A stretch of DNA of 64,000 nt from Blastocladiella emersonii ATCC 22665. Lineage: Eukaryota; Fungi; Blastocladiomycota. The notes under the pieces were generated by a model. It searched no databases and was not told the origin of the DNA. It was given only the letters and a program-made list of their open reading frames with translations. A program made the translations under genes and the position numbers. The stretch lies in the NCBI GenBank assembly GCA_025594325.1, contig JANHCV010000012.1, positions 1,240,001-1,304,000 on the forward strand, written 5' to 3'. Below, piece after piece: positions 1 through 64,000 of this stretch; the first letter of the stretch is position 1; the number at the start of each line of letters is the position of its first letter.

Positions 1-940
1 CGGCGTTCCTTGCTTCACCTGACCGCTCTTGTGTTCCGTCTTTGTTCTTCCGGGTGTCCTTGCAATTTCCTAGACTCGTGCGTTTCACACTTGTCAGAAA
101 TCTCTGCTTGTCCAGCCCGTTGTTTGCTCCCGACTACAAGGTGGACCTCGCAGAGCGTTGTCTTGTGCTCGGACTTGGTGTTTTCACTCATTGGCCTGAT
201 CGCTGAGACCCCGGCTCCGACACCGCACATGGCGCGGATCGCGGAGCCGCACATGACCGCCGCGCATGCGCTGGCTGGCGCGCAGATCTCGTGCCATTAT
301 GTAGTGGACAAGCACGGGGAGTTGCTTGACCTCAGTGTCGCCGCGCTTGATATCATTGTTTGTCAGCAAACGTGCTCGACGACGCGGCGCTGCTCGTATT
401 TGAGCCCTTGAAGGTATCGGGCGAGCTGCTCCTGCTGCACGAGCTGCACATGGACAGCCACCAGTGTGACTCTGCCGTCTGCTTGAACGGGTCAAGCGCG
501 AGGCGGCTCCACTGAGCTTTCTGCTGCAAACTGACCAGTGTCCTCCTTGGCCGTTCTGGCCAGGTTGGTGTTGTTGACAAGTTGTGGGAGCCACGCCGAA
601 TCTGAGTCAACCTTGAGCAGCTGCTGACTAAGCTCAAGCAGCAGAGCAGGCACGGGCGCGTTCGCGTTCGAGTTCGAGAGCAGTAAATATTGATCTAATG
701 ACATGAAGAGCATCGCCGCGTGCTGGTCGTCCTGAGGTGATGGACAAGGTTTTGTGCAGGAACGCGTCGTTGCCGTGAGCTACTTGCGCGATGCCAACGG
801 GCACGATCTCGCCGTCAGTTTCGTCGTCGTTACCCACGCCAGTACCGTCGGCCCGTTGAAGGTCGACCTACTTGGGCGTCGCCTGTTGTCGGCCTCGGAA
901 TTGGCAATCAGCTTGCCAGGCGATGCGTTCACGTAACGCG
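1..940 (-). repeat. Left arm of long inverted repeat (reverse complement of ~4425-5432); probably continues left of the window
   Basis: Base 1 onward is the reverse complement of 5432 downward. ORF-track translations are identical in several frames (10..411/5022..5522, 492..713/4720..4941, 634..837/4596..4799, 353..637/4796..5080), and matching coordinates sum to 5433. Confidence 0.95.
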
Positions 941-3900
941 TACGACAGGCTCGCCAAGATCAAGGAGCAGCTCAAGTCGTCGCGCGCGTCGTCCAAGGGC
1001 AAGAGGTTTCTCTCGCCCAAGGATGCCCTCGCCAACTACTTCCTTGTCGGGTCCTTCAAGGTGCTTGACTCGCTGTCCGTGTTCGAGTGGCTCGCCATCG
1101 CGCTCACCTACGTCTTGAGCCTCATCTCGGTCGTCTTGGGCGGTGCTGGCCAGGCGCTGCAGTCGTACTCCCTGCTTTGGGACGGCTCCAAGGGCCCGAT
1201 CTTTGACGGCGCGCTGCCCAACGTCGCAAACCTGCGTGCCTGTGATGCTGCATACGTTGCTTTTGCAAGGTCCATCTCCCGTACTACAGCTCACTGACTC
1301 GCGCTGTATTGCAGGCCGCGCCACCAAGCGCAGTGCACCCGCCGCTCCCAAGCCCGCAAACAAGCGCCTCCACAACGAGTTGCACACGCGCAAGCACACG
1401 ACCAAAAGTTTCCTGTCTTTACATTCATAAATCCTACAGTACCGAAGTATCTATCTGTTCATCCCAAGTGCGTGTTGCAGCGAGTCGCTGCCGGCGAGAG
1501 GGCGCCTTGGCCAGAGCCCCGCACAGTGGTCACCCGACAGTGCTGGGTGGGTGTACTGGCAATTCACCCCGTGGTCTACGTCTTCGTACTTGGGTACAGC
1601 CCCAACAAGTGCACACAATTCTTTATGAAGAGCAACTGCATAGTATTCCCGCAGAACACGCAGGACATCCTCGAGGCCATGTTGCCGCACGCCGAGTCCG
1701 ACATGGCCAACACCGTTCACGTCGTGCTCGTTGGCTCCAACGTGTCGCTCACGCCCGAGATGAAGAAGATGCTCACGGTTCGCCGTCACGTCGTTCTCGC
1801 TGCTCTCCGGTGGCTCAAGGAGCACAACCCGTACTACGCTGACATTATCATCGACATGGACCGCATCAACGCGCTCCCCGAGGACGGCATGCTGCCCAGC
1901 ATGGAGTCGCGCGCCACGCGCGTCGACAACGCCGAGTTCGAGGCGAGCGAGCGCAGCGGGGTGCACGACGACAACCTGCAGGCCAAGGACTCGGCGAGTG
2001 CGCCGCCGGCTCAGATGGTCGAGAGTACGCAACCTTGCTCTTGCGACGCGCCACTCATGTGCCATGGCGCAACCTGAAACACGGCCCGATCACTGACTTT
2101 ATCACCTCGCCGTCTTGCCGTGTAGCGCTCTTCGAATCGGTCGGCGTGTTCCGAAACCCGAACAACAACGACAACAACTCGGTCGTCATGCAGTCTCTCC
2201 AACAACTCTACACGATCAAGAACACGCAACCCGCCAGCGCGGGCGGCGGCTCGACCGATCCGCCTGCTCAGGTGCTGCAGGTGCCCGTGGGCTCGACGCC
2301 CGTGAGCGAGTACTCGGTCTGGTTCATGGCCATGGCGTTCCCGGTGCTCTTCCCGTACGCCACTGGCGGGTTAAACCACGAGCGCGCACCATGGCGCAGC
2401 CACGCTTGAGCGCTCCTCCTGAACACGGACCGTCGTCAATTCGCCGAGCACAGTGCCCTCATGTTCGTTGTCAACAACATGATCCTCAAGAAGCTCATTG
2501 GGTACAAGACGCGGTGCCGTGTTCCTCGCGCGCTTGACAACACGGCCGCAGCAACCATGCACGGCATCTCGTTTGCCACGCTAGACACAAACCTCGAGCT
2601 CGCCAAACAGGGCAAGACGGTGCAGCTTGATGGTCAAGTTCGGAGTCTCCTCTGATGGGTCCGGATCGCCGGGGCCCGCTTCCCCGGATCTCCGAGCCGG
2701 TTTCAAACCAGGCGGCAGGAGATGCGCGCCCTGATCCTGTTCTTGGGTCTGCCCGACTTTTTCGTGACGCTCAACTCGTACGACGTCAACTCGCCGATCG
2801 TCGCCATCATGGCGGGTCTCTCGCGCGACATTGTCATGGACATGGACAGCATTGTTTGCGCGGGCGCACAAGCGTTGAGCGTTCGCGGCGCGCGATCCAG
2901 TCGCCGCCGCATCGCCATCCCAGCCAGCCCCTCGATCTCGCAGCAGTTGGGAAAGCTGGAAAAGTGGCTGGAGTTCGGCCGAGAATGAACAAGCTAGGGC
3001 TGAGACGTCATCGAATTTTCGTTAGCTCGCTCAAGCTTGAGGCTGGTGCGGCGCTCGGTTCTTCAACGCGGTCGTCACGACCATCCTCAACAACCTGATT
3101 ATGGGCACAGCGTCCTTGGTCCCATCAAAGGGTACTTCAGCATCTTCGAGGCGGAGGGGCGCGGCACGCTGCACATCCACGTCCTCATCAGGAGCCCCAA
3201 CATGCCAAGTCAGGCAGCGATCGCGCGCAACATTCAGCTACTCGGTCAAGCGTACATTGACAGCATCGTCCCGTACCTCGATGGCGTCTTCAGCAACGGC
3301 CTATACTCGCTCAATGATGGACGCGTGCGCTGTGGCATACCGCCCGCTGCAGCGCTGCCGCTCACGCAGTCCTCCTGTGCAAATCAACCTGCTACTGCTC
3401 CGCTCCGCGACGCGCAACCCAGCGAGACGGCTCCGGTCCGGTGCACGACAGTCAACAACCTCGCTGGCACGCGGAAGCCCTTTGACCTCACGGGCCGCGA
3501 GCATCCAGCGTGGACCGGTCTGCCCGAGTTGGTCAACACGGCCATCAAGCTTTTCGCGCACATTAACAACGTGCTCCAGGAGAGCATGATGCACAAGCAC
3601 GGGTGCATGTGCTACAAGAACGCTCTTGGTTGGCTCCATTCTGCGCAGCCTCATCAACCGCTCAACCACATTGCAGGAGATCAGCAGATCACGCTCGACC
3701 TGATCCGCAAAGGCAAGGAGACGTGGGTCTACACGACGTACAGCTTCGCACAAGTCCCTCTCTCCTACCAGTTCCTGCGCATGGTCACAAACGCGGCGGG
3801 CTTGGACGCGGCGAGCAACATGACTGACGAGCAGCGCAAAAGCAAGGACGGCGCCGCGGCAGTTGACGATGATCGCAATCGCGATCGCGAGCAGGAAGAC

Positions 3901-5430
3901 GACGAGAACGTCGATGTGCGCGTCACGTTCTCCAACCGCCCGATCACCAACGAGGTCACGATCGCCAACCACGACATGCACCGGCCCGACGAGCCCGAGT
4001 CGCTCTCGCTCTACGACTTTGTCCGGTGCTGTCGCGTGGAGCCCATCAAGCCCGAGACGAACCGCTCTTAGCAATCCTTGCCTGACGACGATGCCAACGA
4101 CAGCAACGCGCCGCGCGCCAAGCGTGGTCGCCACGCCGAGCCACAGCACAAGTTCCGCGGCACGCATCCAGCTGTCAACAAGCTCATTGTGGCGATGCGC
4201 GCGACCAAAGTCGCTCCTGTGCCGCTTTCAACAAGCAGGTCAGCTAGTCGTCCGACTTTGGCAGCACCGAGTCGCGCGCGATGATTTCCATGATCCTGTT
4301 CAAGCCGTTCCGAGCCACCAACGAGGTGGTCCCGGCTCACGGCGAGACGTGGTCACAGACTCTCGATCTCTTCAAGAACAAGCTCGAGCAGGGCAGCGAC
4401 CGTCTCTGGTGGATCAACAATTTCCGCGCCTACGTGAACACGTCGCCTGGCAAGCTGATCGCCAATTCCTAGGCCGACAACAGGCGACGCCCGAGTAGGT
4501 CGACCTTCAACGGGCCGACAGAGTTGGAGTAATCGCTGTGTCATGGCACATGCGTTTTAGTCCACTCTCGCTTCCCTTCTTCAGACGGTACTGGCGTGGG
4601 TAACGACGACGAAACTGACGGCGAGATCGTGCCCGTTGGCATCGCGCAAGTAGCTCACGGCAACGACGCGTTCCTGCACAAAACCTTGTCCATCACCTCA
4701 GGACGACCAGCACGCGGCGATGCTCTTCATGTCATTAGATCAATATTTACTGCTCTCGAACTCGAACGCGAACGCGCCCGTGCCTGCTCTGCTGCTTGAG
4801 CTTAGTCAGCAGCTGCTCAAGGTTGACTCAGATTCGGCGTGGCTCCCACAACTTGTCAACAACACCAACCTGGCCAGAACGGCCAAGGAGGACACTGGTC
4901 AGTTTGCAGCAGAAAGCTCAGTGGAGCCGCCTCGCGCTTGACCCGTTCAAGCAGACGGCAGAGTCACACTGGTGGCTGTCCATGTGCAGCTCGTGCAGCA
5001 GGAGCAGCTCGCCCGATACCTTCAAGGGCTCAAATACGAGCAGCGCCGCGTCGTCGAGCACGTTTGCTGACAAACAATGATATCAAGCGCGGCGACACTG
5101 AGGTCAAGCAACTCCCCGTGCTTGTCCACTACATAATGGCACGAGATCTGCGCGCCAGCCAGCGCATGCGCGGCGGTCATGTGCGGCTCCGCGATCCGCG
5201 CCATGTGCGGTGTCGGAGCCGGGGTCTCAGCGATCAGGCCAATGAGTGAAAACACCAAGTCCGAGCACAAGACAACGCTCTGCGAGGTCCACCTTGTAGT
5301 CGGGAGCAAACAACGGGCTGGACAAGCAGAGATTTCTGACAAGTGTGAAACGCACGAGTCTAGGAAATTGCAAGGACACCCGGAAGAACAAAGACGGAAC
5401 ACAAGAGCGGTCAGGTGAAGCAAGGAACGC
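940..5430 (+). mobile_element. Decayed Helitron-like Rep(-helicase) element with frameshifts and stops
   Basis: P.DALAN..L.G..L..LSVFE.L.IA and IVFPQ...LTVRRHVVLAALRWLKEHNPYYADI (DUF6570-like); AFPVLFPYATGG; GLPDFFVTLN (Helitron_like_N); FEAEGRGTLHIHVLI (HUH Rep motif); HKHGCMCYK; LFKPFR...ETW. These motifs are spread over different frames. Confidence 0.85.
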
Positions 5431-5432
5431 CG
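4425..5432 (+). repeat. Right arm of long inverted repeat
   Basis: Matches the reverse complement of 1-940 and carries an extra 67 bp (4520-4586) absent from the left arm. Confidence 0.95.
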
Positions 5433-5606
5433 TGCGGGGCGCGAGAAAAAACACGACCAGAGCCGAGGTTGGCATATCCGGCTCGGATGGGGCTTGCAGT
5501 CAACACATAGAGTCCGTTGCATAGAGTTAGGCTAAGTTAAGGGTGGAGGGGGTGCGCGGGGTGAGGCAGTGAGGTGAAAGAGTGACGGACGGGCGTCAGT
5601 CGCGAT

Positions 5607-5907
5607 TAGAGACCTTGCGAAAAGTCGGGGCCGACTTTCGTCCTGGCCCCACGCTTTCAGCCACGCGGTGTGGCGTAATGCACAGGCCCGCTCGAGCGCC
5701 AGGCCCGACTTTTCTCGGGGCCCCCGACTTTTCTCGGGGTCGGCCCTGCGCAAGCGCTCGAGGTGCCAGATCAGGGAGCGGTCGAGCGGGGAGGGTCTCG
5801 CTAGGTCTCGCTGAAAAGCCTTGCAGCCAACGTGGCCCGCGCGCGCGTGAAGCAAGCCACCGCGGCCTCCGCTCAAAAGTTGGCCCCGACTTTTCGCAAG
5901 GTCTCTA
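5607..5907. mobile_element. MITE (~300 bp) with ~30-bp terminal inverted repeats
   Basis: TAGAGACCTTGCGAAAAGTCGGGGCCGACTTT ... AAAGTTGGCCCCGACTTTTCGCAAGGTCTCTA. Flanks read as either a TA or an ATT duplication. Internal repeats of CCCGACTTTTCTCGGGG. Confidence 0.85.
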
Positions 5908-6084
5908 TTCGGACGCGGGCGGGCGCGCGGCGCGGCGCGGCAGTGAGGTGCGCTGCGCGTGCGCGAGCCGCGCGCTGCCCACGGGAGCGGAACTAGGCGA
6001 GGTGAGGCGGTGAGCACACTCTGCAACCACGGAGCACCACAAGCCACCATGAGCGAGGTGGAGGTGATGCGCGTACCCGTGCAT

Positions 6085-6715
6085 GAGGTCGATGAGGTCG
6101 ATGAAGTCGATGAAGTCGATGAAGTCGATGAGGAAGGAGAAGAGGTCGGTCGAGTCAAGGTCGATGTGCTGCTGCTGCTGCGTGCTGCTGCGTGCTGCTG
6201 CGTGCTGCTGCGTGCTGCTGCGTGCTGTGGTTGGTGATGGACGCGCGTTGGAGAGTTGAGAGACGAGCGCGCGGCGCGGGCGGGTGGGAGCGAGCGAGTA
6301 CCGGGGTAGTAGTCGAGGATCATCATCTTGAGGGAGCGGGAGCACGTCAAGTCAAGGAACGCGAGCTTGAACTTGAGGAACGGGAGCACGTCAAGTCAAG
6401 GAGCGCGAGCACGTCAAGTCTTGAACATGAGGAACAGGAGCACGTCAAGTCTTGAACATGAGGAACGGGAGCACGTTGAGTCGAGGAACGCGAGGAACAG
6501 AGAGGAACACGTCAAACGACGACCACGAGCTTGAACTTGAGCTTGAGCTTGAGCTTGAGCTTGAGCTTGAACTCGAAGAACTCGAAGAACTCGAACTCGT
6601 TGGTCTTGTTGGCGAGCTGGAGCTGGACAACGACGACGCGCGGGAACGCGGGAACGCGGGCGGGATGTGGAACGCGAGGGAGTCGGCGAGGCGGCGAGGC
6701 GGCGAGGCGCGTTGG
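6085..6715. repeat. Composite cluster of short tandem repeats
   Basis: (GARGTCGAT)5, (CGTGCTGCTG)~5, repeated GAGCACGTCAAGTC-containing units, (GAGCTT)n, (GAACTCGAA)n, (CGCGGGAA)n, (GGCGAGGC)n. Confidence 0.9.
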
Positions 6716-9700
6716 CGTGAGTGTCGAGATTTGATTTGAGAACTTGAGCGTCGCCGGCGTTGTCCGTTGTCGAGAACGTGTGCGGGCGGCGGGGCGTCTT
6801 GATCCTGACCTTGGGCTTGTCGGCCTTCTCCATCTTGATCTCGTTGCGCATAGCCCCCATGAGCAGCAGCTGGACGCGCGACGTCGTCACCGCTTGTGCG
6901 TCTCTTGACCTTGATGCGCCCGAGTAGCTCTTGACTGCGCACCGATCGTCTTGCAGCAGCCCTTGCGTCGTGTGCTACGCGATGTATCTACACGGATCCG
7001 GACGCGTACCGTGAGCGTATGACGGCGGCGACCCAGCCCACATGTACCTGCGCGTCCGTCACTGCGCCAAGCGATGCGTGGTAGTGCTGCCCGGTCGTCT
7101 AGCCTGCGGTTGCAATGAGTCGGAGATGTTGTACGGAGGATCGGGATAGCGTTGCAATATCGCGGAGAGAGAGAGGGGAAGCTCGACGCGTTGGTGATGA
7201 ACAAGCTTGCCCGTGACGCGTTGCGCCGCGCCGCCGTCTCCCTCCAGCTGCCTTCCGCGCCGCGCCACTTGAGAGACAATTCTCATGTGCCTGATCCCCC
7301 GTGACCATGACGCCTTCGAGGGTCCATGCCCGCGGTAGCGCGCTGAGGCACCCGGCCCCGATTGAGGCGTCCCTGCCGCTACGGGGCTGGCGCGTCACAC
7401 CCTGCGTCACACCATCAAGTTTGGCAGGACGTCCCGCCGGTTCCACTCAAGATTGTCTCCCACGACACGTACTCCACGCGTGTCGCCGTGACCGTCTCGT
7501 ATGGAGCTATCATGTATGCGCTACTGGTCATCGACTACATGCACCAGCGTCGCTCATGTCGGCCGACCCAAACGCGACCTTGGTTCGCGCGGTGGGCGCT
7601 CGGCATCGAACCCGACCGTTCACCGCGCTCCGGAGCTGGCCGTCCGTGTGCTCGGACACCTGGAGAAGGTCCTCCGGTACTTTGGCCCAAGGGCATCCGA
7701 GCCCGATCCGTTGATGGACACGACCTCGGACACGGAGGAAACCGCTCCCCGGCGCGCGTACAGCGGATCGGCCTCGGGACTTGACCTTGCCCAGTCCGGC
7801 GCTTCTCGACCAAACTTCCTTCTCCATGCCACAGCCGCTCGATCCATCCGCCCTTCCTCCTCCACCGTCGGCCCATCCCGTACAACGCGTCTGCCGAAGC
7901 TTCCAACGTCGGTGCAGCGCGCACGCACGTCCCCGAGCCGACTCTCACATTTTGCTCCATGGCTTCTCGGATCGGGGACCTCAGCGGACAGAAAGAGAGG
8001 ACGGACGAGCGGCGCCGCAAACCGGAACGGCGGCTACCGCTTGGCCTCGAGTTGTGTTGCCCGCGCCGTTGTTTGGAGTTCGGGGGGCCGCGTTCCCACC
8101 ACGCAGTCGCCCCTCGCACGTCTCCTCGCGCCGCGCGCCTCGCAATTCGCGCTTCCGCTCCCATGGGAACGCGCCGTGTTCGCGCACACGGCCCGCCTGC
8201 CGTTGCTGGCCCACGCGATGCGCCACATCGCGGCTTGCAAACGAGCCGGCTCCGTTGGCCGGCCCGGCCGCCGGCCTCGACGTGATCGCGCGTCCCGGTC
8301 GTCTCCACCCCCGCTTGCGCACCTCGACGGACAATGGGCTGATTGACTTGGCGGAGCTCTCTCACGGTCCTCGCCGGACTCTCGTCGGGACCTGCTTGAT
8401 AGTGCTCCTGACGACCAAGCTGGTCGCCCTTCGAGCTCCGCCGCGAGCCTCGCCTCGAGCTCCGGACCGGCTCGATCTCCGCGACCTTGGCCGACTGCGG
8501 GCAGCTCGGACATGCTAATAGTCCTGTCGATGCACGCCCGTCTCGCAAGCATGGCTGATCGCACGCCTACGCTACTGTTACGTCGCGAAGCCCGCGATGC
8601 CCCCTGCCGCGCTCTCAGGCGCCGATCCCGTTCACGGCCGGCTTCTTCGGAGAGCAGCTGCTCTCCAACCCACACGTGTGAGTATTGCGTGGCTCCACGG
8701 CCGAGCCCCTGCACTCCGTGGTCGCGGGCGCAGCGGGTGCCCATGCTCCCTCTCTCTCTTGAACGGCCCTCTTGGGGACCTCCAGCTGATGCAAAGTACC
8801 CACGAAGCTCATGCAAGATGATTGCCGTCCCATGAATGAGGCGCTCGAGCTGCCGTTCGGCCCGCGTTGTCTCGCCGCACGCAGCAGTCGCTCGCTCTGC
8901 TGCGTCGGGCGTTCGCTGCCAACGACGCCGCCGCTGATTGCTTTCCGGACTTGACCGCGACCTGCTGCAATGAGACTTGCGCTTCACTTGCAGGTGCTCG
9001 TCCTCGATCTGCGCTTTCTGGGCACCGGGCACTCTGCGTTCAATCCGTCGTCCGTTGTGGCCGCATCCACCGCCTGCTGGCTCGGTCCGCTTCGAGTAGT
9101 CCTTTCCGCTCAGCCTCGATCGCTCGACTTCGCCTTGACAGCGCGATCCGCCCTACCCTCCCGTCGCTGCGATCGACTTCTCGCCGGGCACCCACTCACT
9201 CGTAGCACCGCTTGCCGCGCTTCCATGCCGTACCCCCGGTACGCACGCCGGTGGCCTCGAAGCCACGTTCGCTTCCCTGTTTCTGCTACTCCTGGACTCG
9301 ATCCGCACACGACCGTGGCAAGATCACGGCCTGGTCGCGCTCCTAACTCACCTTACCCAAGTCTTGAGCACACGGTGCCGGCCCTGGCCGCGGTGTTCTC
9401 GCGCGGGCTCGCATCTCGCTCGTCGCGTTTCTTGAGTGCCCCGACGACGTCAGCGCAGGTTCGCTCTGACGTCTGGAAGGCCATTCTTGCCTCGTTCGTC
9501 GAGCCGCTCGGTGAGCTTCCCTGTACTGCTCAAATCGCGTACAATGAGGTGGATTCGCACGGCAGCGTCGATCTGTTGTCGGTACGGGCGCACTTTGCCG
9601 CACTTGGCCAGCTTTCTGAGTGGTCTGCTTGCATCCTTGGTCGCTACAGGAGCGTGGCCACGATTGCACTCTGCTGCGCTCTTCGCGATCACGGCGGCTC

Positions 9701-10074
9701 CGGCACTCTCGCTGCGGCGCGAGCCTTGTTTTCTTTAGTCTCTGCTCCGTCACCGCGCTGGTTGAGTATGTCGTGTTCGAGCAACCGTCCTGCGTCATGT
9801 ATACGCGCGGCCTCGACATGCTGTTGGTTCTCAAGTCGCTGTGCGCCTCGGCCTGAGCGACACACAGTCGCGATCGTCCTCGTTCGCGTGCGCGAGGCAC
9901 GCATGGCTCAGACTGGCCTTCGGCTCGCGTGCACGCGCTCGCTTTCTGGCAATGGCGCCCACGTGGGCCGTCCGACGCCCAAAGCTGCAGGCGCTCGGTC
10001 CCTGCGAGTTTGACACGAAACGTCCCTGTCCTCCGTGCGCGTCCCTGCTCTCCAGTCGACTGATGAAACTTATC

Positions 10075-11411
10075 ATGTATCACACGCTCCTTCTGGCCTT
10101 AGTCGCCGCGCTGGCCGTTCAGCCGGGCGCCGCAAGTGAGTTCGAGTACGCGACGCTTGCGCCGTTGATCCCGCTGCGCTCTCAGCTGCTCACCATCCAC
10201 GAGCTCGCAACGGACACAGTGCCATGATCTCCCTCGTTGGCATGGCGCACATCCAGGACGGTCGGTTCCACAACACGGGACGGTGTATCGACTTCTCTGA
10301 GGCCACGGCGAGTGCGTGACTTCCCGCTCTAACACTACAGGCCGCCGGATCACTTACTGTGCTGTGTGTGTGGATAGACGGCGAGTCGGCCAAGGCGCAG
10401 CTGTGGTCGTGCAATAACCGCTTCGACGGGGAGCGCTCGCCGCACGACCACATCATCGTTGACCGAGACTTTGACCGTCTTCCTTACGAGTACGATCAGC
10501 AGCGGAGCGGGCACGTCTCCGTCGCCCTGACCAGTTCCCTCGCGTAGGATCCGTCACCGCCACGATGGCGTCGATTATTGCCTCGACGTCGCGAACGGCG
10601 AGGCCTACACGGGCGCCGAGGTGCGCTGGTGGACGTGGTACGGCGACGATCCTGCATTCCGACCTCACAGGCCGCCTTGGTAACCGTTTCCTCACTCATC
10701 TCAACTAGCAACGAAACTAAGGCGCAGCGGTGGCGATTCATCGTCTCCTCCACGTTTATCAGCTCCTACCTCGGCCGAGATGTCGGCTATTGCCTCACTG
10801 CTGAGAACGGTACGCTCGTCGTCACCTTTCGCGCGTGATCGCGTACTGACACGATCAGACGAGGATCAGGTCCCAACAACGACTGGAACGGCCAGCGCCT
10901 CGTGCTGACGCCCTGCGCGGGCCGCAACGAGCAGATCTTCTCGCTCGTCACCTCGGGCACCAACGGCCTGTACGACATGCAGCGCGAGTGTCGCGCCAAC
11001 GGCCGATCGGGCGTCTCGTGGTGCGCGTTTCGGTGCGAGTACCGCGAGCAGTGGAAGCCGTTCTGGTACGACGGCGTCACCTACTCATGCGGCCGCCCCG
11101 ACGGGATCGACGGCGCCGACGTGTGCGTCTCGGCGCTCGACCCGGACCAGTACCCGCACGACTGGAACTACGAGGAGAACCTGTGCACGTGCGAGTGCGA
11201 GTCGATCGTCGGGTCCGAGTCGGTGGGCGCCAGCGCCAGCGGCAGCGGCGGCAAGCGGGTGAAGAAGTGGCGCGTCCCGCTCAAAAGCGAGCGCGGTGGT
11301 GGTCCTGCGACCAAGCTGGCGTCTAGTGTCGCTTCTGTCACGATGGCGAGGTCGGCGACCACGATCGCGGCGACCGCCGTCCCGACCCTGAACGTTCGTG
11401 GCCGCCGGTAG
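10075..11411 (+). CDS. Secreted ricin-B-like lectin + Cys-rich C-terminal domain, multi-exon (paralog 1)
   Basis: Signal peptide MYHTLLLALVAALAVQPGAA; spliced exons give RCIDFSEA, AQLWSC, YCLDVANGEAYTGAEVRWW, AQRWRF, QRLVLTPC (ricin-like Cys/QxW pattern); canonical introns. Start could be 10063. Confidence 0.75.
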
Positions 11412-11884
11412 TCCGACCATGCGGTGCGCACGAAATCAAGGCGGTTTCCTCCATCTGTTTGCTCAATGGTTGCGTTGCAGCAAGTAGAATACAATTATAT
11501 TCCCTGCAGAGTCCATTCTCGTCGATTGTGGAGGAGGATAGGCGTGAGCTTGAGCCGCAACACTTCAAACGGCTGGTCGACGACGCGCCGCGTCCTCGCT
11601 CCCCTCTCGCGAACGATGTGATCAAATGAACGTGAGCCTCGTATATGACCTTGCTTAAGATGCATCGGAGTGATGGGACAGCCGCGGGATGAACATGTAA
11701 GTCAACGGTCAAGGCCGCGGATACAGTAGCTTTCCCGTGCGGGACAGCGTTCGCCGCGGAGCGGCCGAGACGCCATATGGTGAGAGCTTTGTCACGGCGA
11801 CCTGTGCAAGTGGTATGCGTTGAGTACCTCGAGAAAGATATCGCGTGTATGGAACATTCGGCGAGAGAGTCGCACGTACGGCTC

Positions 11885-14112
11885 TCACTCGAGCTCCGCG
11901 TTGAGACTGAAAAGCGACTTTGCCGACTCACCCGCCCGAATCATCTCGCGGATTTCCTTGAACAGCGCCACGGACGGCGTTCGCACACGGAATACCATAC
12001 GAGCATGCTCCAGGTCCCCGCGCAAGGTGGCTTCGCGGATGACCTGGTCCGAATGCGGCGCGATGCGCTCGGCGAGGATTGCTTGGTCGATGTCCGGCGA
12101 GCTAGCGAGCAGTTGGAGCACCCATGACGCCAGCATCGCGCGTGTGTCGAGTGCGTGAAGCGCAAACGTAGGCGCGCGCGCGATGAGGGTCGCAACGGCG
12201 ACGCCGAGCCCAGGAGAGGTGCTGCTGGTCGCGGCAAGCTGCTCGAACGTGAGGCGGTGCGTATCGTCGCGAGAGAGTTCTAGGACTCTGTTCGAGTTGC
12301 TCTCGTGAGCGTATTGCTCGAGGAGAAGCTCGAAGAAGGCAGCGATACCGGCCTCGATCGCAGCTGCGGGACCATGAGAGAGGTGCTGCAGGACGGAGCG
12401 GAGAAGCATCGCGACCACGCCGAGATGGCGCGTTGAGGGCTGACCGAGCGTTTGATCGATGTGATTGAGAGTCTCCGCTACGCTCAAGGGTGACGACGCG
12501 CGCGTCGCAAGGTTGATACACACGGAAGTGAGCGCGGCTAGACCGGGATCGGTGTCGTCCGGGAACTGAGCGAGAAACAGGCTGCGGTCGAGCGCGCCGT
12601 GCGGGTCGCGTTCCGCGTCCACCTCCATGGTCGCGACGAGCTTGGCCAACCCGTCGATCGCCTCGACGGCGACGGGCGGATACTCGACAACGAAGTCCTC
12701 GCGGCAGACGCCTACCGCTGCGCAGATCCGAACGAAACCGAGAACCGTGACTGGCGGGAATCGGCCGCGCAACTCGGCGAGAACTAGAAGCGCGCGTCAG
12801 TTGACATGGTAGAGAAATGTTACAAGCGAGAGAACGTACCAGTAGAGAAGATGGCCGGAAAGACGTCCGGCGCGATAAACGTCCGAACCAGTTTCACAAC
12901 GTACTCGAGCGCGTGCGGGTAGCGCAACGATTCCGAGATGATCAAAGCCCAGACCTCGTCGTGGAGGAGTCCGAGCTCGGCGAACCGCCGAATCACCACA
13001 AAACCGCCCGTCTCGACACACGTGGCGGCGTGGAAGGCAAAGCTGTACCGTTCCCGATCCGTCATGGCGCGAATAGTAGGCACGTCAAACCGGTCCAGTA
13101 GCGCGAGGCCGAGATCGTGGTTGTGCGTCGTAAACTCGCAGAGGCACACGCCAGTGTCGCTGTACACCCAGCCCTGTTGCTGGAGCCACGCAATCGCGTC
13201 GGGCACAACGTCGGCGGCAACGGGATGAGACTGCATCGTGTCAAGGAAGACACTCGCAACGTTGGGCCGGGAGAAGAAGGCCATGAGCTCGATACGGTTG
13301 ACGCTGTAGCCACCATTGAGGATGCGTTCGACGGCGGCAAGGTTCCACACGGTCATTGCCGCCAGCACGAGCGCCATGGAGTAGGTGACGTGAGCCAGCT
13401 CGCCAATATCTGCCGACAGCGATGCTAGAGCCGCGCGCGTAGAGAAGTTTTCGCTTAGCCACAACCTCTACCACACGTTGGTGATGCAGGCGCGCTCGGT
13501 GCGAAACGAGCCGGGAAACAGCGCTACAAGATGGTCGAGACACGCGATCATGCCGTTGATGTCGCCAATGTGCAAGAAGTAGTAAGGGAGCGAGAGTCCT
13601 TCCGGCACCGCGCGGAGCGCACACGACGAGTGAAGCGTGTCCGGAGTTGCATCGGCAAAGGGGCGGAGAGCATCGAGAAGCGATGCGGGTCGCGACTGCG
13701 CGCGGCGGTAAATGTGCGCGAGGACTGACGGCGAGAACGGGTGCAGCACGCGAGTCCGCTCGACACTCAAGTCGTTGCTGTCGTTCAGGACACGCAGACC
13801 GCCTCGCTTAGCATCCTTGAGCCGCATCTTAAGGTACCAGACGAACGGCATCTGCAGCTGACGTGCAGCAGGAAACTCGTCGTCAAGTCGAACGCCAAGG
13901 CGCGCGTCTCGACCTTCGTCGTAATCTTCGAACGTGACGCTATGAGCGACATGGTGCGCCCAGACGCGCAGGACAGTAGGCGAGCGAGCGGCATCGCGCG
14001 TCGTGCTGCACGCGACCGCGATGGCCGACCTCGCCCGCGCAAGCGCAACCGCGCGCTCGAGGACAGTTTCAGGGAGCACATAAAGTGATTGCATCAAGTC
14101 CGGTTGCTTCAT
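11885..14112 (-). pseudogene. Lineage-specific helical-repeat protein with F-box-like N-terminus; in-frame TAG at 13468-13470 (pseudogene, or the stop lies in an unrecognised intron)
   Basis: LYVLPETVLERAVAL N-terminus; ORFs 13468..14220 and 12820..13464 are in the same frame; a 56-nt GTACGT...CTGAC...TAG intron joins them to ORF 11885..12772. Confidence 0.55.
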
Positions 14113-14452
14113 GGGGAGTGTTTCACGCGATTCATAGCGCGCGCGAAGAGCGTGAGCGTTCCGAGCGCAGACGACAGCGATTGGCTGAGCGCGTTTGGCG
14201 TCGCCCGCGGTCAGCAGCACGTGCGTGGCTCAGCGCGCTTGCCCTTGCCCTTGTGCTTCAGTCCTGCATGCGCGCACGCGCACGAATAGAGCGCCCATGT
14301 GGGTCTCTGCATAAAGCGCACGAGCTGCTCTCGTTGGTGGCGTCTCCCGACGCCCACGAGCGAGAGTATAAAGTTGGCATCGCCCCCCACCCACGACCCT
14401 CGCTCTCGCCCGTCCGCTCGCTCGTCGCCTCGAAGCAGACGCAACCATGACC

Positions 14453-15822
14453 ATGTATCAACACCCTGTCCTCGCCCTCGTGGCGGTCCTTGCCCTTGGC
14501 GCCCAGATCGCGACTGCGTACGGGTCTACCCCACTGCGCGGCATCTGTTTCGTGTGCTCCTCGCTCACGAACCGCCGCTGCGTTTGCTAGTTGGCAGATC
14601 TACAACTTTGGAATGGCGCACGTCGAGGACTGGCGGCACAACGCGGGCCGCTGCCTTGACTTCTCAGAGGCCACTGCGAGTACGTTTTCGATCGCTCGCA
14701 TTACTGGTGCGGCTGAGCAGACTGCTGACGCTCAACGCTTGCGTTAGATGGCCAGTCCGCCAAGGCGCAGATGTGGGCGTGCGTAAACCAGTGGGGCTAC
14801 TTTAACGACCCAGGGTTTGCGGACTCCCCGCATAATCACCGGATTGTTGACTATCACCCTTCTCGCATGTCCTCGTACGTCTTCTATCCAACTGACTCAA
14901 GTCAGCGACGAACTAACCTTTGGATCGACCCTATACCGCATGCCAGCATTATGCACAAGTACAACGGCGTCAATTACTGCCTTGACGTGGCCGAGGGCAA
15001 GGCGTTTGAAGGTGCCGAGGTTCGATGGTGGAAGTGGTACGTGTACTTCAACGCCAACCTCACGCGACCATCCGCCCCTCCACTCACACGCTGTACTTGA
15101 TTCGTGCCCTGCTCAGCAACGGCACTCCAGCTCAGCAGTGGGACAAAAGAAATTACCGCTTCGCTTCGGCCCTCGAGCCAAGTCTCTGCCTCGATCCCGT
15201 TGGCGGTACGTTCTCTTTTGTGTCGGTTACCCACAACGCGTTGATGCTAACGCGTGGCCTCGCATCAGGTTCCAGCGGCGATCGCAACGGGCAGCGATTG
15301 CAGCTCTGGAAATGCACAGGCAATTCCGGGAACACTGCGCAGAATTTTGACTTCATGGACCTTGGCCGCACCAACGGCCGCATCGACATGCAGCGCGACT
15401 GCCGTGTACAGCAACCGCCGGGCGAGATGTGCAACATCCACTGCAACTACCGCGAGAAGTGGAAGCCGTTCTGGTACGACGGCATCACCTACTCGTGCGG
15501 GCACCCGAACGGGCCTGACGGGTCGCTTGTCTGCGTGACCAACATCCACCCGGACCAGGAGCCCCACGACTGGGAGCCCGAGCAGGAGCCGCTGTGCTAC
15601 TGCGTGTGCTCCCCGTTTGGCGACAGCAGCGGGCCCGAGTCGGCCGGCACGAACCGCACCCGTACCCCGACCCGCAAGATTGCGCTCAAGGGCAGTGCTG
15701 GTCGTGCCACCAAGGCGGCGGCGACCAAGGCGGCGGCGACCAAGGCGGCGGCGACCAAGGCGGCGGCGACCAAGTCGGCGACCAAGCCGGTCCCTGCCGC
15801 CATCGCGACCCCGACCCTCTGA
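14453..15822 (+). CDS. Secreted ricin-B-like lectin + Cys-rich C-terminal domain, multi-exon (paralog 2)
   Basis: Signal peptide MYQHPVLALVAVLALGAQIATA; RCLDFSEA, AQMWAC, YCLDVAEGKAFEGAEVRWW, AQQW, QRLQLWKC, AQNF; several intron positions shared with paralog 1; (TKAAA)4 tail from a 15-bp repeat. Confidence 0.8.
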
Positions 15823-16022
15823 TCCGCCCGCTCCTCGATTTTGACCTCTGCTGCCCATTTTTCGCCCTTTGAATCTGTCCGTGTCCCATTGCAGCAAGTT
15901 TATACAGTTTGTTTCATTCGAATCACATCACGTTGAGAGAGGTAGAGTGAATGCTGGTGTCGGCCATCTCTTCCGCCGCGCTGTATCTTACACCACCATC
16001 AATACCACGGCCACCGACCTTC

Positions 16023-17743
16023 TCATACCCCGCGGCCGCCCGTCCGCCACGCCGCGGCCATCTCCTCAGTGACGGACCAGTACCCGCGTCCACGGGCGTC
16101 CGCCGACATCGGCACCCTCGCCCGCCCCTCCTCCTCCTCGCGATCCCCGTGCGCCATCGCCTTGATCCTAGCCATTGCGCCCTCGAGCTCGCTGCACAAC
16201 GCCTCGGCCTCGCTGCGCTTCTCCACGCGCCCGCGCTCGCGCTCTGCGGCCTCGCGTTCGAGCGTCGCGACCCGCGCTTCCGCGACCGCGCGTGCACCGC
16301 GCTCCGTCTCGAGGCGGCGGCCGAGCCACTCGGCGTGCTGGCGCAGCTGCGCGGTCACGGCGCGCTCGTCGTCGAGGCGCGCGCGCAGGTCGCACACGGT
16401 TGTCACGAGACGGTGTTCGCGGCGGCGGAGCGAGGCGAGGGCGGAGGCGGTGGGGGAGGTGGTGCTGGAGGTGACGGAGGAGGTGTGGGAGAGGTCGAGC
16501 GAGTCGGTGCGCGACGGCGGTGTCGCGGAACCTGCGGTCGCGACGGAGGTCGGCGAGCGCGGGAGCGACGGCGCGGTCGTTGAGCAGGCGGTCGCGACAG
16601 AGGTCGGCGAGCGCAGGAGAGAGGGCGCGACCGTCGACCCGGTCGTTGCAGCGGTCGCGGACCGCGGGAGCGACGGCGACGTGGCACCCGACCCCACCGT
16701 CGGGTCGGGCAGGTAGCGGACCAGCGGCGACGCAAACTCGGCGTCGCTCTCGTCAACGACCGAGCGGCGACGCAGGTGCGGGACCGGGACGGCGGACGGC
16801 GGACGCGGGCGCGGGTTCCACTCGTCGTGGTCGGCGGACCGGCGTGACGACGAGGGCGAGGCGGATGCGGATGCGCGGACGGTGTCGTTGGACGCGGTGC
16901 TGTTGACTTTGGGCAGGACGGGTTCAGGGTCCGCATCGTCGGCGTACGAGGCGAGCAGGTCGTTGACGCTCGCGGCGGCCGGAAACGTGCGGCGCTCGTC
17001 GAGGTCAGCGGCCTGCGCGGCGGCGGCGAGGAGCGCCGCGGAGCCCGAGTCCCGAGTCGCGGCGCGGCCGCGGACGGGTGAGCGAGGCGCGATGTACAGG
17101 TCGCCGAGCGAGGTGGCGACGGTGGGTCTTGTGGGTGACGGACGTGTGGGTGACGACGGTGTTTGAGCGGGTGGTGCGACAGGCGAGTGCGGCGACAGCA
17201 CCGTCGTCACGGTGAGATCCGCCGGTCTCGCACGCGCCGCCGCGACGGGCGTTGGCGGGATCGCCGCGAGCATAGCCTCGTGCTCGACGTCGGGCGTTAC
17301 GTGCGGGGGCGGGTACTCGACGCCGAACTCGCAGTCTTCGAGCTGCTCGAGTTCGAGCTCCAGGTCGTCGAGGACCTCGTGCTGCAGGTGAATATCCCAG
17401 TCGCTCGGTCCCTGTCCGTCGCGGTCGAGCGGCGGTGGCGGTCCGTCGTGGCGCTTGCGCAGGAGGTGGGTCGGCGAGTAGGAGCGGCGGCGCAGGTACG
17501 GGCTCGCGGGTCCCGTGCGCTGCTTGATGGCGGTCGAGATGGTCGGGCGCCAGACCTCGCGGCGCGAGCGGCCCTCGGAGGCTTCGAGGCGCTCGTTGGT
17601 GCGTCGCCGGCCGCTAAACGAGGGTTGGGGTTAGTGCGAGTCGGGAGAAGAGACGACGGTGGGTGGACGGACCGCGGCGACGGCGGCAGCGAGGCGACGA
17701 GGATGTAGGGGTCGTCGGCGGGCGACGAGAGTGCGGCGCTCAT
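16023..17743 (-). CDS. Hypothetical Ser/Pro-rich protein with C-terminal coiled coil (2 exons)
   Basis: ATG at 17743; a GTCCGT...CTAAC...TTAG intron joins it in frame to the long ORF ending at 16023; heptad-like LRARLDDERAVTAQLRQ segment. Confidence 0.6.
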
Positions 17744-18149
17744 GGCTGCGGTGGTTGCGTTAAATCATGAGGGTTGCGTTGAGATCGGTTGCGGGAGAGG
17801 AGAGCGGGCGCGAAGAAAAGTGTCTCCTCCCAAAGCGCGAGACAAACGCGTTGCGGGCGCGGTCAGGTGAGGCGGCTGCCACGGGTGTTGGGCGGTGGAA
17901 CGCGACCCGTTTCGGGTGGGCACGTTGGTGGCGCCGGGCGCGGCCGCTTGCGCCCACTTTCCGCCACGGGCAGGCCGGTGGCGAGCGCCACCCTGAGCGG
18001 AGAAGGCCGCCGCTCCCGCAACGCTGCAACACTCGTACAGCGCACTCTAGCGAAGCCCATGTAAGAATGAACCGATGCAACCTGCGATGCAGCCCGCTGA
18101 CCTCCGCCGGCGCGGCGTCTAGAGAACCACCACCACCGCCACCATCACC

Positions 18150-19041
18150 ATGACCAACGACGACTCGCGCCGCGGCCGGTCGCCTGCCCCCTCGCCGCTC
18201 GCCTACTCGGGCGCGCCCGCCTCCTCCTCCCCCGCTGCCGCTGCCGCCACCGCCGCCGCCACGGCCCCCGCGCACGTGCGCCGCCAGCCCAACGCCCCCG
18301 TGGCGGGCAACTCGTCGCTGCAGATCACAGGCATCTTCGGGTTCGGCACCGACGCCCCCGACTACCTGATGCACGACTTCGAGCCGGCGACCAAGCCGCG
18401 CGCGCGCCTGCTCGCCGCCGCCTCGGGCCCGCGCCGCGGCCGCTCGCCCAACCCGCTCGTGTGGGACGAGTCGCCCGAGGCCCGCGAGGAGGCCATGCGC
18501 TCGCTCGTCGTCGTCCCGCAGTCCAAGCGCCGCGCCAAGTCGGTCCCGCCGCCCGCCACCTCGGGCGTCATTGGCCAGAGCCCCGCGGCGGGGGCCACTG
18601 ACAACGTCGTTCCGCGCAAGCGCGGCACCTACACCAAGGTACCCGGCGGCACGCCTTACTCGTTCAAGGTAACGGTCGATTCTCTTTTCGCTTTCGGCTG
18701 CTCGTTCGCTCTTTGCTCCTCTCTTCGCGGGTGGACGAGGGGCGGGCGGGCAGCCTGCTGACACTTCGGATTCCCTCATCCCCACCCACCGTGTCTGTGT
18801 ACTCATTCACGCGCACCCTCCACTCTCGCCCCCGTGTATACCACCCGTGCTCCCGCGCAAGGTCCCGCAGTCGGACCCGTCGCTCGTCGACCCGCTCACC
18901 CTGCACCCCAAGTCGTCCTCCAACGGCGAGATCCGGTACGTGGCCTCGGGCCGCCGCCTGCGCCGCCCCGCCTCGTCCGCGCGCCTCGGCAACGACTCGC
19001 GCAACGGTACCGGCGCCTCGCTCACCTGGAAGGAGGAGTAA
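18150..19041 (+). CDS. Hypothetical protein (2 exons)
   Basis: High-GC3 ORF MTNDDSRRGR...PYSFK, intron from ~18669, second exon ...DPSLVDPLTLHPK...LTWKEE*. Confidence 0.55.
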
Positions 19042-19226
19042 TCGACTTCCAACGACAAGACCTACAAGAATGGGAGAACCCCGCCCCGCCAAGCAACCAC
19101 CACCGATTTTGTACACACACACTCGCTCGCTCTGTAATAGTATCGCACCACATCATCACCACCACCTCTACCAACACCAATGCGGAAAGTATAACGATTT
19201 ATTTCACCTCTTGCCTCGCTCGCTCT

Positions 19227-20293
19227 TTACTTGCGGTACCCGCCGCCGCCGCGGCCGTACCCCGAGGACCGCGACTCCTCGCGCCGCCGCTTGCGCTCGC
19301 GCTCCTCCTCGATGGCTCGGTCCAGCTTCGACGTGGCGCTCACGGGCGCCGCGGACGCGGGGGCAGGGGAGGCGACCGGCGCCGCGCTCGCCATCATGGA
19401 CGCGAGGCTGCGCTTCTTGGGCGCTGCCGCGGTTGTCGCGGTAGCGGTCGCGGGCTTGGCGCCGAACCCAAACTTCTTGATGCCGGAAGCAGCGGGTGCC
19501 GCAGCCGTGAGCTTGACGCCACCGAGCGCGAGTTTGAGCGGGGCCGCGGGCGCAGCAGCTGGTGCCGACGCGTCGTCAGACGCCGGTGCTGCGGCGTCGC
19601 CTGCAGAAGCCGAGTCAGGCCGCTTGAGCTCAGTGGTGAGCCCCTTGGCCTTGATCTCCTCCTCCTGACGCGCGCGGCGCTCCTCGGCCTCCTTGTTAGC
19701 CCTCGCGATCTGGGCCTCGATCATCTCGCGCTCGACCGTCTCGGCGTCGCGCTCCTCGCGCTCCTTTCGCGCCGCGGCCTCCATGCGCTTCATGGCCTCG
19801 GGCGACCGGTCTATGTACGCGACCCACCACCCGCGCTCGGTCTCGTCGACGCGGCAGTCGCCCTCGCGGCCGAGGTGCTTCGCGAACTCGGACAGCGACG
19901 ACCAGCACGTCGCGTTCATGTGCACGTGGTGCCGGTCCGAGATGTACTCCTGGTACACCTGGTTCGCGAGCACGCGCAGCGTGCCGTACCGGGTCCGTAA
20001 AATGTCGAGGTAGCCCGACTTGAACTGGCGCGAGTACTCGGTCAGCATCGCCGCCGCGTTGTCGCTGAACAGCTCCATGGCACGCTGGTGCGACTCGGTG
20101 TTGATGTGGCACTTGAACCCGTTCTCGTCGCGGCACGACTAGATTGACGATAAGGGTGAGCCGGCGGTGGGGTGAGGGAGATGAAGAAGCGCACCTTCTT
20201 GCACGCCTCGCAGTACCACCGCAGCTTCTGCAGGCCCTTGGCCTTGATGCGGTTGCCAATCGCCTTGGCCGTCAGGAATCCTTCCTTGCCCAT
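19227..20293 (-). CDS. KIN17: DNA/RNA-binding protein KIN17 (RTS2 homolog), 1 intron
   Basis: MGKEGFLTAKAIGNRIKAKGLQKLRWYCEACKK; SCRDENGFKCHINTESHQR; EYISDRHHVHMNATCWSSLSEFAKHLGREG. Confidence 0.95.
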
Positions 20294-20559
20294 GGTTGCA
20301 GCAAGTTACGCGGAGTAGAGATGCATCAGCTTCCGTGTGTGAGTTCACGATGGGGAGCTCGAGCCGCGCGGGTTGTTCCCTTCACCTCGCGCGTTGACCG
20401 CGGCGGCCAGCGCCGGCGGCTCTCTCACCTCACACAGGTCAGAGGCGACCATGGCCATGGCCAAATCACTGATGAATCATCAGCTACTCCGCCACCCACC
20501 CTAGCCGCTGCGCGAGCTCCAAGAGCCGGAGCAGCGCAAACGGCTCCGGCACCGTGTGC

Positions 20560-21560
20560 GCCAGGGGCAGCCCCGAGGGGTGCCGCGCCTCCATCACGGA
20601 CAGACGGTTCCCGTGTCGAGCGCCTCCGTCAAGTACCTGAGCTCACGGACCGACGCAAACCACGCCTTGAGAACGTCTCGATGTCCATTCGTGCTCGCGC
20701 GCGCCGTCTGCGTATGCGTACTCGAGCGGCAGGTTCGAATCACTGTTTAACCACAGCACGGTGCACTTGAATCCCGACTCGTTCGCACCGTCTAGCGCAT
20801 GCGCCGAGGAGTGCATCGCGTTCGGGAGATACCGGTTCCACCACCGCAACACACTAGCAAGTCCATGCGCCGAGGCGGTGTCGATGCAGCTCAGCTGGGA
20901 CTGCCAGCTGCCCGCGTCCGCGCAGGCGGCGGTCGAGTGCTACTGCATGCGTGCCGCGACCAGGGGCCGGAGCAAAGCGCGGTCGAAGGCGCGAGTGACA
21001 GGGTCTGTCGAACGCGCGAGTGACAAGGTCGGTCGATGCAGACGAAGAACGCAGCGCGGGGCCAGAGATCGACAACGGCAACGCGCTCCTGCGCGCACGC
21101 AAGTTTGAAGACCAGCGAGGCTGGTACACGGCGAGGCGGGCGAGGCAAGCCTTGCTGGCAGCCGCTGCTTGGCCAGAAAGTTCAAGAGGGGTTTCCCCCA
21201 ACGCCGTCCGCTGCAGCCGGGCCGGACCGCGCGCAACGCTGAGGGACTGGCGGAGCGCCGCGGCCGCACGCGCGTGGCGTGTGATTTGAGTCCGTGCGAT
21301 CGTCCGGTTTGGAGGAGGTCAGCTCGGGCAGCGGCGTGCACAGCCGGCTCCCGTCAACAAGGCTTCGTGGTCCGCGTCGACCTGCACGTTATCACCTCCA
21401 ATGATTGGTTCTTTTGCCATATCGTTGCGGTAGACGCAAGTTGCGTGAACCGACATCGCTGGCCGAGACGACGCCTCGCGAGGACGACGATCGGTCTTAA
21501 TGATCTTGAGCGGCGACCGCGGAAGTAGCCGCTCAAGGCACGCAGTTGCATCAACTGAAT
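20560..21560 (-). pseudogene. Heavily frameshifted ankyrin-like repeat gene (tandem paralog B); boundaries approximate
   Basis: Fragments IDTASAHGLASVLRWWNRYL, ALDGANESG...WLNSDSNLPLEY, HRDVLKAWFASVRELRYLTEALD and FKLACAQERVAVVDLW are collinear with paralog A. Confidence 0.6.
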
Positions 21561-21988
21561 CCATGGCGACAATGGTTTAAGTTTGCAGGGAGAGAGCAGA
21601 GGTGATCCGTGTGGCCGGAGGAAAACTGGGGCTTCGCTTCCCGAGCTGAGCACGTGAGGGTCACGGCATATGACCGACGCGAGACGATCATGTTCACCGC
21701 CCAGTTCCCACTCCCACGCGTTCCAAATGCTGGTTCCAGTGACAGGATCTTCGTTCTTATGTTGCTGTCCCAAATGTTGGCGAAAGGATGATGCGGTTTA
21801 TGAGGACTCCGCAAAGACCGCGGAACTGAGCGTGCTTGGCACAAATGACCGCGATCTCCTTAAAAGATACACGGAACGGCATCCACAGGGTTTTCGTACG
21901 GTAGATCAACAACAAACAGACAGTTGCGAGCTCAAGCTTCGTGTGCTCGCTTCGCATCAACGGGTCCGCAAAGAGCGACCAGATTTAT

Positions 21989-23062
21989 TCATGTCGGGCT
22001 ACTTGGCAAACCGTCTTCATAATTGATCCAAAGAGCACGCACTTCATTCGTTATGTACGCATTTAAGGCACGATCCGTGTACTTGAGCGGCAGGCCCGAT
22101 GCGAACCACACCTCAAGGACAGCGGCCCTATTGTACTGGGTCGCGCGGTCGAGTGCCCCGGACGAGTACTTTAGCGGGAGTCCGGACTCGTTGAGCCACC
22201 ACGATACAACGTCGACGTGGCTGTGACCACTCGCATAGTCGAGGGCCCAATTCACTGTAGTGGAAAACTCCTGGAAAATGCTTGTGCCACCACTTGAGAA
22301 CTTGGAGCTGCCCACGCTCACTCGCTGTGTCAATCAGCATCGGCCCGCAGCGCCAGCAACCGTAGCTTCGGCGACATTGGTGCCGGGAGGATGCAAGCCG
22401 TTCGTTTAGCTTGGACTGATCGACTTGGTCGTTTTCATCAAGGCAGTTGGGGAGGATAGCCCGAAGCCACCGATCAAGGACAGAAACGCTACCTTCTCGG
22501 ATGGCGATATGCGCAAACGCATTGATGCGGAGTAAAGCTGGGCCGGGTGGGTTTCGAAGGAGGTAATCAAGCACATTCGACGGGCCTCGCTGACACAAGG
22601 CCCGACATAGGATATGATTCGGGGTTGTCGCCAGAACGCCGCGCAAGGAAAAGAAGCGCGTGAAAAATCTGAGGCGATCAAGTCGGTCCTCGGCAAGGAT
22701 GTGAAACAGCGACGTGCCAGGGAGATGGCGGCAAATAAAGCGTTGCAGTCGGCTCAAAGGGCGCACAACGTAGAGGTACGACCAAAGCTTTGTTGCGACA
22801 AGCTTGTTTTCAGAGCCCGGCTCGCTCGCTACGCAGTTGCGTCGACCGGCGAGAAAATCGGTTGTTCGACGCGGTTGTGGGTACCGATGCATTGAAAGTG
22901 GAAGGTTCCGCCACGGGTACGTCTTGCCCAGCTGGTCCAGACAATGACACACCATTGGTGCTGTTCTACGTTGGGACGGCGGGGGCGGACACGAAAGTGC
23001 GAGTTTGGCTGCAACAAGTAGTACTTCGGGAGGCGAGGGAGACGAGCGGGTGTCGCGGACAT
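21989..23062 (-). pseudogene. F-box-like/ankyrin-like repeat gene with >=2 frameshifts (tandem paralog A)
   Basis: MSATPARLPRLP/EVLLVAAKL; LIDTASERGQLQVLKWW; ALDYASGHSHVDVVSWWLNESGLPLKYSSGALDRAT; a frame change near 22250. Confidence 0.75.
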
Positions 23063-23908
23063 GCTGGCATTCAAACTAGAATTGTCTCGGTGCGCGTTCG
23101 AGGAAGCGAAGGGAGATGAAATATGCGGAACTCGGTGAGCAAGAGTAGCTCGTTGGTGGGCCCTTGGATTTGGAACAGGGTTGCTGTAGGTCAGTGCGCA
23201 GGAACTTAGGAGAGGTGCCTCAACTAACGGGCAGAGTGCAGAGTGCAGCTTCCGCAGTGTCCGCACCTGAAACCAAGATTTTCTCGCAAATGTGTGCACG
23301 TAATGAATGCATGCATTCAATGCCGGAAGTTCGGGTCACACGGAAACAAGCCTCGACCAAGACCGAGCTTGTCTATTCCTCGATTTCAACAAAGAATACT
23401 ATCGCTTTCATACTGGAAATTCATTTTCAAATCGAATGATACTCCGTTGCGACTAATCTTTGGGGAGCCCAGGGCGAGCAGGAGTGCATGTCCCTGAGGC
23501 GAGGTATCCACCGCCAATGTTTTACTACTACGTTCACATGGGAAAATAGCTTCGGCCTTTTGTCTTCAAACATGCCAAGGGGAGCGTTTCACTAGGCACG
23601 TTTTGAAGGGAACGCGCTACCTTTCAGTCGCACTCTCGCAGCGCTTGTTTCACTAATCATGGACTAGTCGTGTTCACATTCAAGTTAAGAGGTGATTCAA
23701 ATTGCAAAACGAGCACGGGAGGAAAGTTCGAGGTCGCCCACTCGTCGCGTTGAGTCGCGTTGCGCCACTCACGTGATTGATCGACGCGTCCCATGTCTCT
23801 CACTGCCCTGAAGTAGGTGCGGCGATGCTTATGCGAGGCTTGAGAAACGTAGATTGAGTATTGAAAACGGACAAATGACACAAAGAAGGCATGAAATCAG
23901 CTGAACAG

Positions 23909-26227
23909 CTACACGAGCGCGCCCACAGCGAGCAGCGCCTCGGCGCCACCGTTGTTCTTGCTCGGGAACCGGTTCCGCGCGATGCGCTGAAGGTGAACGA
24001 ACGAGTTCGAGTGCGCTATCAGGTCCTCCTTGCCGTCATCCTGCAAGAGCGGCCCGTTCTTACCCGCGGGAACAAGGCGGACGACGCGGGAGGGCGGGTC
24101 CGTCGGAAGCTTGACGAGAGCGAGCGTCGTGCGTTGAAGCAGGTCGACCGACTCGATCCCGTTCCCGACGGTCGTCTGCGGCTCCTCGCCCGAGTCGCGC
24201 GGATGAAACGCGTACTCGTACATGGCGGCGAGCGCGATGGTGTGCATGCTGCTCCACCCAAGGACCGACGAGAAAGTGTAAACCGCCAACAGAGCAGCAA
24301 GCGAAATGAGAAGCTCGACAGCTTCGATGCCGACGACCGTTTGAACGAACATTTGCGGACCACTTTTGAAAGCATAAGTTGGGACACTCGAGCCTTGGCT
24401 GACCCATCCACCCGTCCGGGCGACCGTCAAAGCAGTAGTCGCCCAGCCGTCACCCGGCGATAAAGTCTCGGAACCAGAGCCAGCACTGGCAAGCTGCCCG
24501 CGCACGCGAGAAAGCATCGTGGTCCAAAGCGATGGGCGGAGTTTCTGGTCAATGTAGGATTTGTCAAGGCAGCGCAAGGAGATAGGCCAAGACTGCGGTG
24601 CTTCCTGGACTGCACCAATCAAGTCCAGATACTGGTCGTATTCGAAGACGAATTGGTTGACATCTGGATTGAAGCCGACCTCCGTTGTGTTGAACGTTTT
24701 GAGCACTGTGCGGCACACTTGCGCGCCGCTGAGGTATTGAAGAAAAGGAAACGAGTCATTAGCCTTGACGCCGCCGACAAATCGAGTTGTGCCGCCGTCT
24801 TTGAGCGTAAGCGTGCAGAGTTCCGGGAGAGCGCCAACTTGGTCGCGCTGGGCCTCCTCGCGGAATTTCGGAATTTCCGTCAAGTTTTGCGCCGGGGTAA
24901 AATCCACTGTAGAGTTACCCGAAATGCGAACCAACCTGGTTGATTGGGCGGCTTTGGTGCAGTTTTGAACGATGGTTCAAGTAAGCGGGGCGGTCGTGTA
25001 AGACACGCCGGTCACGTTCGACTTGATATGAAGGTTGCTGGCGGTAAGCAAGCTCGTCCGTTTGGCCCAGTCTCCACCGCTCGTCTCGGACCCAAACGAC
25101 AACAATTCGATGGTACCTTCGGAAAGCATTTTCTCGGTCGTATGAACGAAAATAGCCAAGCTGTGCCCGAAACCCCCATCAAAGCCTGCGAGGTAATATT
25201 CGCTCCAGTCGCCGTAGAATAGCGAGCTGTCCTTGATACCCGGCACGGTGCGATTTTGAGCATCGATTTGACAGAAAGTACCCGGCTTGCTGGAAATTCG
25301 GCTGTTGAGCCAGTCCATGGTCTCCGAGGGCGTCAAGGCGCACTGAGTCTCGTAGCTCTGCACAACTGAAGCAATCGAAGTCACGCCATAAATCGGAGGA
25401 TCGCGGGCAACCCCGGACTTTGCCGTTTTCTTGGTACCTGCGGCGGGAACGTTGGAAGAAGCTGTGACACGGGCAATCGAACCAGCCGTCTCCGCAGTCG
25501 ACACGACTGGCAACGGCAGAGTAAGCGGGTACTGATTGATCAATGAGTTGTTGGAAATCAGCTTGGCAGTGTACAGAAGCGTTTGGCGACCAAAAGTATT
25601 GTAGCGACGAGGAACGCCTGCGTAGAATTGCATATCGATCTTCGAACCGTTTGCAAGGAAGTGCGACAAATCGACTGTTTTGGACCGCTGCCGGTACTCG
25701 GAGGGATTCAAGCACAGGTTGTTGTCGGTAAGCGCGGGCACAACGTCGAGTTCCGAAAGCGAGCCCGACGTGCGGACCCATTCCGAGTCGTCCGTTTTGA
25801 GGGTCAGTAGCGCCGAAAGTGCATCAAGGACGACGTCGCGCGGAAAGAGACGTCCAGTTGCGATACCAGGGAACGGATTCGATGCGTTGACGGCCGGACG
25901 CGCCCACACAATGCGCGACTCGCGGCCGATGCGCAAGTTGTTCATGTACGACGAGACGATCCAGTCGACGATCAGGCCGGTGGCGGCCAGAAGCATGAGA
26001 CCAAGCACGGCAAGCTTGTGGCGGATGCCACGGCGTGTCTTGAGCGTGAGCTGGCGGAAACTGGCCGAGACGGCGGCGGGGACCGACAGGTTCATGAGGA
26101 TCGAGAGACCGGGGCGCCGAGCGAAGACGAGCTGGAAGACAAGCGTGTCGAGTACGCTGACCACGACCATGCGGGTCAGCGTCGACCAGATGCTGAACTC
26201 GGTCAAGCCGAGGTAGACGAGCGGCAT
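23909..26227 (-). pseudogene. Multi-pass membrane glycoprotein paralog with in-frame TGA at 24977-24979
   Basis: Collinear with 33322..35637 (YLGLTEFS.WSTLTRMVVVSV.DTLVFQLVFARRPGLSILMNLSVPAAVSASFRQL). ORFs 24977..26434 and 23909..24934 share a frame. The stop aligns with Gly in the paralog. Confidence 0.75.
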
Positions 26228-26694
26228 TTCATTCGTTTCCGTTGAGTTGTTGGCGAGGGAGGAGAAAGGGGAGCGCGCGAGGAGCGTTTTGTTCACGGCC
26301 AGGAGCGCTGCGGTGCTTACTGTTGCAGTCCCACTGTACACTGCAACAACGACATTCAGGTGCGGTGCTACCATCAGGACAGCCAGGGTTGCGGTGGTGG
26401 TGTCCGAGTCGACGAGCACTGATAGGTTTCGCACCGCAAGATCGCGAGCGAAGTGACAGCTGGAGCGCGTGCCTCGGCCCTCGCTTCCTCCACCATTACT
26501 TTCACTTGGAGTTACTCAGTCGAGGCTCGCGTACGGGCCAAGGTTTCATCAGCTTCATAGTTGCAGCAAGTCATGGCTGGCGGCGTTGCATGGTGGGCGA
26601 ACTCGGGCTCGCGCTGAGAGCGAGCGTTCAAGACGAGGCGGACGATGATCAAAAAAGATACAAATTACACATGAAGCGGCTCACGCCCGACAGC

Positions 26695-27220
26695 TCATGC
26701 CATGGGCTCGTCCTCCTGCTCGGCGGGCGGTGCGGGCGTCGTGACGGCCTGGATGCTAGAGGTTCGATGCGGGGTTGCGTCAGTCGCCGCGCGGTTGCCA
26801 CCGACAGATGAGGGGAAGGCGTACAGCGAGATGCAGTCGCCCTTGAGCAGGGTGCGGCCGAGCTTCTTGCGGCGAACGACTGTCCGGGTGTTCTTCTTGT
26901 AGTGGACCTCCTCGGCGTCGTCCATAACGAGGTTCATGAACTCGTCGAAGCCGGCGATGATGCCCTCGAGGCGCATCCAGTCGTTGTCAAAGAGCCACAC
27001 GGCCACGCGCTGCTTCTACAGCGTCGCGCGGAAGGAGGGCGGGGTCAGCGGGTGGGGCTCCGCGTGGGCGACGGGGGAAGCGCACGGACCGCCTGGAAGT
27101 GCTTGAAGATCACCGTCTAGACACAATGGGAGAGGGTTAGCGCGTATCCGTGTGTGCGGCATGGCGTGGAGGAGGGCATACAATCGGCTGGACCATGACC
27201 TTCTGGACCTTGGTCGACAT
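26695..27220 (-). CDS. SME1: Small nuclear ribonucleoprotein E (SmE), 3 introns
   Basis: MSTKVQKVMVQPI|TVIFKHFQA|KQRVAVWLFDNDWMRLEGIIAGFDEFMNLVMDDAEEV...LGRTLLKGDCISL. Confidence 0.95.
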
Positions 27221-27548
27221 GTTGGCGTTCGGGGTGGCGGTCGGGGATAAATCAAGCAGACAAGAGTGTTGATGCGTAGTGCGGCAGTCCGTTGCAGGGA
27301 GCGGCGCGGGTATTCGATGCGTAGCTTCGTAGCGTGTTGTAGGAGACCAGGGCGCGCGACTGAGCGGCGACGAGCGCGAGAAGGGCCGGCCGGGCGCTGC
27401 AGGCCGTCGCGTGACGCGATGGGCGTGGCAGGTGTCTCTCGGCCGCGCTGCCGCGAGTGGCGCGCGCGTTCTCTGAGCGACGCGCTCTCTCCCTTCCCCG
27501 CACTTTTTGAACGCAATCGCACACACGAACTCTCATGGACCTGCCACC

Positions 27549-29015
27549 ATGGCCGACTGCAACATCTTGCTCGTCATCTTTGTCGTGTTCCTCATCACGT
27601 ACATCCCCGTCTCTGCGCAGCTGCTCGTGCTGCAGTTCTACTTCCCGTTCGGCGCGAGCTGGAAGCACTCGCTCTTCTACGTCGTGTTCGACGGGTCGGT
27701 GCTGATGCTGTGGTTCAACTACTACAAGGCCGTCACCATGGACCCGGGCCGCGTGCCGCTCGACTGGGTATGGTGCCCGCGCGCGCGTTCGCGGTCGATC
27801 CGAAGCTCGCTCACATGCGTGCGCGGGACTAGGACCCGAGCAAGCAGACGGACGGGTTCGTCGAGCTCAAGCAGTCGACGACGGCGCCGCGGTTCTGCCG
27901 CACGTGCCAGGTCAACAAGCCGCCGCGCGCGCACCACTGCAGCTCGTGCAACCGCTGCGTGCTCAAGATGGACCACCACTGCCCGTGGATCAACAACTGC
28001 GGTACGGCTGCCACCAGCTCGGATCGCTGTATCGCATACTCACCGTGACGCGCCGTGAGTCTAGTCGGCCACCGCAACCAGCCCTACTTTCTGCGGTTCC
28101 TGTTCTACGTCAACGTGGCCACGAGCCTGTGCGTCGGCGCCCTCGGGTACCAGATGTACGACTGGGTCACGTCGCCGTACCCGGCGTGGGTACGCTCTCT
28201 CCCGCATACGCGTCGAGTACGCGAGCACTCGGGCTGACCCCGTCCTCACGCGCGCACACGTCCAGTACTACTCGGACGCGGTCTTCTACCAGATCGTCGG
28301 CACCGTGCTCGACCTGATCATGGGCGTCCCCGTGCTGCTCATGGTGGGCGGCCTGTCGGCGTACCACTTCTACTACGTGGCAACCAACTGCACGACCATC
28401 GAGTCCATGGAAAAGGAGCGCAAGGCGCTGGTGCAGCGGCACGACGGCCTGATCGGCAGCGTGCACAACCCGTACAAGCTCGGCGTGTGGGCCAACATCA
28501 CGTCGGTCTTCGGCCCGAACCCGCTCCTGTGGCTGCTCCCGGTCGACTCGGCGCGTGGCGACGGGCTCGCCTTCCCCATCAACGAGACGGCCCGCTGGGA
28601 GTACCTGCAGCACCCGCCCGCGGTCCCGCAGCTGCCCAAGTTCGCGCACCCGGGCGGCCACGTGCGCCGCGGCAGCGAGGGGTACGAGGTCGATATGGAC
28701 GCGCTCAACCCGTACGCCGGCTACTACGCCCAGCAGCAGCAGTTTGCGCAGCAGCAGGCGGCCGCGACCGCGGGGATGATGAACCTCGGCCACGGCGCCG
28801 ACCCACACGCGATGCCGACGCACGGCGCGGCCGCGGGCCCGCAGTACGGCGGCGCCCACGCCATGCACGCGCCGCCCGTGTACCCCGGGTACGGCGGCGG
28901 CGGCGCGCCGCTCGCGCCCGGCGCGGCCGAGGAGGTCGACGAGCTCGACGACCACGTGCCGCTGATCCACGCCAAGGAGCGGCTGCTCGCCAAGCGCGAC
29001 AAGAAGAAGGACTAG
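27549..29015 (+). CDS. DHHC palmitoyltransferase (PFA4/ZDHHC6-like), multi-exon
   Basis: DPGRVP; [42 protein letters not shown]; NCTTIE; NPYKLG. Confidence 0.93.
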
Positions 29016-29263
29016 GCGTGATGAAGAGGGGATGAATCTACTATATATTGCACTAGTTTAGCGAGCGTGTCTCGGCGGCATGTTCGCGGCTCGGGTGAGG
29101 TGAATCACGCGTCGCGCCACATTGATCGCCGCCCCCGCTGCGCACGCTGAGACCCCCGCCTCAAAGCGGCGCGCCTCCCCCCGCCGCCCACCTTCCCTCC
29201 CGGGCGAGTACCACGCTGATAATAGCTGCCACGCATCAACGTATCCACGCACCAACCACCACC

Positions 29264-30235
29264 ATGTTCTCGTCGCACGAGTACCACGACCCCAACTACG
29301 ACTACGAGCGCCCGCGCGGCGCGTACGCCCACCACCCCGGCGGCGCGGCGGTGCACACGACGACGCACCTGGTGCCGAACCCGGCGGGCACGGTGCTCAA
29401 GGAGACGCGCGACAACACGCCGTCGATGTGGGTCGCGTACGACGCGCGCGAGCGGCCGTCGGCCAAGACGGTCGCCAAGCGCAAGCTCGCGGCCGACGAG
29501 CGGCGGTCCGCGCACGACTACGGGTACGCGCGCGGCGTCGACCTGTTCGAGGCCTCGCCCATCGACGAGTTCGCCATGCGCGAGCCCTCGGCCATGCACG
29601 GCCGCTGGGAAAAGTACATGGGCCGCGTCACCGACGTCGTCGGCCGCATCACGCGCAACCCCGCGCGCCAGGTCCACGGCGAGGAGCGCGTCGCCATGGG
29701 CGAGGCCGAGGTCGACATGTCCCGCGAGTTCCTCAACACCCGCGCCCACATGGCCGCCGTCCATGGCACGCACCCCACCGCCGCGGCGCCGGCCGTGTAC
29801 CACGAACCCGCCGTCATTGACTCGGACGTGATCGAGCGGTACCCGACGCACCTCCGGCCCGCGGCTGCCGGCGCCTTCGGCGAGCCCGAGCCCATGCTCG
29901 AGCCGCACCACTACCACGAGACCTCGGCCCCGTCGCGCAGGCCGACCGCCGCCGGCATCTACCCGCGCTCGACGCTCGCGCCCACCGACCCCATGTACGA
30001 GCCGCCGTACCCGGCCGCCACGGGCCGCGGCACCGCCGAGGGCGAGCGCCACCATGCCGGCCACTCCGGCGGCTACTACCACCATCACCGTCACCGCGAG
30101 CACCGCCACACCGAGGAGCCCGTCGCTCATCTCCACCACGGCCACGGCCACGGCGGGCACGCCGGGCACCAGCAGCAGCGCCGCCGCGGGCATGTCGACG
30201 ACTACGAGCGCGATATCGCGCGGCAGTACGCGTAG
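29264..30235 (+). CDS. His-rich hypothetical protein with CsbD-like segment
   Basis: 323-codon high-GC3 ORF; GRWEKYMGRVTDVVGRITRNPARQVHGEERVAMGEAE resembles CsbD-like stress proteins. Confidence 0.6.
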   Translation: MFSSHEYHDPNYDYERPRGAYAHHPGGAAVHTTTHLVPNPAGTVLKETRDNTPSMWVAYDARERPSAKTVAKRKLAADERRSAHDYGYARGVDLFEASPIDEFAMREPSAMHGRWEKYMGRVTDVVGRITRNPARQVHGEERVAMGEAEVDMSREFLNTRAHMAAVHGTHPTAAAPAVYHEPAVIDSDVIERYPTHLRPAAAGAFGEPEPMLEPHHYHETSAPSRRPTAAGIYPRSTLAPTDPMYEPPYPAATGRGTAEGERHHAGHSGGYYHHHRHREHRHTEEPVAHLHHGHGHGGHAGHQQQRRRGHVDDYERDIARQYA

Positions 30236-31667
30236 ACGGGCGCGTGTGGGTGAATGAGAAGAGTGTCGATGATGAAGAGTTCAGTGTATCGAATATCAAA
30301 GTTTATTGCCGTTGATCCACGTCTTCTCTCGTGCTGACATCGACTGCGACCGCTCGATGAGATTTTCCGCCCGCATGCTTCGCCGATCAAGGAACTTCGT
30401 CGCCAGGGCGCCGTCGGATCAGAGCGCCGATCATCCCGCGACTTGAAACGGCCCAGTCGCAATGTGGCGCAACGCGACTGAAGCCGGCCGAGCGCGCGAG
30501 CGTCACCGCACGCCGTCCACGACCTGCACTCGCAGTTGGCCGAAAGATCTCGAAGCTGCGCCGTAGGCTTCTTTCACGCTGCTGACCAGTTGCATGCATC
30601 ACTCACGGTCGGTCAACCGTGTTCAAGATCACGTAGCTGACTTCGCTCACACCGTTGAGCCGTCGCAAGTGTCGTGAAAGCAACCAGGCAGGATCTATTC
30701 GTGAGCAGTGCCCCGCATCTTGACGTGAGCGGCGCGAAACTCGATCCAAGACCCGTACAAGCGAGCTTTCTCCTCGTGTGCGCGTGGCGGAGCTTTTCGC
30801 AACGCGCGTACGAGGAGAAAGAGAGCTGGTGCAGGTACTGACTGGATCGACTTGAGAGAACCGCCGAGTGCAAGCGAGGTAGAAATCCGCGAGAAGACGC
30901 GCTTCGAGTGTTTTCATGAGAAGGTGAGATTGAGCCAAACGAGTCGTTCGCCGCGATACGGCAAAGAGCTTCGAAGGAAGCGTGATTGGTAAGCTTGTGG
31001 GTTGGGTCATCGATCAGGTCGGTGTCGCGTGCTAAGGCCACGAGCCGCATGTCAAGAGGGCCGAAAGCCTGACGGAAGGATTCCGTAGTAATTTTCTCGT
31101 GGTGGAATCGTGACTGTCCCTGTGCACGAATGAGTCGCGGGCAGAGTGCGGGTCAAAGACGCTCGGAAATCAGTGACCAGAGTGAGCAACGCAAAGTGTT
31201 GCGAGTCGGGGAGAAGCGCACCTTCGACGATTCATGGACGACACGCCTCAGTACTCGTCACTTCCGACTCAGTCCAGACTTCAAATGCTCGGGATTGGTC
31301 CCGAACACTGGGTGTGTTTGACCTCCCAGGCCGGTACCAGCGACCCGGCGTGCGTCCAGCGACCTTTCTGGGGCGGCGTTGCCGCCGTCGGGTTGCGCAG
31401 TTCCGCGACCGTGCTCGAGTTCCACCGCGATGCTCGAGTGTGAAGAGCACCGACGTGAGGTGGCCGTTCATTCGAATGCATCAAGTCATGATAGAGTTTC
31501 GTGCGGCGTCGCCTATGGAGATGACAAGGGGCCAGAGCGTGGGTCGGACCGGCGCGCTGAAGAGAGTCAGCCACACACGGCGCGCGCGTCGGTCAAAGTC
31601 GCCGCGGCGGCGTGGCTCTCTGCTCTCTCCCGCATCCGTGCCAATGAAACGACACGCGCACCCCATC

Positions 31668-33002
31668 ATGGATCAAACTCGCTGCAATGTATCCGCCGAT
31701 GAACTCGAAGCTGCGCTAGCGCCTGTCCAAGACCCGGTCGTCGCCGCGTGGCTGCGCCGCATCGTCGCGGACGCGTTCGACTCGCGCGTCGTACTGAGCG
31801 ACCTCCCGTTTCTTGCTCGTTACTATGGCGCCCTGTGCATGTACTGCCTCGAGCCGCCGCCCGCGGGTGGCTCGCACGGCATCAACCGGCCCTGGAGCTG
31901 CTCCGCCCTGTCGCGCCACAACGTCGTGCCCTGCTGCGAGTGGTGCCGCCGCATGATGGCGAACCTGTCGCTCCTCGCCTTTGAGTCGAAGGTCAAGTTC
32001 ATCTTCAATCGTTTCACGTTTTCGCGGTGCAGGGACGACGTGCCGCTTCCGTCCGCCGCCGACCATGCCAAGCGTTACTCGGCAGGCGCGCGCCCGCTCG
32101 AGCTCGCGGCTATCACGAACGCGCGCCTGAACCCGCAGGAGCTTCCGCATCCGTGCTTCTTCTGTCACTGTTCCGAGGCCAATCTCGTCGAGATGTTTGC
32201 GTCCTTTGGCGGTCCAGCCGTGTTCGCCCAGACGACCATGTGCCACCTGGATCCACGTCGGAGGCAGGATTTCAAGGAGTCGCACATCGCTTGCTTTGAC
32301 TGCTGCCGCATGACGCACCGGCTTACGTTCGAGGAGTTGGTCGCTCAGGTCCGCCGCGTGCACCGCAGCAACTTTGTCGCGAAGATCGACGAGTTGCTCG
32401 GGTCTGACGCGGCGCTCAAGGCTGCGATCGTTGACCGCGACCTGCACTTGGCTCGCCGCGTTCCACTTCTTCCGCGCGAGCCCGACCTGCACAGGCCGAT
32501 CGCCGTGTACCACGCGCCCTCCACGCGCACGACTCCCCCATCCGAGTGCCTCGCGCTGTACCCGTCCCGCGCCGCCGCGGAGACGATGCTCGGTCCGCTG
32601 CGTTCGTGGGGCCACCACGTCGGGTACGCAGACAAGGACTTTGTGAACCACGGCTACTGGTTTCACTTCATTTCCGCGGACGAGTACGAGTCTCTCGCGG
32701 CCAGCCTCGATCTGGAGCGGCACCTTGCATTCCAGGTCGCGTTCCTCGAGGCCAAGTTTGGTCTCGAGTCGACCCAGGTCTTTGAATGCGCTTGTTCTGG
32801 ATGCGAGGCGTACCACGCGCACGCAAAGTGGGAGGCCGAGCGGCACCTCATGTCGTCCAAAGACCGTGGGAAGTTTCGGCCGCTTGAGAAGAGTTACAAG
32901 GCTGCTCGCAGCAACTTGACCAAGGGTTTGGACGCGTCGATGCCTCGGCCGCTTCCGGACTGGCTGCGAGTTGACCTTGTGGCCGCAATTGATGAGTCTT
33001 AA
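31668..33002 (+). CDS. Intronless tandem HNH-like (CxxC...CxxC) protein with NUMOD1-like domain; virus/phage-like
   Basis: CMYC..GINR..NVVPCCEWCRRM..LSLLAF..V..I; second repeat CFFC..HLDP..HIACFDCCRM..LTFEEL..V..V; RPIAVY..LALYPSRAAAETMLG..GYWFHF. Confidence 0.7.
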   Translation: MDQTRCNVSADELEAALAPVQDPVVAAWLRRIVADAFDSRVVLSDLPFLARYYGALCMYCLEPPPAGGSHGINRPWSCSALSRHNVVPCCEWCRRMMANLSLLAFESKVKFIFNRFTFSRCRDDVPLPSAADHAKRYSAGARPLELAAITNARLNPQELPHPCFFCHCSEANLVEMFASFGGPAVFAQTTMCHLDPRRRQDFKESHIACFDCCRMTHRLTFEELVAQVRRVHRSNFVAKIDELLGSDAALKAAIVDRDLHLARRVPLLPREPDLHRPIAVYHAPSTRTTPPSECLALYPSRAAAETMLGPLRSWGHHVGYADKDFVNHGYWFHFISADEYESLAASLDLERHLAFQVAFLEAKFGLESTQVFECACSGCEAYHAHAKWEAERHLMSSKDRGKFRPLEKSYKAARSNLTKGLDASMPRPLPDWLRVDLVAAIDES

Positions 33003-33321
33003 AAGCTCGTTCATGCGGACTCAGAGTATTTTTTGGAGTAACGCATCTTGTCGATCGATAATATTTCAACCGTGCTCAAAAGGACCACCGATATCGGGAT
33101 TCAGTGCTCGCTTGACCACACTTTCGTGTTTCGCAAGGCGCACTCAGGTGAGAGCACGCGATCGATCGCCGCCTTCCTGAAATGCGGTGCGCTACGGTTC
33201 CTACGCGTTGCGCCACAGAGACGCGTCACCAACGACGCGTGCGCGCTCCCATCCAAACCTCACCGTGCGTGGTATTCTCTCTCCCTGGAACCCTGTCAGC
33301 TCATGAATTAATGCTACCCTG

Positions 33322-35637
33322 ATGCTACTCATTTATCTCGGACTGACCGAATTCAGCCTGTGGTCGACGCTGACCCGCATGGTGGTGGTCAGCGTCTTCG
33401 ACACGCTCGTCTTCCAACTGGTCTTCGCGCGCCGCCCCGGCCTCTCGATCCTCATGAACCTGTCGGTCCCAGCCGCCGTCTCGGCCAGCTTCCGCCAGCT
33501 TTCTCTCGCCACGCCCAACGTTCCTCGCCGCAAGCTCTTCATTCTCGCTCTCACGGTTCTCGCGGCCACGGGACTGATCGTCGACTGGCTCGTCTCGTCG
33601 TACATCAATAACTTGCGCGAGACGCGCGAGGCCCGTATCGTGTGGGCACGGGCCGCCGTGAACGCGTCCTTCCCGTTCCCCGGCATCGCCACGGGCCGGC
33701 TGTTCCCGCGCGACACGGTGCTCGATGCGCTCGCGTCCGTCTTCCCGACCCGCTTTGACCAAACCAACACATGGATGCGCGCGTCGGGGTCGTTTTCGGA
33801 GCCCGACGTGCTTCCACGACTGCTCAACCGCAAGCTATGCTCTGGCGACGAGGTGCGGCGGACGCCCGCTGAGCCTGTCGAATTCTTTCCCCAGGGCAGA
33901 AACGGCGCTCAGTTACGTTTCAACCTCAATGCCGGCGTCTCCCGTCGGTATAACAGGTTCGGCACGCAGACGTTCCAGTACACGGGCTGGCTCAAATCCA
34001 CGCGCAACTTCGAGTTTGGGTTCCCGTTCGCGCTTCCCCTCCCTATCGGCTTTGCGGCCGAGACGTCTGGGTCGCTTTCTCGTCTTCCAGTCGGAGTTGG
34101 TGCCGCATCTGATCTCGAGCCGAGCGCGGACGAGGCCAACGCATCGCAGGAACCCGGTCAAGTCGACGTGCGCGAACCTCCAATCTACGGCGTCATGGCC
34201 ATTGGCCCGTTCGTCCAGGCGTACTCGACGCAGTGCGACCTGCAGCCTCACGAGGTTGTCGGGTGGCTGAACGCGCGGATCAATGTCCCCTATCCCGTGT
34301 TCCGCGCCATGAACGAAACCAGCGGCGCCGTGATTGGGAACAGTACTGGCTCACTTTTCTACGCAGACGCGACCGAGTACCGCGACCTTGGAACCGCGGG
34401 CTTCACCGGGTACAGTCTCGCCACTTTCTTCCATACGACCGGAGAGCTGCTTGCCAGGGGTACCATCGAGCTGCTTTCCATTGGTTCCGAGTCGAGCGGG
34501 GGCAAGCACTCGAAGCGCACAAGCGTGATCCCTGCGTCCGAGCTGTACGTGTCACGGCGCGGCCCAGTTTACCGGACGGCGGCGCCTCTCAAAGGCAACA
34601 TCAATCGCGTGTGCACCGAAACTGCTCAGTCGACGGGCATCATCCCTGTCAACACCACAGCAGCAATCGCCTTTGACACGACCGGCAACTGGACCCGTTT
34701 GCCCCCGTTCAGCAACCTGACCAAGGCCGCGGGCATCACCGCCTCCCCGCAGCTGTGCACTATCATGTTTGCAAACGGTGCAGGAACGGAGTTCGACCAA
34801 GAATTCGCGGCCAACAACTCCGGGATTCTCGTCAAGTACCTCAGCGGCGCGCAGGTGTGCCGCACCATGATCAAAACGTTCATGACCAACTTCAACCCCG
34901 CGAACTTCACCAACCTGGCCAACTTCACTGCGGCCGACGAGTTCATGGACATGATCGGCGCGGTCCAGCAGGTCCCAAAAGCGTGGCCCGTCTCGCTGCG
35001 GTGCCTTGACGACACGTACGTCGGCCGAGGATCGCGCCCGTGGCTCTGGACCACGGCGCTCTCGGGCGTCCGCCAGAGCGCGAACCAGGCGACGGGTCCA
35101 GGCGACGGATGGGCGGCAACCACATTCACGACGGCGCGGACGGGCGGCTGGGTCCGCCAGATTTACAGCGCGCCGAGCTACGTGATCAAGGATGGCGCGC
35201 AGATGTTCATCCAGACGGTCGTGGGCGTAGATGTCATCGAACTCGTCATCACGCTGGCCGCCGTCATCTCGGTGTACGTCTCTTCGTCGGTGCTCGGGTG
35301 GAGCAGCATGCACAAGATCGCGATCACGGCCATGTACGAGTTTGCGCTTCGCCCGCGCGGTCCAGGCGAGCAGCCGCAGGCCGAGGTCGGCGACGGGATC
35401 GAGTGCGTCGACCTGTTGCAGCGCACAACACTCGTGCTCCTCGAGCTCCCCACTGATCCGCCCGCCCGCGTCATTCGACTTGTCGCAGCGCGCAAGGACG
35501 GGTCGCCCAAGGACCGGCTCGACGACGGCGCGCAAGTTCTCGCTCACTCGACGTCCGTGCTCCACCTCGAGCGGATCGCGCGCGACTATGACGCTACCAA
35601 GTCGCGGAGCGGGGCTCATGGCTCAGCTGCGGCCTGA
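33322..35637 (+). CDS. Hypothetical membrane glycoprotein (N-terminal TMs, large ectodomain, C-terminal TM), intact paralog of 23909..26227
   Basis: 771-codon intronless ORF; hydrophobic segments near both ends; many N-x-S/T sequons in the middle. Confidence 0.85.
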   Translation: MLLIYLGLTEFSLWSTLTRMVVVSVFDTLVFQLVFARRPGLSILMNLSVPAAVSASFRQLSLATPNVPRRKLFILALTVLAATGLIVDWLVSSYINNLRETREARIVWARAAVNASFPFPGIATGRLFPRDTVLDALASVFPTRFDQTNTWMRASGSFSEPDVLPRLLNRKLCSGDEVRRTPAEPVEFFPQGRNGAQLRFNLNAGVSRRYNRFGTQTFQYTGWLKSTRNFEFGFPFALPLPIGFAAETSGSLSRLPVGVGAASDLEPSADEANASQEPGQVDVREPPIYGVMAIGPFVQAYSTQCDLQPHEVVGWLNARINVPYPVFRAMNETSGAVIGNSTGSLFYADATEYRDLGTAGFTGYSLATFFHTTGELLARGTIELLSIGSESSGGKHSKRTSVIPASELYVSRRGPVYRTAAPLKGNINRVCTETAQSTGIIPVNTTAAIAFDTTGNWTRLPPFSNLTKAAGITASPQLCTIMFANGAGTEFDQEFAANNSGILVKYLSGAQVCRTMIKTFMTNFNPANFTNLANFTAADEFMDMIGAVQQVPKAWPVSLRCLDDTYVGRGSRPWLWTTALSGVRQSANQATGPGDGWAATTFTTARTGGWVRQIYSAPSYVIKDGAQMFIQTVVGVDVIELVITLAAVISVYVSSSVLGWSSMHKIAITAMYEFALRPRGPGEQPQAEVGDGIECVDLLQRTTLVLLELPTDPPARVIRLVAARKDGSPKDRLDDGAQVLAHSTSVLHLERIARDYDATKSRSGAHGSAAA

Positions 35638-35902
35638 TGGGCTGCCGCCCAATGTGTCGTTACCTCTCGCACTCATAGCAAAGATGTACCTGATCCGCTT
35701 CACGACGACTGACTGGGCGCGGCTCAAGTCGCAAGACGCGTCTGTTCGACCTCGCCGTGGGTGGTGATCTGCTCCGTGATCGGGCCGGTGATGGCTCGGA
35801 ACGCCACATGCAGGGCTTTGCCCTGAAATATTGGGTGGCCCCTTCGAAAGTCTCGGTCTGTGTCACGTGCTTTTGGCGGATTTCACTTGGTTTCATCAAG
35901 TC

Positions 35903-36576
35903 ATACATGTCACGTGACTGTGGCTGAACGCGTTTTGCGGCTTGCTCGCGACTTTGGCTCGGGCGACGTTGCGCACTCCACTTCTCCTCCACGAAACGAA
36001 AGCTTGAGCGGCTGTAACATGCCGCAACACGACAGTCGGCCAAGGTGGACCGCGGAGGAGTGTGACCGCCTCGTCGACTGGCTGTGCCTCGACTCGAGCA
36101 ACTACGCCACCTTTGCGTCGCACGGCCACCGCGCTGCTGCTGCTCGACACGCTGCCGCCTGGCTCGCTCAGCATTCTGCACATACACGCTCCCCCGAGTC
36201 TGTCGGCAAGAAGCTCCATGAGCTGATCGACGCATACCATGGACTGCTCGCGTCGCTGTCGCTGTCCACCGCAGATCTGCGCGACCCGTCCTCTCTCTCA
36301 GCTCTCCGCCTCGCCCTCATCAACAACGATCCAACGACCGCGCTGAACTTTCAACACGCGTGCCACCGTTCAACGCGCATGTAAGCGCTGCACTTACTTC
36401 AAACACCTTGTCTTTAACAGTCGCACCCAGCTCGCTTTCGGCTGCTGGTTCTGCGCCTCAGCCTACCGCATCTGCAACCGCACCTCCGCCTGCTCCGCCA
36501 CCGGGTCTGGCGTTACTTGTCACATTTGGGCTTGCCTCATCAGGCTGATACATGTCACGTGAGTGGCTGAACGCGT
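35903..36576 (+). repeat. ~30-bp imperfect direct repeat pair (35903-35933 and 36548-36576) containing CACGTG, flanking the Myb-like ORF
   Basis: ATACATGTCACGTGA(CT)GTGGCTGAACGCGT occurs twice. Confidence 0.85.
36019..36384 (+). CDS. Myb/SANT-like (trihelix) DNA-binding domain ORF, possibly truncated or transposon-derived
   Basis: RPRWTAEECDRLVDWL...RSPESVGKKLHELIDAY. Confidence 0.6.
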   Translation: MPQHDSRPRWTAEECDRLVDWLCLDSSNYATFASHGHRAAAARHAAAWLAQHSAHTRSPESVGKKLHELIDAYHGLLASLSLSTADLRDPSSLSALRLALINNDPTTALNFQHACHRSTRM

Positions 36577-37055
36577 CCCTCGCCCTTTCTCCCTCGCGCG
36601 CCCTCGCTTGACAAAAGTCAACCCGCGGCAAATATGTACTTTGTTGTTGCTACTTAAGGTTTCAATGACGTTTCTTGATTGCTGTGCGACTTTAGCCGCA
36701 TCCGCGCTAAGTTGGCAACTGTACCTCATTTAGCTTCCTTACAAAGTTAATTATGCAGCTGAGCCAAGGCGGCGGTTCAACTTACGTGTTACCTTGTCGC
36801 TGTCGCTCTGCGCAGCATGTTATGCGGCAACAGCAGCAGCAGCGCGGCTGAGTTGAGTCACAGTCCCTGATCCTTGCCTTGATCGTGTCGCGATGGAGAT
36901 GAGCAACCATAAGTTGGGGCAGAAACTCGACAGGAACGCAATAGTCTCGCGATGACGACTTCAGCGTAGTCTGAGCTAACTCAACTCGTTTGCTTGTTTA
37001 CTCTCAAGCGCAGCACTCAACCCTCGTCTTGGCTCCAATTAGTGCTGCGCGGCAA

Positions 37056-37755
37056 GGCGACGCTGATGATCAACGCAAGAGGCGACGCTGGTCATTGACG
37101 CAACGAGCCGACGCTGATCATCAATGGAACAAGGCGACGCTGATCACGACCCAACGAGGCCACGCTGAACATTGACGTAACGAGGCGACGCTGAGTATTG
37201 ACATAAGGAGGCGACGCTGACTATCAACGCAACGAGGCAACGCTGATCCGCAACTTAACGAGGCAACGCTGGTCATCAACGCAAGGAGGCGACGCTGAAC
37301 ATTGAAGTAACGAGGTGGCGCTGAACATTGACGTAACGAGGCGACGCTAGACATTCACGGAACGAGGCGCGCTGGACATGAACCCAGCAAGGCGACGCTG
37401 GTCGCCAGCACAACAAGGCAACGCTGATCACCAACTCGACAAGGCGACGCTGACTATCAACTCGACAAGGCGACGCTGGCATCAACCCAACAAGACGACG
37501 CTGGTCATGGATGCAACGAGGCGACGCTGGTCATCTACGCAACAAGGCGACGCTGGTTATCAACCCAACAAGGCAAACCTGATCATCGACGCAACGAGGC
37601 GACGCTGATCACCAACTCAACAAGGCGGCGCTGAACTTCAACTCAGCAAGGCGACGATGATCATCAACGCGACAAGGCGACGCTGATCATCTATTCAACA
37701 AGGCGGCGCTGTTCCTCAATATAATGAGGCGACGCTGGCTGCCGACAACAACGCG
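37056..37755. repeat. 27-unit ~26-bp tandem array with conserved core (A)GGCGACGCTG and variable remainder
   Basis: Units counted by hand; period 26 bp (four units are 25 bp); consensus GGCGACGCTGATCATCAACGCAACRA. Confidence 0.95.
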
Positions 37756-38493
37756 GACGTTGCGCGCGTTGCCGTTGGCGTCGCCCGTGCACTGTGCGCT
37801 CTGCGGGATCATGAAGATGAACGGCTGCGGCGTTGATTATCGACCTAACGAGGCGACGACGATGCTGTCTGCCTACAACGACGCTTCATCGACCTCGCGA
37901 TCACGCGCAACCGGCACGTCAGCGTGCTTACGCCCGTGGGTGAGTTCAAGGTCGGCAAGCGCTCGCTGATGCGCCAGGAGGTGCACGCGCTGCGCAACGT
38001 GGTCAACTTGGACGCGGGTAACGCGTCTATCTCGCGAGCATTCTTCCCGAGGATGCGAGCCGGAATCAGATCAGAAAAGTGTGCGCAACTGAAAAGGTGT
38101 TCATTGCCGACTTACACTCATGAACGCTGAAGAGGGGAAGCGAACGCGAGGCGAGGACGGCCAAAGGCAAGGGCGAAAGGGCAAAGCCCTGCGCCGGTGC
38201 CAGCCGAAGGCTGTGTGACGACAAATCCGAGCTTACGCGCGCACTGTGAGTCGGCGCACGTGGGTGGTCGCAGCCGCGCGGCTTGATCGTCGATCCCTGC
38301 CTGCCCGGAATTCGCTGCTATATAAGCCGGGCATCCCTCGGAACACGCTGCTTCTCCCGCAGAGGACTCTCTCGTGTATTGGCACCGTTGCTCATGTATG
38401 CTTCGCTCGCCCTTTAACGCCCGCGCAACGCCACCAACTGACCCTCTCCCTCCCCACAGTCCAGCAGCACCCGATCCTCCCTCCCCCGCACCG

Positions 38494-41196
38494 ATGCCGT
38501 TCATCTCGACCCTCGACGTCGCGCAGGCCCGCCCCGCGCCGGCGTCGGCCACGGCGCGCGCGACGCTCGAGCGCCTGTCTGTGTTCGCGCCCGTGCTCGT
38601 CCGCCTGCCCGCGGGCAACGCGCTGACGGCGCTGCGGACGGCCGACTCCGCCCGTCTCGCCACGCTCAAGCGGTCGATCGTCGTGCTGCCCGCGGCCGCC
38701 GACCTCGCCGACCAGGTCGTCCAGGTCCTCGAGGCCGGCGCCGACCGCGTCGCGCTGCAGGCGCACTCACCTGTCGACCTCGCCGCGCTCGCCGCCACGT
38801 TCCCCAAGAACCGCATCATGGCGCACCTGTCGACGCCCGCCGTCACCCCGCTCGCGCTCGCCGACCTCAAGCGCGCCGTCGACGCGCTCAACGGCGCTGT
38901 GTCCGGCTACGTCGTGCACGTCGGCAGCAACCCCGCCGCGGGGATCGACCAGGCCGCGCTCGCCGACCTCGTCAAGCTGGTCCAGGCCGGCGAAGCCGAG
39001 CGCACGCTCGTCCTCGACTTCCTCGCCGGGCCCGGCACCTTCGCCGAGGCCGCGGCGCTCGCCGCGCTCCCGGGCGTGACGGTCGCCGTCCCCGCGCCGC
39101 GCATCACGTACCCGGGCGCCGACGACATGGACCAGTCGTCCGCCTTCGACTTCCCCGCGGCCGCGCTCGTGACGACGGGCATGACGTCCGACCGCGCCGA
39201 CGGTCTGTTCCCGACGGTGGTCGCCGACGAGCACGGGACCGCGCTCGGGCTCGTGTACAGCAGCCGCGCGTCGATCGCCGAGGCGCTGCGCACGGGGACG
39301 GGCGTGTACCACTCGCGCAAGCGCGGCGTGTGGCACAAGGGCGCGACGTCGGGCGCCACGCAGGCGCTCGTGCGCATCGACGTCGACTGCGACGCGGACG
39401 CGCTGCAGTTCGTCGTGCGCCAGGCGGGCGTCGGGTTCTGCCACCGCGCCACACCGAGCTGCTTCGGGACCGCCGCCGCGGGTGGCGTGCCCGCGCTTGC
39501 GGCCACGCTCGAGGCGCGCAAGACGGCCGCCCCCGCCGGCAGCTACACGCACCGGCTGTTCAACGACACCAAGCTGCTCCACGCCAAGCTGCTCGAGGAG
39601 GCCCACGAGCTCATCGAGGCCGTGACCCCCGCCGAGGTCGCCGCCGAGGCCGCCGACGTGCTCTACTTTGCCCTCGCCAAGGCCACCGCCCACGGCGTCT
39701 CGCTCGCCGACATCGAGGCCGTCCTCGACGCCCGCGCGCGCAAGGTCACGCGCCGCCCGGGGAACGCCAAGCCGCAGTACGCCGCGGCCATTGAGGCGGC
39801 TGCCGCCAAGAAGCAGGCTGCCGCTGCCGCGCCCGCCGCGCCCAAGAAGCCCGAGGGCGGGCTCAAGATGAAGCACGTCGACCTGGCCTCGGTGCCCGCG
39901 GACTCGGCGCAGTACACGGCGCTGCTGCAGCGCCCGATCCTCGACTCGGACAAGATCATGGGGATCGTGCGCCCGATCGTCGACGCGGTGCGCACGCGCG
40001 GCGACGCGGCCGTCCTCGAGTACACGGCCAAGTTCGACGGCGTCGCCCTCGCCTCGCCCGTCCTCCTGCCGCCGTTCGCGCAGCACTACGACGCCAAGGC
40101 GCTGACGCCCGCGGTGCGCGCCGCCATCGACACGGCCGTCGCCAACGTCGACAAGTTCCACCGCGCGCAGCTCGAGACGGAGCCGCTCGTCGTCGAGACG
40201 ATGCCGGGCATCACGTGCTCGCGCGTCGTCCGGCCCATCGAGCGTGTCGGCCTGTACGTGCCCGGCGGGTCCGCGGTGCTCCCGTCGTCGACGCTCATGC
40301 TCGGCGTCCCCGCGGCCGTTGCCGGGTGCGAGAAGATCGTCATCGCGACGCCGCCGCGCAAGGACGGGAGCGTCGCGCCCGAGGTCCTGTACGTCGCCGA
40401 CAAGGTGGGCGCGGCGCAGGTCGTGATGGCGGGCGGCGCGCAGGCGGTCGCGGCCATGGCGTACGGCACCGAGACGGTGCTCAAGGTCGACAAGATCTGC
40501 GGGCCCGGCAACCAGTTTGTCACGGCGGCCAAGATGCTGTGCACGACCGATACCGCGGCCATGGTCGCCATCGACATGCCCGCGGGCCCGTCCGAGGTGC
40601 TCGTGATCGCCGACGGGACGTCGGACCCGCGGTTCGTCGCCGCCGACCTGCTGTCGCAGGCCGAGCACGGGCCCGACTCGCAGGTGGTCCTGGTCGCCGT
40701 CGACATGACGGACGCCGATGTGGCGCGCGTCGAGGCGGCCGTCGAGAAGCAGGCGAACCTGCTCCCGCGCGTTGACATTGTGCGTCAGTGCCTGCCCAAG
40801 TCGTGGATCGTGCGCGCGCCGACCATGGCCGCGGCCGTGGCGTTCAGCAACGCGTACGCGCCCGAGCACCTGATCCTCAACTTCGCGTCCGACGACCTCG
40901 CCAAGTCGCTCGTCGACCAGATCACCAACGCCGGGTCCGTGTTCGTCGGCGCCTACTCGCCCGAGTCGTGCGGCGACTATGCGTCGGGCACCAACCACAC
41001 GCTGCCGACGTACGGGTACGCCCGCATGTACTCGGGCGTCAACACCCACACGTTTGTCAAGCATATCACCACCCAGCACCTGTCGCGCGACGGGCTCGAC
41101 CGGCTCGCGGACTGCGTCATCACGCTCGCCGAGGTCGAGGGGCTCGACGCTCATGCGCGCGCGGTCGCGATCCGCGTTGGCCGCTTCGACGCTTAA
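38494..41196 (+). CDS. HIS4: Trifunctional histidine biosynthesis protein (HisI-HisE-HisD), intronless
   Basis: GLVYSS..VYHSRKRGVWHKGATSG..DCDADAL..FCH (HisI); SYTHRLFND..KLLEEAHEL (HisE); VGLYVPGGSAVLPSS, GPGNQFVTAAK, DMPAGPSEVLV, QAEHG, ESCGDYASGTNHTLPT (HisD). Confidence 0.98.
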   Translation: MPFISTLDVAQARPAPASATARATLERLSVFAPVLVRLPAGNALTALRTADSARLATLKRSIVVLPAAADLADQVVQVLEAGADRVALQAHSPVDLAALAATFPKNRIMAHLSTPAVTPLALADLKRAVDALNGAVSGYVVHVGSNPAAGIDQAALADLVKLVQAGEAERTLVLDFLAGPGTFAEAAALAALPGVTVAVPAPRITYPGADDMDQSSAFDFPAAALVTTGMTSDRADGLFPTVVADEHGTALGLVYSSRASIAEALRTGTGVYHSRKRGVWHKGATSGATQALVRIDVDCDADALQFVVRQAGVGFCHRATPSCFGTAAAGGVPALAATLEARKTAAPAGSYTHRLFNDTKLLHAKLLEEAHELIEAVTPAEVAAEAADVLYFALAKATAHGVSLADIEAVLDARARKVTRRPGNAKPQYAAAIEAAAAKKQAAAAAPAAPKKPEGGLKMKHVDLASVPADSAQYTALLQRPILDSDKIMGIVRPIVDAVRTRGDAAVLEYTAKFDGVALASPVLLPPFAQHYDAKALTPAVRAAIDTAVANVDKFHRAQLETEPLVVETMPGITCSRVVRPIERVGLYVPGGSAVLPSSTLMLGVPAAVAGCEKIVIATPPRKDGSVAPEVLYVADKVGAAQVVMAGGAQAVAAMAYGTETVLKVDKICGPGNQFVTAAKMLCTTDTAAMVAIDMPAGPSEVLVIADGTSDPRFVAADLLSQAEHGPDSQVVLVAVDMTDADVARVEAAVEKQANLLPRVDIVRQCLPKSWIVRAPTMAAAVAFSNAYAPEHLILNFASDDLAKSLVDQITNAGSVFVGAYSPESCGDYASGTNHTLPTYGYARMYSGVNTHTFVKHITTQHLSRDGLDRLADCVITLAEVEGLDAHARAVAIRVGRFDA

Positions 41197-41245
41197 GTCG
41201 TGTCGCGTGCGATGGGTGAGAGTGAATGAATACATTTTTCGCTGT

Positions 41246-42051
41246 TCATTGCGCCAATCTCCGCTCCCTCTCAGGTTTCGCCGCCCAGTCCTTGCCCGAG
41301 TCGCGCCGCGCGATCGCCTGCCCTTGCCCTTGTCCGCGGCTCGGCGACCCGGGCTGTGACACGTCGGTTCCGCCCTCGCCGATCGCCTTGCGCGGCGACG
41401 ACGGGCTCGCCGGCGGCTGCCCCGTCGCTGCCGCGGCGGTGGTCTCGTCCGAGGCGGCGACCGACGTGGCCGACTTCCACGACACGACGGGCTTGGACGC
41501 GGCGTTGCTCGGCCCCAGGCCGTACAGCTCGGGACCGAGGTGCAGCACGCCGCGCGCCCACGAGTCGACGGGCATTGGCGCGGGTTCTACGGTTGTGCGA
41601 GGGAGTGAGTGGTACGCGAGGGGAAGCGAGGGGAGGGGGTTGAGCGGACCTTCGTCAGGCAACCACATAGGGTCGCTCGGGTCGACCGTGTCCTCGTCAA
41701 AGAACTCCCACTACATTGAAGTACATAAGCTTCCTCACCCTTCTTAGCCCCGTCACCGTGACGCACCATCGCCAGCCTGAGCACCGTATCCTTGGCATAC
41801 TGGACGGCGTAGGGAAGGACCTGCGAGCTGATGTGCTTCTCGAACAGCACGTCCTGCGACCGCTGCAGGATCTCCTCGACGAGGTCCACGACGATCAGCT
41901 CGCCGTCGTCCACGTCGAGGCACGCCACGGCCGCGCGCTGCAGCAGCGGCGTCGCGAGGGGTTCGGGCGCCGACGCCGCGGGCGCAGGGGCGGGCGACGC
42001 CAAGGCGTGTGTTGACGCGGTCGCGGTGCCGGTGGCTGCGGTTGATGACAT
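41246..42051 (-). CDS. C2orf81/DUF4639-like protein, multi-exon
   Basis: GELIVVDLVEEILQRSQDVLFEKHISSQVLPYAVQYAKD..|WEF..W.PDE|EPAPMPVDSWARG. Confidence 0.7.
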
Positions 42052-42256
42052 GTTACATGGGTCCGATGGGTGAGGTGTGAGGAGCGGAGAGAGCGTGGAA
42101 ACGGCGCCGCGGAGACAGCAACGGAGACGCGTCGCACTCGTCACCTGACGCCGATCGCGACGCGTCGCGCGCCTTCGCCGCCGCCGTGCTCTTCGAGTGC
42201 TCCCGCTCTCTCTTCACTCGTACCACACACAGTCCATGTAATCGCACATCAACACC

Positions 42257-43740
42257 ATGAACGTCCCCTTCCCGAGCCACCTGGTCGAGAACGCCGACGG
42301 TCCGCCTGCCCCCTCGACCTGCCTTCGCCGACCCGTTCCTCACGCCCCCGACACGCATAGACGACTCGAAACGCCGTGCGCTCGAGTTCTGGAACACGCT
42401 CAACTCGCTCGCCGCGACCGATCCGCGCAAGTACCGCGAGACGCTGGCGGCGACGGCGCGCGAGATGAAGGCGGCCGAGAAGCGCACCGCGCGCGACTTT
42501 ATCCACCCCGTCTTCCACATGCAGCTCGCGAACGTCGCCGTGAATGTGCTTAAGAGCGGCGGGATCAAGTCCATGGTCGCCGACGAGGTGCCGATGCTCG
42601 TGAGCCGCGGGCGGAGGGTCGGGACCAAGGGTACGTGAGGTACAGGAGCGAGGAGTTGGGTTGGCTGACGCGGGAGACGCGTGTAGAGACCGTCTACGAC
42701 ATCGTGCTGCACCCGTCGACCATCGACCGCGCGCGCAACGACACCGAGTTCCAGGCCGCGCTCCAGGACCTGCTCCTGCGGTCCGTCGAGGAGACGCACG
42801 GCGTCGCGCTCCCGCGCAAGGGTACCCTCTCTCTCCTCCCTTCACCCCGCCACGCCGTAAACTCACGCCAGAGTAGGCGTCAAGCTCGGGACCAAGTACA
42901 TTGGCCGGTGGCTGTGGCGCGACGACGGCACGCAGTTCACGGACGCCGAGCTCGAGGAGGTCGCCGACCTGACGGTCGAGTCGATGCTCGGCAAGCTGCG
43001 GCTCGACGGCGACGCTGGCGCCGCGAAAAAACAGCAGGGCAAGGGCGACCCCGAGGAGCTCGCGACACTTGTCCTGCCCGGCCAGTCCATGGGCCGCGTC
43101 GACTCCAAGGCCGCGCTCATCGAGGAGGTCAGCGGGTCGTCGTCGCCCGTGGTCGCGCCGAAGAAGCCGCTCATTGAGGAGGTTTCCGTACCCGCACCGG
43201 TCGCGGCGTGGGTGGCCGAGCCGGCACCGCCCGTACCCCAAGCGAACAGCGACGACGAGGAGGAAGAGGACGAGTCCGAGCTGACCAACGAGCAGCAAAA
43301 GTTTCTCGCGTCGCAGCCCGCGCCCGGCCACGGCGTTCGCGTCCTGTACTCGCCGATCGACGACGACGACGACGGCGACGAGGATCCGGGTCTGCGTGTC
43401 GCTGCCTTTGACCTCTCGGACTGGGTACGCTCTCCCCCACCCTCCTCGAGCCACCGCTCACACTGACCCCCTCGAAACGCCGTAGCTGCCCGCCAACACG
43501 CCGTGGCCGTACGCGTCCGCGTCGCTCGACCCGGACACGAACGTGCTCGAGTTCGCCCCGCCCGCGTCGTCGCTGCCGCACCTCTCGGTGCGCTTCTTCC
43601 GGCTCGGCGCGCAGCTGCTCGTCGGTCCGCGCGTCGTGCACGCGACCACAGCGTGGATCGGCGGCGCCGACGTGCCCGCCAGTGTCGAGCCGCGGTTCGC
43701 CAAGCGGACGCGCCGGTTGGCGGTGCGCGTGCGGTTCTAA
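42257..43740 (+). CDS. PIH1 domain protein, PIH1D2-like, with C-terminal CS-like domain; multi-exon
   Basis: EFWNTLNSLAATDPRKY (PIH1D2-like N-terminus); VYDIVLHPSTIDRA..DTEF..L..L; C-terminal PRFAKRTRRLAVRV. Confidence 0.75.
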
Positions 43741-43762
43741 CGCAAAAGGGATATATCTCGTT

Positions 43763-45358
43763 TTACTCGGCAGCAGGCGGCGCGGGGGCAGGCACGACCA
43801 TGGGCTTCGTGCGGAGCAGGAGGTCCTGCTCGATCTTGGTCTTGACGACGGCGAACTCGCGCTCGAAATCCATGATGGTGAGCGGCGGGTGGCCCGTGTA
43901 CTCGGTCCAGTGCTTGTTGAAGGCGAAGAAGACGTAGCAGTAGAACTCGTGCACGGCCGCGCGCGACGGGTGGTGCCGGTACAGGTAGTGCTGCAGCTGG
44001 CGCGTGCGCAGCAGCTGCACCACGTACGCCGTGATGTTGATGCCCACAATCGCAAACGAGTACCACGAGACCGGGTGCCGCGACGACGCCAGGATGTGCG
44101 CGGCCGCCAACGGGTGCGTCTTGGCGAAGTACACGAGATCGTCGAGCGCCTGCATCCCCATGCCGCGGAAGTCCGTCGCCGGGTCGCGGCCCTGGAACCC
44201 AATGTCGCCCCACTGCGAGGTGAGCCGCGACTCGAGCGCGATACCCGGCATCAGCAGCGACCACAGCTCCAGCAGCTTGCGCTCGTGCGCCTTGTTGGTC
44301 GCGTCGTACTTGGTCGCGACCCGCGCGTTGATCTCGGCGATCACGCGGTGCGACTCGTGGATCACGGAAACGGCAGCGTAAAGCACGCGCGCCTCGGGGC
44401 TAAGGTCCGGGTGCAGCAGCGACGCGCTTTGGGGCGTGAGTTGGCGAGGGCGGGTTGAGGGAGCGGGGGTGGGAGGGAGGGAGCGGGGGTGGGAGGGAGG
44501 GAGGGCGTACGTCTCGAGGTTGGCGTTGCCCGGGAAACGCTTCTTGAGCATGATCATCTGCGTGACTTCTTCGAGACCGCATTCTAGGCGTGGGGGCGGT
44601 TGGGTCAGCGTGGCCGTGGTGGGTGGCGCACGGGTGCGCGCGTACCCTTGGACTCGAGCGAGCGGCGCTCAATCTACGCGTGGTACTGCGTGAGTCGGCA
44701 ACGTTCCGGACAGTGGAACGAGCGGACGTACAGCAAGCTGATTCGAGAACAGAATCGACTGGTCTACACACACGGCTCGCGTCAGTTCCCGGCCCACACC
44801 CCGAGCACTTCCCCAAAACGTACCGATCTCCGCGATACACTCGCTCGTCACCACGGCCTCCTCCTCGTCCTCCTCGTCGTGCAGCGTCACCTCATCCTCC
44901 TCGACCGCATCCCGCCGCTTCCGCTCGGCCGTGCCGCGCGCCACCTCGCGCGCGCACACGCGGAACAGCTCGGACGTGTTGGTGACGAGCCCGACGACGT
45001 ACTTGTAGACGCGGAACAGTGCCAGCAGCCACGGGCGCGCGTAGATGTAGTCGCGGATCAGGTGGCGGTACGGATCGACGAGCGACGTCAGGCCGCGCAG
45101 CAGGTGCGGCGACCACAGGACCATGGCCAGCGCCACGACAAGAAGGAGGAGAAGAGCGGGTAGCAGCAGCGGCGTGGCGGCAGAGGAGCGGGCCGCTGCT
45201 GGAGAGGCGGGAGCGTCGGCGGGCGACAGGGTGGGAACGCAGGCGCGCGCGAGAGGGCGGCGCGGCGCGGTGGCTCGTTGGCAGAGACCGCTCGGTAGGT
45301 CGGTTGCTGCGAGTGCAGCGGTCCGTTGATGCGTTGCGCGCGGCGCGCCAGGTTCCAT
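43763..45358 (-). CDS. ELMO-domain protein (ELMOD1/2-like ARF-family GAP), multi-exon; start uncertain (45358 or 45124)
   Basis: TSELFRVC..IDQSILFS; HERKLLELWSLL..SQWGDIGFQGRDPATDFRGMG..Y.FAIVGINIT. Confidence 0.9.
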
Positions 45359-45503
45359 GAGAGCCGGTTGCGGGAGGAGCGACTGGGCGGCGGCGAGCGT
45401 GGCATCTTGTCGACGGCGGCGACGGCGCTTCTCTGCTCGCGCCACCACAGAGTGCTCACGGATAGACGCGGTGCGACTCGCTGCAACGACCTCGCAAGAA
45501 ACC

Positions 45504-46013
45504 ATGTCGTCCGTCTCTCTCCTCGCGCGCGACGACGTCCGGATCATGTGCGGCCCTATCCCTGCTCGACCCTCAGTCACCGGCCCTTACTCGTCCTCTC
45601 GCAGGGTCTCGTCCGTGTGCAACCGCGACACGGCGACGTACGGCAAGCAGCACCTGACGGACGGCAACCCCGAGACGTGCTGGAACAGCGACCAGGGCAG
45701 CCCGCAGCGGATCGCCGTCGACTTTGGCCGCCCGGTCCTCATCTCATCCATCGAGCTGACGTTCCAGGGCGGCTTCGTCGGCACGCCATGCGAGATCTTC
45801 GCCAACACGAGCGGCGGGTCCGCCGTGGCCCCGTGGTGGACGGCGTACCCCGAGGACACGAACGCGCCGCAGTCGTTCCGCGTCCCGGACAACATCGCGG
45901 CGACGGCGGCGGCGCCCGTGTCGCGCATCAAGCTCGTGTTCCCCGCGAGCTCCGACTTTTACGGCCGCGTCACCGTGTACCGGCTCGACGTGCTGGGCCG
46001 CGAGGCCGACTGA
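45504..46013 (+). CDS. NR2C2AP: Nuclear receptor 2C2-associated protein-like (discoidin-like fold), 1 intron
   Basis: RVSSVCNRDTATYGKQHLTDGNPETCWNSDQGSPQ..FQGGFVG..FYGRVTVYRL. Confidence 0.85.
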   Translation: MSSVSLLARDDVRIMCGPIPARPSVTGPYSSSRRVSSVCNRDTATYGKQHLTDGNPETCWNSDQGSPQRIAVDFGRPVLISSIELTFQGGFVGTPCEIFANTSGGSAVAPWWTAYPEDTNAPQSFRVPDNIAATAAAPVSRIKLVFPASSDFYGRVTVYRLDVLGREAD

Positions 46014-46901
46014 GCGTGAGAATACAGGGGTAGTAGGGGTTCTGCATCGCGATTCGGCCTTGGCAGGGAGCGACCGTCAGCGGCTCCGCGATGCGAGCTC
46101 CGGCGCATCGTAGGCATTTGCTAAGCTGGAGCCCTCGGGAGACGTGCGTCCCGCCGCGTCCCGCCGCGGGGCAGCGCATATCGTGATAGCGGCGGCGGTG
46201 CACCGGAACGGGTGACGCGGTTGGTGGATAGTGGCGCAGCACCGACGCGTGGGACACCCGCCTGCCCGCAACCCGCAGTTGACCGCTTGCCCGGGACACG
46301 CTTTGTCACCGCACCGCGCGCATCGCGCGGAACCGCGCCGCGCCGTGATCTCCGCCGGCCGCGAGCCACGGCGCGCACGCCGCGCGCGCGGACGCGGTGG
46401 GAGGCATCGACGCGACGCGGCCGCCTTCTCGATGCCCGTGGAACGCGTCTCCCTATGCAAACGCGCGCCCTCGATGGGGTTTGGAAGGGACCAAGCGGCA
46501 GGGGCCGGTGCGAATCGCCCGATGGACGCGCGGCGGTGTCAGCGCGGGCCAAGGCACTCGTTGGGCTCGATGGGCAGGGTCGGGAGGGAGACGAGGGTGA
46601 GGGCAAGCGCGCGTTACGAATGGCTCATGGCGGACGCAGGCCGTGATACTTTGAGCGACACGGGGCGCGGGCGCGCAGTGCACCCAATCCGTCTCTGCGC
46701 TGGGTGCACCGTTGGCGAGATTCATGATCGGTGCCGCGCCATAAAGCTTGCGGGATCGGGTCTCTTCCTTCTCGCTCCCTCCTGTGACTCTACGAAGCGT
46801 TTGACGAAGCCCATCAGCGAGCGACCCTCGCACACCACGGATCATCGTCGGCGCCCTTCCTCACGCCTCCATCTCCGACTCGGCGCTCATCGACCGCGAC
46901 C

Positions 46902-49900
46902 ATGCCGTGCCCGATCAACCGCATCGACTTGCAGCAGTCGCCGCACACGCACCCGCGCGGCCTCGACTCGGGCGGCGACCTGCCGGGCCTCGCCCGCGAG
47001 CGCAAGCTGACCATCAACAGCCACGACCATGGCCATGGTCACGGCCACGGCTACGGCGGCCACGGCGGCGGCCACAGCCATCCGTCGTCGCCCGGCCTCG
47101 CGCACGCTCACGGCTCGGCGCCGTCCGACTTTGACCTGTCGGGCCCCGACCACGACGGGATGCCCGGCGGCGGCACTGGTGCCGCGGCCCACGCGGCGGC
47201 GGCCTACCACCCCGACCAGGAGCAGCGCGACATCGTGTCCACCTGGCGCGACTCCATGGACTCGAGCGTGCGCCGTATCTTCGAGAACCTGCGCCTCGGT
47301 ACGCGATCACTGATCCGCTCGTGGCCCGCAGCACTCGACTCACTGTAAACTTGTCCGCGTTTAGACATTGATCGCATGGAGGTGAACATCAAGCAGGCCG
47401 AGGGCGAGATCTTCCGTCAAGAGGAGGAGATCTTCTTTGTTCGACAGGACGAAATCGAACTCGACCAGATGCAGAAGCGGCAGACAGACGAGCTCAAGCG
47501 GGCCGACGACGTGTACCAGGCGATGCTCGACGAGCGCAAGACACGCAAGCACACCAAGAAGCTGCAGTCGCAGATCCACAAGGAGGCCAAGGCGCGGCAC
47601 CTCAAGATGACGTACCAGGACGAGGCCAAGCACATGGCGCTGCAGCTGCGCAACACGCTGGCGCAGCACCGCAAGCGGTTCGAGTTCCTCATCACGCACA
47701 TCGAGGCCAAGCACGACCGCCAGCGCGCGCAGCTCCGCGCCGCCCAGGACCGCAAGCTCAACGAGCAGCGCGCGCTGCTCGAGATCGAGACCAAGGGGCT
47801 CACCGAGGAGGTGCGCGCCGAGGTGTTCAAGGATTTCGCGTACCGCATGAACCACCAGTCGGCCGTCGACAAGCAGGTCTCGGAGCAGCTCCGCGACGTG
47901 CAGCGGCTCGAGCTCAAGCACCGCAAGGAGCGGTTCGACGCCGAGGCCAAGGCGCTCGAGGAGGTGGCCTTCCTGCGCGCCGCGCACCACCGCATCATCA
48001 ACGAGCTCGAGACCAAGCACCGGTTCGACTACGCCGCCGAGAAGGAGCGCATCGACGAGGCCCGCGAGAAGATCAAGCTCCTGCAGCTCGAAATCACGCA
48101 CCTCGCCGAGCTCAAGTCGCTGCGCGCCCTGCACAAGGTCCAGCTCGCGCAGGCCGCACGCACCCAGCGCGTCGCGTCCGCGCTCCGCCTCAAGAAGTGG
48201 CGCGACGTGCTCAACCCCGAGGCCGGCGACGAGGACGCGAGCGACGTGCACGGCGCGCTCGGCGCCGTTAGCCTCTCGAATGTCGGGTCGCAGGCCGCCC
48301 TGCACCACGCCGAGGACGCGACCGCATCGTCGTCCGACAGCCTGCACGACGACCAGCCGTTCCACGCGGGCCAGCACGCGCACGGCCACGGCGCCGCGCA
48401 TGGCGGGATGGGCGGCGGCATGATGGGTGGGTACGGCGACGAGGAGACGTCATCGATCCCCGAGACGGTGCGCGACAACTCCAACTCGGACGCGGCGACC
48501 AAGGCGCTGCTCGAGGACCAGGCCAAGGCCAAGGACACGCTCGAGAAGATGGTCGAGCAGCTCAAGCACCAGCTGGCGCGGCAGAAGGAGGAGCTCAAGC
48601 GCGTGCAGCGCGAGCTGGGCGACGACCAGCGGCGCGTCGAGCAGTCCATCAAGGCGCGCATGGACGAGCTCGACCTGCAGCAGGACACGGAGATGCGCAG
48701 CACGCGCAAGTCGCACGAGTCGGCCGTCGCCGACATGATCGCCATGCAGCAGCGCGAGTACCAGATGGACGCCAACATCCGCGTCACCGAGCGCAAGATG
48801 CTGACCGAGCGCCGCACGCTCAACTCGATCCTCGACGCCGTCTACGACGCCATCGTCAACATCCGCCCCGACGGCATCATCACGCGCTTCAACTCGGCCG
48901 CCGAGAAGATCTTTGGGTACAAGGCCGAGGAGGTCATCGGCAAGAACGTGCGCATGCTCACGCCCGAGGAGGTGTCGCGCAAGCACGACGGGTACCTCAC
49001 CAAATACCTGACCACGGGCGTCAAGTCCAAGGCGTGGAACGGCATCTCCAACTCGGGCCGCCGCAAGGACGGCAGGTACGCTCCTTTCCGTGTCGCTGCA
49101 CCACTCGCCGTCGGCGTGACTAACCTTCGTTTAACGTACGATAGCCTGTTCCCGATCATCCTGTCGGTCTCCGAGGTCAAGGAGGAGGACTTCCACCTGT
49201 TCACGGGCGTGGTGCGCGACGTGACCGAGAAGCAGCGCAACGAGGAGCTGGCGCGCGCCGAGCAGGAGCGCAAGGAGTCGGAGATGGAGGCGCTCATCTC
49301 GCTGCTCGACGTGGAGCGCACCAAGTCGCAGTCGCTCATCAAGGAGATCCTGCCCGAGTCGATTGCGGCGCAGCTGATGCGCGGCGAGGCCGTGGTCCCG
49401 CGCACGTACCCGGACGCGACCGTCCTGTACACGGACCTGGTCGGGTTCACGGCCATCTCGTCGGCAGCGCGCCCGCTCGACGTCGTCGACATGCTCAACG
49501 ACCTGTACTCGTCGTTCGACGAGATCATCGAGCAGTACGACGTGTACAAGGTCGAGACCATCGGCGACTCGTACATGGTCGCCTCGGGCGTGCCTCGCCC
49601 GAACGGCAACAAGCACCTGACCGAGATGGCCAAGCTCGCGATCCACCTCGTCAAGGCCATCAGCACCGTCAAGATCCGCCACCTGCCCGACGTGACGCTG
49701 CGCATGCGCATCGGCATCCACACGGGCCCCGTCGTCGCGGGCGTCGTCGGCCGCAAGATGCCCCGCTACTGCCTGTTCGGCGACACGGTCTCGATCGCCA
49801 GCAAGATGGAGTCGTCGGGCGTGCCCATGAAGATCCAGGTCTCGGAGACCACGCACGACCGCCTCGACGCCCTCGGCGGGTTCAACTTTGAGGCCCGCGG

Positions 49901-50213
49901 CGAGATGAACATTCCGGTACGCTTGGCTGCTGGTGCTGCACGTTTTGTCGCGAGCAGCTCACTGACTCGCGTATTCAACCGCACGCGTACGTAGGGCAAG
50001 GGCATGGTCCGCACCTACTTCCTGACCGGCTGCGACGGCTTCAACCCGGTCCTCGCGCCAGTCGAGGAGAGCGTCGGGTCGCCGCTCTCGGCGCTCGCCC
50101 TCAGCAACCTCAAGATCGACCAGCCCGAGAGCCAGGACGATGGCCGCAACCTGTTCGTGTCAGACGGCGCGAGCAGCAGTAGCAGTAGCAGCCGCCCGCA
50201 GTCGGGGATTTGA
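46902..50213 (+). CDS. Coiled-coil + FixL-like PAS + guanylate cyclase (class III), 3 introns
   Basis: PAS: DAIVNI..GIITRFNSAAEKIFGYKAEEVIGKNVRML..KHDGYL..RKDGSLFPI.LSV..FTGVVRD. Cyclase: LYTDLVGFT, KVETIGDSYM, RIGIHTGPVVAGVVG.KMPRYCLFGDTV. Confidence 0.92.
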
Positions 50214-50902
50214 TGGTCGACTTGATGACGCATGATAAGCTGTAATACATGAAAGTTGTGGGGAAACAACGGTCATAAATCGGAGATGACTTTGACCACG
50301 CTCAGCTCGGACGATCGGCTTTGAGACTTGGCTCCATGCAAGCGAACCGAGAATGCCGCGCAGTTCCTCGTCGATGTGGTTGATGAATGCCATGGCCGTC
50401 TCGTGTGAGCCTCCCAAGGGCGCGCTTCCTCAAACCCTACGGCACTTCGATCTCAGCAATATCGAAGTCAGCGAACAGCACAGCGAGACCTCGAGCCTGC
50501 TTATGCCCACTGCCAAGCAGGCATACCACGTGCTGACATCGCCGAAACGGCTCCCAGCCATTGGTCCTTTGCGCATCGGTTGGCGCAAACCCTTGCGCGA
50601 ACCCCCCTTGCGCGACCCTTTGCGCGAGGGTTTGCGCAAAGGGGCCGATGTTGGGCACCATCGAGACCTCATGTATGCGCAAACCAGGGCCTCGGTTCGC
50701 GCAAACGTTGGCGCAAGAGGTCGCGCCTGGTTCGCGCCGCCGGACGCGTTGCGCCTCAATATAGAATCACGGTGCTCACCCTGACAGGCATTCCGATAGA
50801 CCGATTCGAGTAATAGCTCTGTATTAACCATGATACGCCGCTACGCGCGGCCGCCACCGCGCCCATCAGGGCCCTCGCGCGGCCCGAGCTCGTCCGCGAC
50901 CA

Positions 50903-51622
50903 CTACCGCCGCCGCCACTCCTTGATGCGCGGGGACGGGTGCTTGAGCTCGGTCTCGATGCCGCCGACCCGTGGCCGCCCGCCCACCTTCGACGTGCCAG
51001 TCGATCTTGATCGGGCCGAGCGGGCGCGCTTGATGGCCGCGCGGAGGCTGGCGCCCTTGATCTCCTTGAGCGACGTGATCTCGCACTTGGCGTCGGCGAT
51101 GGCCACGGTCACCGACCGTCGCAGCGAGTCGAGCTTGGACTTGTGCGCCGCTGACTGTCGTTGCCCTGGTGCGGAGGGGCAAGGGGTTAGCGAGGCGGTG
51201 CGAAGCGGTAGTTGTGCGCGAGAGACGCACCGAGTGGTCATGATGGCCGCGGGCGACTTGTCCGTGCGCGACAGCGAGTCGAGGAACTTGGACTTGTCGA
51301 TCACGACGCCAGCGACCTACAGCTTGATCTGTAGCGGGGTTGATGCGAGCGTGTCAGAGAGGGTCTCGTGGCGCGCGTCTAAGGCCGCGTACCAGATCGA
51401 GAACGCACCGCGACCAAGCTTGCTCTGGATCTTGCCGTACTCGACCTCGAACGCTTTGACGGGTGTGAGGAAGTCGATGGCCATGGTCGGGGCCGTGGTT
51501 GACGTTGCTCGAGGTCTTGACGGCCGTCGCGGACGCGTCCTTGGTGACCATGGCGGTGCAGTTGGTGATCGAGTCGATCTCGGCCTTGACGACACCATGG
51601 GCGCGCGGGCGACGGCGGCCAC
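50903..51622 (-). pseudogene. Decayed accessory ORF inside the CACTA element
   Basis: Coding-like segments GVVKAEIDSITNC, AIDFLTPVKAFEVEYGKIQ, VIDKSKFLDSL and KSKLDSLRRSV, with a frameshift, an in-frame TAG and a GTGCGT...CAG intron. Confidence 0.45.
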
Positions 51623-52604
51623 GATGTCCGAGCGGCGCAGACGCCCACAGCGAGTGAGAAAGCGTACCGCATCGCGGAGCAGCTTGGCGGCCTTGATTAC
51701 GGCGACGTGTTCGCAGTGTCGCTACACGGCCGACAACGCGTCAGAAAGCGGGTCGCATTGTGGACGCGGCGATCCGCGCGCACACCTCGTTGAACTCGGC
51801 CGTGCACACGCTTGGCGAGGCCCTTGTCGAGCAGCCTGGTCGCGTCGGGAGCTCGACCTTGCGCGCGTCACCGAGGTGGTCGATAGTGTCGGACGAGGCG
51901 CGCTTGGCGCGGGTCAGCACAAGCGCCCGGTGGGTGGAGATCTGAAAACGTGGGGCGACGTGGGGAACAAGTGAGCGGTGTTTGAGCGGCACAGCAGGGC
52001 GGCGAGTGATTAGGGGGTGATGACGGGCGCAACCAAGCCAATCCGACGCATGGGTCAATCGGCAGCGGTCCCGCGCGTGGCGAGGGCGAAGGGTGTCGAG
52101 GGAAAGAGCGAAAGTGGGGCAGATGAGTCGACGGAAAATGCGCCCTCGCGGCGACTCAGCACGACGCGGATGCACCGCCGCAGAGGCGACGTACGCCTCC
52201 TTGGTGGCCCTGAGCACGTCTCGGGGGTCGGTTCGTCGTCTTAGGCGAGCGTGGAGGCCGCGGACACGACTCGGACCCGGCGAGCGACGCGGCGAAGGCG
52301 GCCTCACGACGCGGGCGCCGCGTTGGCCGGCGCAGTGTGGGCAACGTACGGGCGGGGCTGCATGCGATGCCGAGGGGAGTGGTGCGTCAAATGCATGGTG
52401 ATAGAGGGGTCGGGCGGGGACTTGGCGGTTCGGCGGGAGCGGCAGCCATCCGCGCCCAACGCGCGCGCTGAACAAGGATCGGCGAAGGGCGGAAGCGTCA
52501 CGTGGCATGACCTTCGCGTCCCTCGCCTCCCTCACCGCTCGACGCACCATGCAAACCCATCTTGCGACTCTATGCAACCGACCTGAAATACCGAGCTCTA
52601 CCTC

Positions 52605-54075
52605 TTGCTATGCCTGACGCTGTCAAATCTGTGTGTTTGCGCTCACACAGCTCCGATCTCGCGGTCAGAACTCGTCAAGTTCAAACTTCTCACGCTCTAT
52701 GAGCTCCACTGCACTCTGCTCCGCGGATCAGCGCCGAGCGACCGGTCGCCCGAGTACGCTGAACTGGCCCTCGGCTGGTTCGACCAGGCCGCTCGCCTTG
52801 TGTGTGCGTGCCTCAACAACTACACCATGATCCACACGCCCAAGTACCACTGCCTGAGCGAGTACGTCGAGTTCATCAAGCGCTTCGGCCCCACCACGAA
52901 CCTGTCGACCGAGGCGAGGGAGCGCATGTACCAGTTCAACGCCTAGATCGCGGCCAAGTTCACAAACCACACGGCGACCTCGACTGAGCAGATGTTATTA
53001 CGCGTGGCCTCGTGCGAGGCCCTGCAGGCGATCGTGCGCACGCTCGTGAGGGAGTGCGACCCCGCAGTACAGATTTGCTTACTCTCGCGCGCCGTGGAGC
53101 ACCACTAACGCTCACATCGTCACGATTGCGTAACAGGAATACGAGGGCATGGACGAGGTCTTCAACAACCTGGCCGGCGTGCGCCTGACCACGCTCAAGG
53201 TGACAACGTTTGACCTCATCAAGTTTGGTCCTGGGCGCGAGGAACACTTCTCGTTTGGCACGACCGCGAGCTCGAGCATGGACCAGCTCTCGACCCGGAC
53301 CCCGTTCCTCGCCCAGATCCTCCATGGTTACCTGGCCGAGGACGCTGGACTCTCGGCGCAGCGCGCGGCCGACGATCCGCTCATGCGTCCTGACGACGGC
53401 AAGGTACTCGCGTGCGCGCGAACTGTATCGCAAACACTTGAAGCTGACGCTCCCGGCTCGCGACGTGTGTAGTTCCTCATGTCCAAGGCGCGATCTCCTT
53501 CGAGGCCTTCTCGCTCGGCGGGTTCCGCAACGAGCAGCTCACGGGCAAGTGCGAGTTCCCGACCCGCGGCAAGACGCACGCGGACTGGGTCATGGTTCGC
53601 TGCTTGCTGAGCTCGCACCGAACGATTCGGTCGCTAACATCTGCTTTCTCGCGTACGGTAGTATCTCACGTCGGACAAGAAGTACCGCGTCGGGAAGCTG
53701 GCCGCCGCGCTGCACTTTACGCACAACGGCACCGAGCACGACGTGGCCATCGTCAAGCAGTTCCGCGTCCAGGACGACGCGCCGGGCGGCGGCAAAAAGT
53801 ACAAAAACATCCCGGTGCAGGTCCTCGCCCTGCATCCCGCGGTGCCGGGGATGAGTCTCGGCCGCTACCATGCCGTGGACGTGGCGGCCTTCCAGACCTT
53901 TGTCCACGTCGTGCCCAACTACGACCGGCCCGCAGCGCCCACGCGTTCGGGCGCAGGCAACGCCCTGCTCGAGAGCGAGTACAGGGAGTGGCTGCTCAAC
54001 CCGTTCGACTGCGCTGGGTCGGCCGCGCTCATGGCGTACCTGTGGGAGTGCGACCTACTCGAGGTGATTGTGTAG
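52605..54075 (+). pseudogene. C-terminal remnant of CACTA/Plavaka-like transposase, intron-containing
   Basis: HTPKYHCLSEYVEFIKRFGPTTNLSTEARERM (PKxH..FGP..ST.ER motif); terminal FVHVVPNY..WLLNPF. Confidence 0.75.
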
Positions 54076-55489
54076 GGGAACCCGGTCGGGTCCCGCGGCG
54101 GCGCGTAGCGAGCGCCGTCTCTTGCAAGACCAGCGACGAGGACGAGTTGCGGCGCGTGGCGGGCGCCGCTGGTCGAAATACATGACCTCGTTCTCTCAGA
54201 TCATCACTCTCGCTGCCGCATCGGTGACTTTATGCGTTTCGCGCTCGCGAGCGACGCAGTGTCACGGGTCGAACACGAGTCGAAGCGCATAACCTCTCTT
54301 CACCGCGTCAAAGTCTCAGGCAATCGCTCATAAATAGGTTGCATCAAGTCGCCGGAGCAGAAAATTCATGGTTCATACTGGTCGATGCGTGCGTGGGGAG
54401 CGGGGACTTGGAGATGGCGAGGGCACCGACCCGGTTCGCGCGACCCTTTGCGCAAACCCCTGCGCCACTTTAGCTGGCGCCGCGGCCGGGTTTGCGCAAA
54501 CCCCTTTGCGCAAAGGGTCGCGCAGCCGGAGCCGTTTCGGCGATGGATCACGGAGCTCCCGTCCGATCTTGAGACGCTAGACATTGCGGGTCCCGAGCTT
54601 GACGAGGAGCATGTGGCGCTGCTTGTCGAGCGCTGTCCGCCATCGCTCATGTTTCTCACCTTCACGCGGTCCAGCAGCTACACCAACCAGCAGCTCTTCA
54701 CCGAGGTCGTGTGCAAGCTGCCCACATCCACCATGATCGCAGCGCCCAAACCGATTGCGGATAAGGGTGCCCGCAAGCCCGAGAGCGGGAACCGACGCGG
54801 GGGTTTGGACTTGCTGCAGGCTCTTGGAACCGAGGGCGAGGCCGAGGGCAAGTGCGACTGCAGCAAGGGCGACGACAGAAAGCTGTATAGCTTCTGCGGG
54901 TACGGGTACAGACGCGCGAGCGGAAGCGTCCCAGAGTGTCTCGTTGTCAGCGCTCGCTGGAGACCTGGGGATGCGCATGGCCGTGGCCATGATCGCTTAC
55001 ACTAGCGAGGTCATGACCCGCCATGTCCAAGGCGATGAGGATGACACGAGCAGCAGTGAAGGTACTGGCGGCGATAGCGCTAGCGACGATGGGACCAGCA
55101 GCGGCGGCAGTGACGAGTCCTCGGAAGACGACGGGGAGCTTGAGTCGCACGGCGACGGGGACGAGTAGCTGTTCTCGCCCACAGGACGGCGCTCGCGGCG
55201 TCGGTAGCGTTATCTCCTCCCTCTCTTCATTGAATACATGATCGTCATTGCGCCCGTCTCCACAGACCTGCCCCCGTCCGCTTGCGCGCGCGGGGTGGTC
55301 ACCGGACGGGAGAAACTGTGCAACGCTCTCCCAGCTGCAACGTTGTCCTGATCTCCTGCCAAAACGAGTCCAAGGCTCGCTCAATCAAAGGTATACAAGA
55401 GTGATATTCCATTTGTATTGCATGCGAGCGGTGGGAGAGCGAGGACCGAACGGCCGACCTCGTCCGCTCTTGTGGCCCCTCCTCCCGCA

Positions 55490-58400
55490 ATGAACCCGCA
55501 TGCACCCAACACTATCAATGAAGCACCACGCAAGCAGCTGCCAGACTCGGTGCATCGGGCCAAGCGCGCCCGCACCGACGCACCGCGGGCCGCGGTCGCC
55601 GCCGTCCCTGTCCCTGCTCCCGCCCCCGTCGCCGTTCCGGCACCACGACAACTGCTGCCCGTCGAGGCCGTGCTCGACCTGGTTGCGTCACGCCGACGCA
55701 CCGCACCCGTCGACACGCTGAACGTGCACGCGGTAGGCGTCGTCGCCGCACGGAGCGTGTCGCCGGCGTCCACTCGCGCAAAACCGCTGCTCCTGGTGCG
55801 CCTGACGTCGGCGTCGCGCGAACACGCGGACGCAGCCGACCCGCCGGCGCTGCTCGCGTGCCTCAAGTGGACGCACCTCGAGCGGCTGGCGGGCGCCGAG
55901 CCCGTGGACGCGTACGTCGCGCGGGTCCTCGCCATCAACGCGGTCGTCGCGCTCACCCACCTCTACTACCGCGCAACGCCGCCCGAGGGCCCGGGCGGGT
56001 TCGACCGGTGGGGGTCGACGGGCAAGACGGCCGTGGTGCCCGAGGAGATCGTCCGCGCGCACTACCTCGTGCAGGGCGACCGCGGGCGCCCGCTCGAGGC
56101 GACGGCAAGGCGCGACCACGTCATGTCGTCGCAGGCGCTCGTGCGCAGCGCCATGTGGGGCACCTCCTCGCAGCACTCGAACCCGCCGAGCCAGGCGCCG
56201 CCGGTGCCCGAGCTGCGGCGGGCGTACGGACCGGGCGCGGTTCCGCCGCCACCCGACCTCGAGTTTGAGATGACGCAGGCAGCCGCGGTCGACGACCCCT
56301 CGCTCCTCGCCGGCATCGACCCCGCTGTCAACCCGCACACGCTCTCGTTCCAGGGCACCATCACGCGGTGCCTGTCGTACGCGCTGGGCCTGTACGAGGC
56401 GGACCGGCAGATCGTGGTGCTTCTGTTCCACCACCATGCCGCGTCGCTAGCGCCGCGCCACGCGCGGTACCCGGTCCCGATCCGCCTCGACAACGTGCAC
56501 CTGTGGACGCTCGACCCGGCGACGCTCGCGCCGCCGCTTGCCGCGGTCCTCGGCGTCACGCCGCACAACACGCCGTTCCCGATCTGCGTCGCGTGCGCGT
56601 ACTCGACCGTGACGTGGGGGACCGCCAGCTCGCCCGACCCGGCTATTCCGGACCTCTCCGCCAACGACCAATTCTGGCTCCGCGCGGTCCATCCGCTGCG
56701 CGGGATGCTGGTCCCCGTCGCGACGCTGCTGCACTGGGCGGGCGCCGCCATGGAGCTCGTGGCGCAGATCGACGCGCTGACGCCGCCGCCAAATGCGCCC
56801 GAACCGCCTGCGGTCCCGCCCGACTGCCCACTCCCGCCGCCGCCGCCTGCACACTCGCGCCCGCACGCGCTCGGGTTCACGGTGCTCCACACGGCGTACC
56901 TCGCGCGGTTCAACGCGCGCGCACCCGTGTTCGCGCGCCGCGTCTGGTCCGCCGAGTTTGTTGAGCACCCGGGCCACTGCTCGGTGCTCGGGTACCCGCC
57001 GCCGGCGGCGGGAGCGGGCGCGGGACGGGTTGGACTCGTCACGGCGCGCGGGCCCGACCAGCTCACGAGCCGCGGCGCGGACGGCAAGTCGCTCCCGCTC
57101 GCGCTGCGGGACACGTGTCCGTCGCTCCTCGGCCACGTCGTGTGGATCGCGGACCCGCGGTTCGTGCGCGACGAGGCGACGGGCGAGGAGTGGGTCGTCG
57201 CTGACGCGCCGCCGCTCATTGTGCGCCGCATCGACCATGGGGGCGGCGGCGAGGGCGGCGAGTGGTTCGCGATCTCGCTGCGCTCCGTCACCCGCAACAG
57301 CGCCGACGGTGTCGCGCTACACGGCGTCGGCGGGCGGTACGCGGGTGAGAAGGACCGGCGGATCGTGGTCCGCGGCGTCGCTGCCTCTGGCCCGCGCACG
57401 TGGGCGGCCGCGGTGCGGCTCCACGAGGTGTATGCGGTGCGTGCGCGCGTCGAGGCCGAGGGTGCCGACGAGATTGTCCTCGCGGCGCCGTCGTGCGTCC
57501 TCCCGCTCGACGCCGCACGGATGCAGCGGTTCTGGCCGCGCCGGCCCGCACCCGCTCCAGCGCCGACGCCGGCCACGCTTCCCGCGCAATGGTCCCACCT
57601 CGCCGCGGCTCCGTTTGACGTGACCCCCGTCGCCCGCGTTCTCGACGACGACCACGACCTCCCGGCTGGCGGGACCGTGCACCTCGCGGGCACCATCGCC
57701 GCGTACCAAGTCGCGCCCGTGCGGCCCGGCCCCGCGCGCCCGCGCCGCGTCAAGCTCACGCTCGTCGACGCGCGCGACCGGATCAACCGCATCGTCGTGT
57801 ACCTCCCGGACCCGAGCTACCTCCCGTTCCCGTGTTTTCGGGTGAGCGACGCGGTCGTCCTCGTCTCGCACCTCACGCCGACGGCCGGCGGGCCCGGTGG
57901 GCGGACGGCGGTCGCGACGCACGCGACACGCGTGCAGGTCTTCGCGGGGCGCGAACTGGATCCGCCGCCGCCCGCTCAAGAGGGGGACGCCGGGTGGTGG
58001 ACCCCGCCGCGCATCCGGTCGCACGCGCACCGGCTCACACCAAGCGGTTTCGCCCTGCCGCTCCGCCCGCTCACATCTCTCCCACCGCGCTCGCTCGCCG
58101 CCTCAATCGTGCGCGTGGTCCGCGCCCCGTCGCTGTCCGTATACCTCTCCTGCACGTCGTGCGGCGGTACCGTGACATCGTCGCGGTGCACTGCCGGGTG
58201 TGCCTCTCCAAACTGGCAGATCGAGTGCCGCGGGACCGTGACGCTCGCGGACGCGGGCGGGAGCGGGACGGCCGACACCGTGTGCGACGCGTGGGCCGCG
58301 TGGCGCGAGTGGACGCGCGGGACAGAGGGGGTCGAGGCGGCGGCGGCGGAGCGCGGGATGCGAAGGATCGTGGTGCGCGAGGCGGGCGACAGGGCGCCCG

Positions 58401-58552
58401 CGGACCTCGTGCTCGACCCGCGCGCGCGGTTCGAGGTGGCCGTCGCGCGCGCGGGCATGGGCGAGCCCGTGGTCGTCCCGCTGCGCGTGGTGGCGAGCCG
58501 GCGGGTCGCGGACGCGCGGGCGGCGGCGTGGCGGATGTTGGCGTCCGGTTGA
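55490..58552 (+). CDS. CTC1-like multi-OB-fold protein (CST complex subunit), intronless
   Basis: LSFQGTITRCLSYALGLYEADRQIVVLL..IRLDNVHL resembles metazoan CTC1 (LSYSGAVTG..GLYELDGQL..LQDVHL); C-terminal YLSCTSCGG..CTAGC Zn motif. Confidence 0.65.
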   Translation: MNPHAPNTINEAPRKQLPDSVHRAKRARTDAPRAAVAAVPVPAPAPVAVPAPRQLLPVEAVLDLVASRRRTAPVDTLNVHAVGVVAARSVSPASTRAKPLLLVRLTSASREHADAADPPALLACLKWTHLERLAGAEPVDAYVARVLAINAVVALTHLYYRATPPEGPGGFDRWGSTGKTAVVPEEIVRAHYLVQGDRGRPLEATARRDHVMSSQALVRSAMWGTSSQHSNPPSQAPPVPELRRAYGPGAVPPPPDLEFEMTQAAAVDDPSLLAGIDPAVNPHTLSFQGTITRCLSYALGLYEADRQIVVLLFHHHAASLAPRHARYPVPIRLDNVHLWTLDPATLAPPLAAVLGVTPHNTPFPICVACAYSTVTWGTASSPDPAIPDLSANDQFWLRAVHPLRGMLVPVATLLHWAGAAMELVAQIDALTPPPNAPEPPAVPPDCPLPPPPPAHSRPHALGFTVLHTAYLARFNARAPVFARRVWSAEFVEHPGHCSVLGYPPPAAGAGAGRVGLVTARGPDQLTSRGADGKSLPLALRDTCPSLLGHVVWIADPRFVRDEATGEEWVVADAPPLIVRRIDHGGGGEGGEWFAISLRSVTRNSADGVALHGVGGRYAGEKDRRIVVRGVAASGPRTWAAAVRLHEVYAVRARVEAEGADEIVLAAPSCVLPLDAARMQRFWPRRPAPAPAPTPATLPAQWSHLAAAPFDVTPVARVLDDDHDLPAGGTVHLAGTIAAYQVAPVRPGPARPRRVKLTLVDARDRINRIVVYLPDPSYLPFPCFRVSDAVVLVSHLTPTAGGPGGRTAVATHATRVQVFAGRELDPPPPAQEGDAGWWTPPRIRSHAHRLTPSGFALPLRPLTSLPPRSLAASIVRVVRAPSLSVYLSCTSCGGTVTSSRCTAGCASPNWQIECRGTVTLADAGGSGTADTVCDAWAAWREWTRGTEGVEAAAAERGMRRIVVREAGDRAPADLVLDPRARFEVAVARAGMGEPVVVPLRVVASRRVADARAAAWRMLASG

Positions 58553-58585
58553 CGTACGGTTAGTTCATATATATACAGCTATCCC

Positions 58586-59310
58586 TCAGTTGCGGTAGAC
58601 GGGCGGCCTGCCGGCGCGGTTGTGCTGGATGCGGACGAACAGCCAGTCGACGGCGTCGCGGACGCCCGAACCCGTCAGCGCGACGCAGGGGAGCACTTTT
58701 GAGTCGCGCGCGCCCATCTGCAGCGCAATGTGGTTGAAGATCTCCTTGATCTGCTCGACGCGCATCGCGCCCGGCAGGTCCTGCTTGTTGGCGAGCATCA
58801 GCACGGGCAGGCCCTCGAGCGCGTCGTTGGTGATCATCTTGTCTATGTTCGTGGGTGAGGGTGTGAGTGGCGAGGGAGTGGGCGAGGCGGAGGAGGGGAA
58901 ACCAGCGCGCACCGAACGTTGCCTTGACCGCCTCGAGCCGCGCGACGTCCGTCGAGTCGACGACGAAGATGACGGCGTGGGCTTCCGAGTAGTACTTTTC
59001 CCAGATGCTGTGCAGCTCCTGCTGGCCGCCGAGGTCCCAGAAGTTGACGTTGACCTTGTCCATGGCGATCTTGCCGACTTTCCAGACGAGTGTCAGTCTC
59101 CTTGACCCAGTCTCACACAACCCGACACGCACTGTTCAGGCCGATCGTCGGCGCAATCTTCTCGGGCGACATGGCCATGACGCCCGTGAAGATGTGCTTG
59201 ATACGCTCGAGCAGCGTGGTCTTGCCCGCATTGTCGAGCCCGAGGATGATCACCGAGTACTCTTCCCGCCGCGTCCACAGCTTGTACAGGCCCGAGACTA
59301 GCGTATACAT
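58586..59310 (-). CDS. ARFRP1: ADP-ribosylation factor-related protein 1 (yeast Arl3), 2 introns
   Basis: MYTLVSGLYKLWTRREEYSVIILGLDNAGKTTLLE..PTIGLN|IG..FWDLGGQQEL..ANKQD. Confidence 0.95.
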
Positions 59311-59476
59311 TGCATCAAGTGAGGTGGAGGGTGGGGAGGGTGGGTGGCTCAGCCGGGGCGGGGCGGGGATGACTGCGGCACGGGCGGGCGGTCGCGCGCG
59401 TGCGTGGCACCGCCGCCACCGAGCGGGCGCGCGACGTTCATGTTGTTGCTCAGGGATGAATGTATTAGTGGTAGTT

Positions 59477-61049
59477 CTACTTGCGCGCCTTGGCGCCCTT
59501 GGCCTTGCTGCTGCTGCTGCTACTGCTGCCCGCGTCGCGCTTGGCCTTGGCCGGCCGTTCCGCAGCGGCGTCGCGCCGGCGCGGCTTCTTGCTCGCGTCG
59601 TCACCCTTCTCGCCGGCGTCCGTGTCCGCGTCGTCGGCGTCGGTGTCGAGCCCGCGCTTCTTCTTCATGTTGATGTCGCGCTTGGTCCCGAAGCCCGTTT
59701 CCTCGAGGTGCTACACACGGTGCACGCGCACAGGTCAGTCTCCGCCCCGCCACCACCCGCCATGGCGAACGTACCATGAGCGCCTCGCGCTTCGCAATGT
59801 TGACCTCGTTGAGCACGTCGAGCGTGTTGACCTCGTTCTCGTCGACGGGGTACTCCTCGAGCTTCTTACCGAGCTTCTCCTCGATGTTATGGACGACGTC
59901 GACGTCGCGCTCGCAGACGACCGACAGCGACATCCCGCCGCGCCCGGCGCGCGCGGTGCGGCCGACGCGGTGAATGTAGTCGGTGGCGCACGCGGGGATG
60001 TCGTAGTTGATGACGAGCTGGACCTTGGGGATATCGAGTCCACGCGACCCGACGTCGGTGGCGAGCAGGATGTCGACGACGTTGGACTTGAACTTGGCGA
60101 GCGACGCGACGCGCTCGGCCTGCGTCATGAAGCTGTGCAGGCCCGTGCACCGGATCCCGAAGTTCTGCAGCAGCGCGACGACGAGCGCGCACGTCCGGCA
60201 CCGCGACGTGAAGATGATCACCGACTTGTCCTTGAAGTCGTTCTTCATCAGGTGCACCAGGTACGCCTCCTTGACCGAGCTCGGCACAAAAATGTACCGC
60301 TGGTCGAGCTGCGCGTTGGCCTCGTACTTTTCGCTGCTGCGGTGGACAAACAGGTTCTTGAGCCCGGCCTCGCCGGACCCGTCGCCGATCAGCGCCTCGA
60401 TGCTCTTGGTCATGGTCGCCGAGAACAGCAGCGTCTGGCGGTCGGGCGCGAGCTGCGCGAACAGCGCCTCGAGATCGCTGCTGAACGTCGGGTGCAGCAG
60501 CCGGTCGGCCTCGTCGAGGACCAGGAACCGCGCGCGCTTCAGCGACATGCGCGTGCCCGAGTTGAGGTGGTCGACGAGCCGCCCGGGCGTCCCGATGATC
60601 ACGTGTGGGCGCTTCTCGAGCTCCAGCGCCTGCGCCATCATGTCCATGCCGCCCACGACGACCGCCTCGCGCAGGTTGATCCCCGTGCCGAGCGCGCGGA
60701 ACTGCTCCGCGATCTGGAACGCCAGCTCGCGCGTCGGCGTCAGGACCAGCGCGTACGGGCCGTACATGTCCTCGGCCAGGCGCTGGATGATGGGCAGCGC
60801 GAAGGCGGCCGTCTTGCCGCTCCCCGTCTTGGCGTTGCCGACCACATTCTTGCCTACACATAGGCGCAGGGTGCGTTGGTGGGCTGGATGGCGGAATTGG
60901 CGCGCGCTAGGCTACTCACCCTCGAGGATCGCCGGGATACACGCGCGCTGGATGTCGGACGGCGCCGAGATGGCCAGCGTGTCGAGCACGTCCGTCAGCC
61001 ACTTGGAGATGCCGAGCTCCTTGAACGTTGTTGGCGACTCGCTATCCAT
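59477..61049 (-). CDS. DBP8: DEAD-box RNA helicase DBP8/DDX49, 2 introns
   Basis: FKELG..PSDIQ; AKTGSGKTAAFALPI; LTPTRELAFQIAEQF; LDEADRLL; SAT; TDVGSRGLDIP; YIHRVGRTARAGR. Confidence 0.92.
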
Positions 61050-61210
61050 TTGCTTTCTTTACTTTCGCGTATCTCAGCTCCACCGTGATGGACGCGACGT
61101 CGATGACGACGATGGCGGCCCAGCTCACGTCGCGTGTGGCGCGGGTGCGACTCGAGTCAGCCACTCCCACGTGATCCGTCGCTACGCAACTTAACGCGTT
61201 GTATATTTCT

Positions 61211-62855
61211 TCACAGCTCGCCGCGCCCACCACTATTCCCGCGTGGCGCGCTGTACCGCGTAGCACGCTCATCCCGCGGCGGCCGCTCGCGGTCCCACTC
61301 CCGCCCACCACCGCCACCACGCGCAGCGAGCGCCTTGGCCGACGGCGCGGGCGCGTCGCCGAGCCCGGGCAGCGCCGCGACGCCGGCGCGCGGGTCGAGG
61401 ACCATGTACCCGTCGTCGTCGACGGTGGTACGCTGGCGCAGGTCCTTGCCGAGGTGGTCCTTGTCGAACTTGAGCCGGTGCGCGAGCCAGCCAGCGTCCG
61501 AGACCGCGGCGTCGCCGTCGGCGGGCGCGGAGAACGAGTCGGTGCACGACAGGCAGCCGGGGACCGAGTGCAGGACGCACGCGGGGAGGTCTTTGGTGGT
61601 GTGAGTGGATGGGGTGGAGGGGGAGGCGGGCGCGTCGTGCAGCTTGGACCGGAACGAGGCGAGCGCGGCCAGAATGTCGCCGCCGGATCGCGCCTTGGCG
61701 CGCTGTTTCGCGGCCAGCTTGGCCTTTTCGAGCTCGCGCACGGCTGAGCTCGGGTCGGGTTTCGCGGGCTTCGAGGGCTTGGCGGCGGAGGCGGCGGGAT
61801 TCGCGGGGGCGGCCGGGGTCTTGGTCTCGGGGGCGGTGGCGGCCGGGTTGGACTTGGCGAGGAGCTCGCTACGCGTGGTCAGCGGGTCGGGTGAGTTGGC
61901 GACGAGGAGGAGGAAGGTGAGAAGGGCGAACGTACGCACGCTGCTGTATCTGCTTGCGCATGGCGGCGGCAAAGTCGAGGTCGTCGCCGTCCTGGGCCGG
62001 TGCAGGCGCAGGCACGGGTGCAGGCGAGGGCGGGGCGGCCTTTTGCGGGGTACGTTTCCGCGGGCTCGGCGGGGGCATGGAGGTGCGCGTTGGCGATACG
62101 ACGGGTGCGGGAGCCGCGGGCTCGGCCTTGCGCTTCGGCGGCGGCAGCGCAGCCGCGTCCTCGGCGTCGGGGATGGCCGAGGGCGTCGGCTTCTTCTTCT
62201 TGGCGGGGACGGCGAGCGGGGTCTCCTCGTCGCCGAACGAGAGCATGGCGAGGCTGCGCTTGGTGGCCTTGCGGGCCTTGGGCGCGGCGGGTTCCGCTGC
62301 CGTTTTGGCGGTGGCGGAGCGGTTCATGGCCGAGATGTCGCGCGGGACAATGTCGTCGAACGGATTCTCGACGATCTCGGCGCCGAGGATCCGCGGCGGG
62401 TTGACGGGCCGCTCGGACGCGTCGGTGGGCTGGTCGGCCATATCGAGGACGTTGAACAGCGTGTCGCCGGCCACCCGCCCGAAAATGGTATGGCGGCCCT
62501 GCAGCTCGGGGGTCTTGTCGAGGGTGAAGAAGAACTGCGACCCGCCGTCGGCGAGGGCGACGAGGCCGCGGCGCGCGAACCGCAGCCGCTGGTGGGTCTC
62601 GACGGGCAGCTTCTCGCCCGAGGCCGACTCGCCGCCATGCCCCGTGCCGGTCGGGTCGCCGCCCTGCAGGATGAAGTTGGGGACGAGGCGGTGGAAGACG
62701 GTGTTGTCGTAGTAGCCGTCGAGCGCGAGCTGCACAAAGTTGCGCGCGGCGAGCGGCGACTCGCGCGCCCACAGCTCGATGTCGACGGGCCCGCGCGTCG
62801 TCTGCAGGACCACCTTGCCGCGGGTCACGGGCTCGGTGACGTAGCTCGATGACAT
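61211..62855 (-). CDS. CWC27: Spliceosome-associated cyclophilin CWC27, 1 intron
   Basis: MSSSYVTEPVTRGKVVLQTT.G.VDIELW..ESPLAARNFVQLALDGYYDNTVFHRLVPNFILQGGDPTGTG.GGES; C-terminal C.LH..C.SC..GWLAHRLKF. Confidence 0.93.
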
Positions 62856-63385
62856 GGTTCAGCGTTGCATAGCAGGATGGTGGAGAGAGAGGACGGGAAG
62901 CGAGCAGCGGGGCGCAAAGAAGCCCGAAAAGCGCGTTGAAACGGTCAGGTGCGCGGCACGTGCGGGCGAGTGACGCGTCGCCCAAGGTTTGCACGGGTCG
63001 GCGCGGGTGCGCGTTGGGCCACGCGTTGCGCCGCCGCGTGCCGCCGCGATAAGGGAGGGCAATCGCCCGTCCCTCTCGGAGCAACGCGAAGACTCGGACG
63101 GCTTTTCTCTCTGCAGCGCGAGATCGCGGCGTGTCTCTCCCACCCACGTTCCCACGCCGCACGCGCTCCCGCCGGCACACCCTGCCCCAACACTTCTCGC
63201 TGCCTGCAACGCGTTCCGAGACCGCCGCGGCCGCCCATCGCGCTCGCTCTCTCCCCGCCCGCCCTCGCTCTTGAACAGTGGGACCCCCCTGCGACGCCGT
63301 CCTCCTCCACGGCCAACCACCAACTGCACTCCACGCAACAACACCACACACGCATCGAACACCACCACCACCACCACCACCCGCC

Positions 63386-64000
63386 ATGTCGCCCATGTCG
63401 CTCCAGTCGACCAAGTTCAAGACGGGCGGCCGGTCCGAGGACGACCTGCGCAACCAGTACAACCACAAGCGGTACGCTGCTTCGCTCCCCAAAAACGACG
63501 CGTCGCCGACCACGCTAACCCCACGAAACCCGCGCGTCTAGCAACTACACGGGCCCGCCGCGCGACCAGCTGTCGCGCGTCAAGCGCGACGTGATCCAGC
63601 TGTGGCAGAAAATGTCGGTTGTGGACCCGAGCGACCTCGAGAACATCCAGCGGTCCATCATCAAGCACGCGACCTCGACGCTGGCCCGCACCGTGTTCAA
63701 CGTCGACAACTTTGCCGCCTACCAGGCCACGGCCCACTCGGTCCGCGACTTCCTCATCGAGCGCTGGAACGTGACCCAGCAGACGCACACGCTCAAGGAC
63801 CCGAAGCGCGTCTACTACATGTCGCTCGAGTTCCTGCTCGGCCGCTCGCTCGACAACGCCCTGCTCAACCTCAAGGTCAAGGAAAAGTACGGCACCGCCC
63901 TGCAGTCGCTCGGCTTCCGCATGGAGGACCTGATCCCCGAGGAGGAGGACGCGGCGCTCGGCAACGGCGGGCTCGGCCGACTCGCCGCCTGCTACATGGA
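63386..64000 (+). CDS. GPH1: Glycogen phosphorylase, 5' part (runs off the window)
   Basis: [57 protein letters not shown]. Confidence 0.97.

What the first reader, a model, noticed from the sequence alone, without database searches (positions are those of the whole stretch)
48820..49930. FixL-type (putative heme) PAS domain fused to a guanylate cyclase: candidate gas-sensing cGMP system in a zoosporic fungus
Seen: after splicing, the PAS reads KHDGYLTKYLTTGVKSKAWNGISNSGRRKDGSLFPIILSVSEV..FTGVVRD. This aligns without gaps to the FixL heme pocket as I recall it and keeps the proximal His (codon 48984-48986). The distal O2-stabilising Arg position appears to be Ile. The cyclase carries GTP-specifying Glu (KVETIGD) and Cys (PRYCLFG), and ~450 aa of coiled coil precede the PAS. 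Established: eukaryotic gas-sensing guanylate cyclases use H-NOX rather than FixL PAS, and cGMP signalling is central in blastoclad zoospores. Inference: an O2/NO/CO/redox-regulated cyclase with an unusual architecture.
Basis: partly seen in the sequence, partly recalled or inferred. Interest (0 to 1): 0.8.

Follow-up and report, generated by a model that had tools for sequence, protein, structure and literature searches.

The report
FixL-type PAS guanylate cyclase half-subunit
This water-mould gene encodes one half of a two-part cGMP-making enzyme; its sensor domain descends from the bacterial heme oxygen sensor FixL, so it is a candidate gas or redox receptor built differently from the animal nitric-oxide receptor.

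Summary
The gene (46902-50213, +, four exons, 1032 aa) is Blastocladiella emersonii H9P43_008877.

- **PAS domain:** its best solved relatives are all FixL heme domains (E 1.7e-21; predicted fold TM 0.9, rmsd 1.9 Å). His673 aligns without gaps to the proximal histidine, and the distal Arg position is Ile693.
- **Cyclase:** it has the GTP-type Glu and Cys.

Three points change the reading.

- **Not a singleton.** FixL-PAS cyclases form one fungal clade across Blastocladiomycota, Chytridiomycota and Rozella. The family consensus keeps the whole FixL pocket, including the Arg.
- **An outlier copy.** This gene and one paralog have a remodelled G strand (SKAWNGIS instead of K-V-I-G-x-G-R-R). FixL-style O2 sensing is therefore unlikely. 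Heme binding stays plausible but untested.
- **A half-site cyclase.** It matches the sGC-alpha pattern: both metal Asp are kept, but the ribose Asn is Ser919 and the phosphate Arg is Lys923. Three complementary beta-like paralogs exist in the same genome, including BeGC3.

It therefore probably works like an sGC heterodimer without being an sGC, since it has no H-NOX domain. The scan had already found this family on other DNA of this genome (s1-248137). No paper I could search describes it.

The parts
46902..50213 (+). Whole gene, 4 exons (46902-47298, 47365-49075, 49145-49916, 49995-50213), 1032 aa = B. emersonii H9P43_008877
   Evidence: spliced translation identical to P0001
47299..47364 (+). 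Intron 1 (66 nt, GT..AG, phase 1)
   Evidence: frame continuity; identity of the product to P0001
47232..48212 (+). Family-specific N-terminal helical region, first part: two very long helices (aa 111-275 and 280-415). The range also includes intron 1.
   Evidence: AlphaFold on alignment A2, pLDDT above 90. Homologous across the whole family, including beta-like members and Rozella (blastp 1e-30 to 1e-163). No Pfam match.
48225..48461 (+). Disordered His/Gly/Ser-rich linker (aa 420-498)
   Evidence: pLDDT 35-43; composition
48465..48800 (+). Third long helix (aa 500-611) running into the PAS N-cap helix
48819..49226 (+). FixL-lineage PAS domain (aa 618-730), interrupted by intron 2
   Evidence: Pfam PAS/PAS_9. 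PDB phmmer top 7 hits are all FixL, E 1.7e-21. AlphaFold pLDDT 89; Foldseek top 20 hits are all FixL heme domains, TM 0.9, rmsd 1.8-1.9.
48984..48986 (+). His673, aligned to the FixL proximal heme ligand (Bj His200 / Rm His194)
   Evidence: Gapless alignment. His kept in 54 of 61 fungal family members and 155 of 206 other FixL-like PAS domains.
49023..49049 (+). Remodelled FG-loop/G-strand, aa 686-694 (KSKAWNGIS). Includes Lys688 (Bj Ile215 position), Trp690 (Bj Gly217) and Ile693 (Bj Arg220, 49044-49046).
   Evidence: The family consensus is K-K-V-I-G-x-G-R-R. This version occurs only in P0001 and P0002. Lowest model confidence of the PAS domain (pLDDT 70).
49076..49144 (+). Intron 2 (69 nt, in frame, no stop) inside the PAS domain
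   Evidence: Absent in paralog L001. Present at the same site in paralog L002.
49227..49406 (+). Signalling helix and cyclase transducer element (aa 731-790), ending ...SLIKEILPESIAAQLMRGE
   Evidence: Helix after the last PAS strand in the model. Weak sub-threshold Pfam HNOBA C-terminal match. The linker is exactly 40 aa in 51 of 59 family members and 33 aa in four.
49407..50039 (+). Class III cyclase catalytic domain (aa 791-975), interrupted by intron 3 (49917-49994)
   Evidence: Pfam Guanylate_cyc, E 5e-60. PDB: ANP receptor 1e-67, sGC alpha-1 3e-49.
49434..49436 (+). Asp800, first metal-binding Asp. The second is Asp844 at 49566-49568.
   Evidence: residue roles from Table 1 of PMC6005667
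49554..49556 (+). Glu840, guanine-specifying. Its partner is Cys912 at 49770-49772.
49791..49805 (+). Ser919 (49791-49793) replaces the ribose-binding Asn. Lys923 (49803-49805) replaces the transition-state/phosphate Arg. The motif is GDTVSIASKMES instead of GDTVNTASRMES.
   Evidence: (alignment to the ANP receptor); Table 1 of PMC6005667

Best explanation
The gene encodes the alpha-type subunit of a soluble, heterodimeric guanylate cyclase specific to zoosporic fungi. Domain order: a roughly 500-aa family-specific helical region, a PAS domain of the FixL/DosP heme lineage, a fixed 40-residue signalling helix with a cyclase transducer element, then a class III cyclase domain. Shown: the domain identities, the FixL ancestry of the PAS, retention of the F-helix His, loss of the distal Arg and Ile, and the alpha-like catalytic pattern (Asp800, Asp844 and Arg891 kept; ribose Asn is Ser919; phosphate Arg is Lys923). 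Also shown: the same genome has three beta-like paralogs with the complementary pattern (first Asp is Glu, Arg891-equivalent is Lys; Glu, Cys, Asn and Arg kept). These are H9P43_005231, H9P43_002510 and H9P43_009044 (BeGC3). Inferred: alpha and beta pair head-to-tail to form one competent GTP site and one pseudo-site, as in animal sGC. The alpha PAS holds heme b on His673. In Blastocladiella the beta PAS has lost that His, so only alpha would carry the sensor cofactor. A change at the heme (ligand binding or redox) would move the FG loop and beta-sheet, and be transmitted through the coiled-coil linker to the orientation of the catalytic dimer. Because the O2-stabilising Arg and the Ile215-equivalent are gone, the likely signal is NO, CO or redox state rather than O2 bound in the FixL manner.
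For: PAS lineage: PDB phmmer top hits are all FixL (E 1.7e-21 to 8e-16), then DosP. The AlphaFold model (pLDDT 89) matches FixL heme domains at TM 0.9, rmsd 1.8-1.9 Å and 38-47% identity. His673 sits on the proximal His in a gapless alignment. The F-helix has dN/dS 0.18 against the paralog. The F-alpha His is the only invariant heme contact in this PAS cluster (PMC10468136). FixL variants at the positions changed here still bind heme: Sm R200A/Q/E/H and I209M (PMC10765370) and the R220A heme-domain crystal structure 1y28. Bacterial His+/Arg- relatives are common (28 of 212). Half-site cyclase: eight-residue pattern DEDRC-S-K-K against the sGC-alpha pattern in Table 1 of PMC6005667. Beta-like partners carry the pattern E-E-D-K-C-N-R. 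In the tree, the blastoclad clade (support 99) splits into a beta clade (100) and an alpha clade (88), each holding Blastocladiella, Allomyces and Coelomomyces, so both types have been co-retained since before these genera diverged. Catenaria and Sorochytrium also have both types. Alpha and beta share the N-terminal helical region and the 40-aa linker. Both paralogs are under purifying selection (omega 0.20 overall, 0.11 cyclase, 0.30 PAS).
Against: No cofactor can be seen from sequence. Five of seven G-strand residues differ non-conservatively from an otherwise near-invariant motif. These include Trp at a Gly position (Gly in 49 of 61 fungal and 144 of 206 other domains), which could fill the pocket. 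This segment has the lowest model confidence (pLDDT 70). In the same genus the beta subunits have already lost the His, and Spizellomycetales deleted the whole F helix, so loss of heme is a recurrent outcome in this family. Arg-to-Lys and Asn-to-Ser are milder than the changes in some inactive halves, so weak homodimer activity is not excluded. No RNA run was listed, so expression and co-expression with a beta subunit are unknown. Pairing is inferred only from complementarity and co-occurrence.
Confidence: 0.55

Rival explanations
1. The PAS of this copy no longer binds heme. It serves as a dimerisation and transmission module, like the cofactor-free PAS of animal sGC, or binds another small ligand. 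Regulation enters through the partner subunit or the N-terminal helical region. The cyclase is still an alpha-type half.
For: The G strand is rewritten (SKAWNGIS), with Trp at a near-invariant Gly and Lys at the distal Ile. Model confidence is lowest there. Heme-site loss recurs in the family: the beta subunits of Blastocladiella and Catenaria, and Spizellomycetales. In the FixL/DosP PAS cluster, 40% of sequences lack the His and may sense other things (PMC10468136). PAS dN/dS (0.30) is higher than that of the cyclase (0.11).
Against: His673 and the whole F helix (HDGYLxKYLTTG) are kept and under purifying selection (omega 0.18). In family members that lost heme-site features, the His itself or the helix is gone, which is not the case here. 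Two of the three distal hydrophobic residues (Leu709, Val711) and Phe722 are retained.
Confidence: 0.3
2. It is a stand-alone homodimeric, O2-sensing guanylate cyclase.
For: FixL ancestry of the PAS. Both metal Asp, Glu and Cys are present. Many chytrid family members do have the full homodimer-capable residue set together with the canonical His and Arg (28 of 59).
Against: This copy lacks the ribose Asn and the phosphate Arg (Ser919, Lys923), exactly the sGC-alpha/AC-C1 deficit. It also lacks the O2-stabilising Arg and the Ile215-equivalent. The I209M change in S. meliloti FixL abolishes the stable O2 complex.
Confidence: 0.07
3. It is a catalytically dead, regulatory or scaffolding paralog that does not form an active cyclase with anything.
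For: Two catalytic residues are missing. There are three alpha-like paralogs in one genome. No expression data could be obtained.
Against: The cyclase domain is under strong purifying selection (omega 0.11). All residues that an alpha half needs (Asp800, Asp844, Arg891) are kept. The alpha clade has been conserved across blastoclad genera alongside a complementary beta clade.
Confidence: 0.06

Closest known systems
FixL heme-PAS oxygen sensors of rhizobia (PDB 1d06, 1drm, 8js5) and E. coli DosP heme-PAS
   Same: PAS fold with 38-47% identity. Gapless alignment with His673 on the proximal His. Conserved F helix (HDGYL..Y..TG). Leu236 and Ile238 equivalents retained. The PAS is followed by a coiled-coil linker to the output domain.
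   Different: The output is a eukaryotic class III guanylate cyclase, not a histidine kinase or a c-di-GMP phosphodiesterase. The distal Arg220 is Ile, Ile215 is Lys, Gly217 is Trp, and the propionate partners Arg206 and His214 are Lys and Ser. Heme binding is untested.
Animal soluble guanylate cyclase (alpha1/beta1 NO receptor)
   Same: PAS, coiled coil, then cyclase domain order. Complementary alpha and beta catalytic halves give one active site and one pseudo-site. This protein has the alpha residue pattern of Table 1 in PMC6005667. Probably only one subunit of the pair carries heme.
   Different: There is no H-NOX domain. The candidate heme site is inside the PAS itself. The candidate heme subunit is alpha rather than beta. 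A 500-aa helical N-terminal region is unique to the fungal family. The alpha/beta split arose independently within fungi, and more than once.
Fungal rhodopsin-guanylyl cyclases (BeGC1/RhoGC; heterodimeric RGC/NeoR of chytrids)
   Same: Same organisms. A sensor linked by a coiled coil to a class III GC. Both homodimeric and heterodimeric forms exist in zoosporic fungi (PMC10622942).
   Different: This protein is soluble, with a PAS sensor rather than a membrane rhodopsin. BeGC1 has the complete catalytic residue set (Table 1, PMC6005667).
BeGC3 (H9P43_009044) of B. emersonii
   Same: Same PAS-cyclase family and same overall architecture.
   Different: BeGC3 is beta-like (first Asp is Glu; Asn and Arg kept) and its PAS lacks the F-helix His. 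The published 'HNOBA domain' is a sub-threshold match (22.3 bits against a 23.4-bit cut-off) to the last 40 model positions only, i.e. the signalling helix.

Membership tests
FixL/DosP-type heme-binding PAS (cluster 3 of PMC10468136) | PAS fold with closest sequence and structure relatives among FixL/DosP heme domains | tested here: met
   (E 1.7e-21 to FixL; DosP 4e-8). (TM 0.9, rmsd 1.8-1.9 Å; top 20 hits all FixL).
FixL/DosP-type heme-binding PAS (cluster 3 of PMC10468136) | Histidine on the F-alpha helix at the proximal-ligand position | tested here: met
   His673 (48984-48986) aligns to the FixL proximal His without gaps.
FixL/DosP-type heme-binding PAS (cluster 3 of PMC10468136) | Heme b actually bound | not testable with these tools
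   Needs spectroscopy of the expressed domain.
FixL-type O2 sensor (functional subclass) | Distal Arg (Bj Arg220 / Sm Arg214) on the G strand that stabilises bound O2 | tested here: not met
   Ile693. Arg is present in 51 of 61 fungal family members but not in this gene.
FixL-type O2 sensor (functional subclass) | Distal hydrophobic triad Ile215/Leu236/Ile238 | tested here: not met
   Lys688/Leu709/Val711: the Ile215 position is Lys. Sm I209M at this position loses the O2 complex.
Class III guanylate cyclase, self-sufficient homodimer type | All eight catalytic residues in one chain (2 Asp, Glu, Cys, Arg, Asn, Arg, Lys) | tested here: not met
   Pattern D-E-D-R-C-S-K-K: the ribose Asn is Ser919 and the phosphate Arg is Lys923 (Table 1 of PMC6005667).
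Heterodimeric class III cyclase, alpha/C1-type half | Keeps both metal Asp and the alpha-Arg574-equivalent; lacks the ribose Asn and phosphate Arg | tested here: met
   Asp800, Asp844 and Arg891 present; Ser919 and Lys923.
Heterodimeric class III cyclase, alpha/C1-type half | A complementary beta/C2-type half is encoded in the same genome | tested here: met
   P0044, P0049 and P0229 have the pattern E-E-D-K-C-N-R. Physical pairing was not tested.
Soluble guanylate cyclase (NO receptor) family | N-terminal H-NOX heme domain (Pfam HNOB, PF07700) | tested here: not met
   No HNOB hit. The N-terminus is made of long helices with no Pfam match. The only HNOBA hit is 18.5 bits, below the cut-off, and lies on the signalling helix.
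Soluble guanylate cyclase (NO receptor) family | PAS, coiled coil, then cyclase order, with a cyclase transducer element | tested here: met

The most novel reading that the evidence does not exclude
This alpha subunit, or one of its two alpha paralogs, is the heme-bearing half of the NO- (or CO-/redox-) responsive guanylate cyclase behind the reported Ca2+-NO-cGMP control of zoospore biogenesis in B. emersonii. It would pair with BeGC3 or another beta-like subunit. That would be a convergent re-invention of the sGC principle (heterodimer, one heme, one active site plus a pseudo-site) using a FixL-type heme-PAS instead of H-NOX. Its newly evolved distal pocket (Lys688/Trp690/Ile693) would discriminate against O2.
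Probability: 0.25. Interest if true: 0.85.

Novelty: new variant of a known kind. Interest (0 to 1): 0.62.

Why it matters
**A new kind of eukaryotic gas sensor, if heme binding holds.** Eukaryotic gas-sensing cyclases are known to use H-NOX. A FixL-type heme-PAS wired to a guanylate cyclase would be a second, independent solution.

**A concrete candidate for an open question.** B. emersonii has a reported NO-cGMP pathway (Vieira et al. 2009, as cited in PMC9730499 and PMC10889981). The genome paper found no NOS gene and named no H-NOX receptor. Its only link to NO was an 'HNOBA' hit on BeGC3, which I find to be a sub-threshold match to the signalling helix. This analysis gives testable candidates: three alpha subunits that keep the His, and three beta subunits.

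**A natural series of sensor states.** The family includes canonical His+Arg homodimer types in chytrids (among them the amphibian pathogens Batrachochytrium), alpha/beta splits that arose several times, and lineages that lost the heme helix. That range is useful for studying how sensors and heterodimers evolve.

**A possible tool.** The fixed 40-residue PAS-to-cyclase linker makes these proteins candidate parts for engineered gas- or redox-switched cGMP tools, alongside the rhodopsin cyclases from the same fungi.

Tried and rejected
- **Frameshift origin of the odd G strand.** I tested whether SKAWNGIS arose by a compensated frameshift. The +2 frame reads QVQGVER, which loosely resembles KVIGxGR. 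However, the DNA of paralog H9P43_002938 aligns codon for codon with no indels, so plain substitutions explain it. Rejected.
- **Allele or assembly duplicate.** I checked whether H9P43_010198 is a second copy of the window gene. Its flanks are unrelated and it lacks one intron, so it is a true paralog.
- **RNA evidence.** I asked for RNA runs covering 48700-50213. None was listed, so read laying was not used and expression is unknown.
- **N-terminal region.** The ESM Atlas look-up gave only weak generic coiled-coil neighbours (score 0.63 or less). A heptad Fourier score was not discriminating. AlphaFold was more informative.
- **Bacterial promoter/terminator scan downstream of the gene.** This is irrelevant for a eukaryote and is ignored.
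- **Literature.** Four searches found no paper that links FixL-type PAS to fungal cyclases. The original BeGC paper (PubMed 19393757) is not held. My recollection that it used the heme-oxidising inhibitor ODQ could not be checked and is not used as evidence.
- **LOV/flavin reading.** Rejected. The motif is GKNVRMLTP, with no Cys, and all the best matches are heme-PAS domains.
Full report
**What is in the sequence**

Reading 46500-51500 and splicing at three GT..AG introns gives a 3099-nt coding sequence. The exons are 46902-47298, 47365-49075, 49145-49916 and 49995-50213. Its 1032-aa product is identical to the database protein P0001, 'hypothetical protein H9P43_008877' of Blastocladiella emersonii ATCC 22665.

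The intron inside the PAS domain (49076-49144) is 69 nt, in frame and free of stops, so the splice needed checking. Three observations support it:
- Paralog H9P43_010198 (locus L001) has no intron there and encodes 340 residues contiguously across the junction.
- Paralog H9P43_002938 (L002) has an intron at exactly the same site and phase.
- No family member has an insertion at that point.

No RNA run was listed for this stretch, so there is no read-level evidence.

**Domains**

Pfam finds PAS/PAS_9 (aa 618-730) and Guanylate_cyc (E 5e-60). Nothing else passes threshold.

Residues 100-611 are homologous across the whole family (blastp E 1e-30 to 1e-163). AlphaFold predicts three very long helices (aa 111-275, 280-415, 500-611) separated by a disordered His/Gly/Ser-rich stretch.

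**Is the PAS really FixL-type?**

Yes, on three lines of evidence.
- Against all PDB sequences, the seven best matches are FixL heme domains (E 1.7e-21 to 8e-16), followed by E. coli DosP heme-PAS.
- The alignments to R. meliloti and B. japonicum FixL are gapless over the whole domain. This gives the mapping Bj number = this protein's number minus 473. His673 (48984-48986) falls on the proximal His.
- An AlphaFold model built on a 92-sequence alignment (pLDDT 89) has FixL heme domains as its 20 best PDB matches (TM 0.9, rmsd 1.8-1.9 Å, 38-47% identity). DosP comes next.

A survey of about 3 million PAS domains places FixL and DosP in one cluster. It finds the F-alpha His to be the only residue that contacts heme in all structures, and its primary determinant (PMC10468136).

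**What differs from FixL**

| B. japonicum FixL | This protein |
|---|---|
| Arg220 (distal, stabilises O2) | Ile693 |
| Ile215 | Lys688 |
| Ile216 | Ala689 |
| Gly217 | Trp690 |
| His214 | Ser687 |
| Arg206 | Lys679 |
| Leu236 | Leu709 (retained) |
| Ile238 | Val711 (retained) |
| Phe249 | Phe722 (retained) |
| Val253 | Val726 (retained) |

The changed segment has the lowest confidence in the model (pLDDT 70). The roles of R206, the I215/L236/I238 triad and the FG loop are taken from PMC10765370. That paper also shows that S. meliloti FixL R200A/Q/E/H and I209M all still carry heme, and that I209M binds CO but forms no stable O2 complex. A crystal structure of the R220A heme domain exists (1y28). 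The substitutions therefore argue against FixL-style O2 sensing more than against heme binding.

**The family**

Searching with PAS plus cyclase returns the same architecture in three groups:
- Blastocladiomycota: Blastocladiella, Allomyces, Catenaria, Coelomomyces, Sorochytrium.
- Many Chytridiomycota: Batrachochytrium, Polychytrium, Synchytrium, Rhizophlyctis, Entophlyctis, Powellomyces and others.
- Rozella.

The PAS domains of 69 such proteins form one clade (support 97). Their nearest outside neighbours are FixL-like PAS repeats of the nucleariid Parvularia (support 82-83), then bacterial sensor kinases.

The family consensus keeps the full FixL signature, NHDxYLxNYLTTG[IV]KKVIGxGRR. His is present in 54 of 61 members and Arg in 51 of 61. 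Bacterial relatives, including tandem arrays, keep EHDGYL...IIGIGRE almost invariantly.

The G strand of the window gene, SKAWNGIS, occurs only in this gene and in paralog H9P43_010198. The two paralogs differ at dS 0.2 with dN/dS 0.30 in the PAS, 0.18 in the F helix and 0.11 in the cyclase. The derived domain is therefore maintained by selection.

Other lineages show outright loss of the heme site:
- Spizellomycetales deleted the F helix and shortened the linker by exactly seven residues.
- The beta-like subunits of Blastocladiella and Catenaria replaced the His.

His+/Arg- variants also exist in bacteria (28 of 212). They often carry a Met in the G strand, as in DosP.

**The cyclase is a half-site**

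The eight catalytic positions of class III cyclases are listed in Table 1 of PMC6005667.

| Position | This protein |
|---|---|
| Metal Asp 1 | Asp800 |
| Base-specifying Glu | Glu840 |
| Metal Asp 2 | Asp844 |
| Phosphate Arg (alpha Arg574) | Arg891 |
| Base-specifying Cys | Cys912 |
| Ribose Asn | **Ser919** |
| Phosphate Arg | **Lys923** |
| Lys | Lys932 |

 This is the sGC-alpha / adenylate-cyclase-C1 pattern.

The same genome encodes three paralogs with the complementary pattern: Glu for the first Asp, Lys for the Arg891 position, and Glu, Cys, Asn and Arg all kept. They are H9P43_005231, H9P43_002510 and H9P43_009044. The last is BeGC3 according to PMC9730499.

In a maximum-likelihood tree, the blastoclad sequences (support 99) split into a beta clade (100) and an alpha clade (88). 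Each contains Blastocladiella, Allomyces and Coelomomyces, so both types have been kept side by side since before these genera diverged. Catenaria and Sorochytrium also have both. Separate alpha/beta splits appear in Polychytrium and in a metagenomic pair, and Rozella has an alpha-like copy beside a homodimer-capable one. Most chytrid members keep all eight residues and could act as homodimers. Alpha and beta share the N-terminal helical region and the 40-residue PAS-to-cyclase linker (51 of 59 members).

I reached the half-site reading before seeing that other readers of this scan had noted the same (s1-283754, s1-248140). A follow-up on another piece of this genome had described the family as complementary subunits (s1-248137).

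**Most likely mechanism**

*Shown:* the domain identities, the ancestry of the PAS, the residue patterns, and the existence and co-retention of complementary paralogs.

*Inferred:*
- Alpha and beta form a head-to-tail dimer with one GTP site. Asp800, Asp844 and Arg891 come from alpha; Glu, Cys, Asn and Arg come from beta. The second site is a pseudo-site.
- The alpha PAS carries heme b on His673.
- A ligand or redox change at the heme is passed through the FG loop and beta-sheet into the coiled-coil linker and transducer element, and so to the catalytic dimer.
- The signal is more likely NO, CO or redox than O2.

I put about 0.97 on the architecture and lineage, 0.75 on the obligate-partner reading, and 0.55-0.6 on heme binding by this particular copy.

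**Comparison with what is known**

The protein works like animal sGC but is not one. It has no H-NOX domain. Its only HNOBA match (18.5 bits, below the cut-off) covers just the signalling helix.

The same is true of BeGC3. Its HNOBA hit is 22.3 bits against a 23.4-bit cut-off and covers only model positions 176-215. That hit was the published basis for suggesting NO regulation of BeGC3 (PMC9730499). In fact BeGC3 has a FixL-lineage PAS that has lost its His.

The genome paper lists 17 cyclases and their Pfam architectures, but its text never mentions PAS, FixL or subunit complementarity. Searches for FixL together with fungal cyclases found nothing. The library does not hold subscription-journal papers such as Vieira et al. 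2009, so absence there is not proof of novelty.

**Verdict**

The feature is a real member of an undescribed but database-annotated fungal family. It combines two known principles, FixL heme-PAS sensing and sGC-like heterodimeric catalysis. The window's copy is a derived alpha subunit with a rewritten distal pocket.

Noticed in passing
P0229 (H9P43_009044, BeGC3), aa 739-778; not in the window: The published 'HNOBA domain' of BeGC3 is a sub-threshold Pfam match (22.3 bits against a 23.4-bit cut-off) to the last 40 model positions only, i.e. the signalling helix before the cyclase. BeGC3 is a beta-like PAS-cyclase whose PAS has lost the F-helix His.
   Followed up: yes
L001:5384-6404 (paralog H9P43_010198) and L002:2954-3150 (paralog H9P43_002938): The PAS intron of the window gene (49076-49144) is absent from one paralog and present at the same site and phase in the other. 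This is an intron loss after a gene duplication that copied only the coding region; the flanks are unrelated.
   Followed up: yes
P0061, P0066, P0068, P0070, P0071 (Spizellomycetales and related chytrids): These PAS-cyclases have deleted about 18 residues covering the F helix and its His. Four of the five have a PAS-to-cyclase linker of 33 residues instead of 40, exactly one heptad shorter; the fifth (P0068) has 39.
   Followed up: partly
P0124 (Parvularia atlantis Nk52, 713 aa): This nucleariid protein has several FixL-like PAS repeats, two of which keep His and Arg, and no catalytic domain detected. It is the nearest non-fungal neighbour of the fungal PAS clade (support 82-83). This hints that the heme-type PAS was already present in early Holomycota.
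   Followed up: partly
window 49125-49127 region of the protein: His720 (codon 49194-49196): A His at the start of the last PAS strand (EDFHLFTG) is conserved in 55 of 61 fungal family members, but is Arg, Thr or Lys in bacterial FixL-like PAS domains. Its role is unknown.
   Followed up: no
window 47022-47081 and 48363-48437: There are two His/Gly-rich low-complexity tracts (HDHGHGHGHGYGGHGGGHSH; HAHGHGAAHGGMGGGMMGGYG), in the N-terminal tail and in the disordered linker. They could bind metal. They were not compared across paralogs.
   Followed up: no
window 50575-50720: Just downstream of the stop codon there are many closely spaced copies of TTGCGC[AG]-type motifs in both orientations. They lie at the edge of the transposon-like element that another reader noted (s1-283697).
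   Followed up: no
P0257 (diatom Attheya sp.) and P0243 (metagenome): FixL-like PAS repeats are fused to an adenylate-type (Lys/Asp) class III cyclase. The fusion of this PAS type to cyclases has therefore arisen outside fungi too.
   Followed up: no
P0126, P0130, P0143, P0149, P0153 and others (bacterial sensor kinases): Bacterial FixL-like PAS domains that keep the His but lack the distal Arg often have a conserved Met in the G strand (RAMNERG, RQMGMG). This recalls the Met95 ligand of DosP.
   Followed up: no
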